Part shown: in pieces, positions 1-64,000 of the stretch
Layout of the letters: the number at the start of each line of letters is the position of its first letter
How positions within the stretch are numbered: position 1 is the first letter of the stretch
Sequence record: DRR723986_1328
Length of the DNA stretch: 64,000 bases
Strand: one strand, 5' to 3'
Program-made: the position numbers and the translations under genes
Notes under the pieces: generated by a model
Seen by the model: only the letters and a program-made list of their open reading frames with translations
Database searches by the model: none
What the model was told of the DNA's origin: nothing

Positions 1-529
1 CGACGAACCGACCAACCACCTCGACATCGACAGCCGGGAAGCGCTCGTGATGGCGCTGAACGACTTTCAGGGAGCCGTCGTACTGATCAGCCACGACAGG
101 CATCTCGTCGAGGCTTGCGCCGACCGGCTATGGCTGGTGGCGGACGGCAAGGTGGAACCCTATGACGGCGACATGGAAGACTATCGCCGACTGATCCTGC
201 AAGGTCCCGAGGCGGTTCAGAAAGCCCGTGACAAGGCCGCCGCGGAAGCTGACAAGGCAAATGCGCAAGAAAAACGCCGCGATGCTGCCGTCAAACGCGA
301 ACTTCTGAAACCGTTGAAACAGAAGATCGATGCCGCTGAAAAGGAAATGAAGCGCCTGCAGGAAAAGATCATCAAGCTGGACGAAGCCCTTGCCGATCCG
401 GAATTCTTCACGAGGGAACCGGAACGGGCTGCGAAATTCGCCAAGGAACGGGCCTTCTGCGAGAAGAAGCTGATCAATACCGAAGAGGAATGGCTGGAGC
501 TTTCCGCCGAATTCGAGGAGGCAAGCTAA
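1..529 (+). CDS. ABC-F family ATP-binding protein, C-terminal part (5' truncated by window)
   Basis: Frame from position 2 reads DEPTNHLDI...VVLISHDRHL (Walker B/D-loop and H-switch of ABC-F), then a coiled-coil C-terminal domain. Confidence 0.9.
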   Translation, partial: DEPTNHLDIDSREALVMALNDFQGAVVLISHDRHLVEACADRLWLVADGKVEPYDGDMEDYRRLILQGPEAVQKARDKAAAEADKANAQEKRRDAAVKRELLKPLKQKIDAAEKEMKRLQEKIIKLDEALADPEFFTREPERAAKFAKERAFCEKKLINTEEEWLELSAEFEEAS

Positions 530-613
530 ACGAAATTGATTTTACTTAAGGTTGAAAATTGGAGTATGTTTCAAGAATGCTAATTTTATTTTTGCCTAAA
601 CATCCAAATATAT

Positions 614-1249
614 ATGGAAAATTCAACAAAAAACGCAAGTGACTACGTACTTGAAACCGCTATTGCATTAGCACCAATAGCACTTGGATATTTTTCAGGT
701 ATTTCCTACCTCGATTCGCTACTCTCCAACTTTGGCCTTTCCATCTATGAATTTGACGTTAGCATTGCGAACATAGCAGCACATTCATTTAACGTTATCA
801 CAAACTATTTTTTTATTATTCCGTTACTCTGCATTTTCTTTTTCATTCTTTTAATATCAATACTTCTCTCATTAAATGGTAAAAACCACATAATTCCAAG
901 CAGAACCGTCACGACAACTTCTTCATTTCTAATACTTTTATTATTAACTTTCGCCATTCGAGAAGCCGCAGAAGACGCTGCCTCTAAAAAAACTGAAAAA
1001 CTTTGGAACGGCGACACAACCAAAAGTTTTTTGTTAAAAGAATTCTCTGTTGATCTATTCAATTTAGGAAAGAGACAAAAATTAAGGCTGCAAGCCTGCA
1101 TTCAACAAAGAAATATTATAAGTTTATTTTCAACCAAAGAACGCGTGTATTCGGCCTGCATTAATGGCAATGAAGGATTTGTATTTACACTGAACACAGT
1201 AAATAAAAAATATGTAAACGCCCAATATATTATCAAAAATAACGAATAA
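614..1249 (+). CDS. Hypothetical membrane protein (about 3 TM helices plus soluble C-terminal region)
   Basis: 211-aa ORF in AT-rich DNA where long ORFs are unlikely by chance; hydrophobic stretches IALAPIALGYFSGI, YFFIIPLLCIFFFILLISILL, FLILLLLTFAI. Confidence 0.75.
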   Translation: MENSTKNASDYVLETAIALAPIALGYFSGISYLDSLLSNFGLSIYEFDVSIANIAAHSFNVITNYFFIIPLLCIFFFILLISILLSLNGKNHIIPSRTVTTTSSFLILLLLTFAIREAAEDAASKKTEKLWNGDTTKSFLLKEFSVDLFNLGKRQKLRLQACIQQRNIISLFSTKERVYSACINGNEGFVFTLNTVNKKYVNAQYIIKNNE

Positions 1250-1260
1250 AGGAGTGAACC

Positions 1261-2022
1261 ATGAAAATCGCAAAGATTGCCAAAATCGTATCACTTCTTG
1301 TTTTGTTAAATACGGAAGCGAACTCTCAAGAAAAACTGTCTTCGCCCCAAAACGAAAAGGCCACTGAATTCTATTGGAATAGCGATAGTGCAGCCGATGC
1401 GATTGAGAGCATTCTGAAAAATGATGTTATAGCGCCTACAAATAATAATACCCCACCATCCATGGCTGTTGTTTGGAGCGGATCCGCCAAGAATTATGGT
1501 TTTTTAAAGGATGGGGATAATCCACTTGGTACCTATAGAATTATTCCAAATAGTGCTGAAGTGCTTTTTACCTATTGCTCCGACAATCAAAGAGAAAAAA
1601 TTTCGAAGGACAGGGTTGAAGACACTCAGGAAACCTGCAAATCAATCCCTGGAGAGCCTCCAAGGTCTATCACTGTTTCTTACTCCACAAAATGGAAATT
1701 TGAACAAGCCAATTCTGCCTTCTATGTCATCGATGAAGAAGATCCGATGGCAGAACCTTTCTACGTCCTCTGCTCTGAAACACCGTGGTCGTTGCTGGAG
1801 GCCGCTCGTCTGGCTGGTTCTGGAAAAACCGCTTTGATTGGCAACAAGGATGCGGTCGCCGAATTGTTGATGGCAGAAAATCTTAAGCCAATAGAATTTG
1901 AAAATATGAAAACATCTGTTCCAAGTTTTGAAAGCTGCGAAACTGCTGGGGAATTTGTTTTAGATATCGAACCATATGCGCCAAATCAGCCAACCTCAAT
2001 TATTATTGACGTAAAAAAGTGA
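1261..2022 (+). CDS. Hypothetical exported protein
   Basis: 253 aa; strong RBS AAGGAG; N-terminus MKIAKIAKIVSLLVLLNTEANS resembles a signal peptide; 4 Cys. Confidence 0.8.
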   Translation: MKIAKIAKIVSLLVLLNTEANSQEKLSSPQNEKATEFYWNSDSAADAIESILKNDVIAPTNNNTPPSMAVVWSGSAKNYGFLKDGDNPLGTYRIIPNSAEVLFTYCSDNQREKISKDRVEDTQETCKSIPGEPPRSITVSYSTKWKFEQANSAFYVIDEEDPMAEPFYVLCSETPWSLLEAARLAGSGKTALIGNKDAVAELLMAENLKPIEFENMKTSVPSFESCETAGEFVLDIEPYAPNQPTSIIIDVKK

Positions 2023-2143
2023 GGTTCATGATTTTCTCAATGAAAAAATTCTACCGGGTAAGCATTTAAATAACTGATATAAAATAGGCCTGTCTCTTAG
2101 GCGCATTTTCAACAACCTCACCGGTTGGACGGAACTCTATCAA

Positions 2144-2842
2144 ATGGCCAAGATCACGACACTCGGCTTCGATGCAGACGATACGCTCTGGCACAACGAA
2201 CGGGTGTTCAGGCTGACGGAAGAACGGTTCGCCTCATTGCTCGGCGACTACACCGACAAGGATCACCTGGCCGAGCGGCTGCTGGCCGCGGAAAAACGCA
2301 ATGTCCTGCATTACGGCTACGGCGTTAAGGGCTTTACCCTTTCCATGATCGAGACGGCGATCGAGGTCACCGACAGGCAGGTGCCTGCCGATGTCATTGC
2401 CGAAATCCTGGAAGCCGGGCGAGAGATGATGTCCCATCCCGTCGAGCCTCTCCCTTACGTCGAAGAAACGCTGAAAAAGGTGAAGGCGTCTTTCAAGCTG
2501 GTCCTGATCACCAAGGGGGACCTGTTCGACCAGGAACGCAAGGTGACAGCCTCCGGCCTCGATGTCTATTTCGACGCAATCGAGATTGTCTCTGAAAAGA
2601 CCGACGAGACATACCGCTCACTGTTTTCGCGTCACGGCAGTGGCCCGGGTGAAGCGCTTATGATCGGCAATTCGCTGAAATCGGACATCCTGCCTGCGCT
2701 GGACGCAGGAGCATACGGTGCTCACGTGCCCTATGACTTGACCTGGGCACTGGAAGAGGCGGACGAGCCACGTGGCCATGACCGGTTTTACCGATTGGAC
2801 CACATCGGCAAGGTGCCGCAACTGCTCGCTCGTCTGAGTTGA
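2144..2842 (+). CDS. HAD-superfamily hydrolase
   Basis: Motif I FDADDTLW, LITKGD, motif IV MIGNSLKSDI. Confidence 0.9.
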   Translation: MAKITTLGFDADDTLWHNERVFRLTEERFASLLGDYTDKDHLAERLLAAEKRNVLHYGYGVKGFTLSMIETAIEVTDRQVPADVIAEILEAGREMMSHPVEPLPYVEETLKKVKASFKLVLITKGDLFDQERKVTASGLDVYFDAIEIVSEKTDETYRSLFSRHGSGPGEALMIGNSLKSDILPALDAGAYGAHVPYDLTWALEEADEPRGHDRFYRLDHIGKVPQLLARLS

Positions 2843-3004
2843 ATTGCGGTATTTCGACCGAAAAATTCCTGTCGGAAGTGAAACCAATTAAAGTCCGACG
2901 GGTTGTCGTAAGTGAACATTCAGACACTGCGGGCACGTTTGCGGAGTTACCGCGGGCGTTTTCGCAAAGCTCGATTTTTCGCACGCTTCAGACCAGGATA
3001 CGTA

Positions 3005-4243
3005 ATGTCTCTCTCCAGAACCGTCACCCTATTCCTTGGCGCAACAGCGCTCGTCGTTGCCCCTTCCCTGTCGCCGGATGTGCCTTCGCTTTCCTTCCAT
3101 GTGGACAAGGCGTTCGCCAAGAATGGCAACGGAAACGGCAATGGTGGTGGCGGCGGCAGAAATTCCGGCGGCAATGGTGGCGGCAACAAGGGAAATTCCG
3201 GCAACAAGGGCAATAGCGGCAACTCCAACCGCGGTGGGAACTCCGCTTCCAACGGCAACGGCAACAAGGGCCTTGGGATTTTCAACCGCGGCAGTGGTTC
3301 CAAGCAGGCCAAGTCGAACAACGGCAACGGAAATGGAAAAGGCCTCGGTGGCTTTCTGAATTCCGTATTCGGAACCGAAAATTCAAAGAGCTCCGGCAAG
3401 CGTCAGACCGCCTCCAGAGGCAATAGCGGCACCGCGAGCCATCGGCTTCCAAAGGCTGAACGCGCGACACTGGCAAGCATTGCCGTGACCCCACAGGCAA
3501 GCCCTGCAGGCAAACCGAAGAACTTCAATGCAAAGCTTGGCCGGTTGAATTCCCTCAATCGCAATTACCACGCCTATATCAATTCCAACGACCCGCATCT
3601 GGCAGCCATTCAGGCCTACATAAATGACAGCCTTGCCTACGAGCGGCTTTCCGCAGATCTGCAAGGCCTCGAACAGGACCTCCTGACCGCACGTACGCTG
3701 TTCGACGGGTTGCTTCAGGACGTGGACAGCTATGACGGCTTCGCCTACGAAGGCCTGACCTCGCAACAGCTCGAAGACCGGCTTGCCGAACTTGAAAGCC
3801 TGGATACGGCTGAATTGTCAGATGACGAGCTGACCGCTCTCGAAACTGAAAGACTGGCGCTTGAAACTGCTCTTCAGAGCGACGCCTATTCGGATTTCAA
3901 AACGGCTGAAACCAACTACGAAACGGAAAAGACCGGCCTGGATGGGCTCGCCGCTGATGTTTCTGACGAAGCGTTGGAAGAAGCACTTCTGGCGATGGCA
4001 AACGAGAACCGCGTCCGGGAATATGGCGACGACTACGTCGACGAGGAAATGCTCGACTGGGCCAAGCAGGTTCTCGGGGTTGGCGATTACGACGGCAAGA
4101 TCGATGAAATCCGCGAAGCAACCGAGACCCCGGACGACGGCACGGACCCGATTGATCCCGATGAAACAGCCGTCAACGACGATGGTACGGACGGTTCGGA
4201 CGCCGATCCGGATGAACTGCGCCTGATCTCGACGTCCAACTAG
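3005..4243 (+). CDS. Hypothetical exported protein with Gly/Asn-rich low-complexity region and acidic helical C-terminus
   Basis: ATG 3005 with AGGA upstream; hydrophobic leader ending AFA; GNG/GNKGNS repeats; host-like codon usage. Confidence 0.75.
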   Translation: MSLSRTVTLFLGATALVVAPSLSPDVPSLSFHVDKAFAKNGNGNGNGGGGGRNSGGNGGGNKGNSGNKGNSGNSNRGGNSASNGNGNKGLGIFNRGSGSKQAKSNNGNGNGKGLGGFLNSVFGTENSKSSGKRQTASRGNSGTASHRLPKAERATLASIAVTPQASPAGKPKNFNAKLGRLNSLNRNYHAYINSNDPHLAAIQAYINDSLAYERLSADLQGLEQDLLTARTLFDGLLQDVDSYDGFAYEGLTSQQLEDRLAELESLDTAELSDDELTALETERLALETALQSDAYSDFKTAETNYETEKTGLDGLAADVSDEALEEALLAMANENRVREYGDDYVDEEMLDWAKQVLGVGDYDGKIDEIREATETPDDGTDPIDPDETAVNDDGTDGSDADPDELRLISTSN

Positions 4244-4268
4244 CACCAATCCGGCGGGGCGGTCTGTT

Positions 4269-4661
4269 TCAGTCCTTTTGCTCGACAGGACCGCCCTTCT
4301 CGACCCAGTCTGCGAACCCATCAGTCAGATGGGCAGCTTCAAAGCCCATATCCTGAAGCGTCGCGACAGTGAGTGCAGAGCGCCACCCTGCGGCGCAATG
4401 GAAGATGAAGCGTTTTTCCTGCGAGAAGACCTCCTTGTGATAGGGGCTCTCCGGATCCACCCAGAACTCGATCATGCCGCGTGGGCAATGAATGCTGCCC
4501 GGAATGAACCCGAGCTTCTGACGTTCACGCACGTCTCGCAGGTCTACGAACACCACATCCGGGTCTCCTACCAAGGCGATGGCAGCGTCGGTGTCGACTT
4601 CCTCAATCCGCGCCTTGGCTTTGGCGACCATGTCGGCCGATGAGATCTTCAGCTTCTTCAT
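4269..4661 (-). CDS. Rhodanese-like domain protein
   Basis: VDLRDVRE, IPGSIHCPRGMIEFW, active-site FHCAAGWRS; GGAGG RBS before ATG 4661. Confidence 0.9.
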   Translation of the reverse strand: MKKLKISSADMVAKAKARIEEVDTDAAIALVGDPDVVFVDLRDVRERQKLGFIPGSIHCPRGMIEFWVDPESPYHKEVFSQEKRFIFHCAAGWRSALTVATLQDMGFEAAHLTDGFADWVEKGGPVEQKD

Positions 4662-4748
4662 AAGGCTTTCCTCCAATATCGGCATCGCGCACCGGTGCGC
4701 GTCTCACTTTTTAAAAGATTGCTCGCCTGTAGCAGTGTCTGTGACGGC

Positions 4749-5201
4749 CTAGGCCTTGCGTTCCCAACCGCCGGCTTCGGTCTGTTGCCAGTAAGCGATT
4801 TCAAACCCTTCCGCCTTGGCTTCCTTCCAGCGATTGCGCGCTTCCTGAACAGCCTCGGTATCGTTGCCATCAAACATGTAGATCGCCCGCTTGTAGGCGC
4901 TCAGCGGTGGCGGCGCTGCCCTGTCCACCAGGAAGCGCACGTCGGCTTCGTTCGGATTATCCTGTTCGGACGTGAGATATATCGGCTGATGTTCGGCGTA
5001 ACCGTCTGCCTTGGTGCCATGTGGCAGAAAACCGTCGTCGGTAAAGGTCCACAAATGGGCATCAAGGGCGCTGCATCGCTCCTCGGTTCCCGTTTGCACG
5101 ACAACTTTCCAATCCCGCTCCAGGCACTTTTGCAAAAGCTGTGGCAAAGCCATCTCCAGCGGCTTGTGCAAAAGGTGATAGAATACAACTTCAACGCTCA
5201 T
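4749..5201 (-). CDS. holC: DNA polymerase III subunit chi
   Basis: VVFYHL, LDAHLWT...FLPHG, ARNRWK, YWQQ...GGW; adjacent to pepA. Confidence 0.93.
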   Translation of the reverse strand: MSVEVVFYHLLHKPLEMALPQLLQKCLERDWKVVVQTGTEERCSALDAHLWTFTDDGFLPHGTKADGYAEHQPIYLTSEQDNPNEADVRFLVDRAAPPPLSAYKRAIYMFDGNDTEAVQEARNRWKEAKAEGFEIAYWQQTEAGGWERKA

Positions 5202-5480
5202 GCCGGACCCTGTCTAGACACATCCTTGTACCTTCGCTTTCCGTTTTCCACCGCCATGCCGGAATGTGGTGCAGGCCTGCAACACTTGCCTGTTCAAATT
5301 CCCCCGACGGCAAACATGACATGGACAGGCCATAAGACTCGTATCATTAACCCTTCGAAAATGTCGATTGGCTAGGGTTCGTCCCCGGGGACGATCCAAT
5401 GATCATTTGATTTGGCCATGGATCAAAAAATTTGGCTGGTGAGCGGTTTTCCCGAGCCGGCGCAAAAGGGGATTTGGTGA

Positions 5481-5597
5481 ATGCTTGCGCGTGTCGTTGT
5501 GTTTTTCGCATTGGTTGCTGTCGTTGCAGGCGCGACACTTGGCATGGGTCTTCTGGTTGAACCGGCAACGGCCTGCCAGACCTACAAGACCTGCTGA
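5481..5597 (+). CDS. Small 38-aa peptide: signal-peptide-like leader plus C-terminal CQTYKTC (not in ORF track)
   Basis: Hand translation MLARVVVFFALVAVVAGATLGMGLLVEPATACQTYKTC*; purine-rich AAAAGGGGA upstream; terminator 22 nt downstream. Confidence 0.6.
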   Translation: MLARVVVFFALVAVVAGATLGMGLLVEPATACQTYKTC

Positions 5598-5619
5598 TCC
5601 AGGGTCGACAGTCAGATAC

Positions 5620-5649
5620 GAAAAACCCGCCTTTCCGGCGGGTTTTTCT
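5620..5649. terminator. Bidirectional rho-independent terminator
   Basis: GAAAAACCCGCC-tttcc-GGCGGGTTTTTC between the convergent small ORF and pepA. Confidence 0.85.
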
Positions 5650-5717
5650 TTGCCCAGCGGCATTCCAGTCCTGGCGCCCTCCACCAGTAGAAAATGCGAA
5701 GGGCGCCAAGATGGACC

Positions 5718-7217
5718 TCAGCCTTCGTAGTGATCCGCGACAAGCTGGTTGAGCAGTCGCACGCCATAGCCCGAAGCCCAGCTCTGGCAGATATCGTCCT
5801 TCGGAGCGCCGAATGCGGTTCCGGCGATATCCAGATGCGCCCAGGGCACGTCGTTCGTGAAACGCTGCAGGAACTGGGCTGCGGTGATGGACCCGGCCCA
5901 CCGGCCACCGGTGTTCTTGACGTCTGCGTTGGGCGTGTCGATGATCTTGTCGTATTCCTTCGACAGCGGCAGGCGCCAAAGCGGCTCACCGCTCGACTTG
6001 GCAGATGACAACAGCTTGTCTGCCAGAGCGTCGTTGTTTGAAAAGAGACCGGCATTCAAATTGCCGAGAGCGACAAGCACGGCACCGGTGAGCGTTGCCA
6101 GATCGATCATGATCGCCGGTTTGTACTTTTCCTGCGTGTACCAAAGTGCGTCGGCAAGAACCAAACGGCCTTCCGCATCGGTATTCAGGATCTCGATCGT
6201 GGTTCCGGACATGGCCGTGACGATGTCACCTGGTCGTTGCGCGTTACCGTCCGGCATGTTTTCGACGAGGCCGATGACACCGATCACGTTTGCCTTGGCC
6301 TTGCGCCCCGCGATCGCATGCATGGCGCCGATGACTGCGGCAGCTCCGCCCATGTCGCCTTTCATATCTTCCATGCCCGCGGCCGGCTTGATGGAGATGC
6401 CGCCAGTGTCGAACACCACGCCCTTACCAACGAACGCAACCGGGGCGTCACCCTTTTTGCCTCCGTTCCAGCGCATCACGGCCAGCTGCGGTGGGCGGGT
6501 CGAGCCTTGGGACACGCCAAGCAAAGCAGCCATCTTAAGCTTCTTCATTTCCTTTTCGCCGAGAACCTCGACTTCGACACCAAGGGCCGTCAGTTCCTTG
6601 GCCTTCTCGGCAAACTCCACCGGACCCAGCACATTCGCCGGTTCGTTCACAAGGTCGCGGGCCAGAATTACGCCGTCGGCAATAGCTTCAGCAGAAGACC
6701 AGGCCTTCTTTGATGCCTTGGGATCGGCAACGGCCAAGGTCACCTTCATGTTCTTGGGTTTGTCATCGTCTTTCTTGGCAGTCTTGTAGGTGTCGAAGGC
6801 ATAGGCCCGCAGCTTCACGCCCATTGCAAACTCTGCTGCCAATACACCGGACGGATCTGCATCGCCCGGGACATCCAGAAGCACCGTTGCTGCGTCTGCC
6901 TTGGTCTTCTGCAATTCTGCAAACACCGCGCCGCCGAAAGCCCGCCAATCGTCGCCAGTCAGCTCGCCGGCATCGCCAACGCCGAATACGATCAGCCGGT
7001 CGAGACCCGATCCGGCAGGAGCGACCAGATCAAGACTTGCCTTCTTCTTCCCGGTGAAACCTGCGATACCGGCCGAACGTTGCAAGCCTCCCTCGAGACC
7101 CGAGACAACTTCCGCAGCAACCGGCCCAAGGCTAAGGTCGCTACCGGCCAGGATTACGGCCACCCCACCCTTCGGCGTTTCGGCCTTGGAGAAGTTCAGT
7201 TTTGCAAGCTTGGTCAT
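5718..7217 (-). CDS. pepA: Leucyl aminopeptidase (M17)
   Basis: [48 protein letters not shown]. Confidence 0.96.
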
Positions 7218-7454
7218 GCTTCGGTCCCGTTGGTTTTTCTGGTTGGAGCGGTTGGGCAGTGGAAAGAAAAGGCGCCCTATCCCGTAGATTGTGATTTTCC
7301 TGTCAAATCATGGGGTTTCAACAGCTTTTCGGCAAGGGCGACAAAAATTAATGTATATTTACCATTCTTATTCATGAGCCATTCACCACATTCCGTGTTA
7401 TTCGGTCTCAGGCCGATTATCGTCATTTTTGCAGGGACATGTACCGGCACCGTT

Positions 7455-8642
7455 ATGAAAACGCTTGAACGTTACATCATCCGCCGGACTGTTTACGCTT
7501 TCACCCTCACGATTGCAGCGATGACGGGTGTGGTTTGGGCAACCCAGGCCTTGCGCCAACTGGACCTGGTGACCTCAAAGGGTCAGACCATTGTCCAGTT
7601 CATTGGCATAACCATGCTTGCCCTGCCCTTCCTGATCGTCATCGTGGCTCCGTTCGCCCTGATGATCGCGCTGATACTGGTTCTAAACTCCTTGTCGGGC
7701 GACAGTGAGCTGATCGTGATCGATGCCAGTGGCGGCTCCAGGTTCCTTGTCTTGAAACCGGTCATGCTCTTTGCCTTCGTGGTCATGTTGCTGACCGCGA
7801 GCATGTCACTTTATGTGGCTCCGACAGGACTGGCTCAGCTACGCACCGAGATTACCCGCGTGCGCGCAGACCTTGTTGCCAACATCGTCAAGCCGGGCCG
7901 CTTCATCACCGTCGAGGACGGATTGACGTTCCATATCCGCAACCGTTCAGGCAAAGGCACTCTTGACGGTCTTTTGATGCACGACACCCGCGATCCGGAG
8001 ACGGCCTTTACCTATCAGGCAGACACCGGGCTGATCGTCGAAGCTGCCGATCGCACGCTTCTTGTCATGCAGAACGGAACAATTCAGAGACGCCCAAAGC
8101 AGCAGGGCGATATTTCGATCGTTCGCTTCCAGTCCTATGCATTCGATTTGTCGAACCTTATTCCTGAAGCTGGCGAGCCAGTGTTCAAAGCCAGTGAGCG
8201 GACCACCCTTAACCTGATGTCACCAGGCAGGAACGACGAATATGCGCTGAAGAATCCGGACAAGTTGGCGCAGGAGCTCCACGAACGCTTCAGCCAGCCG
8301 CTTTACTGTCTTTCCTTCGGCCTGATCGTGTTCGCGTTTCTCGGCAAGGCCAGAACGACACGCCAGGGGCGCGGGTTCGCCGTGCTCGGGGCAATCTGTT
8401 CCTGTGTCCTGTTGAGGACCACGGGCTTCGGCGTAACCGCTATTTCCGGTGGTTCCACCGCGCTTCTCAGCCTGCTTTACATTGTTCCCGTTGCGGGCGC
8501 GGTGTTCGCCCTCGTCTCCATCTTCCGCGAACAAGGCGGGTCGCAGCCACGCTGGCTGGTCGATCTGCAACATTCTGTTCAGGACAGGATTGATGCACTG
8601 AGTGATCGCTTGAACGGTCGCAAGCCGGGAGGCGTCGCATGA
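7455..8642 (+). CDS. lptF: LPS export ABC transporter permease LptF
   Basis: MKTLERYIIRR start; DSELIVIDASG; 3 TM, periplasmic domain, 3 TM; precedes lptG-lptD. Confidence 0.88.
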   Translation: MKTLERYIIRRTVYAFTLTIAAMTGVVWATQALRQLDLVTSKGQTIVQFIGITMLALPFLIVIVAPFALMIALILVLNSLSGDSELIVIDASGGSRFLVLKPVMLFAFVVMLLTASMSLYVAPTGLAQLRTEITRVRADLVANIVKPGRFITVEDGLTFHIRNRSGKGTLDGLLMHDTRDPETAFTYQADTGLIVEAADRTLLVMQNGTIQRRPKQQGDISIVRFQSYAFDLSNLIPEAGEPVFKASERTTLNLMSPGRNDEYALKNPDKLAQELHERFSQPLYCLSFGLIVFAFLGKARTTRQGRGFAVLGAICSCVLLRTTGFGVTAISGGSTALLSLLYIVPVAGAVFALVSIFREQGGSQPRWLVDLQHSVQDRIDALSDRLNGRKPGGVA

Positions 8643-9733
8643 TCCTTGGACGGACCCTGTCGCTGTATTTTTCAGGGCGTTTCCTGAAGGCTATCCTCGG
8701 TCTCTTCCTGTTTGCCGCCGTCCTGATCTATCTGTTCGACGTCCTGGAACTGGTTAGACGCGGTGGTGACCGCGAAGGATTTTCCGTCCTGCGCGTTGCC
8801 ATGATCTCGGCCTTGCGGGTGCCTCTGCTGCTGGAACAGGTTATTCCCTTCACCGTCCTGTTCGGTGCAATTGCCGCCTTCGTGACGCTGAGCCGAGGCC
8901 TGGAACTGGTCGTGGCACGGGCGTCCGGCATCTCGGTCTGGCAGTTTTCTCTTCCCGCCATCCTTGTCGGGATCGTTCTCGGTATCCTGTCCATCACTGT
9001 CTACAATCCTGCGGCTGTCTGGTTTCAGCAGAAATCGGACGAGGCAGCTGCCGGTTTGTTCGGCTCGGAACAAAGTTTCCTTCTGCAGTCCTCGAACGAC
9101 GTCTGGGTTCGGCAGGACGGCCTGGACGGAGAATCAGTGTTGCTTGCCAAGCAATTGCTGGAAGGCGGCACGCTGCTGCAAGGCGTCACCATTTTCACGT
9201 TCGACAAGGACGGTACCTTCCGCGAGCGGATCGAAGCTGACGAAGCACGGCTCGGAGACCAGATCTGGTACCTGGACAATGCCATCGTCTACACGACCGA
9301 ACAGGATCCACAGCCTTACGGGCAATATCAGATCAGCACATTCCTGACTGCGACTGAAGTTCGTGAAAGCATCGGATCCCCCGAATCGATTTCGTTCTGG
9401 AATTTGCCTCGTTTCATCGAACTGGCCAGAAACGCTGGGTTACCTGCCTATCGCTACAATTTGCAGTATCAGACTCTGCTCGCCCGCCCGCTTCTTTTGG
9501 TCGCTATGATTTTGATCGCAGCGGCGGTTTCCCTTAAAGTTTCGAGGTTTGGCGGTTTGGGAAGTATGATTCTGGGTGGAATCCTTTCCGGGTTCGTGCT
9601 TTACGTTCTAACCGAACTTGCCAAGGACTTCGGGGGTGCGGGTATTGTCCCTCCCTTGGTGGCGGCCTGGGCGCCGGGAATATTTGGAGTACTCATGGGT
9701 TTGACAATTCTCTTGAATCAGGAAGACGGGTAA
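8639..9733 (+). CDS. lptG: LPS export ABC transporter permease LptG
   Basis: ELVVARASGISVWQF, PLVAAWAP, LLNQEDG ending; ATGA overlap with lptF. Confidence 0.92.
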   Translation: MILGRTLSLYFSGRFLKAILGLFLFAAVLIYLFDVLELVRRGGDREGFSVLRVAMISALRVPLLLEQVIPFTVLFGAIAAFVTLSRGLELVVARASGISVWQFSLPAILVGIVLGILSITVYNPAAVWFQQKSDEAAAGLFGSEQSFLLQSSNDVWVRQDGLDGESVLLAKQLLEGGTLLQGVTIFTFDKDGTFRERIEADEARLGDQIWYLDNAIVYTTEQDPQPYGQYQISTFLTATEVRESIGSPESISFWNLPRFIELARNAGLPAYRYNLQYQTLLARPLLLVAMILIAAAVSLKVSRFGGLGSMILGGILSGFVLYVLTELAKDFGGAGIVPPLVAAWAPGIFGVLMGLTILLNQEDG

Positions 9734-9737
9734 AGCG

Positions 9738-12113
9738 ATGACTTTTCCGGTTTTTCTGACAACAGAGACTTGGGCCAAAAAAGGCAGACTGTTGGCTGCG
9801 GCGAGCTTGTGCGCCATTGCAGCAACCCTTTGCCATGGGTACGGATCACCAGCCGCAGCGCAGGACTTGACAGCAGGTCTGGCCGGTCAAGTCGATCCCG
9901 ATGCCGAACTCCTGCTTGAATCAAGTGAGATCACTTACGATTTCGACCGCGATCTCATCGTCGCGACCGGAGATGTGCAGGTCTATTACGACGGCAGCAC
10001 CGTGCAGGCGCATCAGGTTGTCTTCGACCGCAAGAGCCAGCAGCTCAAGGCATCGGGCAATGTGATCTTCATCGAATCCAACGGCAATGTCGTGCGCACG
10101 GAAGAAATGGTCCTGTCCGAGGACTTTTCAGAAGGCTTTGCACGCGCCCTTCAGATCGACACGACGCGGCGCACACGCTTCCTGGCCGAGCAAGCCCGGC
10201 GCGAAGGCAACAACATCACGACCATCGATAACGGCGTCTATACGGTCTACACCAAACCGACCAACCCGCCGGACAAGCCGCCGCTCTGGCGCGTGCGGGC
10301 CGAGAAGATCATCCACAATCAGCAGGAAAAGATAATCCGGTTCGAGAACGCAGCCTTCGAGGTCTACGGTCAGCCGATTGCCTACCTGCCCTATCTGTCG
10401 ATGCCGGATCCGTCCGTCACCCGAAAGTCCGGTTTCCTGATGCCCAGCGGCATTGTGTCCGACAAACTCGGGTATGGCGTAAGCGTTCCCTATTACTGGG
10501 CGCTCAGCCCCTATTACGATGTGACGACCATTCTGACGCCGCTCACCAAGCAGGGCGTGTTCGGCGATGTCGAATATCGTCATCGGTTTGCCGCTGGCGA
10601 AGTGAGTGTTTCTGCGGCTGGCCTGTTTCAGGCGCAGCCGAGCAACTTCACGACGGACCGTGCTGACGATCGTTGGCGTGGTGCGGTCAATTCGACCGCC
10701 TCCTTCAGCATTGCGCGCGACTGGACCCTCGGCTGGAACCTGACCTACAAGAGTGACCGTCAGTTCTTCAAGGACTACTCGTTCACCAGTTTTGGCGACA
10801 ACGGCGAGACCTCCACGATCTATCTGGAAGGCAAGACCGACCGTAACGCGCTGTCTGTCAAAGCCTATGCGTATCAGATCTCCCAGGAGGACTATACGGA
10901 CAGCCAGTTCAACGCCAATGGCTTCTCTCCGGTCGGCAGCTCCCTGCAGGACAAGCAGCCGCTCGTTCTGCCCGTGATCGACTATGACTATGTGTTCGCG
11001 GATCCGATCCTCGCCGGTGAGTTGGCACTGACCGCCAACTTCACCTCGCTGACACGCGATGAAACGGATGCTTTCTCCATTGATGGCGGCACAACCGCGA
11101 AATTCCGTGGTATCGACGGCACCTTCTCGCGCGTGTCCGTGAAGGGGAACTGGCGCCGCACATTCATCGATCCGCTTGGACAGTCGTTCACGCCGTTTGC
11201 CTATATGCGCGGTGACCTGTTCTTTCTGGCCTCACCCGATTCTGACGTGACCGCTCTCACAGGCGAAAGTTTCGTCGGCCGTGCAATGCCCGCAATCGGC
11301 CTGGAATACCGCTATCCGTTCATTGCAACCTTCAACGGCGGCAACCAGATCCTGGAGCCTGTCGCCCAGGTTGTGGCCCGTCCGAACGAGCAGCGGATCG
11401 GCGAACTGCCGAACGACGACGCGCAAAGCATCGTCTTTGATACGACGACCCTGTTCGACTACGACAAATTCTCGGGCTTTGACCGCGCCGAAGGCGGCAC
11501 ACGTCTTAACGTCGGCCTGAACTACAAGCTGCAACTGGATAGCGGCTACTATGTCAGCGGCCTGTTCGGCAGGTCCTATCAGCTTGCCGGCGACAACTCC
11601 TATGCCATTCCGGACATACTCGGTGCGACGCAGGATTCCGGTCTGGAAACTTCCTTGTCCGATTACGTTGGCAGCCTTTATCTGGACACGCAATACGGTG
11701 TGAAGGTCGGCGCCCAGGCCCGGCTCGACAAGGAAGATTTCACCGTAAACCGGATACAGGCACAGGCCAGCGGTATCTACGGCCCGGTCGTGTCCTCCCT
11801 AGCCTATGCTTTCCTGAACGCGCAGCCGGATGTCGGGATCGATGATCCGCGAGAGGAACTGCTAGGCTCCGCAAGCCTTCGCCTTGAGGAAAACTGGCGC
11901 ATTTTCGGCTCCATGCGATACGATCTGCAAAACAGCAACATCGTGCAGGACGGTCTCGGGATCGGTTATGACGACGAAGGTTTTTCGCTGTCCGTCACCT
12001 ATGCTGAAGACCGCAGCCGCAACGATGGCGATGACGTCAACCGGACGCTTTACTTCCGCATCGGGTTGAGGACCATCGGCACGACACAGGTTTCAAGCGG
12101 CGCTCTCAACTAG
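9738..12113 (+). CDS. lptD: LPS assembly outer-membrane protein LptD
   Basis: OstA-like N-domain, RKSGFLMP, PYYWAL, PNDDAQS, DKFSGFDRAEGG; beta-barrel pattern. Confidence 0.94.
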   Translation: MTFPVFLTTETWAKKGRLLAAASLCAIAATLCHGYGSPAAAQDLTAGLAGQVDPDAELLLESSEITYDFDRDLIVATGDVQVYYDGSTVQAHQVVFDRKSQQLKASGNVIFIESNGNVVRTEEMVLSEDFSEGFARALQIDTTRRTRFLAEQARREGNNITTIDNGVYTVYTKPTNPPDKPPLWRVRAEKIIHNQQEKIIRFENAAFEVYGQPIAYLPYLSMPDPSVTRKSGFLMPSGIVSDKLGYGVSVPYYWALSPYYDVTTILTPLTKQGVFGDVEYRHRFAAGEVSVSAAGLFQAQPSNFTTDRADDRWRGAVNSTASFSIARDWTLGWNLTYKSDRQFFKDYSFTSFGDNGETSTIYLEGKTDRNALSVKAYAYQISQEDYTDSQFNANGFSPVGSSLQDKQPLVLPVIDYDYVFADPILAGELALTANFTSLTRDETDAFSIDGGTTAKFRGIDGTFSRVSVKGNWRRTFIDPLGQSFTPFAYMRGDLFFLASPDSDVTALTGESFVGRAMPAIGLEYRYPFIATFNGGNQILEPVAQVVARPNEQRIGELPNDDAQSIVFDTTTLFDYDKFSGFDRAEGGTRLNVGLNYKLQLDSGYYVSGLFGRSYQLAGDNSYAIPDILGATQDSGLETSLSDYVGSLYLDTQYGVKVGAQARLDKEDFTVNRIQAQASGIYGPVVSSLAYAFLNAQPDVGIDDPREELLGSASLRLEENWRIFGSMRYDLQNSNIVQDGLGIGYDDEGFSLSVTYAEDRSRNDGDDVNRTLYFRIGLRTIGTTQVSSGALN

Positions 12114-12261
12114 GCCATCTGACTGACCGTAGGTCATCATGCCGCCATGAAAAAAGGCATGATGCGTGGAACCTTTGAAATTTCGGGCATGATATGCGAA
12201 ACATCATGTCATAAAACAACGAACTTCGGTTTGGCCTCAAGCCAGCACGGATGGTTATTCA

Positions 12262-13182
12262 ATGCGACTTCGTATCGTTCCGGTATTCTTTGGACTAGCT
12301 TTGATCCTGGCAACGCCGCTGGCAACGCCTTCCCATGCAGCGATCAAGATCATCGTCAACGATGTGCCGATTACCGACTACGACATCAGCCAACGCGCCC
12401 GGCTGATTACAATGACCCAGCGCAAGTCCGCATCCATCGCCAAAAAGCAGGCGGAAGAGGAACTGGTCGACGACCAGGTCAAACTTGCCGAAGCCGAGCG
12501 TGTCGGCGTTGACGTCAGCCAGTCGGAAGTCGACAACGCTTTCAACAACATTGCCCGAAATGTGAAGATGTCTCCGGCCCAGCTTTCCAAGGCGCTTCGC
12601 AGTGGCGGTGTTCAGCCGGATACCTTGAAGGAACGACTCAAGGCGCAGCTTGCTTGGAACCAGGTGTTGCGGTCCCGTTTCAGTGGCCGGATCGAAGTGG
12701 ATGAATCGGACGTGATCGCGGCCCTGAAGAAGACCGACGAGGAAGACCGTCAGAAGTCCGTGGAATATGACCTCAAAAGGGTCATTGTCGTGGTACCGAA
12801 AAACTCCTCCGGTGGTTTCAAGTCCAAGCGCAAGAATGAGAGCAACCAGATCCGGGCTGCTTTCAACGGCTGCGATGAATCCGGCGCCATTCTCGGCAAG
12901 TACAGCGAAGTGGTTGTGCAGCCTATCGGACGCCGCCTCGAAACCGAGCTGCCGGAAGACATGCGCGCCGAAATCGAAAAAATGACACCGGGCAAGTTGA
13001 CGAAACCGTCCACCACGCCCGTCGGTTACGAAATGATCGCGGTTTGCGGAAAACGCGAAATCGCCTCGGACATAGCCGTTCGCACGGAACTTGAAAACGA
13101 GCTGCGACAGAAGGAAGGCGAAAGCCAGTCCCGTCGGTATCTCCTGGAAATCCGCCGTCGTTCCACCATCATTTATCGCTGA
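12262..13182 (+). CDS. surA: SurA-family periplasmic chaperone
   Basis: Signal peptide, VNDVPITDYDI, position between lptD and pdxA. Confidence 0.8.
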   Translation: MRLRIVPVFFGLALILATPLATPSHAAIKIIVNDVPITDYDISQRARLITMTQRKSASIAKKQAEEELVDDQVKLAEAERVGVDVSQSEVDNAFNNIARNVKMSPAQLSKALRSGGVQPDTLKERLKAQLAWNQVLRSRFSGRIEVDESDVIAALKKTDEEDRQKSVEYDLKRVIVVVPKNSSGGFKSKRKNESNQIRAAFNGCDESGAILGKYSEVVVQPIGRRLETELPEDMRAEIEKMTPGKLTKPSTTPVGYEMIAVCGKREIASDIAVRTELENELRQKEGESQSRRYLLEIRRRSTIIYR

Positions 13183-13188
13183 TCCTAC

Positions 13189-14208
13189 ATGCGCTCCAAC
13201 CAGAAGCCGATCGCCGTCAGTATGGGAGAACCTGCCGGGATCGGCCCGGACCTGGCTCTGATTGCATGGGCTAATCGCAAAGCTCTCGGATTGCCGCCAT
13301 TCTACATTCGCGGTGACGAAGCCCTGCTGCACGAACGTGCACAGAGAATGGGCCTGAACGCGCGGCTCAGGCTGGTGGAGCAGGACGAAGCCGTTGCGAC
13401 TTTCACCAAAGCTTTGCCCGTTGTACAGACCGGGCCGGCCCTACCCGACCAGCCAGGTGTGGAAGCGCCTGAAACGGCAGCTTCCGTTGTTGCTGCTATT
13501 GAAGGATGTGTCGACGATATAAAGTCCGGCCATGCCTGTGCGCTCGTAACCAGTCCGATCAACAAGGCTGCGCTTTACCGAACCGGCTTCGCCTTCCCCG
13601 GCCATACGGAATATCTGGGCTCCCTTGCAGAGATGCACTGGCCCGGAGAACCGGCAAAACCCGTGATGATGATTGCCGGCCCGGAGTTGATGGTGGTTCC
13701 GGTCACCATTCACATTCCAATTCGCGATGTTCCGACATCTCTCACGACTGAACTTATCGTTGAGACTGCGGAAATTACCGTACGCGACCTCAAGACCCGG
13801 TTTGGCTACACGTCGCCACGATTGGCGATTTGCGGGCTGAACCCTCATGCGGGTGAAAACGGCTCGATGGGAACAGAAGACCGCGACATTATCGAGCCAG
13901 CCATTTCTCGCCTGCGAGCGATGGGTATCGAGGCGACAGGTCCGCATCCAGCCGACACTCTGTTTCACCCGCCCGCACGGCAGCATTATGACTGCGTGCT
14001 TGGCATGTATCACGACCAGGTGTTGATACCGGCGAAGACCATCGGTTTCGACGAGAGCGTCAATGTCACGCTGGGTCTGCCTTTCGTGCGCACCTCTCCC
14101 GACCATGGCACGGCATACAACCTGGCTGGAACCGGCACCGCCCGGGTCGACAGTTTCGCTGCGTCCTTGCGCATGGCGGATGTGCTTGCCAACCCCGAGC
14201 GGTTCTAG
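13189..14208 (+). CDS. pdxA: 4-hydroxythreonine-4-phosphate dehydrogenase
   Basis: [37 protein letters not shown]. Confidence 0.96.
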
Positions 14209-14222
14209 GGCGACAGCGATCA

Positions 14223-15074
14223 ATGGCTCAGATAGACGACCTGCCCCCGTTGCGCGACGTCATCGCCGCTCATGGTCTCAATGCGAAAAAGTCGCTGGGA
14301 CAGAACTTTCTTCTCGATCTCAATCTCACCTCTCGCATCGCCCGATCTGCCGGCAGTCTTGAAGATTGCACCGTTCTGGAAGTCGGCCCTGGTCCCGGTG
14401 GGCTGACCCGTGCCCTGCTGGCCGCAGGAGCGAAGCGGGTGATCGCGATTGAAAAGGACAGCCGTTGCCTGCCGGCTCTTGCCGAAATCTCGGCACACTA
14501 TCCGGGGCGCCTGGAAGTCATCGAAGGCGATGCCCTTGAAATCGATCCGGTGGCCCTGACAGGAGGAGACAAGGTTCGCATTGCCGCGAACCTGCCTTAC
14601 AACGTCGGCACCCAGCTGCTTATCAATTGGATCACGACACCGCAGTGGCCGCCATTCTGGTCGTCGCTGACGCTGATGTTCCAGAAGGAAGTCGGTGAGC
14701 GGATCAGCGCGCCCCCCGCGTCCAAGGCCTATGGCAGGCTTGCAGTTCTGGCAGGCTGGCGCTGCAAGGGCGGGACCCTGTTCGACATCAGCCCAAAGGC
14801 GTTCACACCGCCTCCGAAAGTGACGTCGGCTGTGGTTCATCTGACGCCAAATCCTTCGCCCCTGCCCTGCGACCTGAAAGCCCTTGAAAAGATTACCGCT
14901 GCGGCCTTTGGCCAGAGACGCAAGATGCTGCGTGCCAGCCTCAAGTCACTGACACCGGACGCAGAAAACCTCGTCACGAAGGCCGGGTTGAAACCGACGG
15001 CCCGTGCCGAAGAAATCGACATCGCCGGGTTCGTTGAACTTGCCAACACGTTCAGGGCCGCTCAGGCAGTTTGA
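14223..15074 (+). CDS. rsmA: 16S rRNA m6,2A1518/1519 dimethyltransferase (KsgA)
   Basis: [50 protein letters not shown]. Confidence 0.96.
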
Positions 15075-15267
15075 CGACTGGCAGGATGCTGGAACGTTCC
15101 GGTTTACGGCACTTGCCCGCCTGAATAGCTTTCAGGTTGTCCGGGTTATCCAACCCGAGATCCCGCATCATCCAATCCGGCATTTGGTTTCTTCGGTCAG
15201 CCTTGTCCGGACCGGTGTACCAAACGTTTCGTTTTCTTGAAAACAGGACCCTTAAAAAGCTGACCAT
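15052..15267 (-). CDS. Small basic protein, DUF1127-like
   Basis: GGGAGA RBS; 71 aa containing [11 protein letters not shown], resembling the DUF1127 core; divergent from a LysR gene; overlaps the rsmA 3' end by 23 nt. Confidence 0.5.
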
Positions 15268-15344
15268 TGTCTCATCTCCCGCTGATGACGGGCAGAAGAT
15301 GTCAGAACCTTTTCTGAATGTAATTGAATGATGTTGCATGATAT

Positions 15345-15360
15345 CATTCAAAAATGAATG
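15345..15360. promoter_or_regulatory. Inverted repeat over the LysR start codon (putative autoregulatory site)
   Basis: CATTCA-aaaa-TGAATG. Confidence 0.45.
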
Positions 15361-16304
15361 AAACCGATTTTGACTGGGATGCCGTACGCGTCTTTCTTGC
15401 GGTTGCCGAAAATCAGAGCCTCAGCAAGGCCGCCCAGGTTCTTTGCTTGTCCCAACCAACCGTCGGCCGCCATATTGCGCGGTTAGAAGAACAGTTGGAC
15501 GTACAATTGTTCGATCGACGCCAGACCGGCTACGAACTGACGGGTGGTGGCCGACGTTTGATCAAGATTGCCAGATCCATGGCACGCGGAGCGGCGGACT
15601 TCAGGCGCGCGGTTGATCTGGAAAAGGTCGGCTCAAGAGAGCAGGTCTGCAGGATCACGCTCGGTGAATGGGGGCAGCATTATCTGACACGGCACGTCGA
15701 CCAGATAACCGATGGTCTTGACGGTGTCCGGATAGAATTTTTCGCGGACGATGCCTTCTGGGATCTCAGCCGGAACTCCGCCGACATCGCCATCGGGAAC
15801 AGACAGCCTAAACATCCGCACCTGATTGTCCAGAAACTGGGTGAAATCCAGTTTCACGTCTACGCCTCAAAGGACTACTGCCGAAAGCGACCGGACGCAG
15901 TTGACCCTTCGACCTGGCAGGAACAGATCTGGGCGGGATATTGCGGCAGCCGGGCGCGGCTCAAGTCCTCGCAGTTGCTCAACGCCATTCTGCTTGGCAA
16001 GACATGCCGCTACGCCGTCAACAATTCCGTATCGCTCTGCAATATTCTGAACGCCGGGCACGCCATGGGCGTTCTACCAGACTGGATCGCGGAAACGGAG
16101 GATCTGACACGCCTGACCTCCTCCCCACTCGATCAGGGAGAGTCATGGATGAGCTTTCACGAAAGACTGCGTTTCCACCCGATGCTGTCGGAGGTCAAGG
16201 ATCGCGTCGCCAAGCTCTTTCGGCAAAGGTTTTCAGAAACAGCCTCTCGAGCAGAGCAAATGGATACAACTCATGTCGCAGGTGCAGGTTCTTCGTCTTC
16301 CTAG
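15354..16304 (+). CDS. LysR-family transcriptional regulator
   Basis: DWDAVRVFLAVAENQSLSKAAQVLCLSQPTVGRHIARLEEQL HTH; ADIAI substrate domain. Confidence 0.92.
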   Translation: MNETDFDWDAVRVFLAVAENQSLSKAAQVLCLSQPTVGRHIARLEEQLDVQLFDRRQTGYELTGGGRRLIKIARSMARGAADFRRAVDLEKVGSREQVCRITLGEWGQHYLTRHVDQITDGLDGVRIEFFADDAFWDLSRNSADIAIGNRQPKHPHLIVQKLGEIQFHVYASKDYCRKRPDAVDPSTWQEQIWAGYCGSRARLKSSQLLNAILLGKTCRYAVNNSVSLCNILNAGHAMGVLPDWIAETEDLTRLTSSPLDQGESWMSFHERLRFHPMLSEVKDRVAKLFRQRFSETASRAEQMDTTHVAGAGSSSS

Positions 16305-16348
16305 CTTCTATTGACGCTGAATGGCCAGTCCAAACAGCGCTTGAGACG

Positions 16349-17065
16349 TCAGGATTTTTCGGCCAGCTCGTTTTCCAGATCATCGACCATGCCCTGAATG
16401 AGCGGACCGATTTTCGGCGAGCGGAACTGCTTCAGTCTTTCTGCTTTCAGGATTGCGCGAACGTTTTCGTAAGCGCGTTCCAGATCGTCATTCACCACAA
16501 CATAATCGTATTTCGACCAGTGGCGCATTTCACCAACCGCAGTCTTCATCCGCTTGAGGATAACAGTGTCCTCATCTTCGGCACGCCGCTTCAGACGTGA
16601 TTTCATCTCCGCAATGGACGGCGGCAGAATGAAGATGGAAACGACATCGTCACGCATCTTTTCATAGAGCTGGAAGGTTCCCTGAATATCGATGTCGAAC
16701 AGGATGTCCTTGCCATTTTCAATAGCATTTTCGACCGGTCCACGCGGTGTGGCGTAGTAGTTGCCATGCACCTCGGCCCACTCCAGCAGCTCATCGTGCT
16801 CGCGCATCTGCTCGAACCTGCCGGCATCAATGAAGTGGTAGTGCACGCCGTCAACTTCGCTGGACCTGCGTGGCCGCGTGGTCACGGAGATCGACAGGGC
16901 AAGATTGTCTTCGTTCTGCAGCAGGAGGCGCGCGATCGTCGACTTTCCGGCTCCGGACGGTGACGACAGCACCAGCATCAGGCCACGGCGCTGCTGCTCG
17001 GCCTGCTCCGCACTGACAGTGGTTCCCGTTGAGGTACCGGCAGGTGCGTCGGTCATGTGGCTCAC
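16349..17065 (-). CDS. gmk: Guanylate kinase
   Basis: SSPSGAGKST, SVTTRPRR, EVDGVHYHF, EWAEVHGNYY. Confidence 0.96.
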   Translation of the reverse strand: MSHMTDAPAGTSTGTTVSAEQAEQQRRGLMLVLSSPSGAGKSTIARLLLQNEDNLALSISVTTRPRRSSEVDGVHYHFIDAGRFEQMREHDELLEWAEVHGNYYATPRGPVENAIENGKDILFDIDIQGTFQLYEKMRDDVVSIFILPPSIAEMKSRLKRRAEDEDTVILKRMKTAVGEMRHWSKYDYVVVNDDLERAYENVRAILKAERLKQFRSPKIGPLIQGMVDDLENELAEKS

Positions 17066-17955
17066 TCCAGATTCTGTATCTGCTCACGCATTTGATCGAT
17101 AACGGACTTCAGGTCCAGCCCAATGGCTGTCAGGTCCACGTCGTTGGACTTTGAACACAAAGTGTTGGCTTCCCGGTTAAATTCCTGAGCCAGGAAATCC
17201 AGGCGCCTTCCGATTGCTCCACCGGTGTCTATCAATTCACGCACGGCTGCCACATGGGCATGCAGGCGATCCAGCTCTTCACGGATATCAGCCTTGGTTG
17301 CCAGGAAGACAGCTTCCTGATGCACGCGCTGCGGATCCAGTTGACCGTCCGAGGCATCCATCAGCTCTGCGAGCTGTCGCTTCAGCCGTGCCTTTATGGC
17401 ATCCGGTTTGCGCGCAGGCAGATCCTCGGCGGCCTGGGTCAGTTCGGCGATCCTGTCGATCTGATCTCGTACCACCTTGCCAATTGCCTGCCCCTCGCTG
17501 TGGCGCATGTCGACAAGGTCAATCAGCGCAGCATCCAGGGTCGTCAGAAGAGTGTTGTGAAGCGCTGCCTGAACCGCTTCGTCTTCTTCGGGCTCCTTGA
17601 GCTCAAAGACGCCTTTTTGCGCCAGAATGGCGTCAAGCGACGGCGGAGCAAGATCAGGTACCCGGTTCTTGAGGAGATCGATTGTCGCAAGGACAGCTTC
17701 AAGAGCCGATTCATTGACCTGGAGCTGCTGTTCGGACTGGTCTCTCTGCATGGAGAGCCCAACGGAAACATTTCCGCGCCGAAGTAGCTTGCCGCAACGC
17801 TCGCGGATCTTCGGTTCAAGCGTCTCCAAACCCGTCGGGATGCGGATACGAAGGTCAAGGGACTTGCCGTTGACAGATCTCAGTTCCCAGGTCCAGCGAA
17901 CCGGTCCGGATTCTCCAAGGGCCCGTGCAAAGCCCGTCATGCTGGCAAGTGCCAT
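17062..17955 (-). CDS. yicC: YicC-family endoribonuclease
   Basis: SMTGFA, ELRSVNGKSLD, GRRLDFLAQEFNREANTLCSK, REQIQNLE. Confidence 0.93.
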   Translation of the reverse strand: MALASMTGFARALGESGPVRWTWELRSVNGKSLDLRIRIPTGLETLEPKIRERCGKLLRRGNVSVGLSMQRDQSEQQLQVNESALEAVLATIDLLKNRVPDLAPPSLDAILAQKGVFELKEPEEDEAVQAALHNTLLTTLDAALIDLVDMRHSEGQAIGKVVRDQIDRIAELTQAAEDLPARKPDAIKARLKRQLAELMDASDGQLDPQRVHQEAVFLATKADIREELDRLHAHVAAVRELIDTGGAIGRRLDFLAQEFNREANTLCSKSNDVDLTAIGLDLKSVIDQMREQIQNLE

Positions 17956-18009
17956 GTGCCCCCCTTTGCGAATGTGCCGCCACCGGCCCGCCGCAAAGGC
18001 GGGCTCCTG

Positions 18010-19140
18010 TCAATTGGATGTGGCTGGCTGCGTTTCCTGGTTCTGCTCCGCCTGACGACGGTCTCTTTCCACCTGACGCCACTTGCGGACGTTTGCCTGG
18101 TGCTGCTCGTAGGTCTCGGCAAAGATGTGGCCACCGGTTCCGTCGGCCACGAAATAGAGATCCTGCGTGCGGGAAGGATTGGCGACCGCTTCCATGGCCG
18201 CGCGGCCCGGATTACCGATCGGTCCTGGCGGCAAGCCGTCGATCTGGTAGGTGTTGTACTTGTTGTCCGCCTTCAGCTCGGATTGCTTGATTGCCGAGCG
18301 GTCCTTGAGCCACGCTTCACCGCCATAAAGACCGTAAAGGATCGTAGGGTCGGACTGCAGGCGCATGTTCTTGTTGAGACGGTTCACGAAAACACCGGCG
18401 ACGCGCGGTCGCTCGTCTGCCAGGGCTGTTTCCTTTTCCACGATCGACGCGAGAATAACCAGGTCTTCCGGCGTTTCGACCGGCAGGCCTTCCGTCCGGC
18501 GTCCCCAGATTTCGCTCAGCAGCTTGGACTGCGCCGCTTTCATCTGGTTGAGAACTTCCTGGCGCGAGGCACCGCGTGCAAAGGTATAGGTTTCGGGAAG
18601 CAGTGCACCTTCTTCCGGAACTTCGGTAATCTCGCCTACAAGCACTGGGTGCTCGCGCACGCGCTCGATGATCTGGGCGGTGGTCCAGCCTTCCGGGATC
18701 GTTACCGAATGGGTGACGGCATTGCCTTCCACCAGATCGGTCATGATCTCCTGCATGGAGACGCCGGGCGCAAAAGCGTATTCACCGGCTTTCAGTTTGG
18801 TGGCGTTCTTGTAGAAGCGGATGCCCAGGTTGAAGATCCACTCGTCGAGCAGATTGTCACTGATGACGCCCTGCCCTGAAAGCCTGTCGGTAATACCGGA
18901 AAGCCCGGCACCTGAAGAAATCACCACGGTGGCGTCTTTCTGCAGCGGGCCCTTTTCCTCGAATTTCTGTTTGCCGAAATAAAGCGCGCCCCCGAACGCG
19001 GCAAGTCCGAACACGGTCAATGTGATGACCATGTTGATCAGAATGACGAAGGGGTTGCGTACGTGCCTGGAGCGTTGCGGAGGCGCAGGCGCCGGTTCCG
19101 GCTGCAAGGCTTCACGCGGGCTTTTGGGCTTAATGCGCAT
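18010..19140 (-). CDS. mltG: Endolytic transglycosylase MltG
   Basis: N-terminal TM, LKAGEY, TIPEG, LASIVEKET, NRLNKNMRLQSDPT, GLPPGPIGNPG; GGAGG RBS before 19140. Confidence 0.94.
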   Translation of the reverse strand: MRIKPKSPREALQPEPAPAPPQRSRHVRNPFVILINMVITLTVFGLAAFGGALYFGKQKFEEKGPLQKDATVVISSGAGLSGITDRLSGQGVISDNLLDEWIFNLGIRFYKNATKLKAGEYAFAPGVSMQEIMTDLVEGNAVTHSVTIPEGWTTAQIIERVREHPVLVGEITEVPEEGALLPETYTFARGASRQEVLNQMKAAQSKLLSEIWGRRTEGLPVETPEDLVILASIVEKETALADERPRVAGVFVNRLNKNMRLQSDPTILYGLYGGEAWLKDRSAIKQSELKADNKYNTYQIDGLPPGPIGNPGRAAMEAVANPSRTQDLYFVADGTGGHIFAETYEQHQANVRKWRQVERDRRQAEQNQETQPATSN

Positions 19141-19216
19141 ATTGGGTCGCACCTCCAAGATTGAGCCCCCAAATCCCTGACTTAGGCTCAAACGGACCAG
19201 TTGTCACAATCAAAGT

Positions 19217-19251
19217 TTCAGGCCGGCCCGAGAGAATCGGACCGGCCTGAA
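19217..19251 (-). terminator. Hairpin after fabF (terminator or mRNA stabiliser)
   Basis: TTCAGGCCGG...CCGGCCTGAA stem. Confidence 0.5.
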
Positions 19252-19264
19252 GAACTTGAATGGG

Positions 19265-20530
19265 TTATGCGGCAACTTTGCGGAAGACAAGCGAGGCATT
19301 TGTGCCGCCGAAGCCGAACGAGTTCGAAAGGGCGACATTGATATCCAGCTTCTTCGGCTTGTGCGGCACCAAGTCGATAACCGTCTCGACAGACGGGTTA
19401 TCGAGGTTGATCGTCGGCGGAGCCATACCGTCACGCATGGCCAGAACCGAGAAAATGGCCTCGACCGCACCAGCAGCACCGAGAAGGTGACCGATGGAAG
19501 ACTTGGTCGACGACATTGTCAGATCGGCGGCATGTTCTCCCGCAAGCCGGGTGACAGCGCCAAGTTCGATCTCGTCGCCAAGCGGCGTCGAAGTTCCATG
19601 AGCATTCACATAGTCGATGTCGGCCGGCGTGACCTGGGCGCGCTTCAGCGCAGCTTCCATGCAACGGTAGGCACCATCGCCATCGGAGGACGGAGCGGTG
19701 ATGTGATAAGCATCGCCGGACAAGCCGTAACCGATGATCTCACCGTAGATCTTTGCGCCGCGGCGAACTGCATGCTCGTATTCTTCGAGCACGACGACAC
19801 CGGCACCTTCGCCCATCACAAAGCCGTCGCGGGCGACGTCGTAAGGGCGGGAACCTTTTTCGGGAGTGTCGTTGAAAGCCGTGGAAAGCGCACGGCAGGC
19901 AGCAAAGCCCGCGAGTGCAAGACGACAGACCGGAGATTCCGTACCGCCGGCAACCATGACATCCGCATCACCGAAGGCAATCAACCGCGATGCATCGCCA
20001 ATGGCGTGCGCGCCGGTCGAACACGCCGTCACGACAGCGTGGTTCGGGCCCTTCAGGCTGTGACGGATCGAGACATACCCGCCGGCAAGGTTGATCAGAC
20101 GGCCAGGAATGAAAAACGGAGAAATGCGGCGCGGGCCTTTTTCGGCCAGCAGATTGGCGCCCTGCTCGATGCCCTGAAGACCACCGATGCCGGAGCCGAT
20201 CAAAACGCCAGAGCGCACCTGTTGTTCGTAAGTCTCGGCCTTGTAGCCGGAATCGGCCATCGCCTGATCGGCAGCTGCCATCGCGTAGACGATGAAATCA
20301 TCGACCTTGCGCTGTTCCTTGACGTCCATCCAGTCATCCGGATTGAACGCGCCTTCAACGGACGAGTCACGCGGGATCTGACATGCGATCTGGCAGGCCA
20401 GATCGTCAACTTTGAAATTCGTGACCTTGTTGGCCCCGCTCTGTCCTTCAAGGATCTTTTTCCAAGTGACATCGACACCACAGCCAAGCGGCGTCACCAT
20501 GCCCAACCCAGTTACGACAACTCGCCTCAT
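19265..20530 (-). CDS. fabF: 3-oxoacyl-ACP synthase II
   Basis: MRRVVVTGLG, VTACSTG, NAHGTST, KSSIGHLLGAAG, NSFGFGGTN. Confidence 0.96.
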   Translation of the reverse strand: MRRVVVTGLGMVTPLGCGVDVTWKKILEGQSGANKVTNFKVDDLACQIACQIPRDSSVEGAFNPDDWMDVKEQRKVDDFIVYAMAAADQAMADSGYKAETYEQQVRSGVLIGSGIGGLQGIEQGANLLAEKGPRRISPFFIPGRLINLAGGYVSIRHSLKGPNHAVVTACSTGAHAIGDASRLIAFGDADVMVAGGTESPVCRLALAGFAACRALSTAFNDTPEKGSRPYDVARDGFVMGEGAGVVVLEEYEHAVRRGAKIYGEIIGYGLSGDAYHITAPSSDGDGAYRCMEAALKRAQVTPADIDYVNAHGTSTPLGDEIELGAVTRLAGEHAADLTMSSTKSSIGHLLGAAGAVEAIFSVLAMRDGMAPPTINLDNPSVETVIDLVPHKPKKLDINVALSNSFGFGGTNASLVFRKVAA

Positions 20531-20614
20531 ACACCCGCACTTACGTTGGAAGGGCCAGGCGGGGTTTCGCCCCGCCGGCCCGATCTTCAAACATTCACAA
20601 GAAAGGGGTTACCC

Positions 20615-20848
20615 TTACTTGTTGGCTTCCAGGAATTTGACAGCATCGCCAACGGTCAGGATGGTTTCTGCTGCGGTGTCCGGGATTTCTACGCCGAATT
20701 CTTCTTCGAACGCCATGACCAGCTCGACCGTGTCAAGGCTGTCTGCGCCCAGGTCGTCGATGAAGCTTGCACCTTCAACAACTTTGTCAGCATCTACGCC
20801 GAGGTGCTCAACGACGATTTTCTTTACCCGATCCGCGATATCGCTCAT
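20615..20848 (-). CDS. acpP: Acyl carrier protein
   Basis: [20 protein letters not shown]. Confidence 0.98.
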
Positions 20849-21093
20849 CTTTCACTTCCTTAGTTTTCATCTATTCGTCACTCGCGAAACTGCCCCCATC
20901 CGGTTTGCAAACAAGCGGTGGCGCGAACTCGCGGTCTTTAAGATGTCGCCGCACACCAGGCCAGTTTATTTGGCCAACTGTGCAATTCGAAACAATCGGC
21001 GGGTTGGTAACACACTTTGTTGACCTTTACCAGCCGATCCAGACCGCTTGTGAGCGGCCCGGATTCTTTTTGCCTGCTCGGCAAAAATTCCTT

Positions 21094-21831
21094 TTAAATC
21101 ATAGCCATGCCGCCATTAACGTGCAGGGTCTGCCCGGTCACGTAAGCGGCTTCATCGCTGGCCAGGTAGACGGCGGCTGCGGCAATCTCTGCGGAAGTGC
21201 CCAAACGCCCTGCAGGCACGCTCGTCAAAATCGATTCTTTTTGCTTGTCGTTCAGCGCATCGGTCATTGCCGTTTCGATGAAACCGGGCGCAATCGTATT
21301 GACCGTGATGTTGCGGCTGGCGACTTCCCGGGCAAGTGACTTGTACATGCCGATCATGCCGGCCTTGGCTGCCGCATAATTGACCTGACCGGGGTTTCCG
21401 GTGACACCGACGACGGACGTGATGCCGACGATGCGGCCGGACCGACGCTTCATCATGCCCTTGATTGCGGCGCGGCACAGACGGAAGCCGGACGACAGGT
21501 TCACTTCCAGAACCTGATCCCACTCTTCATCCTTCATGCGCATGAAGATGTTGTCGCGCGTGATCCCGGCATTGTTCACCAGGATGTCGACAGAGCCCAT
21601 TTTCTCTTCAGCCGCCGGCAACAAGGCATCAACAGCCGCGCGGTCGGACAGATTGGCCGGTGTCACATAGGCGCGTTCGCCGAGATCAGCAGCAAGCGCT
21701 TCCAGTTTTTCAGCCCGCGTGCCGGACAAGGAGACGGTTGCGCCCTGTGCATGGAGCGACCGGGCGATTGCTTCGCCGATCCCACCGGTAGCACCGGTGA
21801 CAAGCGCGTTTTTCCCTTCCAAGCTGAACAT
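21094..21831 (-). CDS. fabG: 3-oxoacyl-ACP reductase
   Basis: TGATGGIG, NNAGITRD, NYAAAKAG, APGFIET; between fabD and acpP. Confidence 0.96.
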   Translation of the reverse strand: MFSLEGKNALVTGATGGIGEAIARSLHAQGATVSLSGTRAEKLEALAADLGERAYVTPANLSDRAAVDALLPAAEEKMGSVDILVNNAGITRDNIFMRMKDEEWDQVLEVNLSSGFRLCRAAIKGMMKRRSGRIVGITSVVGVTGNPGQVNYAAAKAGMIGMYKSLAREVASRNITVNTIAPGFIETAMTDALNDKQKESILTSVPAGRLGTSAEIAAAAVYLASDEAAYVTGQTLHVNGGMAMI

Positions 21832-21900
21832 TCGGGATCCTTCCATTGTTCCTGTTTGGGTCCGCGGCGGACCAAATCGTCGCCTCGGCCGATATAAGCC

Positions 21901-22845
21901 TTATCCGGAGATCTTTTCCATAAGGGCGTCGATGTCTTCCGGAGAATTGACCGCCATGCCGGTGGCTTCCTTGGCGATCCGCTTGACCATGCCGGTCAGC
22001 ACCTTGCCTGTCCCAACCTCGACAAAGGTGTCGACACCGTTGTCGGCAAGCCAGGTGATGCTTTCGCGCCAACGCACGGTACCGGTCACCTGCTGAACAA
22101 GACGATCGCGAATTTCATTTGCGTCAGCGATCGGGCGCGCCAGCACGTTTGCGACCAGCGGCACGACAGGAGAGCGAATTTCGGCATTCGCCAGAGCTTC
22201 GGCCATCTTGTCGGCAGCCGGGCCCATCAGGGAACAATGGAACGGTGCGCTGACCGGCAGCATCACCGCACGGCGCGCGCCCCTGGCCTTGGCAATCTCG
22301 ACGGCGCGCTCGACGGCGGCCAGATGCCCGGAAACAACCACCTGCCCCGGCGCGTTGTCGTTCGCGGCCTGGCAGACTTCGCCCTGTGCGGCAGCCTCGG
22401 CCACTTCTGCGGCAACATCAAACTCCAGCCCGAGCAACGCAGCCATTGCACCCTGACCGGCCGGAACCGCATCCTGCATGGCATCTCCGCGCACGCGCAG
22501 GAGCTTTGCAGCGGTCGCAATATCCAGGCTGCCGGCAGCAGCCAGCGCGGAATATTCACCAAGAGAATGTCCTGCGACAAAGGAAACACTGCCGGCAAGG
22601 TCGAGGCCGCGGGCTTCCAGAACGCGCATGGTCGCAAGGCTGACCGCCATAAGTGCAGGCTGAGCATTTGCTGTCAGTGTCAGCGTTTCTTCCGGACCAG
22701 TCCACATGACATCGGACAGCTTCTGGCCAAGCGCCTCGTCGACTTCGTCGAAAACGGCTTTTGCTTCCGGGAACGCATCGGCAAGGGCTTTACCCATTCC
22801 AACGCCCTGACTGCCCTGGCCGGGAAATGTGAATGCAATGGTCAT
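21901..22845 (-). CDS. fabD: Malonyl-CoA:ACP transacylase
   Basis: FPGQGSQ, AQPAL, GHSLGEYS, VSAPFHC, VRWRES; GGAGG RBS. Confidence 0.96.
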   Translation of the reverse strand: MTIAFTFPGQGSQGVGMGKALADAFPEAKAVFDEVDEALGQKLSDVMWTGPEETLTLTANAQPALMAVSLATMRVLEARGLDLAGSVSFVAGHSLGEYSALAAAGSLDIATAAKLLRVRGDAMQDAVPAGQGAMAALLGLEFDVAAEVAEAAAQGEVCQAANDNAPGQVVVSGHLAAVERAVEIAKARGARRAVMLPVSAPFHCSLMGPAADKMAEALANAEIRSPVVPLVANVLARPIADANEIRDRLVQQVTGTVRWRESITWLADNGVDTFVEVGTGKVLTGMVKRIAKEATGMAVNSPEDIDALMEKISG

Positions 22846-23349
22846 CTGGAAACGCCTCCGTGACTCGTGAGCGGACCTTGTTGTTCTTATAGCGAAAGGT
22901 CGACGGCTTATTAGAAAGCGGAGAAGACAGCCCGTGCAGGCTGAAATCGAACTTGGCGCGAGGCTATGATACGGTCTTGACCGAACTGTCAAGGCCCACA
23001 GGGCAATCATTTCCGCATTTCGAGCGGTTTTGCCGGTTTTCCTTTATCCTGATTATCCCTGAAATGCCCGGCAACCCGATGGGCATTGTTTTGCGCGCGA
23101 AACCGGTCCTCCCCTTACCTGCTTCGGGAAATCGATATATATAGACAGTCAGGCAATCTTCCAAATCGGCAGCGTTCGTATCTTCTCCCGATTTTCGATC
23201 CTTTCGGAAGTATGCTGCTTGCAATTTCCGCAAAACAGAGTATAGAGCGCGCTTCATCCGGGGTTTGGCCGGGGGCTGAACGGAAGGGCATGACGCCAGG
23301 ATCCTTGATCGGATCCGACTTCCCGTGTTCCCGCTCTCGTTAGAATTCT

Positions 23350-23420
23350 CGTGCCTTTCCGGGGCTACGAGGAGGCTCTGCGCCGATCCCGCGTTGTTAA
23401 CACGAAGAAAGGCTATTTCC
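23350..23420 (+). ncRNA. Putative rpsF leader (S6:S18-binding cis-regulatory RNA)
   Basis: GCCTTTC (23353-23359) can pair with the SD region GAAAGGC (23407-23413); adjacent CCG at 23359-23361, as in the known motif. Confidence 0.5.
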
Positions 23421-23867
23421 ATGCCTCTTTACGAGCACGTATTCCTGGCTCGCCAGGACGTTTCGGCCCAGCAGGTCGAACAACTCGTCGAACAGTACAA
23501 GGGCCTCATCGAAGGCGCTGGCGGTACTATCGGCAAGGTGGAAAACTGGGGTCTGCGTTCCCTCGCATACCGCATCAAGAAGAACCGCAAGGCTCACTAC
23601 ACCCTCATGAACATCAACGCTCCGCACGCCGCGGTTGCCGAGATGGAACGTCAGATGGGTCTGAGCGAAGACGTTCTGCGTTTCATGACCTTCAAGGTCG
23701 ATGAACTCGACGAAGAGCCGTCTGCAATGATGCAGAAGCGCGACCGTGACGACCGCCGTGGTGGCGATCGTGGTGGCCGCTTTGGTGGTGGCGATCGCGG
23801 CGGTGACCGCGGTGGACGCGGTGGCGACCGCGGTGAGCGCGCTCCGCGCCGCGCAGAAGGGGAGTAA
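23421..23867 (+). CDS. rpsF: 30S ribosomal protein S6
   Basis: [31 protein letters not shown]. Confidence 0.98.
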
Positions 23868-23872
23868 GATTG

Positions 23873-24121
23873 ATGGTTGATATTGCACAGCTCCCGAGCC
23901 GCCGTCCGTTCTTCCGTCGCCGGAAGACCTGCCCGTTCTCCGGCACCAACGCGCCGAAGATCGATTACAAGGACATCCGTCTGCTGCAGCGCTATATTTC
24001 CGAGCGCGGCAAGATTGTTCCGAGCCGCATCACCGCGGTTTCCGCGAAGAAGCAGCGTGAACTGGCCCGTGCGATCAAGCGCGCCCGCCTGCTCGGCCTG
24101 CTGCCGTTCGTGATCAGCTAA
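23873..24121 (+). CDS. rpsR: 30S ribosomal protein S18
   Basis: [38 protein letters not shown]. Confidence 0.98.
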
Positions 24122-24237
24122 GCGTTTCTCGAAAATCTTGAGACGTTTCTTTCGGGGCTTCCCGGAAGACCCGAATTGGGGCCGCGGGCAAACGGCCTCT
24201 AACCATCCTCAACGGGTGGGACAGTAGGAGAAATGAC

Positions 24238-24822
24238 ATGCAAGTTATCCTTCTTGAGCGTATCGCCAAGCTCGGCCAGATGGGCGACACCGTTCGCGTA
24301 CGCGACGGCTATGCCCGTAACTTCCTGCTGCCGCAGGGCAAGGCACTGCGCGCCAACAAGTCGAACCTCGAGCGTTTTGAGCGTGAGCGCGTTCAGCTCG
24401 AAGCTCGTAACCTTGAGCGCAAGAACGAAGCTGAAGGCGTTGCCTCCAAGCTCGACGGCGAATCCCTTGTGATGATCCGTTCCGCTGGTGAAACCGGCCA
24501 GCTCTACGGTTCCGTTTCCACGCGCGATATTGCTGACGGCCTGACCAATGCCGGCTTCTCCGTTTCCCGCAGCCAGGTTGAACTGCGCAACCCGATCAAG
24601 ACGATCGGTCTGCACAGCGTTCTGATCCAGCTGCACCCGGAAGTCGAAGTCGCCATCAGCGTCAACGTTGCCCGTTCTGAAGACGAAGCTGTCCGTCAGG
24701 CTGCCGGCGAAGATCTCTCCACGCCGGAAATGGACGTCTTCGAATTCGAAGAAGACGAAGAAGCAGAAGACACCGAAGAAGGTGCAGAAGCTTCCGAAGA
24801 AGCAGCGGAAGAAGAAGCTTAA
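24238..24822 (+). CDS. rplI: 50S ribosomal protein L9
   Basis: [29 protein letters not shown]; acidic tail. Confidence 0.98.
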
Positions 24823-24848
24823 GCACTTCGCTTCCCTTGTGGACTTTA

Positions 24849-24880
24849 GAAAACGGCGCTGGCTTCAGCGCCGTTTTTTT
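24849..24880 (+). terminator. Rho-independent terminator of rpsF-rpsR-rplI
   Basis: AAAACGGCGCTG-gctt-CAGCGCCGTTTTTT. Confidence 0.9.
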
Positions 24881-24973
24881 GTTTGCCGGCAACTTTTTGG
24901 AATGATGGCAAGCCACGCCTAATCCTGGCTTTTCAGTTTCCGGTTTAAGGCCTTGAAACTGCTCGAAAATTCA

Positions 24974-24988
24974 TTAACCAGCTATTAA
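24974..24988. promoter_or_regulatory. CtrA-type box upstream of dnaB
   Basis: TTAA-ccagcta-TTAA. Confidence 0.6.
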
Positions 24989-25187
24989 TCTTCTCGAAAA
25001 TATCATAAATTTCAATAACTAAGAGGTAGGCCCTTGAGTCTTCAATCGAGTTCAGAGTCAAGCTGGATTCGATTCTTTCCCCGCTGATTTGTCCAAGCCG
25101 GTGGGAATCGAAATCAGCCATTTTTGAACCTTGAGCCCTCCCCCGTCACAGAGTATTCCCAATGAACTTGGGTCAACGGGGGTCGTT

Positions 25188-26672
25188 ATGAAGGGCACGC
25201 TACAGAAGGTCGAAACGGAAGAAGACATCCAGCGCTTGGCACCACACAATGCCGAGGCGGAACGTCAGCTTCTGGGAGCGATTCTCGTTAACAACGAGAC
25301 GTTCTACCGGGTCTCAGACTTTCTGGAACCACATCATTTTTTCGTGCCTGCTCACCAGGATATCTACGAGAAGATCAGCCATCTGATCCGCGCCGGCAAA
25401 ACCGCGTCGCCAATCACGCTGAAGACCTTCTATCCCGCCAACGCGAAGATTGCGGATCTGTCCGCGACCCAGTTTCTTCTGCGACTGGCCGGTGATGCCG
25501 CCTCGATCATCAACGCCGAAGACTACGGCCGGACCATCTACGACCTGGCGATCCGTCGCAATCTGATCCGCATCGGCGAGGACATGGTCAATATCGCCTT
25601 CGACGCCCCGATCGATGTGCCCCCCTCCCAGCAGATCGATGATGCCGAGCGCCGCCTGTTCGAACTTGCAGAAACCGGCCGCAGCGAAGGCGGGTTCGTC
25701 GCGTTTGGCGACGCCCTGACCGAAACCATCGAGATGGCGCACGCCGCCTATAACCGCGAAGGTGCCCTTTCCGGTATTTCCACAGGCCTGCGCGAACTGG
25801 ACCGTTTGATGGGTGGTCTGCAGCATTCGGACTTGATCGTGCTTGCCGGTCGTCCCGCGATGGGCAAGACCTCCCTGGCAACCAACATCGCCTACAACAT
25901 CGCCCAGTCTTACAAGTCCGAAGAACAGCCCGACGGCTCGATCAAGACCGTCAACGGCGGCGTTGTCGGCTTCTTCTCTCTGGAAATGTCGGCCGAACAG
26001 CTGGCCACCCGTATCATTTCCGAACAGGCGGAAATCTCGTCCTCGAAAATCCGCCGCGGCGATATCACCGAAGCGGAATTCGAGAAGCTGGCCGCCTGTG
26101 CCCAGACCATGCAGGCCGTCCCGCTTCATGTGGACCAGACCGGTGGTATTTCCATCGCCTCACTGGTTGCCAAGGCACGGCGTCTGAAGCGTCAGCGCGG
26201 TCTCGACCTGCTCGTGGTCGACTATATCCAGCTCTTGTCGGGCTCGAACAAGAACTCCGGCAACCGCGTCCAGGAAATCACCGAAATCACAACGGGTCTG
26301 AAGGCGCTTGCGAAGGAACTTCACGTCCCGATCATCGCGCTGTCACAGCTCTCCCGTCAGGTGGAATCGCGTGACGACAAACGACCGATGATGTCGGATC
26401 TGCGTGAATCAGGCTCCATCGAGCAGGACGCCGACGTGATCCTGTTCGTGTTCCGCGAAGAATATTACCTGTCCAAGACCGAGCCGGAATTCGGAACTGT
26501 CGAACACGAAAACTGGCAACGGGATATGGAGCGGCTCAAAGGCAAGGCAGAAGTCATCATCGCCAAGCAGCGTCACGGCCCGACCGGTACGGCGAACCTG
26601 CACTTCGAAGGCCAGTACACCCGCTTCTCCGATCTTGCCGAAGAAGATCACCTGCCCGAACGCTACGAATAA
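25188..26672 (+). CDS. dnaB: Replicative DNA helicase
   Basis: PHNAEAE, AGRPAMGKT, FSLEMSAEQL, VDYIQL, LSQLSR, DLRESGSIEQDAD, KQRHGPTG; no intein visible. Confidence 0.97.
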   Translation: MKGTLQKVETEEDIQRLAPHNAEAERQLLGAILVNNETFYRVSDFLEPHHFFVPAHQDIYEKISHLIRAGKTASPITLKTFYPANAKIADLSATQFLLRLAGDAASIINAEDYGRTIYDLAIRRNLIRIGEDMVNIAFDAPIDVPPSQQIDDAERRLFELAETGRSEGGFVAFGDALTETIEMAHAAYNREGALSGISTGLRELDRLMGGLQHSDLIVLAGRPAMGKTSLATNIAYNIAQSYKSEEQPDGSIKTVNGGVVGFFSLEMSAEQLATRIISEQAEISSSKIRRGDITEAEFEKLAACAQTMQAVPLHVDQTGGISIASLVAKARRLKRQRGLDLLVVDYIQLLSGSNKNSGNRVQEITEITTGLKALAKELHVPIIALSQLSRQVESRDDKRPMMSDLRESGSIEQDADVILFVFREEYYLSKTEPEFGTVEHENWQRDMERLKGKAEVIIAKQRHGPTGTANLHFEGQYTRFSDLAEEDHLPERYE

Positions 26673-26798
26673 CAGGCGTCTTCGCGATTTTGGACAGTCC
26701 TTGAGACAATGTGCCGCGATAGCCGCCTGATGCCGCATTCAAGCTCTCGTCTGCGGCTCACTTGCGGCATTTGGCAATGGACACGCCGTCGCTCACGA

Positions 26799-26813
26799 TT
26801 AAGCCACTGTTAA
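26799..26813. promoter_or_regulatory. CtrA-type box upstream of the PilZ gene
   Basis: TTAA-gccactg-TTAA. Confidence 0.6.
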
Positions 26814-26875
26814 AACTCCTCACTTACTTTAAGTAGAAAGAATTTCGCCTAAAATCTTTTCCAGGTGACCGCATC

Positions 26876-27151
26876 TTGTATTCGTCGGCACAAAAACTCC
26901 TCGAAGAAGCTCGCATCTTTCCGCGCAAAAGATGCAAGTGGTCCGGCCTTTTGAAGCAGGACGCGACCCATCGCCCCTGCGTGGTCGAAGACATCAGCGT
27001 GGGTGGTTGCCGCGTTGCGACCAACACCAAGGGTCTTGAACGACATCAGCGTATCACCATCGAAATCGAAAGCCGGAAATTGCGGTTTTACGGTGAAATT
27101 CGGTGGGTGCGTTCCGGAGAAGCCGGCGTCGAGTTCCTCTATATGGATTGA
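26876..27151 (+). CDS. Stand-alone PilZ-domain protein
   Basis: RxxxR (RIFPR), DISVGG (DxSxxG), GEIRW...AGVEF; TTG start uncertain. Confidence 0.8.
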   Translation: MYSSAQKLLEEARIFPRKRCKWSGLLKQDATHRPCVVEDISVGGCRVATNTKGLERHQRITIEIESRKLRFYGEIRWVRSGEAGVEFLYMD

Positions 27152-27308
27152 GCTTCCGCTCTTCAGCACACTTCCCGGCGGGAGCGCTGCAGTGCGCTTC
27201 ACTTGGTCACGGTTTTGGCGGTTTGGCCGTTGGTGCAAATGCGCCTCGATGCGATAAGCTCACTCTCGAATTTCAGACATTGATTCTGACTGGAGAGATA
27301 TCCGGACC

Positions 27309-28451
27309 GTGCCTGCGACGATTGAACAAGCCTTCCCATCCGATCTTTACGGCGGACGACTGACGATCGACCTCGATGCGATCGTGTCGAACTGGTCCTT
27401 GCTGAAAGGCAAGGTAAGCGACAGCACCGATTGCGCTGCCGTTCTAAAGGCCGATGCCTATGGAACCGGACAGGACAAAACCGCTGCAGCCCTCTACCAG
27501 GCGGGATGCAGGACGTTTTTCGTCGCGGTGCCGACCGAGGCCCTGACGTTGCGTGCAAGTCTTCCGGACGCCGTCATATACGTGCTCGACGGGCTGTTTC
27601 CGGGAACGGCCGACCACTTCCTGACGCATGACATCCGCCCCGTCCTCGGCAGTCTGGAAGAACTCCTGGAATGGGCGGAAGTCTGCAAGTCGTCGGGCAA
27701 GAACAATGCCGCCGCTGTCCATGTCGATACCGGCATCCACCGTTTGGGCCTGTCTCCGGCTGAACTCACCCGCGCTCTGGGTGACAACGCCGTTCTGGGG
27801 CCGTTCCGGCCATCACTGGTGATGAGCCATCTTGCCTGTGGCTCGACGCCCGATCACGACATGAATCGGCGGCAACTCAAGCTGTTTACAGAGACAACCG
27901 CCCCCTTCCCTCACATTCCGCGGTCATTGGCAAATTCAGCCGGGGTGCTGCTTGGCCCGGACTACCACTTCGACCTTGTCCGTCCCGGGATCGCGCTTTA
28001 CGGCGGGCTAGCCATCGAAACCGAGCCCAACCCGATGAAACCGGTCGCCAAGGTGGAAGCACGCATCATGATCGTGCGCGACGTTCCACAGGGCGATACG
28101 ATCGGCTATGGCGCGAAACAAACCGCAAAGCGCCCTTTGCGCAATGCCGTCGTGGCCGCCGGTTATGCCGATGGCATGATCCGTCGTGCCGGCTCCACGG
28201 ACGACCGCCCGGGTGGCTTCGGGCTGATCGGCGGTTACAAGGCGCCGATCCTCGGCCGGATTTCAATGGACATGATCACGCTCGACGTGACGGATGTGCC
28301 TGAACACCTGCTTCAGCGCGGCGCGTTTGTGGAAATGCTGGGGCCAGGTGTTGCAGCTTCCGATCTTGCCGCTTATGCGGAAACCATCGACTACGAATAT
28401 CTGACAAGCCTCGGACGTCGGTTTGAGCGCGTCTATGCGCCCCTGACCTGA
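27309..28451 (+). CDS. alr: Alanine racemase
   Basis: AVLKADAYG, HVDTGIHRLG, SHLAC, SLANSAG, VRPGIALYG, GRISMD. Confidence 0.96.
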   Translation: MPATIEQAFPSDLYGGRLTIDLDAIVSNWSLLKGKVSDSTDCAAVLKADAYGTGQDKTAAALYQAGCRTFFVAVPTEALTLRASLPDAVIYVLDGLFPGTADHFLTHDIRPVLGSLEELLEWAEVCKSSGKNNAAAVHVDTGIHRLGLSPAELTRALGDNAVLGPFRPSLVMSHLACGSTPDHDMNRRQLKLFTETTAPFPHIPRSLANSAGVLLGPDYHFDLVRPGIALYGGLAIETEPNPMKPVAKVEARIMIVRDVPQGDTIGYGAKQTAKRPLRNAVVAAGYADGMIRRAGSTDDRPGGFGLIGGYKAPILGRISMDMITLDVTDVPEHLLQRGAFVEMLGPGVAASDLAAYAETIDYEYLTSLGRRFERVYAPLT

Positions 28452-28479
28452 CCGGAGCCGAGAGCGAAAGGCAATTTGC

Positions 28480-29874
28480 ATGGCACGGCGCTCCACATCC
28501 TTCGTCTGCCAGTCCTGCGGCGCGGTTACCGCCAAGTGGGTTGGCCGTTGTGAAAGCTGCGGTGAATGGAACACCATCGTGGAGGAGCAGACCGGCGGCG
28601 GCGTCGGTGGTGGGCCCGGCAGGGCTTCCCGCAGCAAGGGCCGTGTCATTCCCCTTGTCGGCCTTTCCGGCGATGCCAAGGAAGCTCCGCGCATCCAGAC
28701 GAAGGTGCCTGAACTTGACCGGGTGACCGGCGGCGGCTTCGTACGAGGGTCTGCCCTGCTGGTCGGCGGCGACCCCGGCATCGGCAAATCCACATTGCTG
28801 ATCCAGGCGGCTGCGCAACTGGCAAACCTCGGGCACAAGACCGTCTATATTTCGGGCGAAGAAGCCATTGGACAGGTTCGGCTCCGGGCCGAAAGGCTGG
28901 GGCTTGCCCAGGCCCCCGTGGCACTGGCTGCGGAAACAAGCGTTGAAGACATTCTGGCGACGCTGGAATCCGACACGGCGCCGGCCCTACTCATCCTCGA
29001 CTCCATTCAGACGCTCTGGACAGACCAGGTGGAATCTCCTCCCGGCACCGTGACGCAGGTGCGTGCGTCCGCCCAAGCGATGGTGCGTTATGCCAAGAAG
29101 AACGGCACCACCCTTGTTCTTGTCGGCCATGTGACCAAGGACGGGCAGATTGCCGGTCCGCGCGTGGTCGAGCACATGGTCGACGCCGTGCTCTATTTCG
29201 AGGGTGACGGCGCTCACCAGTATCGTATCCTGCGCTCGGTCAAGAACCGCTTCGGCGCGACGGATGAAATCGGCGTTTTCGAGATGACCGGCAAGGGACT
29301 GCAGGAAGTCCCCAATCCTTCCGCCCTGTTCCTGGGAGACAGAAACACGTCCGCGCCCGGTGCAGCCGTTTTCGCCGGTCTGGAAGGCTCAAGACCTCTC
29401 CTGATCGAGATCCAGGCACTGGTGGCGCAGTCTTCTCTGGGAACACCGCGCAGGGCCGTCATTGGCTGGGACAGCGCGCGGCTTTCCATGATCCTGGCCG
29501 TGCTTGAGGCACGGTGCGGCGTCCGCTTTTCACAACATGATGTCTATCTGAACGTCGCCGGTGGTCTCAAGATCAACGAGCCTGGAGCCGATCTTGCCGT
29601 GGCAGCAGCGTTAATCTCCTCACTCAGCGGACTTGCCCTTCCGGCCAATTGCGTCTATTTCGGCGAAGTCAGCCTGTCGGGGGCCATCAGGCCGGTCGCC
29701 CAAGCCCCTTCCAGACTGAAAGAAGCCGAGAAACTCGGCTTCGATCAGGCTTACTGTCCGGAGGGCAATCTCAAGGACGGCACCGTGTCTTCGTTCAGGA
29801 CGACAGGCGTGCCGGAACTTGGGGACTTTGTTGCCAAACTTTCGGCGGAGGCTAGTGCTACCGGGCAGACCTGA
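28480..29874 (+). CDS. radA: DNA repair protein RadA/Sms
   Basis: C4 zinc finger, GGDPGIGKST, KNRFG motif, Lon-like C-terminus. Confidence 0.97.
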   Translation: MARRSTSFVCQSCGAVTAKWVGRCESCGEWNTIVEEQTGGGVGGGPGRASRSKGRVIPLVGLSGDAKEAPRIQTKVPELDRVTGGGFVRGSALLVGGDPGIGKSTLLIQAAAQLANLGHKTVYISGEEAIGQVRLRAERLGLAQAPVALAAETSVEDILATLESDTAPALLILDSIQTLWTDQVESPPGTVTQVRASAQAMVRYAKKNGTTLVLVGHVTKDGQIAGPRVVEHMVDAVLYFEGDGAHQYRILRSVKNRFGATDEIGVFEMTGKGLQEVPNPSALFLGDRNTSAPGAAVFAGLEGSRPLLIEIQALVAQSSLGTPRRAVIGWDSARLSMILAVLEARCGVRFSQHDVYLNVAGGLKINEPGADLAVAAALISSLSGLALPANCVYFGEVSLSGAIRPVAQAPSRLKEAEKLGFDQAYCPEGNLKDGTVSSFRTTGVPELGDFVAKLSAEASATGQT

Positions 29875-29948
29875 CGCAAGATGGTGACGGGTTTGGGCAA
29901 AAAGTTTAAGCTCTTGAAAGAGCGCCAGACAGAGGATTTTTCAGGAAC

Positions 29949-30557
29949 ATGCCGATAACGCTGCTGGACGGACTGCTCTTGGTCATCATGTTCATCTCGG
30001 CGGTCCTTGCGATGATCCGCGGATTTGTCAGGGAAGTTCTTTCCATCGTTTCCTGGGTGGCTGCGGCAGCTGCGGCATTCCTGCTGTACGAACGGGTTCT
30101 TCCTTACACCAAGCAGTATATCAACCATGACCTGGTTGCCATGGGCGTATCTGCCGCGGCAGTCTTTCTGGTCACGCTGCTTGTTGTCAGCTATATCACC
30201 ATGCGGATTTCCGATTTCGTGCTCGACAGCCGGATCGGCGCCCTCGACCGGACCCTCGGGTTCGTGTTCGGAGCTGTGCGCGGTCTGCTGCTGGTCGTCG
30301 TCGCGATGATGTTCTTCAACTGGTTCGTCCAGCCGGAACAGCAGCCGAACTGGGTCAAGACCGCCAAGTCGCGGCCGATCCTGCTGTCTATCGGTGAACG
30401 GCTGGTGGCTGTGCTGCCAGAAGACCCGGAAAAGGCGATCCTGGACAAGATCCGGCAGAACAACCAGGCCGGAGGGGGAGCAACCCCGACTGATGAACCG
30501 GCCTACAGCGATTCAGAACGTCAGGGACTTGAACAGCTGACGACGGATAGTAACTAA
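29949..30557 (+). CDS. cvpA: CvpA (colicin V production) family membrane protein
   Basis: RGFVREVLS, LDRTLGFVFGAVRG; upstream of purF. Confidence 0.92.
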   Translation: MPITLLDGLLLVIMFISAVLAMIRGFVREVLSIVSWVAAAAAAFLLYERVLPYTKQYINHDLVAMGVSAAAVFLVTLLVVSYITMRISDFVLDSRIGALDRTLGFVFGAVRGLLLVVVAMMFFNWFVQPEQQPNWVKTAKSRPILLSIGERLVAVLPEDPEKAILDKIRQNNQAGGGATPTDEPAYSDSERQGLEQLTTDSN

Positions 30558-30778
30558 CAGGCCTTGGGCATAAACCAGGGACACTAACCGAGACTGGGGC
30601 AGTAACGGGCACCGCTTGAGGTGCAGCGTTGAATGAGGCATCCCGCGCCCAAATATGTGCGGGACGATGTACCATTTGCAAAGCGGCCAATGTTTCGTCC
30701 ACCTGAGTGACGATGACAGACTTTTGACCGCAAGACCCGGCCGGTCCTCCCACCGGCCAGAACGAAGGAGTGTTCGCC

Positions 30779-32251
30779 ATGGCTGGCGGAACCGACGTGC
30801 ACGAACCGTTCGACATCAATGCAGATACCTTGCGCGAAGAATGCGGTGTTTTCGGCATTCTGGGTCATGAGGATGCCAGCGCGCTGACCGCGCTCGGGCT
30901 TCATGCGCTCCAGCACCGCGGGCAGGAAGCAGCGGGGATCGTCACCGTTGACAACGAGCAGTTCCGTGCGGAACGCCATCTCGGGCTGGTGGGCGATCAC
31001 TTCTCCGACGCCGACACCATCGAGCGGCTGAGCGGAAAGGCCGCTGTCGGCCACGTTCGGTACTCGACGACCGGTGAAACCATCCTGCGGAACGTGCAGC
31101 CACTCTTTGCCGAGCTGGACGGTGGCGGCATTGCCGTTTGCCACAACGGCAACTTCACCAACGCCCTCACCCTGCGCCGCCAGTTGATCCGAGACGGAGC
31201 AATCTGCCAGTCGACCTCCGATTCAGAGGTGGTCCTGCAGCTCGTTGCCCGCTCGCGCAAGGGCAAGATCGTCGAACGTTTCATCGACGCGATCACCCAG
31301 ATGGAAGGTGCCTATTCTCTGGTGGCGCTGACTTCGAAGAAACTGATCGGCGCGCGTGACCCGCTCGGCATTCGCCCGCTGGTGCTGGGCGACCTGAACG
31401 GTGCTCCGATCCTGGCCTCGGAGACCTGTGCACTCGATATCATCGGGGCAAAATTCATCCGCGAAGTGGAAAACGGCGAAGTTATCGTCTGCACGTCAAC
31501 AGGGATTGAATCCTTCTTCCCGTTCGGCAAACGCCCGGCTCGTCCGTGTATCTTCGAATACATCTACTTCTCCCGCCCCGACAGCGTCGTCGGTGGTCGC
31601 AGCGTCTACGACGTCCGCCGGGAAATGGGGCGCCAGCTGGCCCGGGAATCCAACGTCGAAGCCGACGTCATCGTTCCGGTGCCGGACAGCGGTGTGCCGG
31701 CGGCCATCGGCTTCAGCCAGGAAAGCGGCGTGCCGTTCGAACTCGGCATCATCCGCAACCACTATGTCGGCCGCACGTTCATCGAACCGACCCAGCAGAT
31801 CCGTGCGCTTGGCGTGAAGATGAAACACTCCGCCAACCGGGCTCAGATCGAAGGCAAGCGCGTCGTGCTTGTGGACGACAGCCTTGTGCGCGGAACAACA
31901 TCGGTCAAGATCGTGCAGATGATCCGCGAAGCGGGCGCGAAGGAAGTTCACTTCCGCCTGGCCAGCCCGCCGATCAAGTATTCCGACTACTACGGCATCG
32001 ACACGCCGGTGCGTGAAAAACTGCTGGCTGCAAAATACGGTCTTGAGGAAATGCGCGCCTATATCGGTGCCGACAGCCTGGCCTTCCTGTCCGTCGATGG
32101 CATCTACAAGGCCATGGGCTACGATGGCCGCGACGATGCCAATCCGCAGTTCACGGATCATTGTTTCACCGGCGATTACCCGACACCGCTGACCGATCTT
32201 TCCGAGGATCAGGACTTCGTCAGCGCCCCTCGCCTGGTCGAGGTCGGCTAA
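30779..32251 (+). CDS. purF: Amidophosphoribosyltransferase
   Basis: EECGVFG, LQHRGQE, GHVRYST, CIFEYIYFSRPDS, VDDSLVRGTT. Confidence 0.97.
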   Translation: MAGGTDVHEPFDINADTLREECGVFGILGHEDASALTALGLHALQHRGQEAAGIVTVDNEQFRAERHLGLVGDHFSDADTIERLSGKAAVGHVRYSTTGETILRNVQPLFAELDGGGIAVCHNGNFTNALTLRRQLIRDGAICQSTSDSEVVLQLVARSRKGKIVERFIDAITQMEGAYSLVALTSKKLIGARDPLGIRPLVLGDLNGAPILASETCALDIIGAKFIREVENGEVIVCTSTGIESFFPFGKRPARPCIFEYIYFSRPDSVVGGRSVYDVRREMGRQLARESNVEADVIVPVPDSGVPAAIGFSQESGVPFELGIIRNHYVGRTFIEPTQQIRALGVKMKHSANRAQIEGKRVVLVDDSLVRGTTSVKIVQMIREAGAKEVHFRLASPPIKYSDYYGIDTPVREKLLAAKYGLEEMRAYIGADSLAFLSVDGIYKAMGYDGRDDANPQFTDHCFTGDYPTPLTDLSEDQDFVSAPRLVEVG

Positions 32252-32284
32252 AGCGCTCAAAACTCTTTGGACCGCTTCAATTTA

Positions 32285-32312
32285 TGCCTTTCGGCGGTAC
32301 CGCCGGAGGGCA
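32285..32312 (+). terminator. Palindromic hairpin after purF
   Basis: TGCCTTTCGGCGGTACCGCCGGAGGGCA. Confidence 0.4.
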
Positions 32313-32333
32313 AATTGATCTAAGAGATCACGC

Positions 32334-33062
32334 ATGATCAAAGACTTTGAAGGCCGGGTCGCTCTCGTCACCGGCGCCTCCCGCGGAATCGGCTATCAGA
32401 TCGCAAAGCAGCTCGGCGAACGTGGTGCACATGTCATTGCGCTTGCTCGGACTGTCGGCGGCCTGGAAGACCTCGATGACGAGATCCGCTCCGCAGGCGG
32501 GGAAACAACGCTCGTCCCGCTTGACCTGACCGACTTCGACGCGCTCGACCGGCTTGGCGCCGCGATCTACGAACGCTGGAAGAAGCTCGATATCTTCGTT
32601 GCCAATGCCGGCATGCTGGGTGTTCTGTCGCCGATCGGCCACATCAGCCCGAAGGACTTCGAGAAAGTGACGACGGTGAATGTCGTTGCCAACTGGCGGC
32701 TGATCCGCTCTCTGGACCCGCTCCTGCGCCAGTCGGACGCGGGCCGTGCACTGTTCCTGTCTTCCGTTCATGCAAGCACCTGCACACCCTTCTGGGGCCT
32801 ACAGTCCATCAGCAAGGCTTCCGTTGAAGCCATGGCACGGACCTGGGCGAATGAAAGCCTGCAGACGAAGATGAAGATCAACCTGGCCGACCCGGGCCCT
32901 ACCCGCACAGGGCTGCGCGCCAAGGCAATGCCGGGCGAGCTTGCCACCAACCTTCCGACGCCGGATGATGTTGCGGCAGATCTTCTGCCCTTGCTGATGC
33001 CGGACGTTCTGGAAACCGGCCGCCTGTACGACCGCGTCAGCGGAGAATGGATTCAGCCCTAA
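32334..33062 (+). CDS. Short-chain dehydrogenase/reductase, YciK-like
   Basis: TGASRGIG, ANAG, DPGPTRT; the YxxxK position reads QSISK. Confidence 0.85.
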   Translation: MIKDFEGRVALVTGASRGIGYQIAKQLGERGAHVIALARTVGGLEDLDDEIRSAGGETTLVPLDLTDFDALDRLGAAIYERWKKLDIFVANAGMLGVLSPIGHISPKDFEKVTTVNVVANWRLIRSLDPLLRQSDAGRALFLSSVHASTCTPFWGLQSISKASVEAMARTWANESLQTKMKINLADPGPTRTGLRAKAMPGELATNLPTPDDVAADLLPLLMPDVLETGRLYDRVSGEWIQP

Positions 33063-33154
33063 GGCGGATCCTGCTGGGCTGATCCAATCAACGGTTGCAT
33101 AGCCCGTTCATTCGCTTTACGCCTTCCGGTTGATGATCGGAAGGGAAGAATGCC

Positions 33155-33769
33155 ATGCGGTCAGATATCAGTGTCATCGCCTGGGATTTCGACGGCGTTC
33201 TAAACCGCAATGTCGTCGACGGCAGGTTCATCTGGGCCGACACGCTGGAGAGCGACCTCGGCATCGCGCTCGATGCATTCGAACGCGGCGTCTTCGATGC
33301 CTCCTTCCTGCAAGTCATCTCCGGGAAACGGGACATAAAAACTCACCTGCAAGACTGGCTTGACCGGTGCGGCTACCTCCTGGATGCGAGAGAACTTCTC
33401 GACTACTGGTTTGCCAAGGATGATCTGCGGGATCCCTTCACCTGCAGCCTGCTTGAACATCTGACAAGTCATGACGTCGTTCAAGTGATAGCGACGAACA
33501 ATGAAGATCGCCGCTGCAGCTACATTGAGCACCAGTCCGGCTTCGGCTCGCTCGTCAGCCAGATTTTCTCTTCCGGCCGCATCAAGTCAGCCAAGCCGGA
33601 CACCGCGTTCTTCGCCCATGTCAGCGACACTCTCAAGGTTGCCCCGTCCGAGATCTTGCCGATCGACGACAGCGCCACAAACGTTCGCGTAGCGAAGGCG
33701 CTTGGCTGGAAGGGCTTTCATTTTACCGAGAAGACCCGCCTGGAACTTGCTTCCTTTCTGGAACTTTGA
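33155..33769 (+). CDS. HAD-IA family hydrolase
   Basis: WDFDGVL, ATNN, KPD, IDDSATNV. Confidence 0.88.
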   Translation: MRSDISVIAWDFDGVLNRNVVDGRFIWADTLESDLGIALDAFERGVFDASFLQVISGKRDIKTHLQDWLDRCGYLLDARELLDYWFAKDDLRDPFTCSLLEHLTSHDVVQVIATNNEDRRCSYIEHQSGFGSLVSQIFSSGRIKSAKPDTAFFAHVSDTLKVAPSEILPIDDSATNVRVAKALGWKGFHFTEKTRLELASFLEL

Positions 33770-33816
33770 AAGCATGCAGGGTATCCAGCGGCGGTCGCTG
33801 CAGAGGAGCCAGGAAG

Positions 33817-34188
33817 ATGAAACTCGGCGCATTCTCGGTCAGTCTGGCCGTCAAGGATCTCGAAAAATCGAAGGCGTTCTACGAAGGACTTGGCTTCGTG
33901 GATATCGGCATCTCGGACGCGGACAACTGGTCGGTCCTGAAGAACGGCGATACCATCATCGGGCTGTTTCAGGGCATGTTCGTCAAGAACATACTCACCT
34001 TCAATCCCGGCTGGGACCAGGATGCCAGGACACTGGAAGATTTTCAGGATGTGCGGGACATACAAAAGGTGCTGAAGGCGAAGGGATACACATTCGTATC
34101 CGAAGCTGACGAGGCCGGCAGTGGTCGGGCCAGCTTCATGCTGGTCGACCCGGATGGAAACCCGGTTCTCGTCGACCAGCATGTGTGA
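33817..34188 (+). CDS. VOC/glyoxalase family protein
   Basis: FSVSLAVKDLEKSKAFYEGLGF, NILTFNPGW, DPDGNPVLVDQH. Confidence 0.9.
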   Translation: MKLGAFSVSLAVKDLEKSKAFYEGLGFVDIGISDADNWSVLKNGDTIIGLFQGMFVKNILTFNPGWDQDARTLEDFQDVRDIQKVLKAKGYTFVSEADEAGSGRASFMLVDPDGNPVLVDQHV

Positions 34189-34194
34189 GGCTGA

Positions 34195-34992
34195 TTAAGC
34201 AGCTTCGAAAGGCGCAAAGGAACTTTCGGCGATTTCCTTCAGATCGGCAAAGACGCCGGGAGCGCCAACAACGACACGTGCGCCGTCGTAAAGGGACTGG
34301 TTGATGTCCTGTTCCAGAACTTCACCACCGGCTTCCTTGGTGATCAGCATGCCTGCAAGGCAGTCCCAGGCATTCATGTGGGATTCTACATAGCCGATAA
34401 GACGCCCGGAAGCCGCGTAGGCAAGCATCAGACCGCCCGAGGCGTTGCGGAAGAACACACCGCCCTTGGAGACCAGGGCACCGACGACGTTGACCGCATC
34501 CGTAACGGCAGTGCGGCCATTGAAACCAACACCGACTGAACCGTGAGAGAGGCTTTCGCTGTCGGAGGCACGGATCGGCTTGCCATTGAGGAACGCACCG
34601 TGACCGGCGGCAGCCTTGAAGGTTTCCTTGGACACCGGATCATGGATCACACCGACAATCACCTGGCCCTGATAAACGCAGGAGATGATGACGCACCACT
34701 GCGGAATGCCGGCAACGAAATTTGCCGTACCGTCGATCGGGTCGGTAACCCAGGTGTAGCCCGAAGACCCTTCTTCCATGCCATGCTCTTCGCCCAGGAT
34801 ACCATCGTCCGGATAGCTCTTTGCGAGTTCCGCGCGGATGAGCGTTTCCACATTGCGGTCCGCTTCCGAGACGAGGTCCTGATGCCCCTTCTGCGTAATC
34901 GTCAGCGTGTCCAGCTTGTGAAAATAGTCGAGACCGAGCTCGCCAGCCTTTTCGGCAAGGGCAACGGCGAATTCCAGCCGGTCGATGGACAT
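34195..34992 (-). CDS. Inositol monophosphatase family protein
   Basis: DLVSEAD, ILGEE, DPIDGTANF, WDCLAG...EAGG. Confidence 0.92.
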   Translation of the reverse strand: MSIDRLEFAVALAEKAGELGLDYFHKLDTLTITQKGHQDLVSEADRNVETLIRAELAKSYPDDGILGEEHGMEEGSSGYTWVTDPIDGTANFVAGIPQWCVIISCVYQGQVIVGVIHDPVSKETFKAAAGHGAFLNGKPIRASDSESLSHGSVGVGFNGRTAVTDAVNVVGALVSKGGVFFRNASGGLMLAYAASGRLIGYVESHMNAWDCLAGMLITKEAGGEVLEQDINQSLYDGARVVVGAPGVFADLKEIAESSFAPFEAA

Positions 34993-35099
34993 GGTTCAAA
35001 CTCCCTTAAGTGTCGATAGCGCGGCGGAAAGCTGCTTTCCCGCCAGGAAAGAAGAATACTGGCTGGCAGCCTGGCAAAATGGCAGGCTGCCCTCCCCAC

Positions 35100-36521
35100 T
35101 CAGCCCCGTTTTCTCTTCGGGGCGTAAGGGTTTTCGCCTTTGCGGTAGGACAGGCGAATGGGAGTTCCGTGTATGTTGAAGGTCTGGCGCAGCGAGTTGA
35201 CCAGATAGCGCGTGTAGCTTTCCGGCAATTGTTCGGGACGCGAACAAAAAACCACGAAATGTGGCGGCCGCGTCTTGGGCTGGGTCATGTAACGCAGGCG
35301 CACCCGGCGTCCGGCAACTGCGGGGGGCGGATGGTTCGCGGTGACCTTGTCCAGCCAACGGTTCAGCTTGGCGGTCGAGACACGCGAGTTCCAGGCCTCG
35401 TAGGCGGTAAAGACGCTTTCGATCAGGCGATCGACGCCCTGCCCTTGCTGGCCGGACAAAGTCGCGATCTGAACACCGCGGATCTGGTTGAAATACCGCT
35501 CGTTGGCATCCTTGATTTTCTTCCAGGCTTCTTCCCGGTCTTCGATCAGGTCCCACTTGTTGATCGCGATCACCAGCGCGCGGCCTTCGCGCGCAACCAG
35601 ATCGATGATCTGCAGGTCCTGCTTCTCGAAGGACATGGTGGCGTCCAGCGTGACAACGACCACTTCGGCGAACTTGATCGCACGCAGAGCGTCAGCCACG
35701 GAAAGCTTTTCGAGCTTTTCCTGAACGCGCGCCTTTTTCCGGATACCGGCCGTATCGAACAGCTTGATATGCCTGTCGCGCCAGACCCAGTCTACCGAGA
35801 TGGAATCGCGCGTGATGCCTGCTTCCGGGCCGGTCAGCATGCGGTCTTCGCCCAGCATGCGGTTGATCAGCGTCGACTTGCCCGCATTCGGGCGGCCGAC
35901 GATGGCAACACGCAGCGGTCTTTCAATGGTGCCGACCGGCTCTTCGTCCTCGACGAATTCACCGTCCTCGTCGACATCCACGTTGGTGATCGCCTCTTCG
36001 CGCTTCGCCTCTTCTTCTTCCGTGACCCGGTCGACATGAGGTTTCAGAGCATCATAGAGATCAGCAAGCCCTTCGCCGTGTTCAGCGGAGATTGCAATCG
36101 GATCACCAAGACCAAGCGAATAGGACTCGTAAAGTCCGCTCTCTCCGGCCCTGCCTTCCGCCTTGTTGGCCAGCAGGATCACCGGACGGGTGGTCTTGCG
36201 TGCGACTTCGGCAAAATGGGCATCAAGCGGCGTTACACCGGCACGAGCGTCAATCACGAACAGAACCGCGTCGGCGGTTTCGATCGCCTCCTCGGTCTGC
36301 CGGCGCATGCGGCCCTCAAGGGATTCCTTGTCCGCATCTTCGAGACCAGCGGTGTCGATGATCGTAAAGCGCAAGTCGCCCAAACGGGCATCGCCCGGCC
36401 GCCGGTCTCGCGTCACACCAGGTGTGTCGTCTACCAGCGCCAGGCGCTTGCCCACAAGGCGATTGAACAGGGTGGACTTGCCGACATTCGGCCGTCCGAT
36501 AATGGCGACAGTAGCGCCCAC
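35100..36521 (-). CDS. der: Ribosome biogenesis GTPase Der (EngA)
   Basis: Two G domains: [17 protein letters not shown] and [17 protein letters not shown]. Confidence 0.97.
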
Positions 36522-36568
36522 AGCAAATTCTCCTGATAGGCGGGCCTCTTCGGGCCCTGCCTCAAATG

Positions 36569-37921
36569 CTAGTTGAAGGCAGCGACGCCGTCATTGCCTG
36601 TCAGCACGATAATCCGGCCTCCGGCGACGATCGGTGTCACATAGACATCCGTATTGGTCCGCTGCGTCAACATGGTTTTTCCAGAAGCGGCATCCACGAT
36701 TGCGATCTGACCGTCGCTGGAAAAGGCAACCAGTGCCCCATTCGCCAGGATCGGGCCAGCCCAATTGCGGCGCTTCTTCTTCTTTTCCGGACGCGGCAAG
36801 GCCGTTGCCCAGAGGGTTTCCCCGTTTTTCAGATTGAGGGCGACCATACGGTCGTCGAGATCAACCATGAACAACGCGCTGCCGGAAACTACCGGCGTAT
36901 GCACGCTGCCGAGATCCTGTTCCCAGCGACGCTGGCCGGTGCGGGCATCCACCGCAACCGTGCGGCCGGCAACACCAGTGGCATAAACCGTACTGCCGGA
37001 GACAACCGGGCTCGCCGAAACGTCCGCGAGACCTGACAGGGCAAGTGTCCTGAAGCCGCGCGACACGCCATCGATCCAGGCCGGTTCACCCGACTTGATG
37101 TCGATTGCCATGATTTCACCGGAGGAGAACGGCACGATGACACGGTTGCCGGAAATGGCCGGATTGGCCGCAGACAACAGACCAGCGGTTTCCTCGATAC
37201 CTGCATAAGTCCAGGCAACGCTGCCGTCAGACTGCTTCAGGGCATAGACTTCGTTGGACTGGGATACAACGATGACATGACCGGCACCGGCAACAGGCGC
37301 ACCACGAGCCGGCGTGTCGATGTCGACTTTCCAGATTTCCCGGCCGGAGCCGGCTTCAAGAGCCGCCACCTGACGATAGCTGGTGGCTGCGTAGACAACG
37401 CCGCCTTCAACGGCGACACCACCACCAGGACCCACATCCCTTTCGCCTTCCGGACGCAGGTTCTGGGTCCACTGGCGTCCACCGCCCGTCGACAACGCTA
37501 CGACTTCGCCATTCGGCTTGTAGACGTAAATACGGCTGCCATCGCTGACCGGACGGGAAGACACCCGAAGTGCGGATGTTGTCAGCCCGCCGCCGGACGA
37601 GCCGACCTGAGCGCGCCAGGCACGATTGCCGGAGACGGATATGGCGACGTTGCCCGGATCGTTGGTCAGGCCACCACCGGCTGTTGACCAGGACTGCCCG
37701 CCTGTCGCAGAACCGACCTTTGCTGCCTGGCCAAGCGCTTCGGCTGCCGGATCAGCGCCGTCGAACACGGGCTGGCGCTCACCCTTGAGGATTTTCTCGC
37801 GAGCAAACGGGTTTATGTTCTCGGTAAATTCGCTGACCGACCCGCAACCGGTGAGGACGAGCGAAAGCGCAATGGCACCAAAAACACCGCGTCTGCGGAA
37901 AGAAACGGTTACAAAACTCAC
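36569..37921 (-). CDS. bamB: PQQ-like beta-propeller lipoprotein, BamB-like
   Basis: Lipobox LTGC; repeated A...G...W propeller motifs; yfgM-bamB-der synteny. Confidence 0.75.
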
Positions 37922-38601
37922 TGGTTGTTTCCTTCACTGTCCGCCTTGGCTTCGCCGTTGCTGGACCGGATCACGTCACTCAGGATCGACACGCGGCGGC
38001 TCACGTCTGCCGGTGTTTCCGCGTCGTCTTCAAGAGCGGAAATCCACTGACGGGCTGTTTCAATATCGCCGGCTTTCCATGCACTTAGAGCAAGAAGTTC
38101 GCGTGCAGCTGCACGGAACGGACCGGTATCACCGGTCAGCTTCTCGACCCGGTCGGCAATATCGCCGTAGCCTTGGGTGTCGACGGCAAGATAAGCAGCA
38201 CGCAGCGCTGCAACATCACGCAGAGCATCCATGATGCTGGTATCGCGCGACAAGGCATCGAATTCGGCCAGGGCTTCTTCAGTCTTGCCGGAATTGGAAA
38301 GATCGGTTGCCTGGCGCAGTTTCGCCAAGGCCGGGTATCCGCCAAGGGCATTGTCCAGTTCACCGTAAAGAGCTGCTGCTTCTTCGTAGTTCTGGGCTTC
38401 GGAAAGCCGCACGGCTTCAAAGAACGTGTCACCGGCGCTCTGGGACTGCTGTTCCTGCCAGTAGAGCCAGCCGCGATAGCCGCCGGTTCCGACAATGATC
38501 AAGACCGCAACGCCAAGCACCCACGGACCGAAGCGGTCCCAAAGCCGACGGTATTTTTCCTGGCGGATATCTTCATCGACTTCACGAAAAATGTCAGACA
38601 T
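37918..38601 (-). CDS. yfgM: YfgM/TPR_21-like ancillary SecYEG protein
   Basis: MSDIFREVDEDIR, single TM, helical repeats; synteny. Confidence 0.8.
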   Translation of the reverse strand: MSDIFREVDEDIRQEKYRRLWDRFGPWVLGVAVLIIVGTGGYRGWLYWQEQQSQSAGDTFFEAVRLSEAQNYEEAAALYGELDNALGGYPALAKLRQATDLSNSGKTEEALAEFDALSRDTSIMDALRDVAALRAAYLAVDTQGYGDIADRVEKLTGDTGPFRAAARELLALSAWKAGDIETARQWISALEDDAETPADVSRRVSILSDVIRSSNGEAKADSEGNNQ

Positions 38602-38802
38602 GCGTGTCTATTTCCTGCATTCACTTCTTCGGCCCGGCACGTCTGCCCGGGCACGGCCCCTTCATGAGTGGCGCACATTATCCACTTGATCCGGCTCGGG
38701 CAATTCCCTGAAGGGGCTTAAATCGGTCCTTCATGGCGCAAGTGGGGCAATCCGGCACGGAATGCCGGATTTCTAACGTAATTTCAAGCTCCGCGACCGC
38801 TA

Positions 38803-39387
38803 TCAGGCCACCGGAACGCCGATCAACAAGGTGTGCAGCTTCCACGCGAACAGTCCGTAGAGAACCAAGCCCAACAGAATCACCACAAAATCGGAGTATT
38901 TTCCGGGCTTGGCCGTTGCCAGTGCACCTATCTGCCCTGCGCCGGGCCCGCGGCGCTTGACCGAAATCCGGTCTGCCACTGCCCAGGCGAGAAAACCGCC
39001 AAACAAAAGCACCGAAGCCAGATCGCCATTTGCCAGAAGGTGAGCCAATGCCCACAGCTTTACGGCTACCAGCATCGGATGTTTCAGGACTGTCTTGATC
39101 CGCGACGGCACATAGGCAGCAACAAGGAAAATGAAAACAGGAACCATGAACAGCATGGTGACGTGGCGCAGCCAGAACGGCGGATCGTACAGCACCGGCG
39201 GGCCTTCAAAACGGGCCACGCCGTAACCGTAAACGATCAGCCCCAGACCGACGAACGACAAGAGCGTATACAGCCCCTTGTACGGTGTTTCGCCGAGCCT
39301 TGAGACCAGCCCATTGCGCGTTGCCGGAAACATCGGCAACGTGTGAATTCCCAAAAACAGCACAAGGCCGGCGATCAACAAGGCCAT
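38803..39387 (-). CDS. NnrU-family membrane protein
   Basis: GLVLFLGIH, KHPMLVAVKLWALAHLLANG, HTLLIGV. Confidence 0.85.
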   Translation of the reverse strand: MALLIAGLVLFLGIHTLPMFPATRNGLVSRLGETPYKGLYTLLSFVGLGLIVYGYGVARFEGPPVLYDPPFWLRHVTMLFMVPVFIFLVAAYVPSRIKTVLKHPMLVAVKLWALAHLLANGDLASVLLFGGFLAWAVADRISVKRRGPGAGQIGALATAKPGKYSDFVVILLGLVLYGLFAWKLHTLLIGVPVA

Positions 39388-39487
39388 TCCCGCTCTCCCT
39401 CTTTTGCCCGCAAGCGGCCGGGTGCCCTCAGACCCGGACATCCCTTGCGGCGAAGATAGGTGGCTGGCGTTGCACCTGCAACCAGCT

Positions 39488-40627
39488 TCAGACGAGCAAT
39501 TTGACTGCCTCAGCGGCAGCAAGCGCCTGTGGACGGCTGGCCTGGTGTTCGATTTCGACGAACGTTCCCGTTTCGGCGGATTTCAAAATCGACACCATGA
39601 CATCGACCGCATGCAAGGCCCGTTCGAGCGAACAGCGGAACTCGGTATCGTCTCCACTCAGGATCGACTGGGCCATGTCTGCCAGGCCGGCAGCGCGGTA
39701 GTTCGCACGCGGCAGGCCGTTGTCATCGACATTCGCCAAACCGAACGGGTGCATCGCATCGTCTAGTGCTTTTGTCGTTCCATCTTCAGTGACCAGGCTT
39801 ACGTCTCCGCCGAAATAGTTCGGGTCGGCCAGAAAAAGTGTTCCCCGGGTGCCGTAAAGCTCCATAGGCTGGTGCCTGTGTGCCCAGACGTCCCAGCTCG
39901 CCGTCAGCGTTACTTTTGCACCGGACAGGAACTCGAGAATCGCATGGATCGTGGTTGGGGTGGTGACATCGATCTTTTCACCATTTCGAGTGCCGCTCCC
40001 GATCGTCCGGGTCTTGAACGGCATGGCTGACATGGCGCACACACGCTTTACCGGGCCGATAAGATTGAGCAGAGCGGCAATGTAGTAAGGTCCGAGGTCG
40101 AGAACAGGCCCCCCTCCCGGCTTGAAGAAGAAGTCCGGGTTGGGATGCCAATGCTCCATGCCGTGACTCATGACATGGCACGTGCCGCCAACGATTTCTC
40201 CGATCAGTCCTTCGTCAACTGCCTTGCGGGCAATCTGATGTGCCCCGCCCAGAAACGTATCCGGTGCGCACCCGACCCTCAGATGTTTTTTGCGTGCAAA
40301 ATCGGCCAGCGCCTGCCCGTCCCTGATCGACAGAGCCAGAGGTTTTTCCGAGTAGACATGCTTCCCGTGCGCCAGGATTTCATGGGAAACGAGATAATGG
40401 GCATCGGGAACAGTCAGATTGACGATCAGATCGACATCATCCGCCAGAAGCAAGTCGTGCACGGTGAGCGCGCGCACGCCGTATTCGGATGCGCGCTCTT
40501 CCGCAGCATGACGGTTCAGATCCGCACAGGCCCTGATTTCAAGGCCATTGAACTTTGGCGCCAGATCAAAATAGGTCTTTGAGATAGTGCCGCATCCGAT
40601 GATGCCGATGCCCAGTTTGTCTGTCAT
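39488..40627 (-). CDS. Gfo/Idh/MocA family oxidoreductase
   Basis: GIIGCGTIS, HVYSEKP, APDTFLG, GGPVLDLGPYY. Confidence 0.92.
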   Translation of the reverse strand: MTDKLGIGIIGCGTISKTYFDLAPKFNGLEIRACADLNRHAAEERASEYGVRALTVHDLLLADDVDLIVNLTVPDAHYLVSHEILAHGKHVYSEKPLALSIRDGQALADFARKKHLRVGCAPDTFLGGAHQIARKAVDEGLIGEIVGGTCHVMSHGMEHWHPNPDFFFKPGGGPVLDLGPYYIAALLNLIGPVKRVCAMSAMPFKTRTIGSGTRNGEKIDVTTPTTIHAILEFLSGAKVTLTASWDVWAHRHQPMELYGTRGTLFLADPNYFGGDVSLVTEDGTTKALDDAMHPFGLANVDDNGLPRANYRAAGLADMAQSILSGDDTEFRCSLERALHAVDVMVSILKSAETGTFVEIEHQASRPQALAAAEAVKLLV

Positions 40628-40713
40628 GAACCTCTCCGCGGATTCGATGCAGACATCCTAGAACAAAGACAGTGTCTCGGAAATCAAATGGATGCCGGGA
40701 AACGCCGCCAGGG

Positions 40714-41121
40714 TTACATCGGCATGGTGCACTGCCGGCAGGTGCCGCGCAGTTCGATGGTGGTCCGGGACAACTGGAAGCCTTCGCTCTGCGTCCATTC
40801 CCTCAGGAGGGAAATGGCCTTGTCCGGCGTGAACTCGCTGACGACACCACATTTTTCACAGATGGCGAAGGCAGCCGTGCCATGGCCGGAGCAGCCCTTG
40901 TGGGAACAGGCCACAAAGGCATTGAGACTTTCCAGACGGTGGACCATTCCGTATTCCACCAGCTTGTCGAGAGCCCGGTATACCTGCAACGGCGCACGGA
41001 AACCGCTGTCTCGCAACAGATCGAGAATCGCATAGGCCGTCAAAGGTCCACCCGCGTCCGACAACGAGCCGAACACCAGGGCCTGGTTCTTGGTCAGTTC
41101 GGGATGTGTCTCAACGCTCAC
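40714..41121 (-). CDS. zur: Zinc uptake regulator (Fur family)
   Basis: LTKNQALV, APLQVYRAL, HRLESLNAFVAC, CEKC and CRQC; follows znuB. Confidence 0.9.
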   Translation of the reverse strand: MSVETHPELTKNQALVFGSLSDAGGPLTAYAILDLLRDSGFRAPLQVYRALDKLVEYGMVHRLESLNAFVACSHKGCSGHGTAAFAICEKCGVVSEFTPDKAISLLREWTQSEGFQLSRTTIELRGTCRQCTMPM

Positions 41122-41945
41122 GGACGATCTCCTTTCGTGCTCGATCTCACCCTTCTCACGATTTGCACGCCCGGGACAAGACTGACGACAAACAGCGCCA
41201 TCGCCGCAACGACGATGGAGGGGCCGGACGGGGTATCGTAGGCCAGCGAACTATAGAGCCCGCCGACGACGGCGGCGGCTCCTGTCAGGGCTGCAATCAC
41301 CGCCATCTGTTCCGGCGATGCCGACAGGCGCCGGGCGGCTGCGGCGGGAATGATCAGCAGCGCGGTAATCAGCAGCGCGCCGATGATCTTCAGAGAAATG
41401 GCAATGACGATTGCCGTCAGCAGCATGAAGATCAGCTCGGTCCGCTCAGGCTTCAGCCCCTCGCCCGCGGCAAGGTCCGGACTGACTGTTGCCGCGAACA
41501 GGCGACGCCATATGACCACGAGGACACCGAGAACGATCGCACCACCAGCGTAGATCATTGCAATGTCCATGGGTGTGACGGCCAGGATATCGCCGAAGAG
41601 CAGCCCCAGCAGATCGACCCGGACCCATGTCATGAAGGCCAGACAGACCAATCCCAGGGCGAGCGCGGAATGGGACAGCAAACCAAGCAACGCATCGGAA
41701 GACAGCGTGTCGCTGCGCCTCAGTGCCATCAGCACGATCGCCAGAAGGATGGAAACAACCCCGACGGCCAAAGTGGTGTTGACGTTGAGGAGCAGCGACA
41801 GGGCAACGCCCAGCAAGGCTGCGTGCGACAGCGTATCGCCGAAATAGGCCATGCGACGCCAGACGATGAAACAGCCAAGCGGTCCAGCAACAAGTGCCAC
41901 ACCTATGCCGGCAATGAGTGCACGGGTGAAGAAATCATCCAGCAT
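41118..41945 (-). CDS. znuB: Zinc ABC transporter permease
   Basis: GPLGCFIVWRRMAYFGDTLSHAALLG, LFGDIL, DTPSGPSIV. Confidence 0.93.
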   Translation of the reverse strand: MLDDFFTRALIAGIGVALVAGPLGCFIVWRRMAYFGDTLSHAALLGVALSLLLNVNTTLAVGVVSILLAIVLMALRRSDTLSSDALLGLLSHSALALGLVCLAFMTWVRVDLLGLLFGDILAVTPMDIAMIYAGGAIVLGVLVVIWRRLFAATVSPDLAAGEGLKPERTELIFMLLTAIVIAISLKIIGALLITALLIIPAAAARRLSASPEQMAVIAALTGAAAVVGGLYSSLAYDTPSGPSIVVAAMALFVVSLVPGVQIVRRVRSSTKGDRP

Positions 41946-42777
41946 TTCGAATGCCGCCTTCTTTCTCCGCAGCCGCGTCGGCAGGTGCGTGATGATGCTC
42001 GCCGGAACAGGAGGAACACAGCGAACCGTCCGCGTGGCGCACCTTTCCATCCGGCAGATGCACGTGGTCATGGTGATGTTCATAGACGGCAATCGCCGCA
42101 TTGCGCCGGTTGCCAAACAGCGCATGATACCGGTCGTCACGGCTGACGTCAGAGGGGGTTCCGCGGCAGCAAACGTGACCATTGAGGCAAATCACCTGAT
42201 CTGCTGCCGCCATCACGACATGAAGATCGTGAGAGATCATCAGGATGCCGCAGCCAAGCGTGTTGCGGATTTCGGAAATGAGGTCGTAGATCGCGATCTC
42301 ACCGGCATAATCCACGCCTTGCACCGGTTCGTCCAACACCAGCAGCCCGGGATTGCGGGCAATCGCGCGGGCAAGCATGACACGCTGCATTTCACCGCCG
42401 GAGAGCGTGCGCATCTGAGAAGTCATCAGCCTTTCAGCGCCGGTGCGCGCCAGCGCAGCGCGGCATTCGGCATCGGACAGGGGGTTCGTCAGCCGCATGA
42501 ACCTGGCGACCGTCAGCGGCAACGTCCAGTCGATGGCGAGCTTCTGCGGCACATAGCCAATCTTCAGGCCGGGCTTGCGTTCGGCACGGCCTTCGCTCGG
42601 GCTCAGGATACCAAGCGCCATCTTGGCCGTTGTCGACTTGCCGGAACCGTTGGGCCCGATAAGCGTCACGATTTCACCCGGAGAAACCGATAGATCTACG
42701 CCGCGCACCAGCCATTCACCGCCCTTGCGGATGCCTGCGCGGTCAAGCTGAACAAGCCTGGTATCCGAATTTGTCAT
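41935..42777 (-). CDS. znuC: Zinc ABC transporter ATP-binding protein
   Basis: GPNGSGKST, GYVPQKL, LSGGE, LDEPVQGVD, CLNGHVCC, His-rich tail. Confidence 0.93.
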   Translation of the reverse strand: MTNSDTRLVQLDRAGIRKGGEWLVRGVDLSVSPGEIVTLIGPNGSGKSTTAKMALGILSPSEGRAERKPGLKIGYVPQKLAIDWTLPLTVARFMRLTNPLSDAECRAALARTGAERLMTSQMRTLSGGEMQRVMLARAIARNPGLLVLDEPVQGVDYAGEIAIYDLISEIRNTLGCGILMISHDLHVVMAAADQVICLNGHVCCRGTPSDVSRDDRYHALFGNRRNAAIAVYEHHHDHVHLPDGKVRHADGSLCSSCSGEHHHAPADAAAEKEGGIRNAG

Positions 42778-42821
42778 AGTCCTGAAAGCCTGCTGCGCTC
42801 TTTGGGAACCAACGCCCTGGC

Positions 42822-42838
42822 GTTACGTTATTACGTAT
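42822..42838. promoter_or_regulatory. Putative Zur box upstream of znuC
   Basis: TACGT-tatt-ACGTA (42824-42837), resembling the TGTTATAACA-type Zur core. Confidence 0.5.
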
Positions 42839-42948
42839 GTAGCGTTCAAGCCACTTGCTTGCAACTTGTCCCGGTGCTGATTAACACTGAAAGCAACACC
42901 GGTGCGCCCGCAAGCGCCCGAATGTGCCAGCAGAACAGGAAGCAAAGC

Positions 42949-44352
42949 ATGATTTTCCCTTGTATTTTGTCCGGTGGTGTCGGTTCGCGGCTGTGGCCGC
43001 TGTCACGCACCGACCGGCCAAAACAGTTTTTGCCACTTTTTGGCGGGGAAAGTCTGTTCCAGAAGACCTGCAAGCGCGTCAATCGGCCGGACTTTGCCGC
43101 TCCGATCGTGATCGGCAGCAATGCCCACCGGTTTCTGATCGGCGAGCAGCTCAACGAACTGGGGCTGGAAGCCCAGTCCATCCTGCTTGAGCCTGTCGGC
43201 CGAAATACAGCGCCCCCTGCCCTGATGGCAGCGTTGATTGCCGCTGAAACCGACCCGAACGCCCTGATCCTGCTGTTGCCCTCAGACCACCTGATCCGGA
43301 AGGAAGATCTTTTCCTGACTGCCGTCCATCAGGCGGAGACAGCCGCTCACGCAGGCAAGATCGTGACCTTCGGCATCGAACCCAGCGAAGCCAACACCGG
43401 ATACGGATACATCAAGGTTGCAAGTGGCAGCGAGCCTGTGCGGCCTGTGGAAGCCTTTGTTGAGAAGCCTGACCAGGACCGTGCCGATGCCTTCCTGAAG
43501 GACGGCAGCTATGTCTGGAATGCCGGCATCTTTCTTTATGCTGCCAATACGATGATTGATGCTTTCAAGAAGCACCAGCCGGAGCTGTACGAGAACATCG
43601 TCGCCGTCATGAAGACACGGCATGGGGATCTGGATTTTATGCGACTGAACCAGGAAGCCTTCGAAGCACTGGACAACATTTCCATCGACTACGCCATCAT
43701 GGAAAAGGCGGACAACGTCGTCTGCGCGCCCGTTGCACCGGAATGGGACGACCTGGGTTCCTGGTCGGCGATCTGGACGGTCCTGGACAAGGATGCCCAG
43801 GGCAATTCCGGATTGGGCGATGCCCGCTTTCTCGATAGCAACAACTGCTTGGCCTATGCTGAACGCGGGCTCGTATCCGTTATCGGCCTTGAGGATGTCA
43901 TGGTGATCGCCACGACCGACAGCGTTCTTGTTGCCCACAAGGACAAGGCGCAGGACGTCAAGACCGTTGTGGAGCAACTGAAGGCGGAAGGCAGGCATGA
44001 GGTGGACCGGCACCCGAGGTCCTACCGTCCTTGGGGCTACACCGAACGCATCAACGCCGGCGAGCGTTTTTCCGTTCAGTCGATGATGATCAAGCCGGGC
44101 AAGAGGCTCAGCCTGCAAAGCCACCTTCACCGGACGGAGCACTGGGTGGTGGTGTCCGGTACGCTCGAGATTACGATCAATGGCGAAACGCGCCTGCTCA
44201 GCGAAAACCAGTCCGCATATGTGCCGCTTGGAGCGCAGCACACGTTGCATAACCCGGGCAAGATTCCGGTGCGGATGATCGAGGTGCAGTCCGGAACCTA
44301 CTTGCAGGAAGACGATATCCGGCGCCATCCGGAAACATCACAAAACCCATAA
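42949..44352 (+). CDS. manC: Mannose-1-phosphate guanylyltransferase / mannose-6-phosphate isomerase
   Basis: ILSGGVGSRLWPLSR, EPVGRNTAP, FVEKP, ISIDYAIME, WDDLGSW, cupin RPWG...EHWVVVSG. Confidence 0.94.
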   Translation: MIFPCILSGGVGSRLWPLSRTDRPKQFLPLFGGESLFQKTCKRVNRPDFAAPIVIGSNAHRFLIGEQLNELGLEAQSILLEPVGRNTAPPALMAALIAAETDPNALILLLPSDHLIRKEDLFLTAVHQAETAAHAGKIVTFGIEPSEANTGYGYIKVASGSEPVRPVEAFVEKPDQDRADAFLKDGSYVWNAGIFLYAANTMIDAFKKHQPELYENIVAVMKTRHGDLDFMRLNQEAFEALDNISIDYAIMEKADNVVCAPVAPEWDDLGSWSAIWTVLDKDAQGNSGLGDARFLDSNNCLAYAERGLVSVIGLEDVMVIATTDSVLVAHKDKAQDVKTVVEQLKAEGRHEVDRHPRSYRPWGYTERINAGERFSVQSMMIKPGKRLSLQSHLHRTEHWVVVSGTLEITINGETRLLSENQSAYVPLGAQHTLHNPGKIPVRMIEVQSGTYLQEDDIRRHPETSQNP

Positions 44353-44470
44353 CGAGATCGTTTTTCCTGTGATGTGTTCTTGCCCTGCCAGATGATTTCC
44401 GGCAAGACTTCACGTCAATTCGCGACCATGCCCCAGAGGCCAACGCCACGCGACGGAGAGGAAAACGCTC

Positions 44471-45673
44471 ATGCATCATGTCTTCATTTGCGATTATGTC
44501 CGCACCCCCATCGGACGCTATGGCGGCATGCTGTCCTCTGTCCGCGCTGACGATCTAGGTGCGATCCCCATCAGCGCCCTCATGGAGCGCAATCCGGACA
44601 CGGACTGGGCCGAGGTAGATGACGTCTTTTATGGCTGTGCCAACCAGGCCGGTGAAGACAACCGAAACGTCGCGCGCATGTCGGCACTGCTGGCGGGCCT
44701 GCCGGATACAGTTCCCGGTCTGACGCTCAATCGGCTTTGTGGTTCGGGAATGGATGCCGTGATGACTGCGGCCAGGGCGATCAAGGCCGGCGAAATCGAT
44801 CTGGCCATCGCTGGCGGCGTAGAAAGCATGTCCCGCGCACCTTTTGTCATGCCAAAGGCAGACACCGCCTTTTCCCGCTCGGCTGAAATCTTCGACACGA
44901 CAATCGGCTGGCGCTTCGTCAATCCGCTTCTCAAACGCCAATATGGTATCGATTCCATGCCGGAAACGGCGGAAAACGTTGCCGAACAATTCCAGATCTC
45001 GCGACAGGACCAGGATGCCTTCGCGCTGCGCAGCCAGCAACGAGCCTCCGCCGCTCAGCAATCCGGTCGGTTCGCCGAAGAAATCGTTCCCGTGATGATC
45101 CCGCAGCGCAAGGGCGACCCTATTCTGGTGGACAAGGACGAACACCCCAGGAACACAACGCTGGAGGCCCTTTCGGCGCTCAAGACGCCGTTCCGTGAAA
45201 ATGGTTCGGTGACCGCCGGCAACGCGTCCGGTGTCAACGACGGTGCTGCGGCTTTGCTGATCGCGTCGGAAGCTGCGGTGGCCAAGCACAATCTCACGCC
45301 GATCGCCCGCGTCGTCGGTGGAGCCACCGCCGGCGTTCCGCCGCGGATCATGGGCATTGGCCCCGCGCCGGCGACACGCAAGCTCTGCGCGCGCCTCGGA
45401 ATCGCGCTGCCGGAGTTCGACGTGATCGAACTCAACGAAGCTTTCGCCGCACAGGGCATTGCAGTCATGCGAGACCTTGGCCTGCCCGAAGACAGTGAAA
45501 TCCTCAATCCGAACGGCGGTGCGATTGCACTCGGTCATCCGTTGGGGATGTCTGGCGCCAGAATCACGGGAACAGCAGCCCTGGAACTGAAAAAACGGGA
45601 TGGAAACCTGGCGCTTGCCACCATGTGCATCGGTGTCGGCCAGGGTATAGCGCTGGCTCTGGCATCAGCGTGA
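44471..45673 (+). CDS. pcaF: 3-oxoadipyl-CoA thiolase
   Basis: RTPIGRYGG, GCANQAGEDNRNVARM, NRLCGSG, DTTIGWRF, NEAFA, GHPLG, CIGVGQG. Confidence 0.88.
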   Translation: MHHVFICDYVRTPIGRYGGMLSSVRADDLGAIPISALMERNPDTDWAEVDDVFYGCANQAGEDNRNVARMSALLAGLPDTVPGLTLNRLCGSGMDAVMTAARAIKAGEIDLAIAGGVESMSRAPFVMPKADTAFSRSAEIFDTTIGWRFVNPLLKRQYGIDSMPETAENVAEQFQISRQDQDAFALRSQQRASAAQQSGRFAEEIVPVMIPQRKGDPILVDKDEHPRNTTLEALSALKTPFRENGSVTAGNASGVNDGAAALLIASEAAVAKHNLTPIARVVGGATAGVPPRIMGIGPAPATRKLCARLGIALPEFDVIELNEAFAAQGIAVMRDLGLPEDSEILNPNGGAIALGHPLGMSGARITGTAALELKKRDGNLALATMCIGVGQGIALALASA

Positions 45674-45684
45674 GGCGTTTCTGA

Positions 45685-46110
45685 TCAGATCGACAGTTTG
45701 GCGTACCGGTCTTCACCTGTGCGCCAATACCGGCTCGGGCCAGTCCCCACCGGCACCGGCCGGTCTTGTGCGGCAGGTGTTGCTGTCTGAGGAAAAGGCC
45801 CTGACTGCACCCTCTTTTCCATCGTGTCGCTGACTTCGCCCAGTTCATCCGACAGCCTTTCGAAGAGCAGGCTGGGCATGCGCAGCGTCGCGACATAGTA
45901 GGAAATCGCCTCATCTGCCGCTTTTTCCAGGTCCAGTTGACCGATCTCGCGCAGGGTATTTTCCGCCATCACATGAAGTTCGACCGCGTCTTCGACCAGT
46001 GGCTGCGCAACCTCTACCGCCTGGTCGGAATGGCTAGCAACCCAAAAGGCAATTGACGCTGAAAGGCTAACAAAAACAAAAACGTGCAAGTTTCTCAAAA
46101 GAAATCGCAT
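45685..46110 (-). CDS. Hypothetical protein with N-terminal membrane anchor
   Basis: 141 aa; hydrophobic N-terminus; host-like codons; GGGG RBS-like run upstream. Confidence 0.65.
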   Translation of the reverse strand: MRFLLRNLHVFVFVSLSASIAFWVASHSDQAVEVAQPLVEDAVELHVMAENTLREIGQLDLEKAADEAISYYVATLRMPSLLFERLSDELGEVSDTMEKRVQSGPFPQTATPAAQDRPVPVGTGPSRYWRTGEDRYAKLSI

Positions 46111-46128
46111 TGCAACCCCAATGAATAA

Positions 46129-46143
46129 TTAACAAAACGTTAA
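46129..46143. promoter_or_regulatory. CtrA-type box
   Basis: TTAA-caaaacg-TTAA; half-site TTAACCAT on the minus strand at 46218-46225. Confidence 0.6.
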
Positions 46144-46464
46144 ACTACCATTGGTCGTACAGGGCGCATGGAAGATCTGCAACCTGTCCTTGCAGTTCTC
46201 CCTTTTTTTCGAACGCCATGGTTAACAGCGGTCTGCGTTGTTCGGAGACGTACCCTTCTTCGCTTCCCGATCCTGGAACGGACCACTGCGGACGTACTGA
46301 CAGTCCTTCAGCTACATGACCTGGCCGCCCCTTCCCGGCACCGGAAACGGGGCACTGTCAGATTTGCGTGTAGGTATTTGCAGGTACGTAAAATTTTACA
46401 TGCGGTATTACCGGGACTTTAGATCCTGCGACTGTATAAGCGCGGCATCAAAACGGAGGACGTC

Positions 46465-46614
46465 ATGATCGAAAGGACCGGTGAGATGAGGCTCTCATCC
46501 CTGGGATTGCTGCTACTTTTAGCAGCTGCGGCCATGACCTTGTTTGCTGATTTGGGGCCACAGCCCTCGACTTCCGCCAAGGCCAAGTCAGTTTACCAGC
46601 AACTCGCTCATTGA
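46465..46614 (+). CDS. Small 49-aa membrane or secreted protein (not in ORF track)
   Basis: GGAGGA RBS; MIERTGEMRLSSLGLLLLLAAAAMTLFADLGPQPSTSAKAKSVYQQLAH*. Confidence 0.55.
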   Translation: MIERTGEMRLSSLGLLLLLAAAAMTLFADLGPQPSTSAKAKSVYQQLAH

Positions 46615-46649
46615 CCGTTTACGCAAGGTGCCCCACTGACCGAGAAGGT

Positions 46650-47036
46650 TCACCGGCGCAGATCGTGCCCGCGATTTGCTCTGGCTGGAACCGGCACTGG
46701 TTTCATTTGCCCGGTGAAAGATATCGGCAGTCTGCGCCTTGCGGCCCCACCTCCGCCTTTTCCGCTTCGGCCGGTTTCACCCAACAGCATGATGGCTGAG
46801 CCCATGACCACGGATCCGAGGGTGATGAACAGGCCGAATGCCAGCATGATGACCGGCAGCACCGGGTCCTCTGCCGACATGACAAGCACTCTCAGATTAC
46901 CGATATTGCCGAGGAAAATGCCACCCAGCACGAGGCCGGCAATTGCCGTTCCCGCCAGGCCGTTGACTGCAAGCAGACGAAACAAGGGATCTCTCGGAAG
47001 CTTCAAGCGAACCGGCCCCTTCATCGACAATGCCAT
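46650..47036 (-). CDS. Hypothetical 2-TM membrane protein
   Basis: GAGGAG RBS; PRDPLFRLLAVNG, two hydrophobic helices, Gly-rich tail. Confidence 0.7.
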   Translation of the reverse strand: MALSMKGPVRLKLPRDPLFRLLAVNGLAGTAIAGLVLGGIFLGNIGNLRVLVMSAEDPVLPVIMLAFGLFITLGSVVMGSAIMLLGETGRSGKGGGGAARRRLPISFTGQMKPVPVPARANRGHDLRR

Positions 47037-47214
47037 GGCGCGCACTCCTCGCTCTGCGATTGCTGTTGCGATGCATGATCAGCCTAGCGCCGATCGATAC
47101 CTGCCAACAACCTGTCAAATAGACCGATTAAGATCATTTTGAAGATCAGCTCATAGTTTGTTCATCTTCGACGCAAGATTTGTGCAGCGCACTCTTGATT
47201 ACAAATGCGTGAGC

Positions 47215-47238
47215 ATATATCTGTTCGATATATCGAAC
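47215..47238. promoter_or_regulatory. Overlapping palindromes, putative PadR operator
   Basis: ATATATC-N5-GATATAT (47215-47233) overlapping the perfect 16-bp GTTCGATATATCGAAC (47223-47238). Confidence 0.6.
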
Positions 47239-47343
47239 CAACATATGACACTTCTTACGATGCCTATAGCGTCATCCGGATCGCAACCGGGCTCGTATGA
47301 AGGCCGTCATGCCGGGAGGACGCTCCCAGGCACGGAGTTGTCA

Positions 47344-47901
47344 ATGAGTGTACGCAGTCTCTGCCTCGCAATCCTTTCTTTCGGGGATGCCACCGGATAC
47401 GAAATCCGGAAGGAGTCGACCGAAGGCCGGTTCAGCTATTTCGATGATGCGAGCTTTGGCTCGATCTATCCGGCGCTGGCGCGTCTGGAATCGGAAGGGC
47501 TGGTAACCGTGCGCGAGGAGCCGCAGGCAGGCAAACCTGCCCGCAAGGTCTATTCCATCACCGATGCCGGCCGGGAAGACTTCATTCAGTCCCTGTGCGA
47601 TCCACAGGCGCCGGACACTTTCAAATCACCCTTTTTGCTGATCGCCCTCAACGCCGCGCAACTGCCTCCCGAGGTCATCCGCCGCGCGGTCGAACGGCGC
47701 AAGGCGCAGGTGCACGCTGAGTTGCGCCTGCTGACAGACAACGAAAAAGACCAGGAATGTTCGCACCCCGGGTCCAACTGGACCCGTGAATACGGCATTG
47801 CCTGCATGAATTTCACCCTCGCCTATCTGGAAGAACACGGCGAGGCACTGATCAGGATTGCTGAAGAAGCGGCGCAGCCGGTTGCGGCAGCCGCAGAGTA
47901 A
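47344..47901 (+). CDS. PadR-family transcriptional regulator
   Basis: ATGYEI, ASFGSIYPALARLESEG, RKVYSITDAG. Confidence 0.92.
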   Translation: MSVRSLCLAILSFGDATGYEIRKESTEGRFSYFDDASFGSIYPALARLESEGLVTVREEPQAGKPARKVYSITDAGREDFIQSLCDPQAPDTFKSPFLLIALNAAQLPPEVIRRAVERRKAQVHAELRLLTDNEKDQECSHPGSNWTREYGIACMNFTLAYLEEHGEALIRIAEEAAQPVAAAAE

Positions 47902-47928
47902 GCGCAAGACGTTTCGGAGCTTTAGACA

Positions 47929-49032
47929 ATGCGAGTGAAGTTTTCCTACCTCCTGGCGACCGGCATCGCGGCCGGCATCGGTTTCTGGATGTATAGCGGC
48001 ACGATGGTGATCGGTGGTGTCGGCGACAGCGAACATGCCACCCCGCCCCCGGCGCTCAGGGTCAGCCAGGCGTCCACAGAGACCTTCCGCGTTCAGGTGG
48101 AACGTCTGGTGGCGCAAGACCGTCGAGCCGTTCTGGAAGTGCGCGGGCGCACCGAAGCCGAAGCCACGGTGGCTGTCAGATCCAAGACAACCGATGACGT
48201 GGTGGAGCGCCCGGCGCAGGAAGGCGCGCATGTCGCCGCCGGCGATGTGCTTTGTGTTCTCGACAAGGGATCGCGGCAGTCACGCATTCTGGAAGCCAAG
48301 GCTGCCCTGGCTCAGGCGCAACTGGACCATGAGGCAGCAACTCAGTTGAACAGCAAGGGCTTTACCGCTCAAACCCGTGTGGCTGCCCTGCAGGCCCAGC
48401 TCGATGCTGCAAAGGCACGCCTGATTGAGGCCGAGCAGGAGCTGGAACACACAGTTATCCGCTCGCCGATTGCTGGTGTCATCCAGAGCCCCATGGCTGA
48501 AATCGGCGCACAGCTTGAACAAGGCGGCATCTGCGCAACGGTGGTTGATGCGGATCCGATGATTGCCATCGGCGAAGTGTCGGAACTGAATATCTCCGAA
48601 ATCTCGCTGGACATGCCGGCAACGGTCACGCTCGTGACGGGTGAATCGCTCAACGGCAAGGTGCGTTACATCTCGCCGACGGCAAATCCAGACACGAAAA
48701 CCTTCCGTATCGAGATCGAGCTTCCCAATCCCGACGGCAAGGCCAGGGACGGCGTGACGGCAGTCACCAAGCTGGAGCTGGCTGCGGAGAAGGCACACAA
48801 GATTTCACCGGCTATCCTGACGTTGAACGACGCCGGCCAGGTCGGCATTCGTGCAGTCGATGAAAACAACAAGACTGTCTTCTACCCCGTCAAGGTGCTG
48901 GGTGGAGAACAGGACGGAATGTGGATCGGCGGTCTTCCCGACGAAGTCGTCGCCATCACCGTGGGGCAGGAATACGTCTCGGATGGAGAACTCGTGCAAC
49001 CGGTCTTTGAGACGGCAGAGGTGAGTCAATGA
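47929..49032 (+). CDS. RND efflux periplasmic adaptor subunit
   Basis: N-terminal anchor, lipoyl/helical hairpin, IRSPIAG, TKTFRIE. Confidence 0.92.
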   Translation: MRVKFSYLLATGIAAGIGFWMYSGTMVIGGVGDSEHATPPPALRVSQASTETFRVQVERLVAQDRRAVLEVRGRTEAEATVAVRSKTTDDVVERPAQEGAHVAAGDVLCVLDKGSRQSRILEAKAALAQAQLDHEAATQLNSKGFTAQTRVAALQAQLDAAKARLIEAEQELEHTVIRSPIAGVIQSPMAEIGAQLEQGGICATVVDADPMIAIGEVSELNISEISLDMPATVTLVTGESLNGKVRYISPTANPDTKTFRIEIELPNPDGKARDGVTAVTKLELAAEKAHKISPAILTLNDAGQVGIRAVDENNKTVFYPVKVLGGEQDGMWIGGLPDEVVAITVGQEYVSDGELVQPVFETAEVSQ

Positions 49033-52000
49033 TAGACATGCTTGAAGGCGTCCTTCGGCGCCCCAAGACGGTATTCGTGATGATGCTGGCGCTGATCGTT
49101 GCCGGTGTCGCCACCTATATCTCGATCCCGAAAGAAGCCAGCCCGGACATTGATCTGCCGATCTTCTACATTTCGATCACCCAGCAGGGCATTTCTCCGG
49201 AAGACTCCGAGCGCCTGCTCGTGCGGCCGATGGAAACGGAGTTGCGCGGCCTTGACGGGTTGAAGGAAATCACCGCGATCGCGTCGGAAAGTCATGCCGG
49301 CATCGTGCTGGAGTTCGACATCTCGTTCAACAAGGACGAGGCGCTGGCGGACGTGCGCGACAAGGTCGACCAGGCCAAGAGCAAGCTGCCGGACGAGGCT
49401 GAAGAGCCGACGATCACGGAAATGAACTTCGCACTTGCGCCGACCATGATCATCGCCTTGTCGGGCAACGTGCCGGAGCGCACGCTCTACAAGCACGCCC
49501 GGCGTCTCAAGGACGAGATCGAGGCCATCGACACCGTCCGGTCGGCGGATCTGACCGGGCACCGCGAAGAGCTGCTGGAAGTCCTGATCGACACCCAGAA
49601 ACTGGAATCCTACTCGATCACCCAGCAGGAGCTCCTGAACTCGCTGCAGCTCAACAACCAGCTTGTTCCTGCGGGCTTTATCGACGGCGGCAAGGGCCGC
49701 TTCAACGTTAAGGTGCCCGGCCTCGTAGAGACCGCAGAGGATGTCTACACGCTGCCGCTGAAACAGAGCGGTGAAGGTGTCGTGACCCTTGCAGATGTCG
49801 CCGAGATCCGGCGCACCTTCAAGGATCCCAACGCCTACACACGCGTCAACGGCAACCGGGCAATTGCTCTTCAGGTCGTCAAGCGTATCGGCACCAACAT
49901 TATCGAGAACAACGCGGCAGTCCGTGAAGTTGTCGAACATGCCTCCAAGGACTGGCCGGAAACCGTTCGCGTCGACATGATGCTCGACCAGTCCAACAAC
50001 ATCTTCGAAGTGCTCGGCTCGCTGCAATCGTCGATCCTGACGGCGATCTTCCTGGTGATGATCCTTGTTCTGGCGGCGCTTGGCATGCGCTCCGCGCTGC
50101 TCGTGGGTCTGGCGATCCCGACCTCCTTCATGGTTGGCTTCCTGATCCTTGGCGGCGTTGGCTACACGGTCAACAACATGGTCATGTTCGGCCTCGTTCT
50201 GACCGTTGGCCTGCTGGTCGACGGTGCCATCGTGATGACCGAATATGCCGACCGCAAGATCCAGGAAGGCATGGAAGACCGCGAGGCCTATATCCGCGCC
50301 GCGAAGCTGATGTTCTGGCCGATCGTCTCCTCGACGGCCACCACGCTGGTAGCGTTCCTGCCCATGCTGCTGTGGCCGGGTGTTGCCGGCGAGTTCATGA
50401 GCTACCTGCCGATCATGGTGATCATCGTCCTGACCGCCTCGCTGTTCACCGCCATGGTGTTCCTGCCGGTGACAGGGGGCATCCTGGCCCAGGTCTCGCA
50501 TTTCCTGAACAGGTATGCCGCTGGACTTCTGGCACTGACATTTGGCGTTCTGGCCGCCGTCATTGTCGGATTCGGCCCGTTCGTACCGATGGCTCTCGAA
50601 GGCGTCGTGCCAGCGGTGGCTGCAATCGGCATCGCCATCCTGTGCGGCCTGGTGGCCCTCGTCCTTGTCGGCTTTGTTTCCTACAAGCTGCTGCGTCCGT
50701 TTGTGCGCTGGTCTCAGGCACGAGCTGCCAAGAGAGCCGAAAAGGAACGTGCGGAAGCTGCCGCCCTTTCCGGCTCCGAAGCTTTCGATGTCAAGAAAGT
50801 AAGCGGGTTCACCGGCATCTATGTTCGCGTCCTGAAGATGTTTGCAGGCAACCCGATCGGCAACATCGCCGCTATCGTGCTGCTGATCGGCAGTTGCTTT
50901 GCGATCGTTGGCGCGTTCATGGCGAACCCGACCGGTGTTCAGTTCTTCATCGATGAAGAACCGGAACAAGCGGTGGTTCTTGTTTCCGGCCGTGGCAACA
51001 TGTCTGCCTCGGAAGCGCGCGATCTCGTTGTGCAGGTTGAAGACAGGATCATGTCCATTCCGGGCGTCGACAATGTCATCACCAACGCGTTCACACCCGG
51101 CGGTTCGTCCGGCGGCCCCTCCGTCGGCGACGTCCAGGACAAGCCTGCCGACGTGATGGGCGAGATCAATATCGAGCTTGCAGACTTCTGCTGCCGCCGG
51201 GTGGCGAAGGAGATCTTCGCCGACATCCGTAACGCGACCAGTGACATCCCCGGCATCAAGGTGGAGACCCGCAAGATCGAAGGCGGTCCGCCAACGGGCA
51301 AGGACGTTCAGCTGGAGATCAAGTCCACCGACTACAACGACATGGTTGCTGCTGTCGCCCGCATTCGCGAGCACATCAACGGCATGGATACGCTGATGAA
51401 CCAGGAGGACGACCGTCCCCTGCCCGGTATCGAATGGCAGATCTCCATCGATCGGGAACAGGCCGGCCGCTACCAGGCAAGCATCGCTTCCGTTGGCAAC
51501 ATGGTCCAGCTGGTCACCAACGGTGTTCTGATCGGCACCTATCGTCCCGGAGACAGCGAGGACGAGGTGGACATTCGCGTGCGCCTGCCGGAGAACGAGC
51601 GGACCATTGACCGGTTCGACCAGCTGCGGCTGCAGACCTCGCTTGGACTGGTGCCTCTGGCAAACTTCGTCAGCCGCGAGCCGGCCCAGAAGGTGTCGGA
51701 AATCGTGCGTCGTGACGGGCTCTATTCCATGTTCGTGAAGGCGGCGGTCAATCCGGAAAGCGGTTCGACGCCGACAGAACAGGTTGCAGATCTTCAGAAG
51801 TGGCTGGATACGCAGGAATGGCCTGCCAACGTGTTCCTGAAATTCCGCGGCGCGGATGAGGACCAGCAGGAGTCAGGCGAGTTCCTGATGAAAGCGATGG
51901 TGGCATCGCTGTTCCTGATGTTCCTGATCCTGCTGACCCAGTTCAACTCGTTCTACCAGACGATCCTGACGCTCTCGACGGTGGTTCTGTCAGTGTTCGG

Positions 52001-52592
52001 GGTGCTGCTCGGAATGCTCGTCACCAATCAGCCGTTCTCGATCATCATGACCGGGACCGGGGTGGTGGCGCTTGCCGGGATTGTGGTCAACAATGCCATC
52101 GTTCTGATCGATACCTACAACAGGTTCCTTCATGACGGCCTTCCCCCGCTGGACGCGATCCTGAAAACATCCGCTCAGCGTATCCGGCCGATCCTGCTGA
52201 CCACCATCACAACCATCGCCGGCCTGGTGCCCATGGCCACCATGATCAACTTCGATTTCTTCAATCAGGTGATCACCTATGGCGGCATCACGGCGGTCTG
52301 GTGGGTGCAGTTGGCAACGGCGGTCATATCCGGCCTTGCTTTCTCCACCTTGCTGACGCTGCTGATGATCCCGGTCATGATCGCGCTGCCGAGTGTATGG
52401 TCAAGCACCTTCTGGAAGGTGGTGTCCTCTGTCCGGCGCAAGCCAGGTACTGCCACCGAGGAGGTAACTCCGGAACCTGTGGCTCTTGGCGATCAGCCCG
52501 AACAGCGCCCGGCTGCAAAGGTGGTTTCCATGCCGAAGCCGTCGCAACCGAAAATCCCACCGCAGGAGGAACTGCCGCACGCGGCAGAGTGA
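49029..52592 (+). CDS. RND efflux transporter permease (AcrB-like)
   Basis: IPKEASPDI, GLLVDGAIV, SSTATTLVAFLP, GIVVNNAIVL, RIRPILLT. Confidence 0.94.
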   Translation: MIDMLEGVLRRPKTVFVMMLALIVAGVATYISIPKEASPDIDLPIFYISITQQGISPEDSERLLVRPMETELRGLDGLKEITAIASESHAGIVLEFDISFNKDEALADVRDKVDQAKSKLPDEAEEPTITEMNFALAPTMIIALSGNVPERTLYKHARRLKDEIEAIDTVRSADLTGHREELLEVLIDTQKLESYSITQQELLNSLQLNNQLVPAGFIDGGKGRFNVKVPGLVETAEDVYTLPLKQSGEGVVTLADVAEIRRTFKDPNAYTRVNGNRAIALQVVKRIGTNIIENNAAVREVVEHASKDWPETVRVDMMLDQSNNIFEVLGSLQSSILTAIFLVMILVLAALGMRSALLVGLAIPTSFMVGFLILGGVGYTVNNMVMFGLVLTVGLLVDGAIVMTEYADRKIQEGMEDREAYIRAAKLMFWPIVSSTATTLVAFLPMLLWPGVAGEFMSYLPIMVIIVLTASLFTAMVFLPVTGGILAQVSHFLNRYAAGLLALTFGVLAAVIVGFGPFVPMALEGVVPAVAAIGIAILCGLVALVLVGFVSYKLLRPFVRWSQARAAKRAEKERAEAAALSGSEAFDVKKVSGFTGIYVRVLKMFAGNPIGNIAAIVLLIGSCFAIVGAFMANPTGVQFFIDEEPEQAVVLVSGRGNMSASEARDLVVQVEDRIMSIPGVDNVITNAFTPGGSSGGPSVGDVQDKPADVMGEINIELADFCCRRVAKEIFADIRNATSDIPGIKVETRKIEGGPPTGKDVQLEIKSTDYNDMVAAVARIREHINGMDTLMNQEDDRPLPGIEWQISIDREQAGRYQASIASVGNMVQLVTNGVLIGTYRPGDSEDEVDIRVRLPENERTIDRFDQLRLQTSLGLVPLANFVSREPAQKVSEIVRRDGLYSMFVKAAVNPESGSTPTEQVADLQKWLDTQEWPANVFLKFRGADEDQQESGEFLMKAMVASLFLMFLILLTQFNSFYQTILTLSTVVLSVFGVLLGMLVTNQPFSIIMTGTGVVALAGIVVNNAIVLIDTYNRFLHDGLPPLDAILKTSAQRIRPILLTTITTIAGLVPMATMINFDFFNQVITYGGITAVWWVQLATAVISGLAFSTLLTLLMIPVMIALPSVWSSTFWKVVSSVRRKPGTATEEVTPEPVALGDQPEQRPAAKVVSMPKPSQPKIPPQEELPHAAE

Positions 52593-52610
52593 TCCTATGC
52601 ACCTCCAAGC

Positions 52611-52641
52611 AAAAAGGCCGCCGGTTTCCGGCGGCCTTTTT
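52611..52641 (+). terminator. Rho-independent terminator
   Basis: AAAAAGGCCGCCGG-ttt-CCGGCGGCCTTTTT. Confidence 0.9.
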
Positions 52642-52710
52642 GTTTGCAACATGCAGCGTGTCTTCACCCGAATTCCAACCACTGCCCCTTGAATTCCGGC
52701 CCATCAATCA

Positions 52711-52735
52711 ATATAGTTGCAATATACAACTATAT
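52711..52735. promoter_or_regulatory. Putative MarR operator
   Basis: Perfect 9-7-9 inverted repeat ATATAGTTG-caatata-CAACTATAT, 10 nt upstream of ATG 52746. Confidence 0.7.
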
Positions 52736-52745
52736 AGGCTTTTGC

Positions 52746-53699
52746 ATGTCCCAGCATTCCCCCTCCCTCGTCAACGATATCCGTTCAGCGTCCCGCCAAC
52801 TGGTCCGGGAATTCGGCTTTCTGGACAAGACCATCGCCGGTACGGATCTGTCCGGTTCAGGTGTCCATGCAATGATGGAAATCGGTTTGAACCCAGGCAT
52901 TACGGCCAAGGAAATCTCGACGAGACTGAAGCTCGAGAAATCGACCATCAGCCGTTTGCTGAAGTCACTCGAGGCCCGCGGGGAAATCACGCAAACCCGG
53001 TCTGACAGCGATGGCCGATCATTCGGACTGACTTTGACCGGAACCGGTAAGGCCACCTTTGCGAAGATCGACAACTTTGGCGACGCCCTGGCCCGACGGG
53101 CGCTCAACCGGATCAACGGGGACAAGGCACAAGAGATTTGCGATGCCATGTCCGCCTATGCGGAAGCGCTCGCCATGCCGCAGGAAACGCCGGCAGATTA
53201 CCAGCCACAATTCACGGTCGCTGAAGGTTATCAAACCGGAATGATCGGTGACATTGCCGGAATGCATGCCCGCACTCACGGCCACATCGTCGGTATGGGG
53301 CCAACCTTTGAAAGTGTGGTCTCAAACGCCATGGCCGAATTCATGCCGCGCATCGGCAAACCGATGAACAACAGCTGGAGCGTGCTCGAAAACGGAGCCG
53401 TTATCGGATCGATCACCATCGATGGCGAAGACCTTGGCAACAACATCGCACATTTGCGCTGGTTCATTCTGTCCGAACGCCTGCGGGGCAAAGGATTGGG
53501 AAAAGTGCTGCTCCAGAAAGCCCTCGAACACTCGGATGCGCTTGGGTTCGATGAAATCCACCTCTGGACGCTCAAGGGGCTTGAAGCCGCACGTGTGCTC
53601 TACGAAAGAAACGGGTTCACCCTTGCGGAGGAATATGTCGGCGACCAGTGGGGCAAGGCCGTCACGGAACAGAAATTCATAAGAATTCGCCCGAAATAA
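52746..53699 (+). CDS. Bifunctional MarR-HTH / GNAT acetyltransferase
   Basis: LEKSTISRLL...DGRS wHTH; C-terminal LRWF...RGKGLGK...ARVLYERNGF GNAT. Confidence 0.9.
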   Translation: MSQHSPSLVNDIRSASRQLVREFGFLDKTIAGTDLSGSGVHAMMEIGLNPGITAKEISTRLKLEKSTISRLLKSLEARGEITQTRSDSDGRSFGLTLTGTGKATFAKIDNFGDALARRALNRINGDKAQEICDAMSAYAEALAMPQETPADYQPQFTVAEGYQTGMIGDIAGMHARTHGHIVGMGPTFESVVSNAMAEFMPRIGKPMNNSWSVLENGAVIGSITIDGEDLGNNIAHLRWFILSERLRGKGLGKVLLQKALEHSDALGFDEIHLWTLKGLEAARVLYERNGFTLAEEYVGDQWGKAVTEQKFIRIRPK

Positions 53700-53746
53700 A
53701 TTCGCAGCCCCCTATCACCGGGCCATATCAGCCTTTCAGCCCAAAA

Positions 53747-53778
53747 GGAACGGTTCGGGTCTTCGCCAGAACCGTTCC
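53747..53778. terminator. Hairpin between convergent genes
   Basis: GGAACGGTTC...GAACCGTTCC with AAAA on the left (U tract on the minus strand). Confidence 0.6.
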
Positions 53779-53787
53779 TGTGTTTGC

Positions 53788-54537
53788 TCATCCCTTGGAG
53801 ATGGAGTTTCCGCCATCACAGAGCATGGCGGAACCGGTGACGAAAGAACTGGCGTCGGACAGCAGAAACGCAGCTGCCTTGGCGATCTCTTCGGGTTCGG
53901 CCATCCGCTTCAACGCGTGGAGGCCGGCGATATACTCGCGGAATGCCGGGTCATCGCCCCCCATCTCGGTCTTCGTGCCACCAGGAAGAAGCGCATTGAC
54001 CCGGATGTTTTCCGGTCCGTGTTCCACGGCCAGAACCTGTGTCAGGCCGACAAGCCCCGCCTTCGCAGCCGCATAGGCGGCCATGCCCGGAAAACCGATG
54101 GTATGGCCAACGAACGACGAGGTGAACACAATCGACCCGCCTCCCCGTTCGCGCATGGCCGGGATCTGGTATTTGGCCGCGAGAAAGGCGCTGTTGAGAT
54201 TGGTGGCGACAACATGGTTCCAGGTTTCCATGCTCATGTCGGGCACCGGCCCCATTTCTCCTAGCGTACCTGCATTATTGAAGGCACCGTCGAGGCCACC
54301 GAAGGCGTCGAGCGTCGCTTTCACGGAAGCTTCGGAAAATGTGGTATCGCAGACGTCGCCAACGAATAGTGCGATCCGGTTGGATGCATGGGGCAATGAC
54401 GACCGCAGCTCTTTCAGTCGGTCTTCCCGTCGGGCAGCCAGCATCAGGTTCGCACCGGTGTCGGCCAGAAGACGCGCGGCAGCCGCTCCGATGCCACTGC
54501 TGGCACCGGTGATCAGAATTGTCTTTCCATCAAGCAT
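53788..54537 (-). CDS. Short-chain dehydrogenase/reductase
   Basis: TGASSGIG, FNNAG, YAAAK, LPGGTKT. Confidence 0.92.
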   Translation of the reverse strand: MLDGKTILITGASSGIGAAAARLLADTGANLMLAARREDRLKELRSSLPHASNRIALFVGDVCDTTFSEASVKATLDAFGGLDGAFNNAGTLGEMGPVPDMSMETWNHVVATNLNSAFLAAKYQIPAMRERGGGSIVFTSSFVGHTIGFPGMAAYAAAKAGLVGLTQVLAVEHGPENIRVNALLPGGTKTEMGGDDPAFREYIAGLHALKRMAEPEEIAKAAAFLLSDASSFVTGSAMLCDGGNSISKG

Positions 54538-54618
54538 GAGAAGGCTCCTCATTTGTCGAGGAGGCCTAATTGAACCAGAAAATCGCCTGCTGAAACCCGA
54601 TTTGCGATCAGGTGTGCG

Positions 54619-55491
54619 TCAGCCGCCGTGGTCCTTGTCCCTGTCCGCGATATTGTCGAGATCGGTATCGCATTCGTCACCGTCGTCATCGAGGCCCAGC
54701 GAGGCGTCTGCGAGCACCAGCTTCCTGTGCGCACGCCAGGACAACGGAATGGTCAGCAGGTAAAGGACCGCTCCTCCCGCCAACATCCGGAAAGGATAGG
54801 AAACGGTCAGCGCCACCACCAGAACTGCAACCAGGAACAACGGCAATACAAAGTCGCGGCGCACCCTCGTGCCCAGCGTCTTGCCGGAATAGGTCGGCAA
54901 ACGGCTGATCAGCAGGAAGGCAACTCCGATCGTATAGGCTGCAACAAAAGCTGAATCTGCGAACCAGTGCGGAAACAGGCCGAGAAAATCGAGATAAAGC
55001 GGCAGGAGCACGGTCAGCGCTCCGGCCGGTGCAGGCACGCCTGTGAAGAAACGCGACGCCCAGGCAGGCTTGTTCGGATCGTCCAGGGCCACATTGAAAC
55101 GCGCCAGACGGAGTGCGGCGGAGATCGCGAAGATAAGGCCTGCGATCCACCCCATGTTGCCTGCATCCTTGAGGATCCAGAGATAGAGCATCAAGGCCGG
55201 CGTGACGCCGAAATTGACAAAATCCGAAAGAGAATCCAGTTCCGCACCGAAACGCGACGTTCCCTTCATCATGCGTGCGACACGACCATCGAGCCCGTCC
55301 AGCACGGCTGCCACGAGAACGGCACCGACCGCGAATTCCCAGCGGCCCTCGAAGGCCATGCGCACAGCGGTCAGACCGGAGCACAGCGCCAGCAACGTCA
55401 CCATGTTCGGAATGATCAGGCGCAAGGGTACGCGCCGGAAGCGCGGTGTTCTGCGGGTGTCGGCCGGTCCTTGGTCGGGCGTCTCGTTCAC
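54619..55491 (-). CDS. pssA: CDP-diacylglycerol--serine O-phosphatidyltransferase
   Basis: PNMVT, DGLDGRVAR, FGAELDSLSDFVNFGVTPA, RLARFN, FTGVPAP. Confidence 0.93.
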   Translation of the reverse strand: MNETPDQGPADTRRTPRFRRVPLRLIIPNMVTLLALCSGLTAVRMAFEGRWEFAVGAVLVAAVLDGLDGRVARMMKGTSRFGAELDSLSDFVNFGVTPALMLYLWILKDAGNMGWIAGLIFAISAALRLARFNVALDDPNKPAWASRFFTGVPAPAGALTVLLPLYLDFLGLFPHWFADSAFVAAYTIGVAFLLISRLPTYSGKTLGTRVRRDFVLPLFLVAVLVVALTVSYPFRMLAGGAVLYLLTIPLSWRAHRKLVLADASLGLDDDGDECDTDLDNIADRDKDHGG

Positions 55492-55498
55492 GGTGGCC

Positions 55499-56203
55499 TC
55501 AGCTTACACGGGTCAGGGACTGAGCCGGGCTTTGCGGTGCCGACAGATCTGCCAGCACGGTCTCGCCGGCAATCATGGTCTGGCCGAGGGCAACCTTTGG
55601 CTGGGTTCCGACCGGAAAATAGACATCAAGACGCGACCCGAAACGGATCAGACCAAAGCGCTCGCCGGCAGAGAGATTTTCTCCTTCACGAACGAAGCAG
55701 ACAATACGGCGGGCAACAAGACCGGCGATCTGCACGACACCGATCCGGCCGTTGCCGGTATCGATGACCAGTCCGTTGCGCTCGTTGTCTTCACTGGCCT
55801 TGTCCAGTTCCGCGTTCAGAAACTTGCCGGCACGGTAGGCGACGCGCTCTATGCGCCCGCCAACAGGTGCCCGGTTCACATGGCAGTTGAACACGTTCAT
55901 GAAGATGGAGACCCGCATCAGCGGTTCAGAACCGAGTTCCAGCTCAGCGGGCGGGCGTGCCAGGCCAACAAGGCTGACGACACCATCTGCCGGCGAAATC
56001 ACCAGCCCTTCGCCTACAGGCGTCACACGCTTGGGATCGCGGAAGAAATAACAGACCCACCCTGTGAGGAAGAGGCCGATCCAGAACAGCGGATCGATGA
56101 ACCAGCCGATAACGAGGGTCGCCACCAGAGCAATCGCGATGAAGGGCCAGCCTTCACGATGGATCGGCACCATGGCCTTGGAGACGGAATCGACTATCGA
56201 CAT
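55499..56203 (-). CDS. psd: Phosphatidylserine decarboxylase proenzyme
   Basis: [37 protein letters not shown] cleavage site. Confidence 0.95.
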
Positions 56204-56349
56204 CTTCTTTTCTTCGCTTTCCATTGCTGCCCGGCGGCAGGCGTATTCCCGGCCCGGGACTGAACGCACCCGTTGCGCTTTAGCTTCTGCCCCGCTTCTA
56301 GTGGCTTTTCAAGGCAAAGAGAACCTGCTTTTCATGAAAATCACACGGT

Positions 56350-57282
56350 TTACGACCCGCTTGAGCCAGTGGAAGCCGTCCGATAGTCGCTCTCCCAGTA
56401 GGGCGGTCGACCGTACTTTGAAATCAGGAAATCGACAAAGGCTGTCACCTTGGGTGGAACGAACTGACTTGGCGGATAAACGGCCCAGATCGCCCCGGTG
56501 CGGGCAATCGTATAGTCTTCCATGACGGCGACCAGTCGCCCGTCGCGAAGGTCTTCCCAGACATGTGCCAGTGACTTCAGGCTGAGGCCAAGGCCGTGAA
56601 GCGCGGCGTCGTAAGTCAGGTCGCCGCTATCGCCCTTGATCACCGGCTTCTGGATTTCGAAGGCGACCTCCCCCTCCGGCCCGTTGAAATACCAGAACGG
56701 CATGGAGGCCATGGCGATGCAGTCGTGGTTGGCAAGGTCTTCCGGTGTGTGCGGCACGCCCTTGCGAGCAAGGTACGCCGGTGATGCACACAGGGCCCTT
56801 GGATTGCCGCCCAGCTTGCGGGACAGCAGAGAGGAATCGGTCAGTGGCGCTCCCCTCACCGCCATGTCATAGCCTTCCTCGATCACATCCACGATCCTGT
56901 CGGAAAAGTCCATTTCCAGCCTGATATCCGGGTAGAGTTCGCGGAACTCCACCAGATACGGCAGAATGTGCTTTCTTCCGAAGAATGTGTTGCAGGAAAA
57001 CCGAAGCGAGCCGCGCGGCGCTTCTGTGGAGGCTTCCAGGATCGAGCGGGCCTGTTCGATCTCACCAACTGCGGTGCGCGCGTGTTGCAGCAAAACACGG
57101 CCGGCTTCCGTCAACATCGTGCGTCTGGTGGTGCGGGCAAAAAGCTGGGATCCAAAGGACTTCTCAAGGCCGGTCAACCGCGTGCTGGCAGCTGAAGGCG
57201 ACAAGCCGATTTCCCGGCCGGCAGCAGCCATGCTGCCCAGTTCCGCGATGCGGACAAAAAACTGCAGGTCTTCCAGTCTCAT
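56350..57282 (-). CDS. LysR-family transcriptional regulator (CrgA-like)
   Basis: N-terminal HTH, LFARTTRR, DVIEEGYDMAVR, ASPAYL, PPKVTAFVDFL. Confidence 0.93.
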   Translation of the reverse strand: MRLEDLQFFVRIAELGSMAAAGREIGLSPSAASTRLTGLEKSFGSQLFARTTRRTMLTEAGRVLLQHARTAVGEIEQARSILEASTEAPRGSLRFSCNTFFGRKHILPYLVEFRELYPDIRLEMDFSDRIVDVIEEGYDMAVRGAPLTDSSLLSRKLGGNPRALCASPAYLARKGVPHTPEDLANHDCIAMASMPFWYFNGPEGEVAFEIQKPVIKGDSGDLTYDAALHGLGLSLKSLAHVWEDLRDGRLVAVMEDYTIARTGAIWAVYPPSQFVPPKVTAFVDFLISKYGRPPYWESDYRTASTGSSGS

Positions 57283-57293
57283 TGTTCCATTCT

Positions 57294-57331
57294 TTCGAAG
57301 AATTAATTCTACACCAGCCTTATTCTTCGAA
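57294..57331. promoter_or_regulatory. Inverted repeat in the LysR/small-gene divergent promoter
   Basis: TTCGAAGAAT-N18-ATTCTTCGAA. Confidence 0.45.
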
Positions 57332-57378
57332 GGAACGCAATATGAGACAAATGCTCATCCCAAGCGATGGAGAGCATT

Positions 57379-57570
57379 ATGACACATACAGGAGACGACT
57401 ACGAAGCCCGCGCCCGCGCTGCCCGCCACCAGGAACTGCGCCGCCTTGCCAAGGCACTTTCAAGACTGTTGTTCAAAAGGGGTGAAGCTGCCCAAAACAC
57501 CAATGTGCCGACAACAGGCCATGTGGCCTGCGACAATGATCAGGCACCGCAAACAATTCGTGCGGCCTGA
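57379..57570 (+). CDS. Small protein, RSP_7527-like
   Basis: GGAGAG RBS; 63 aa; amphipathic YEARARAARHQELRRLAKALSRLL; C-terminal ACDND...RAA. Confidence 0.6.
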   Translation: MTHTGDDYEARARAARHQELRRLAKALSRLLFKRGEAAQNTNVPTTGHVACDNDQAPQTIRAA

Positions 57571-57594
57571 CCTCCGGCAAGTTTCTGACTTCTT

Positions 57595-57721
57595 GTCATC
57601 CAGGAAGACCGGTGGTGGAGATCCGGGATCAGTGAGCCCAGATCTCTCATACAAGGGTCAGCGTCATGCCGGGAACAGGAGCATCCCCTCTCCCGGCCAG
57701 GGCTTGGCCAGGCCGGATGAC
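57595..57721. repeat. Degenerate REP/MITE-like palindromic element
   Basis: Terminal inverted repeats GTCATCC / GGATGAC; internal GATCCGGGATC and GCCGGGA...TCCCGGC stem. Confidence 0.5.
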
Positions 57722-57742
57722 CAGTAATAGCTGTCGCCAGAC

Positions 57743-59701
57743 CTATTTCGCCGGTACGTAATCAGCCCTCTGACCACGTGTGACGATACCAAGATCGTCA
57801 TTTTCCCGCGCGGCACGCAGCCGTTCCTCGGCCTCGTCCGCTTCGCGCTGGCGAGCCCACATTGAGGCGTAAAGACCGTCTCTGGCCAGAAGCTCCTGAT
57901 GGGTGCCGCGCTCGGCAATCTCGCCACCTTCCAGAACGATGATCTGGTCCGCGTTGACCACGGTCGACAGGCGGTGGGCAATCACCAGCGTTGTCCGATC
58001 CTGCGAAACCTCATCCAGCGCCGACTGGATCTCGCGTTCGGTATGTGTATCAAGCGCCGATGTCGCCTCATCGAGGATCAGGATCGGCGGAGATTTCAGG
58101 ATGGTGCGTGCAATCGCAACACGCTGCTTTTCACCGCCCGACAGTTTCAATCCGCGCTCGCCGACTTCCGCGTCATAGCCCTGAGGTAGCCTTTCGATGA
58201 AGTCGTGGATCTGCGCCATGCGCGCAGCCTCCCGCACTTCCTCGTCGCTGGCGTCCGGTCGGCCATAGCGGATGTTGTAGGCAATGGTATCGTTGAAGAG
58301 CACCGTATCCTGCGGAACCATGCCGATGGCCTGACGCACGCTTTCCTGCGTCACGTTTCGGACATCCTGGCCATCGATCTCGACTGAACCGTCGGTGACG
58401 TCGTAAAACCGGAACAGGAGACGGGAGATCGTCGATTTGCCCGCACCGGAGGGACCGACGATGGCGACGGTCTTGCCTGCTGGAACCTCAAAGTCGATCC
58501 CCTTGAGGATCGGCCGGTCGGGATCGTAGTGAAAGCGGACGTCCTTGAACGCAATCTTTCCCTCAACAGCCTTCAACGGGCTGGCGTCGGGCTTGTCCTC
58601 GATTTCGGCGGGAACCATCAGCAGGTCGAACATGGACTCGATATCCGCAAGACCCTGACGGATTTCGCGGTAGAGGAAGCCGATGAAGTTGAGCGGAATG
58701 GAAATCTGCATCAGCAGCGCGTTGATCAGGACAAAGTCGCCGATGTTCTGCTCGCCCGCCAGAACAGCCTGTGCAGACAGCCCCATGCAGGCCGCCATGC
58801 CAATGCCGAGGATAACCGCCTGACCGAAGTTGAGCCAGGAAAGGGACGTCCAGGTTTTCGTCGCGGCGCTCTCATATTTCGCCATGGAGACATCGAAGCG
58901 CGCAGCTTCCATGTTTTCGTTGCCGAAGTACTTGACCGTTTCGAAGTTGAGCAGACTGTCGATGGCCTTGGAGTTGGCATCCGTGTCGCTGTCGTTCATC
59001 TCACGGCGAATGCCGATCCGCCAGTTCGAGGTCTTGATGGTGAACCAGACGTAGGCGACGATCATCACCGCGACGATGACAACATAAAGGAAACCGAACT
59101 GGTACCAGATCACGGCTGCCATGATGGCAAATTCCAGAACCGTCGGAATGCCGTTCAAGATGGTGAAGCGGACAATCGCTTCTATGCCCTTCACCCCGCG
59201 CTCAATCACACGGCTGAGCCCACCCGTCCGCCGGGCAAGGTGGAAACGCAGGGAAAGCTGGTGCAGGTGGCGGAATGTCAGGATTGCGAGCTGGCGTACG
59301 GCATGCTGGCCGACCCGGGCAAACAGCGCATCACGCAGCTGGTTGAAAGCCACTGCCAATACGCGGGCTGCATTATAGGCAAGCACCAGCATGACCGGAG
59401 CTACCAGGAAAGCAGGCAGGTTGGAGCCTTCACCCGTCAGTGCATCCGTCGCCCAGGCGAAAAAATACGGCGACAGGACCGTCACGATCTTGGCAATGAT
59501 CAGTGCGAAAATGGCCAGAAGCACGCGCTGCTTGAGATCCGGCCTATTAGACGGCCAGATGTAGGGCCACAGGTTGGCCAGCGTCGTGAAGGTGCTGCCT
59601 TCGTCTGCGTTGACAGGCTTGCGGATGTGCGCTTGAGCGGAATGGCTGCCGGCAGCCGCAGCCGAAGGCTTTTGCGGCGGGGTCGCTGTCTGATCGGTCA
59701 C
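57743..59701 (-). CDS. atm1: ABCB-family exporter, Atm1/ABCB7/HMT1-like
   Basis: LSLRFHLARRTGGLSRVIERG, DSLLNFETVKYF, PLNFIGFLYREI, GPSGAGKST, LSGGEKQR. Confidence 0.9.
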   Translation of the reverse strand: MTDQTATPPQKPSAAAAGSHSAQAHIRKPVNADEGSTFTTLANLWPYIWPSNRPDLKQRVLLAIFALIIAKIVTVLSPYFFAWATDALTGEGSNLPAFLVAPVMLVLAYNAARVLAVAFNQLRDALFARVGQHAVRQLAILTFRHLHQLSLRFHLARRTGGLSRVIERGVKGIEAIVRFTILNGIPTVLEFAIMAAVIWYQFGFLYVVIVAVMIVAYVWFTIKTSNWRIGIRREMNDSDTDANSKAIDSLLNFETVKYFGNENMEAARFDVSMAKYESAATKTWTSLSWLNFGQAVILGIGMAACMGLSAQAVLAGEQNIGDFVLINALLMQISIPLNFIGFLYREIRQGLADIESMFDLLMVPAEIEDKPDASPLKAVEGKIAFKDVRFHYDPDRPILKGIDFEVPAGKTVAIVGPSGAGKSTISRLLFRFYDVTDGSVEIDGQDVRNVTQESVRQAIGMVPQDTVLFNDTIAYNIRYGRPDASDEEVREAARMAQIHDFIERLPQGYDAEVGERGLKLSGGEKQRVAIARTILKSPPILILDEATSALDTHTEREIQSALDEVSQDRTTLVIAHRLSTVVNADQIIVLEGGEIAERGTHQELLARDGLYASMWARQREADEAEERLRAARENDDLGIVTRGQRADYVPAK

Positions 59702-59737
59702 ACAAAATCTCCAGGCCGCGGAAGGCGGCCACTTGGG

Positions 59738-60136
59738 TTAGTCTGAAGCGGAAACCACTTGCGCACCGGCTGACTGTCCTGACTGGTCCGGCTGCGCCGC
59801 GTTCAGGCGCTCCCAGAAGTCCTTGGTCCGGCACTCTGCCAGACTGAGCACTTGCCAATTGAGCGCGTAGTGGCAATTCCTGCCCCGCGTGTCGCAGCAC
59901 AAGAGCCCGGCGTCCTTCAAAACCTGCAAATGCTGAGACACGGTCGACTGAGCCAACGGCAGGTGACTGACGATCTCACCGCAGCAGGCGCCCTGACGGC
60001 TTGCGAGCTGCTTGATGATTGCCAGCCGGGCCGGATGTCCAAGTGCACGGAAGATAGCCGCGAGTTCCTCGCAACTTGCCAGACCTTCCTTGGAGGTCAT
60101 GCAATTTCCACCGGCCGGCAGATCCGTCCCGCTCAT
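59738..60136 (-). CDS. ArsR/SmtB-family metalloregulator
   Basis: FRALGHPARLAI, ACCGEIV, LAQSTVSQHLQVLKDAGL. Confidence 0.9.
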   Translation of the reverse strand: MSGTDLPAGGNCMTSKEGLASCEELAAIFRALGHPARLAIIKQLASRQGACCGEIVSHLPLAQSTVSQHLQVLKDAGLLCCDTRGRNCHYALNWQVLSLAECRTKDFWERLNAAQPDQSGQSAGAQVVSASD

Positions 60137-60166
60137 GGGGCGGTTTCCTCATTCACGATTGTTTGT

Positions 60167-60188
60167 TTCATCGTTGATATGCGATGAA
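60167..60188. promoter_or_regulatory. Putative ArsR operator
   Basis: TTCATCG-N8-CGATGAA about 30 nt upstream of the arsR start. Confidence 0.6.
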
Positions 60189-60213
60189 TCATCAAAAAAA
60201 CAAGGGGCTGATG

Positions 60214-60248
60214 CAAAAAGGCGGAGGATCATTCCGATCCCCTGCCTT
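60214..60248 (-). terminator. Terminator downstream of the LysM gene
   Basis: AAGGCGGAGGATC-attcc-GATCCCCTGCCTT with an A run on the left (U tract on the minus strand). Confidence 0.55.
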
Positions 60249-60380
60249 CATTTTTGATATTCGACCAAGGCGTAAATGACAGAGATAAGCAGCGCCAACA
60301 GCCGAGAATTTTATAAATGCCCATGGCCGTTTTCAGACGTGCCGACAACGCCCGATTTGCCGACAGAGGCCAGTGTCACC

Positions 60381-61976
60381 TCAGCCGTTGTTTTCGTCTG
60401 GTTTCGGCCAGCTCAGATCGCCTTCTGGTGTCAGGAACACTTGCCCCGGGTAAATCAGATCAGGATTGCGGATCTGTTGCTGGTTGGCCTTGTAGATCGT
60501 CGTATAGCGAACGCCCTCTCCATAAAGACGCCGGGAGATCCGCCACAGGTTATCCCCCTTGCGGATGATAACGACGGGAAGAGACTTTTTCACTTCCGCG
60601 CCCTGGCCATCGGCTCCAGCACCCTCACCGCTTGCGACGACCTTGGTCAGCACAATCTGCTTGTCCTGTTCCTTTTCAAAGGTAACGGCTGCACGGGCGT
60701 CGACCGAACTGCCATCCTCACCGATCAAATCGGCGCGAACCTCGACATTTCCTTCAGAAATATTCTTGCCGCCTTCAATCAGCCACTTCCCGCCCGAACC
60801 GACCTTAGCCTCGCCCTGAAACTCGTCGCCGACGTAGACACGAACCGATGACCCAGGTTCGCCGGTACCGGCGACAAAGACCTTGTCCTTTTCGGATTCC
60901 ACGGCTTCCACGGTCACCGTCGGCGCATCCGGTGCTGCTGCAGGAACATCAGCCGGTTCATTCTGGCCGGCTTGCGCAACGTCTGCGCCACTGTTCTGTG
61001 TCGCTACAGCTGCCGGCGCTGCCCCTGATGACGTCGAAGCCACTTCGGTTTCCGCTGAAGCCGCCTGTCCGGATGCTTCAGCCGTTGAAACGGCGGCCCC
61101 GTTGCCGGCCGTTTCCGGCTCTGCGGTGCCTGTTGCAGATGAAGTCATGTCAGCAGACGCAACTTCGGTCTGCTCAGAGGTACCGGCGGGCTGCTCGCTC
61201 GTCTCCCGGGAGGCCGTCTGCTGGCTTGCAGAGGTCCCTGCGGCGGGTTCCGCAGCAGCAGTTTCAGTTGCGGACGTCGACCCGGAGGCCTCGGTGGCGG
61301 TGCCTTCTGCAGGATTGGTTGTCGCAGCTGTTTGCGAACCTTCGCCAGTCGAAGTGATGGAAGCCACCTGCTGCTCGGCCTCAGGCTTTTGCAAGACGTC
61401 CGACGGACCGTCAGGCGTATTCAGAACCACAAGGGGCTGTTCCTTGCCGCCTTCCGGTAGTGAAACGGCAAGCCGTTCTTCGGACGTGGCAATCGCTTTG
61501 CCGGTATCGTCATGAACTTCCAGGCCAACATCATAGTCGCCCGGCTTCAACGGCTCATCCAGAATGATGGTCCATTCACCGACCTCATTGGCAATGCTCT
61601 TGCCGACAACCTTGCCGTTGGCAGTCAAGGCAACGATAGCGCCTGCGACAGACCGGCCCGCAACGACCGTTTCACCGGTCGGCTCAACGCCGACAACGTC
61701 AAAACTTGGGCCTGCGCTTGCCGTTTCCGCGGCAGGCGCCTCATCTGACGCATCAGCCTTATCTGTTTCTGCGGATTGCGTCTTTGTGCCTGTATCAGAG
61801 CCTGCAGCCTGTTCGGTCGTGGCAGTGTCGCCGGAGACCGATGGCGTTGCGGCAACTTCGGGACCGCTCTGGAAAGGCAGACGCCCCGTATCGCGATAGA
61901 TGTAGCCCGTCACGAGAGCGGCCAGCCCAACAGGCACGGCTACGATCAAAGTCCAGATGAGTGTCTTGTTATTCAT
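60381..61976 (-). CDS. Membrane-anchored LysM protein with two Ig-like domains and a long low-complexity linker
   Basis: N-terminal TM; PSFDVVGVEPTG and VFVAGTGEPG beta domains; C-terminal IRKGDNLWRISRRLYG...IRNPDLIYPGQ. Confidence 0.88.
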   Translation of the reverse strand: MNNKTLIWTLIVAVPVGLAALVTGYIYRDTGRLPFQSGPEVAATPSVSGDTATTEQAAGSDTGTKTQSAETDKADASDEAPAAETASAGPSFDVVGVEPTGETVVAGRSVAGAIVALTANGKVVGKSIANEVGEWTIILDEPLKPGDYDVGLEVHDDTGKAIATSEERLAVSLPEGGKEQPLVVLNTPDGPSDVLQKPEAEQQVASITSTGEGSQTAATTNPAEGTATEASGSTSATETAAAEPAAGTSASQQTASRETSEQPAGTSEQTEVASADMTSSATGTAEPETAGNGAAVSTAEASGQAASAETEVASTSSGAAPAAVATQNSGADVAQAGQNEPADVPAAAPDAPTVTVEAVESEKDKVFVAGTGEPGSSVRVYVGDEFQGEAKVGSGGKWLIEGGKNISEGNVEVRADLIGEDGSSVDARAAVTFEKEQDKQIVLTKVVASGEGAGADGQGAEVKKSLPVVIIRKGDNLWRISRRLYGEGVRYTTIYKANQQQIRNPDLIYPGQVFLTPEGDLSWPKPDENNG

Positions 61977-62237
61977 TGTGTGTCCTGCCGGGAAAGCAGC
62001 CAGGCGATGCGGCGCTTTCCAAATCCGTTCCCCTGTTTGCGCCCTATCGGGTGCTGCCTGTCTCAGCCGAACTCCTGACCTTGATGGCCATGTTTCCTTT
62101 GCCGTCGGCTCTTCTTCAGATCGTGGTTCATGCATAGCCGTCTTTTCCAGGCGCGGCAAGAAAACCCGGTTCAGAACCAAGGCCTTTCAAACAGAATGCT
62201 TGACCTTGTGGCAATCTGAATGCCACATCTTTGCGTC

Positions 62238-62855
62238 ATGAATACGGTTTCTCAAAATCAGCTTACAAGCGTCTGTGTTTACTGCGGGTCCAGCTTCGGT
62301 TCAGACCCTGCACACGAGGCGTCCGCCACCCGTCTGGGCCAGCTAATTGCCGAGGCTGGCCTTCGACTTGTCTATGGCGGCGGCTCTGTCGGTCTGATGG
62401 GAACCGTGGCCAATGCCGCCCTCGAAGCCGGCGGCAAAGTGACGGGAATCATTCCGCGTTTCCTGGAAAAACGCGAGGTGATGCTGGACACCCTCGAAGA
62501 CCTGATCGTCACGCAGGACATGCACGAGCGCAAACACCTGATGTTCGAGAAAGCTGACGCCTTCATCGCGTTGCCCGGCGGTATCGGCACCCTGGAAGAA
62601 GCCGTCGAAATGATGACCTGGGCCCAACTCGGACAACACCGCAAGCCGGTGGCACTGGCCAACCTCAACGGCTTCTGGTCGCCTTTGCTGGAACTTCTGG
62701 ATCATATGCGGTCACAGGGATACATCCGTCCGGACACTGAAGTTCCCTATCTTGTTGCCCGATCCGTGGACGATATCCTGCCCATGCTGCGCCGCGCGAT
62801 CAACGGTGAACCCCTGCCGGCACAAGAAGCATGCGCCTCGGTAACAGATCTCTAA
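62238..62855 (+). CDS. LOG-family (TIGR00730) phosphoribohydrolase
   Basis: VCVYCGSS, LVYGGG..GLMG, MHERK, LPGGIGTLEE. Confidence 0.92.
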   Translation: MNTVSQNQLTSVCVYCGSSFGSDPAHEASATRLGQLIAEAGLRLVYGGGSVGLMGTVANAALEAGGKVTGIIPRFLEKREVMLDTLEDLIVTQDMHERKHLMFEKADAFIALPGGIGTLEEAVEMMTWAQLGQHRKPVALANLNGFWSPLLELLDHMRSQGYIRPDTEVPYLVARSVDDILPMLRRAINGEPLPAQEACASVTDL

Positions 62856-62980
62856 AACTCTACTGAGTATAGAGGTTGGGAATACGTTCCCATGACTGTG
62901 AATATTGGAACCAAATCGATTTGCAGTCTGTGGAGTTGAATAGTACCGTCGCACGAAACGCAGGAAGAACAGGCCACTAA

Positions 62981-64000
62981 ATGCAAACTACCCTTCTTGT
63001 TGAAGATGCGGCGTTTTTCGAGAAGGCAATCGTCAAGAAACTGCATGAGGTCGGCCGTCACCAGATCATGGTGGCACGTAGCTACGAAGAGGCAGAGAAC
63101 TGCCTCAATCTGCCTATCGGTGAACCTGACCTTGCTCTTGTCGACCTGACCCTTCCAGACGCCCCCGACGGCGAAATCGTCGATCTTTGCGAGAAGTGGA
63201 ATATTCCCACGATCGTCTTCACCAGCCGCTTCGACCCGAAAACCCGAAGCAAGTTCCTGGAAAAAGGCGTTATTGACTACGTCCTGAAGGATTCTCCCGG
63301 CAGCCTGAACTATGTTGCGGACCTGATCCGGAAACTGGCGCAGAACCCCAAGATCGGCATTCTCATTCTGGACGATTCCGCGGTGGAGCGGGACGTGATC
63401 TCCAAGATCGTCGGCAAGCACCTATACAAGATCTATCAGGCCAGCTCTACGGACGAAGCCCTCCAGACCCTGAAGGATTACAAGGACATCAAACTTGTCC
63501 TGGCGGACTATTTCATGCCGGACAAGGACGGCTTTGCCTTTCTGAAAGCCGTTCGCAGAGTGCATGACCCGGAGAAAGTCGGCGTCATCGGCATGTCGTC
63601 CTATGCCAATCCGGACAACCGGGTGCGGTTCCTGAAATACGGTGCAGCGGATTTCGTCGACAAGAACTGCCCTCCGGAAGAGCTGCTGCTGCGCGTGTCG
63701 CAGAACCTCGATTACATCTACCGGATCGAGGAACTCAACAACATGGCGATGCGGGACTCCCTTACGGGTCTCTACAACCGCCGTTACCTTCTGGAACAGG
63801 CCACCAAGGCAATCGCGACCTGGCCGGGTTCCGAAGGACGTGCGCATTGGCTCGCGCTCCTCGACCTGGACTCCTTCAAGGCAATCAACGATTCACTCGG
63901 CCACGATTTCGGCGATGCGGTTCTGATCAGTTTTGCCCGCCACATGATGAAGCTCGCAAAGGAAGACGATATCGTCTCGCGGCTCGGCGGCGACGAATTC
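62981..64000 (+). CDS. Response-regulator diguanylate cyclase, REC-REC-GGDEF (3' truncated; absent from ORF track)
   Basis: Hand translation: MQTTLLVED...LVDLTLPD...DYVLK; ILDDS...LADYFMPDKDG...DFVDK; RDSLTGLYNRR, LDLDSFKAINDSLGHDFGD, RLGGDEF at the window edge. Confidence 0.92.
   Translation, partial: MQTTLLVEDAAFFEKAIVKKLHEVGRHQIMVARSYEEAENCLNLPIGEPDLALVDLTLPDAPDGEIVDLCEKWNIPTIVFTSRFDPKTRSKFLEKGVIDYVLKDSPGSLNYVADLIRKLAQNPKIGILILDDSAVERDVISKIVGKHLYKIYQASSTDEALQTLKDYKDIKLVLADYFMPDKDGFAFLKAVRRVHDPEKVGVIGMSSYANPDNRVRFLKYGAADFVDKNCPPEELLLRVSQNLDYIYRIEELNNMAMRDSLTGLYNRRYLLEQATKAIATWPGSEGRAHWLALLDLDSFKAINDSLGHDFGDAVLISFARHMMKLAKEDDIVSRLGGDEF

What the first reader, a model, noticed from the sequence alone, without database searches (positions are those of the whole stretch)
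5481..5597. Hidden micro-gene encoding a signal peptide plus a 7-residue Cys-bounded peptide (CQTYKTC)
Seen: a 38-codon ORF between holC and pepA, below the ORF-track cutoff. It has a purine-rich RBS and its own terminator (5620-5649). The product is a basic N-terminus, a long hydrophobic core, then P-A-T-A and CQTYKTC. Established: P-(x)-A-x-A is the signal peptidase I motif, and periplasmic Cys pairs are oxidised to disulfides. Inference: almost the whole gene is an export leader for a tiny disulfide-cyclised heptapeptide, the layout of a secreted signalling or metal-binding peptide. I know of no such system described at this locus. No receptor or modification enzyme is adjacent.
Basis: partly seen in the sequence, partly recalled or inferred. 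Interest (0 to 1): 0.72.

Follow-up and report, generated by a model that had tools for sequence, protein, structure and literature searches.

The report
Conserved 38-residue membrane micro-protein gene
A real, strongly conserved 38-codon gene found only in the marine bacterial family Stappiaceae most likely makes a tiny membrane-anchored protein with a two-cysteine tail, rather than a secreted seven-residue peptide; its function is unknown.

Summary
The ORF at 5481-5597(+) exists as described and is a real coding gene. Across 25 same-genus sequences, 38 of 39 third codon positions vary, against 16 first and 8 second positions. Median pairwise dN/dS is 0.07, and the length changes by one in-frame codon.

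A profile finds it full-length and single-copy in 128 of 132 genomes of the family, in 10 of 10 genera. It sits between holC and pepA. No credible copy turned up in 291 other genomes of the order. A profile search of 1.84 billion proteins returned only this family. It has no Pfam or NCBIfam family, and sources that name it call it "hypothetical protein".

The secreted-heptapeptide reading is only partly supported. The two Cys, the Tyr and the stop directly after the last Cys are invariant in 60 of 60 sequences. However, the apolar run is 22-23 residues in all 60, which is transmembrane length. Residues inside it are invariant (R4, F8, V12, G17, G23). The -1/-3 cleavage positions are canonical in only 42 of 60.

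Best reading (about 0.5): a retained N-in/C-out micro-protein with a periplasmic C-x5-C loop, working like MgrB without being related to it. Cleavage to a free peptide remains possible (about 0.2).

The parts
5266..5285 (.). 20-bp near-perfect dyad GTGGTGCAGGCCTGCAACAC (family consensus GTG-N-KGC-N6-GCAACA); candidate regulator-binding site in the holC/micro-gene divergent region
   Evidence: Conserved in the genus alignment and in 14 of 21 loci across the family. It lies a fixed 65-69 bp from the TTAAC block, while its distances to either ATG vary. No RNA structure is supported (alifold -1.6 and -0.5 kcal/mol). The pattern is not clearly enriched genome-wide (18 hits against 8 for the control in 5 genomes). 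The function is inferred.
5322..5327 (+). Candidate -35 element TGGACA
   Evidence: The aligned position reads TGGACA, TTTACT, TAGACA, TTGATT or TTGCTT in family loci (by eye), 17-18 nt before the TTAAC block. The sigma-70 scan did not call it. Inference.
5345..5351 (+). Candidate -10 element within the conserved block (C)ATTAAC
   Evidence: TTAAC is the best-conserved non-coding block, both in the genus and in the family. Inference; no transcription-start data.
5358..5361 (+). Conserved AAA(T/C) 6-8 nt after the candidate -10; candidate transcription start, giving a 5' UTR of about 120 nt
   Evidence: alignment, by eye. Inference.
5466..5472 (+). Shine-Dalgarno-like AAGGGGA, 8 nt before the ATG
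   Evidence: Purine-rich equivalents sit before the ATG in all 20 loci printed (by eye).
5481..5597 (+). Coding sequence of the 38-aa micro-protein (stop TGA at 5595-5597)
   Evidence: codon-position variation 16/8/38 of 39; median dN/dS 0.07; 128 of 132 genomes; synteny.
5481..5492 (+). N-terminal M-L-A-R; R4 invariant; predicted cytoplasmic end
   Evidence: net +1 in 59 of 60. The topology is inferred from the positive-inside rule (recalled).
5493..5558 (+). Residues 5-26: apolar helix rich in small residues, with invariant F8, V12, G17 and G23; predicted transmembrane segment
   Evidence: The apolar run is 22-23 aa in 60 of 60 sequences. The AlphaFold2 model has a helix at residues 2-25, with block pLDDT of 94 and 92.
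5559..5573 (+).
5574..5594 (+). Residues 32-38, CQTYKTC: C-x5-C loop ending the protein; C, Y and C invariant, K and T nearly so
   Evidence: Cys spacing is 5 in 56, 6 in 2 and 7 in 2 of 60 sequences, and the last Cys is the last residue in 60 of 60. Within the genus, pN/pS of the tail is 0.065 against 0.25 for residues 2-26.
5620..5648 (.). Bidirectional intrinsic-terminator hairpin shared by the micro-gene (+) and the convergent pepA (-)
   Evidence: A comparable A-run/GC-stem/T-run hairpin lies within 90 nt after the stop in 14 of 21 loci (by eye). The stem is conserved in the genus.

Best explanation
This is a real, translated, single-copy core gene of the family Stappiaceae. It encodes a 38-41-residue single-pass inner-membrane micro-protein that stays in the membrane. 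The short basic N-terminus (M-x-x-R) faces the cytoplasm. Residues 5-26 form one transmembrane helix whose face of small and invariant residues (F8, L11, V12, G17, T19, G23) packs against another membrane helix, either a partner protein or further copies of itself. The 12-residue C-terminal tail lies in the periplasm, where its two invariant cysteines are oxidised to a seven-residue disulfide loop that displays the invariant Tyr and the near-invariant Lys. The protein would then act as small membrane proteins such as MgrB do: it binds and modulates a larger membrane protein, and the state of the disulfide loop could couple that activity to periplasmic redox conditions. Because it is too short for co-translational targeting, it would be inserted after translation by SRP with YidC or SecYEG. 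Shown here: coding status, conservation, helix length, the invariant residues, the Cys pair and the synteny. Inferred: topology, disulfide formation, retention in the membrane and the existence of a partner.
For: Coding status. In 25 same-genus sequences, variable columns by codon position are 16, 8 and 38 of 39. Mean pS is 0.589 against pN 0.106, and median pairwise dN/dS is 0.069 (263 of 300 pairs with dS > 0.05). The 38/39-aa length difference is one in-frame codon. Four of the other five frames have dN/dS of 1.55-3.0 with 2-34 stops; the fifth has 0.20 but 38 stops. Invariant residues use 2-4 synonymous codons.

Distribution. The gene is full-length in 24 of 25 same-genus genomes. A profile finds it in 128 of 132 genomes of the family at E <= 2.1e-5, in 10 of 10 genera. 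Synteny (holC, micro-gene, pepA, in the same orientations) holds in 19 of 20 loci from other genera and one divergent same-genus locus.

Membrane helix. The apolar run is 22-23 residues in 60 of 60 sequences. The AlphaFold2 model has a helix at residues 2-25 with pLDDT 92-94. R4, F8, V12, G17 and G23 are invariant in 45 sequences.

Topology. The N-terminus is net +1 in 59 of 60 sequences, and the tail is net 0 or -1 in 56 of 60.

Tail. Both Cys, the Tyr and the stop directly after the last Cys are invariant in 60 of 60. The tail is the most constrained part within the genus (pN/pS 0.065).

Precedent. MgrB is 47 aa with one TM helix. Its TM region mediates binding to PhoQ, and its two conserved periplasmic cysteines (C28, C39) are needed for activity and make it redox-sensitive (passages of PMC8404706; passages of PMC12648545). 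Post-translational SRP/YidC/SecYEG insertion of proteins too short for co-translational targeting is described in passages of PMC12648545.
Against: There is no direct evidence of translation, localisation, topology or a disulfide. No partner is identified. The neighbours (rhodanese, HolC, PepA, LptF/G) give no functional clue, and the synteny may be historical only. In the window's own genus the linker E-P-A-T-A followed by Cys looks like a good signal-peptidase I site, and 42 of 60 family sequences keep canonical -1/-3 residues, so cleavage cannot be dismissed. The clustering of conserved residues on one helix face is only marginal: 516 of 10,000 permutations reach the observed helical moment. 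One species (G044) has lost most of the gene by an internal deletion, so it is dispensable at least there. The RNA data available were assembled contigs and say nothing about expression.
Confidence: 0.5

Rival explanations
1. Residues 1-31 are a Sec signal peptide removed by signal peptidase I after A-T-A. This releases the heptapeptide CQTYKTC, which is disulfide-cyclised in the periplasm and leaves the cell as a signal or metal-binding peptide.
For: The window sequence has a basic n-region (R4), with Pro at -4 and A-x-A at -3/-1 before Cys32. The -1/-3 positions are canonical in 42 of 60 family sequences, or 47 of 60 if T is allowed at -1. The last seven residues are the most constrained part within the genus (pN/pS 0.065 against 0.25). 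The C-x5-C spacing and the stop directly after the last Cys are kept in 56 and 60 of 60 sequences respectively.
Against: The apolar run is 22-23 residues in 60 of 60 sequences, against 7-15 for signal-peptide h-regions (passages of 10.1101/2020.11.11.378711). In 18 of 60 sequences the site before the Cys is non-canonical, with Q, I or N at -1, or N, E, D, Y or Q at -3. Specific residues inside the 'leader' are invariant across the family. No receptor, exporter or modifying enzyme is adjacent. No paralogues exist: the second hits are spurious. I recall no precedent for a Sec precursor with a 7-residue mature part.
Confidence: 0.2
2. A type I toxin-like or stress-induced membrane-perturbing peptide. 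When expressed, the hydrophobic peptide inserts into the inner membrane and depolarises or remodels it; expression is normally kept low.
For: It is small and hydrophobic, stands alone with its own promoter-like block and terminator, and lies in an intergenic site. A conserved dyad upstream suggests regulated expression. The features of type I toxins are recalled, not tested.
Against: It is single-copy and vertically inherited at one syntenic site in 128 of 132 genomes, not patchy or multi-copy. Apart from the upstream promoter-like blocks, the SD and the terminator stem, no conserved non-coding block that could encode an antisense RNA lies in the 5' UTR or beside the ORF. No Rfam family reaches its threshold (10 matches at E <= 1, best 26.7 bits against a gathering score of 55). 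The invariant periplasmic Cys/Tyr/Lys tail points to specific recognition rather than bulk membrane damage.
Confidence: 0.08
3. Opposite topology (N-out/C-in), or a cytoplasmic-face tail whose two thiols, with Tyr, Lys and the terminal carboxylate, bind a metal ion or a cofactor. The protein would be an accessory subunit or chaperone of a membrane enzyme, in the manner of the small subunits of respiratory oxidases.
For: The Cys pair and the terminal position of the last Cys are invariant. Small subunits such as CcoQ and CcoS are single-helix proteins with N-out/C-in topology (passage of PMC12648545).
Against: The charge bias favours N-in: net +1 at the N-terminus in 59 of 60 sequences, and a tail net 0 or negative in 58 of 60. 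C-x5-C is not a usual metal-binding spacing (recalled). There is no match to any Pfam or NCBIfam small-subunit family and no oxidase genes nearby.
Confidence: 0.07
4. Not translated: the conservation reflects an RNA or DNA element such as a small RNA, a pepA/holC regulatory region or a terminator region.
For: The region lies between two co-oriented genes that are adjacent in other families.
Against: The three-base periodicity of substitutions, dN/dS of 0.07, the in-frame indel, the conserved ATG, stop and SD, and synonymous codon turnover at invariant residues all point to translation. No Rfam hit reaches its threshold.
Confidence: 0.03

Closest known systems
MgrB (47-aa inhibitor of the sensor kinase PhoQ in enterobacteria)
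   Same: Both are under 50 aa with a short basic cytoplasmic N-terminus, one TM helix with functionally important conserved residues, and a short periplasmic C-terminal region carrying two conserved cysteines (passages of PMC8404706; PMC12648545). In MgrB the cysteines are needed for activity and make it redox-sensitive; here that role is only inferred.
   Different: There is no sequence relationship: Pfam and NCBIfam give 0 families at E <= 10. The tail here is 12 residues against 22, the Cys spacing is 5 against 10, and the protein ends exactly at the second Cys. No kinase partner is known. The family is restricted to Stappiaceae.
Accessory single-helix subunits of membrane complexes (CydX, AcrZ, CcoQ/CcoS)
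   Same: Size, a single hydrophobic helix, stand-alone or small genes, and action by helix packing against a larger membrane protein (listing and passages of PMC12648545).
   Different: Those genes usually lie in or near the operon of their partner. This one lies between holC and pepA, which are cytoplasmic proteins. None of those subunits carries an invariant terminal C-x5-C loop (recalled).
Sec-type signal peptide cleaved by signal peptidase I
   Same: A basic n-region, a hydrophobic core, and a polar linker with small residues at -1 and -3 in the window's genus.
   Different: The hydrophobic run is 22-23 aa against 7-15. The -1/-3 rule fails in 18 of 60 relatives. Core residues are invariant. 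The mature part would be only 7 residues.
Type I toxins (Hok, TisB, Ibs and similar small hydrophobic peptides)
   Same: Small hydrophobic single-helix peptides encoded by stand-alone intergenic genes (recalled; HokB is named among small membrane proteins in the listing).
   Different: The gene is single-copy, syntenic and near-universal within one family. No candidate antisense RNA was seen.

Membership tests
Sec/signal peptidase I signal peptide | Positively charged n-region of 1-5 residues | tested here: met
   M-x-x-R; net +1 in 59 of 60 sequences and +2 in 1. The criterion is from passages of 10.1101/2020.11.11.378711.
Sec/signal peptidase I signal peptide | Hydrophobic h-region of 7-15 residues, shorter than a TM helix | tested here: not met
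   The uncharged apolar run after R4 is 22-23 residues in 60 of 60 sequences. The AlphaFold2 helix spans residues 2-25.
Sec/signal peptidase I signal peptide | Small uncharged residues at -1 and -3 of the cleavage site, conserved among relatives | tested here: inconclusive
   Met in the window (A-T-A before Cys32). Across the family it is canonical in 42 of 60 sequences, or 47 of 60 if T is allowed at -1; Q, I or N at -1, or N, E, D, Y or Q at -3, occur in the rest. Other cleavage positions were not scored.
Sec/signal peptidase I signal peptide | Actual cleavage, or a positive call by a trained predictor (SignalP, Phobius) | not testable with these tools
   No such predictor or experiment was available.
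Lipoprotein (signal peptidase II) signal | Lipobox [LVI][ASTVI][GAS]-C with no charged residue just upstream (pattern recalled) | tested here: not met
   The window reads E-P-A-T-A-C, with A at -3, P at -4 and E at -5. Other genera have T, Q, I or N at -1.
Tat signal peptide | Twin-arginine motif in the n-region (recalled) | tested here: not met
   A single Arg (R4) is the only positive charge in the n-region in 59 of 60 sequences; the remaining one, L054, has K3 before R4, not a twin arginine.
MgrB family | Sequence membership (match to a Pfam or NCBIfam model) | tested here: not met
   0 families at E <= 10 in Pfam and in NCBIfam.
MgrB-like small membrane regulators (functional class, not homology) | Under 50 aa, one TM helix, conserved TM residues and two conserved extracytoplasmic Cys | tested here: met
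   The extracytoplasmic location of the tail is inferred from the charge bias only.
MgrB-like small membrane regulators (functional class, not homology) | Binds and modulates a larger membrane protein | not tested
   No candidate partner was identified. The homodimer job gave no verdict (see Tried and rejected).
Type I toxin-antitoxin | Cognate antisense or overlapping small RNA | tested here: inconclusive
   No Rfam family reaches its threshold, and no conserved non-coding block overlaps the ORF or its 5' UTR apart from the promoter-like block and the SD. No strand-specific RNA data were available.
Type I toxin-antitoxin | Patchy, often multi-copy distribution (recalled) | tested here: not met
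   There is one full-length copy per genome in 128 of 132 genomes, at one syntenic site. The secondary hits are spurious.
RiPP precursor peptide | Adjacent maturase, protease or exporter genes | tested here: not met
   The neighbours are a rhodanese-domain protein, HolC, an M17 aminopeptidase and LptF/G. The same neighbours are kept across genera.

The most novel reading that the evidence does not exclude
The micro-gene is a minimal peptide-signal cassette of a Gram-negative bacterium. It would be a 31-residue Sec leader whose only cargo is a seven-residue, disulfide-cyclised peptide (C-x-x-Y-K-T/A-C). Signal peptidase would release it with no dedicated maturase or exporter, and it would be small enough to leave through porins. 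It would then serve as a family-wide diffusible signal or metal-binding peptide of marine Stappiaceae.
Probability: 0.17. Interest if true: 0.8.

Novelty: new member of a known kind. Interest (0 to 1): 0.42.

Why it matters
Bacterial proteins under 50 residues are still poorly catalogued, and very few outside enterobacteria have any assigned role. This one is an unusually clean candidate. It is a core gene of a whole marine family (Roseibium/Labrenzia, Stappia, Pannonibacter, Pseudovibrio, Breoghania) under strong purifying selection. It was added to an otherwise compact pepA-holC pair. It has a simple, testable architecture of one helix plus a two-cysteine loop, and one species carries a natural deletion. 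If it is retained in the membrane, it extends the MgrB-type principle (a small helix plus a redox-sensitive periplasmic loop) to alphaproteobacteria through an unrelated sequence, and finding its partner would reveal a lineage-specific regulatory input. If it is cleaved, it would be a new, minimal route to a secreted cyclic peptide. It has no Pfam or NCBIfam model, so defining the family would also improve annotation.

Tried and rejected
1. Homodimer prediction: no verdict (score 0.06, mark 0.32). It counts neither for nor against self-association.

2. RNA evidence: all four runs laid were Logan contigs of 1.7-85 kb spanning several genes, so they show neither expression, strand nor transcript ends. 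The only hint is that in run X15 two contigs end at 5642 and 5652, on either side of the terminator's T run. That is one study and too weak to use.

3. ESM Atlas: the best hits score 0.79-0.84 and are unnamed 38-40-aa clusters, below the level that beats shuffled controls. No lead.

4. PDB sequence search with the family profile: 4 hits at E = 0.44-6.6, none significant.

5. Rfam: 10 hits at E <= 1, all below the gathering scores and mostly on the terminator hairpin.

6. Simple promoter and terminator scans: 0 and 0. The terminator rule missed the hairpin confirmed.

7. Paralogue search. The family profile gave secondary hits at E = 4e-4 to 0.4. The two that lay in short open frames were inspected: the first overlaps a 218-aa ORF on the other strand, and neither has the Cys tail.

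8. Regulon search with the upstream dyad pattern in five genomes: 18 hits against 8 for the reversed control, with no recurring intergenic site identified. Dropped.

9. RNA structure in the conserved upstream module: alifold -1.6 and -0.5 kcal/mol, so there is no support for a structured RNA.

10. Positional analogues in other families. Of 28 loci from other families, 20 hold both genes. The pepA-holC gap is 6-189 nt in 15 of these and 469-649 nt in 5. None has a comparable hydrophobic ORF on that strand; one unrelated 23-aa frame appeared in a locus without pepA. The five large gaps were not examined further.

11. Earlier findings of this scan: nothing on record.

12. Literature. Searches for the tail peptide strings, 'Stappiaceae' with 'small protein', and Roseibium/Labrenzia with small-ORF terms found no paper on this gene.

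13. Helix-face clustering of conservation: 516 of 10,000 permutations reach the observed moment. This is marginal and not used as support.

Full report
OBSERVATION. An in-frame TGA at 5478-5480 directly precedes the ATG, so the start is unambiguous. AAGGGGA at 5466-5472 lies 8 nt upstream. The flanking genes are HolC (4749-5201, minus strand; PF04364) and an M17 aminopeptidase (5718-7217, minus strand; PF00883/PF02789). A rhodanese-domain gene and LptF/G lie beyond them. The micro-gene is therefore on the strand opposite to pepA and holC, divergent from holC and convergent with pepA.

The hairpin at 5620-5648 has a 12-bp stem and a 5-nt loop, with an A run before it and a T run after it. The 63-nt stretch folds at -24.1 kcal/mol (z = -3.2). 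Because of its symmetry it can serve both convergent genes. The simple scan did not list it.

IS IT A GENE? Yes, with high confidence. A six-frame search found a full-length match (residues 1-38, no stops) in 24 of 25 genomes of the same genus, at 68-100% identity. The one miss is a 79%-complete assembly.

In the 24 loci plus the window, the ATG and the stop are at homologous positions. The evidence for translation is as follows (unless stated):
- Variable alignment columns by codon position number 16, 8 and 38 of 39.
- Mean pairwise pS is 0.589 against pN 0.106.
- Median pairwise dN/dS is 0.069 (263 of 300 pairs with dS > 0.05).
- The only length difference (38 against 39 aa) is one in-frame codon.
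- Four of the other five frames give dN/dS of 1.55-3.0 with 2-34 stops. The fifth gives 0.20 but contains 38 stops.
- Invariant residues are encoded by two to four synonymous codons, for example G17 by GGC, GGT, GGA and GGG, and T19 by all four ACN codons.

DISTRIBUTION. A profile of 15 genus sequences (A1) found the gene in 130 of 132 genomes of the family at E <= 1. Of these, 128 are full-length matches at E <= 2.1e-5, and all 10 genera are represented.

The four exceptions were examined:
- In G002 and G121 (79% and 61% complete) holC is not found either, so the region is simply unassembled.
- G055 is a 20-Mb assembly with 6% contamination, and its holC match is only 34% identical.
- G044 is a true loss. 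The upstream conserved blocks, the SD, the ATG with seven codons, and the terminator remain, but the rest of the ORF is deleted.

Outside the family, a broader profile (A2) found nothing credible in 291 genomes of the same order. The three hits at E = 0.003-0.01 cover only the hydrophobic part and lie inside open frames of 69-408 aa. A full HMMER scan of 1.84 billion representative proteins returned 8 hits at E <= 0.001. Seven are this family; the eighth is a repetitive 209-aa protein matching profile positions 15-31 only.

A word-indexed search of 5.8 billion proteins gave 51 hits at E <= 0.01. None carries a Pfam domain. Where a source names them, they are 'hypothetical protein' in Roseibium, Stappia, Pannonibacter, Pseudovibrio and Breoghania. 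The window's exact sequence is in public collections on 45 contigs, and a cluster member is 'hypothetical protein CLV41_11135 [Roseibium marinum]'. The gene is thus called by some pipelines but has never been named. Pfam and NCBIfam give 0 families. Literature searches for the tail peptide, for Stappiaceae with small proteins, and for Roseibium/Labrenzia with small ORFs found nothing on it.

LOCUS HISTORY. In 20 loci from the nine other genera plus one divergent same-genus locus, holC lies upstream on the other strand in 20 of 20. pepA lies downstream and convergent in 19 of 20, and three of those have extra DNA between.

In other families of the order, 20 of 28 holC loci also hold pepA. The gap between the two genes is 6-189 nt in 15 of these and 469-649 nt in 5. 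No comparable hydrophobic ORF lies on the opposite strand. The micro-gene, with its roughly 0.5-kb spacer, therefore looks like a family-specific addition to an otherwise compact pepA-holC pair. That last step is inference.

ANATOMY OF THE PROTEIN. Across 45 sequences (A3) the invariant residues are M1, R4, F8, V12, G17, G23, C32, Y35 and C38. L11 and T19 are conserved at 90% or more.

In 60 unique sequences:
- The uncharged apolar run after R4 is 22-23 residues in all 60.
- The N-terminus is net +1 in 59 and +2 in 1.
- The tail side chains sum to 0 in 29, -1 in 27, -2 in 2 and +1 in 2.
- The two tail cysteines are 5 residues apart in 56, 6 apart in 2 and 7 apart in 2.
- The second Cys is always the last residue.

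The linker between the helix and the first Cys (E-P-A-T-A in the window) is the variable part of the protein.

AlphaFold2 with the 45-sequence alignment gives a helix over residues 2-25 at pLDDT 92-94 and a low-confidence tail at 54-64. Within the genus the tail is more constrained (pN/pS 0.065) than residues 2-26 (0.25). Across the family, conservation is shared between specific helix positions and the C-x-x-Y-K-T/A-C motif. The conserved helix positions tend to one face, but only marginally: 516 of 10,000 permutations reach the observed moment.

- The n-region criterion is met.
- The h-region criterion is not met: the run is 22-23 residues in 60 of 60 sequences.
- The -1/-3 criterion is met in the window and its close relatives but not family-wide. 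It is canonical in 42 of 60 sequences, or 47 of 60 if T is tolerated at -1. The rest carry Q, I or N at -1, or N, E, D, Y or Q at -3. Pro28 is replaced by E or Q even within the genus.

A lipobox and a twin-arginine motif are both absent (both patterns are recalled). No maturase, exporter or receptor gene is adjacent, and no paralogues exist. These results lower the 'leader plus heptapeptide' reading but do not exclude it. I could run no trained predictor, and alternative cleavage positions in the deviating lineages were not scored.

BEST EXPLANATION. Length, charge bias, the invariant small and aromatic residues within the helix, and an invariant two-cysteine tail fit the class of bacterial small single-pass membrane proteins that act by binding larger membrane proteins.

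The closest worked example is MgrB. It is 47 aa with a cytoplasmic basic N-terminus. Its TM region mediates complex formation with PhoQ. Its two conserved periplasmic cysteines, C28 and C39, are required for activity and make it sensitive to periplasmic redox state (passages of PMC8404706; PMC12648545). The resemblance is functional and architectural, not homologous.

Proteins this short cannot be targeted co-translationally. They are inserted post-translationally by SRP with YidC or SecYEG (passages of PMC12648545). I put about 0.5 on a retained N-in/C-out micro-protein with a periplasmic disulfide loop. Other readings:
- Cleaved, released peptide: about 0.2.
- Toxin-like membrane peptide: about 0.08.
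- Inverted topology or metal-binding accessory subunit: about 0.07.
- Non-coding element: about 0.03.
The remainder is unassigned.

EXPRESSION SIGNALS (INFERRED). The best-conserved non-coding DNA of the spacer is a module with fixed internal spacing, made of two parts:
- A 20-bp near-palindrome, GTGGTGCAGGCCTGCAACAC, at 5266-5285.
- A block 65-69 bp downstream, in 14 loci, that reads like a promoter for the + strand: TGGACA at 5322-5327, a 17-18-nt spacer, (C)ATTAAC at 5345-5351, and a conserved AAA at 5358-5361.
The distances from this module to the holC ATG and to the micro-gene ATG both vary. This would give a 5' UTR of about 120 nt. There are no transcription-start data. The dyad pattern is not clearly enriched elsewhere in five genomes, and the module has no supported RNA fold.

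WHAT REMAINS OPEN. Translation, localisation, topology, disulfide state, processing, the partner and the phenotype are all untested. The RNA runs available were assembled contigs and are uninformative. The dimer prediction returned no verdict.

VERDICT. The gene is real, family-restricted and undescribed. The secreted-heptapeptide mechanism is the less likely of two live readings. In novelty it is a new, unrelated family within the known kind 'small single-pass membrane proteins'. It is a worthwhile candidate for small-protein biologists, but it is not a categorical surprise unless cleavage and release are shown.

Noticed in passing
window 5266-5285 and 5322-5361: A 20-bp near-perfect palindrome and a TTAAC-containing promoter-like block keep a fixed 65-69 bp spacing in 14 loci across the family, while their distances to holC and to the micro-gene vary. 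This is probably a regulator site plus core promoter. A GANTC site (GACTC, 5336-5340; the CcrM motif is recalled) lies between the candidate -35 and -10.
   Followed up: partly
window 5664-5715 (minus strand, just after the pepA stop): A long, nearly perfect inverted repeat forms a very stable hairpin. The 108-nt stretch including the terminator folds at -63.1 kcal/mol, z = -7.4. It is not conserved among same-genus genomes, so it may be a strain-specific repetitive extragenic element.
   Followed up: no
L124 (handle G044) 2228-2290: This is a natural deletion allele. The promoter-like blocks, SD, ATG and seven codons of the micro-gene run straight into the terminator hairpin, and the helix and Cys tail are gone. 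It is the only clear loss among 132 family genomes.
   Followed up: yes
window 2912-4243 (+): A 443-aa ORF with a long Gly/Asn/Ser-rich low-complexity first half and an acidic C-terminal half has no Pfam family.
   Followed up: no
window 6082-6113 (inside pepA): In all four runs laid, a second contig matches this 32-base stretch with 2 differences and loose ends on both sides (tables 7 and 8). A short piece of pepA sequence therefore recurs elsewhere in these genomes.
   Followed up: no
L086, L087, L091, L097, L101 (other families of the order): The pepA-holC gap is also enlarged (469-649 nt) in 5 of 20 loci from other families, without a comparable hydrophobic ORF on the opposite strand. What fills these gaps was not examined.
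   Followed up: no
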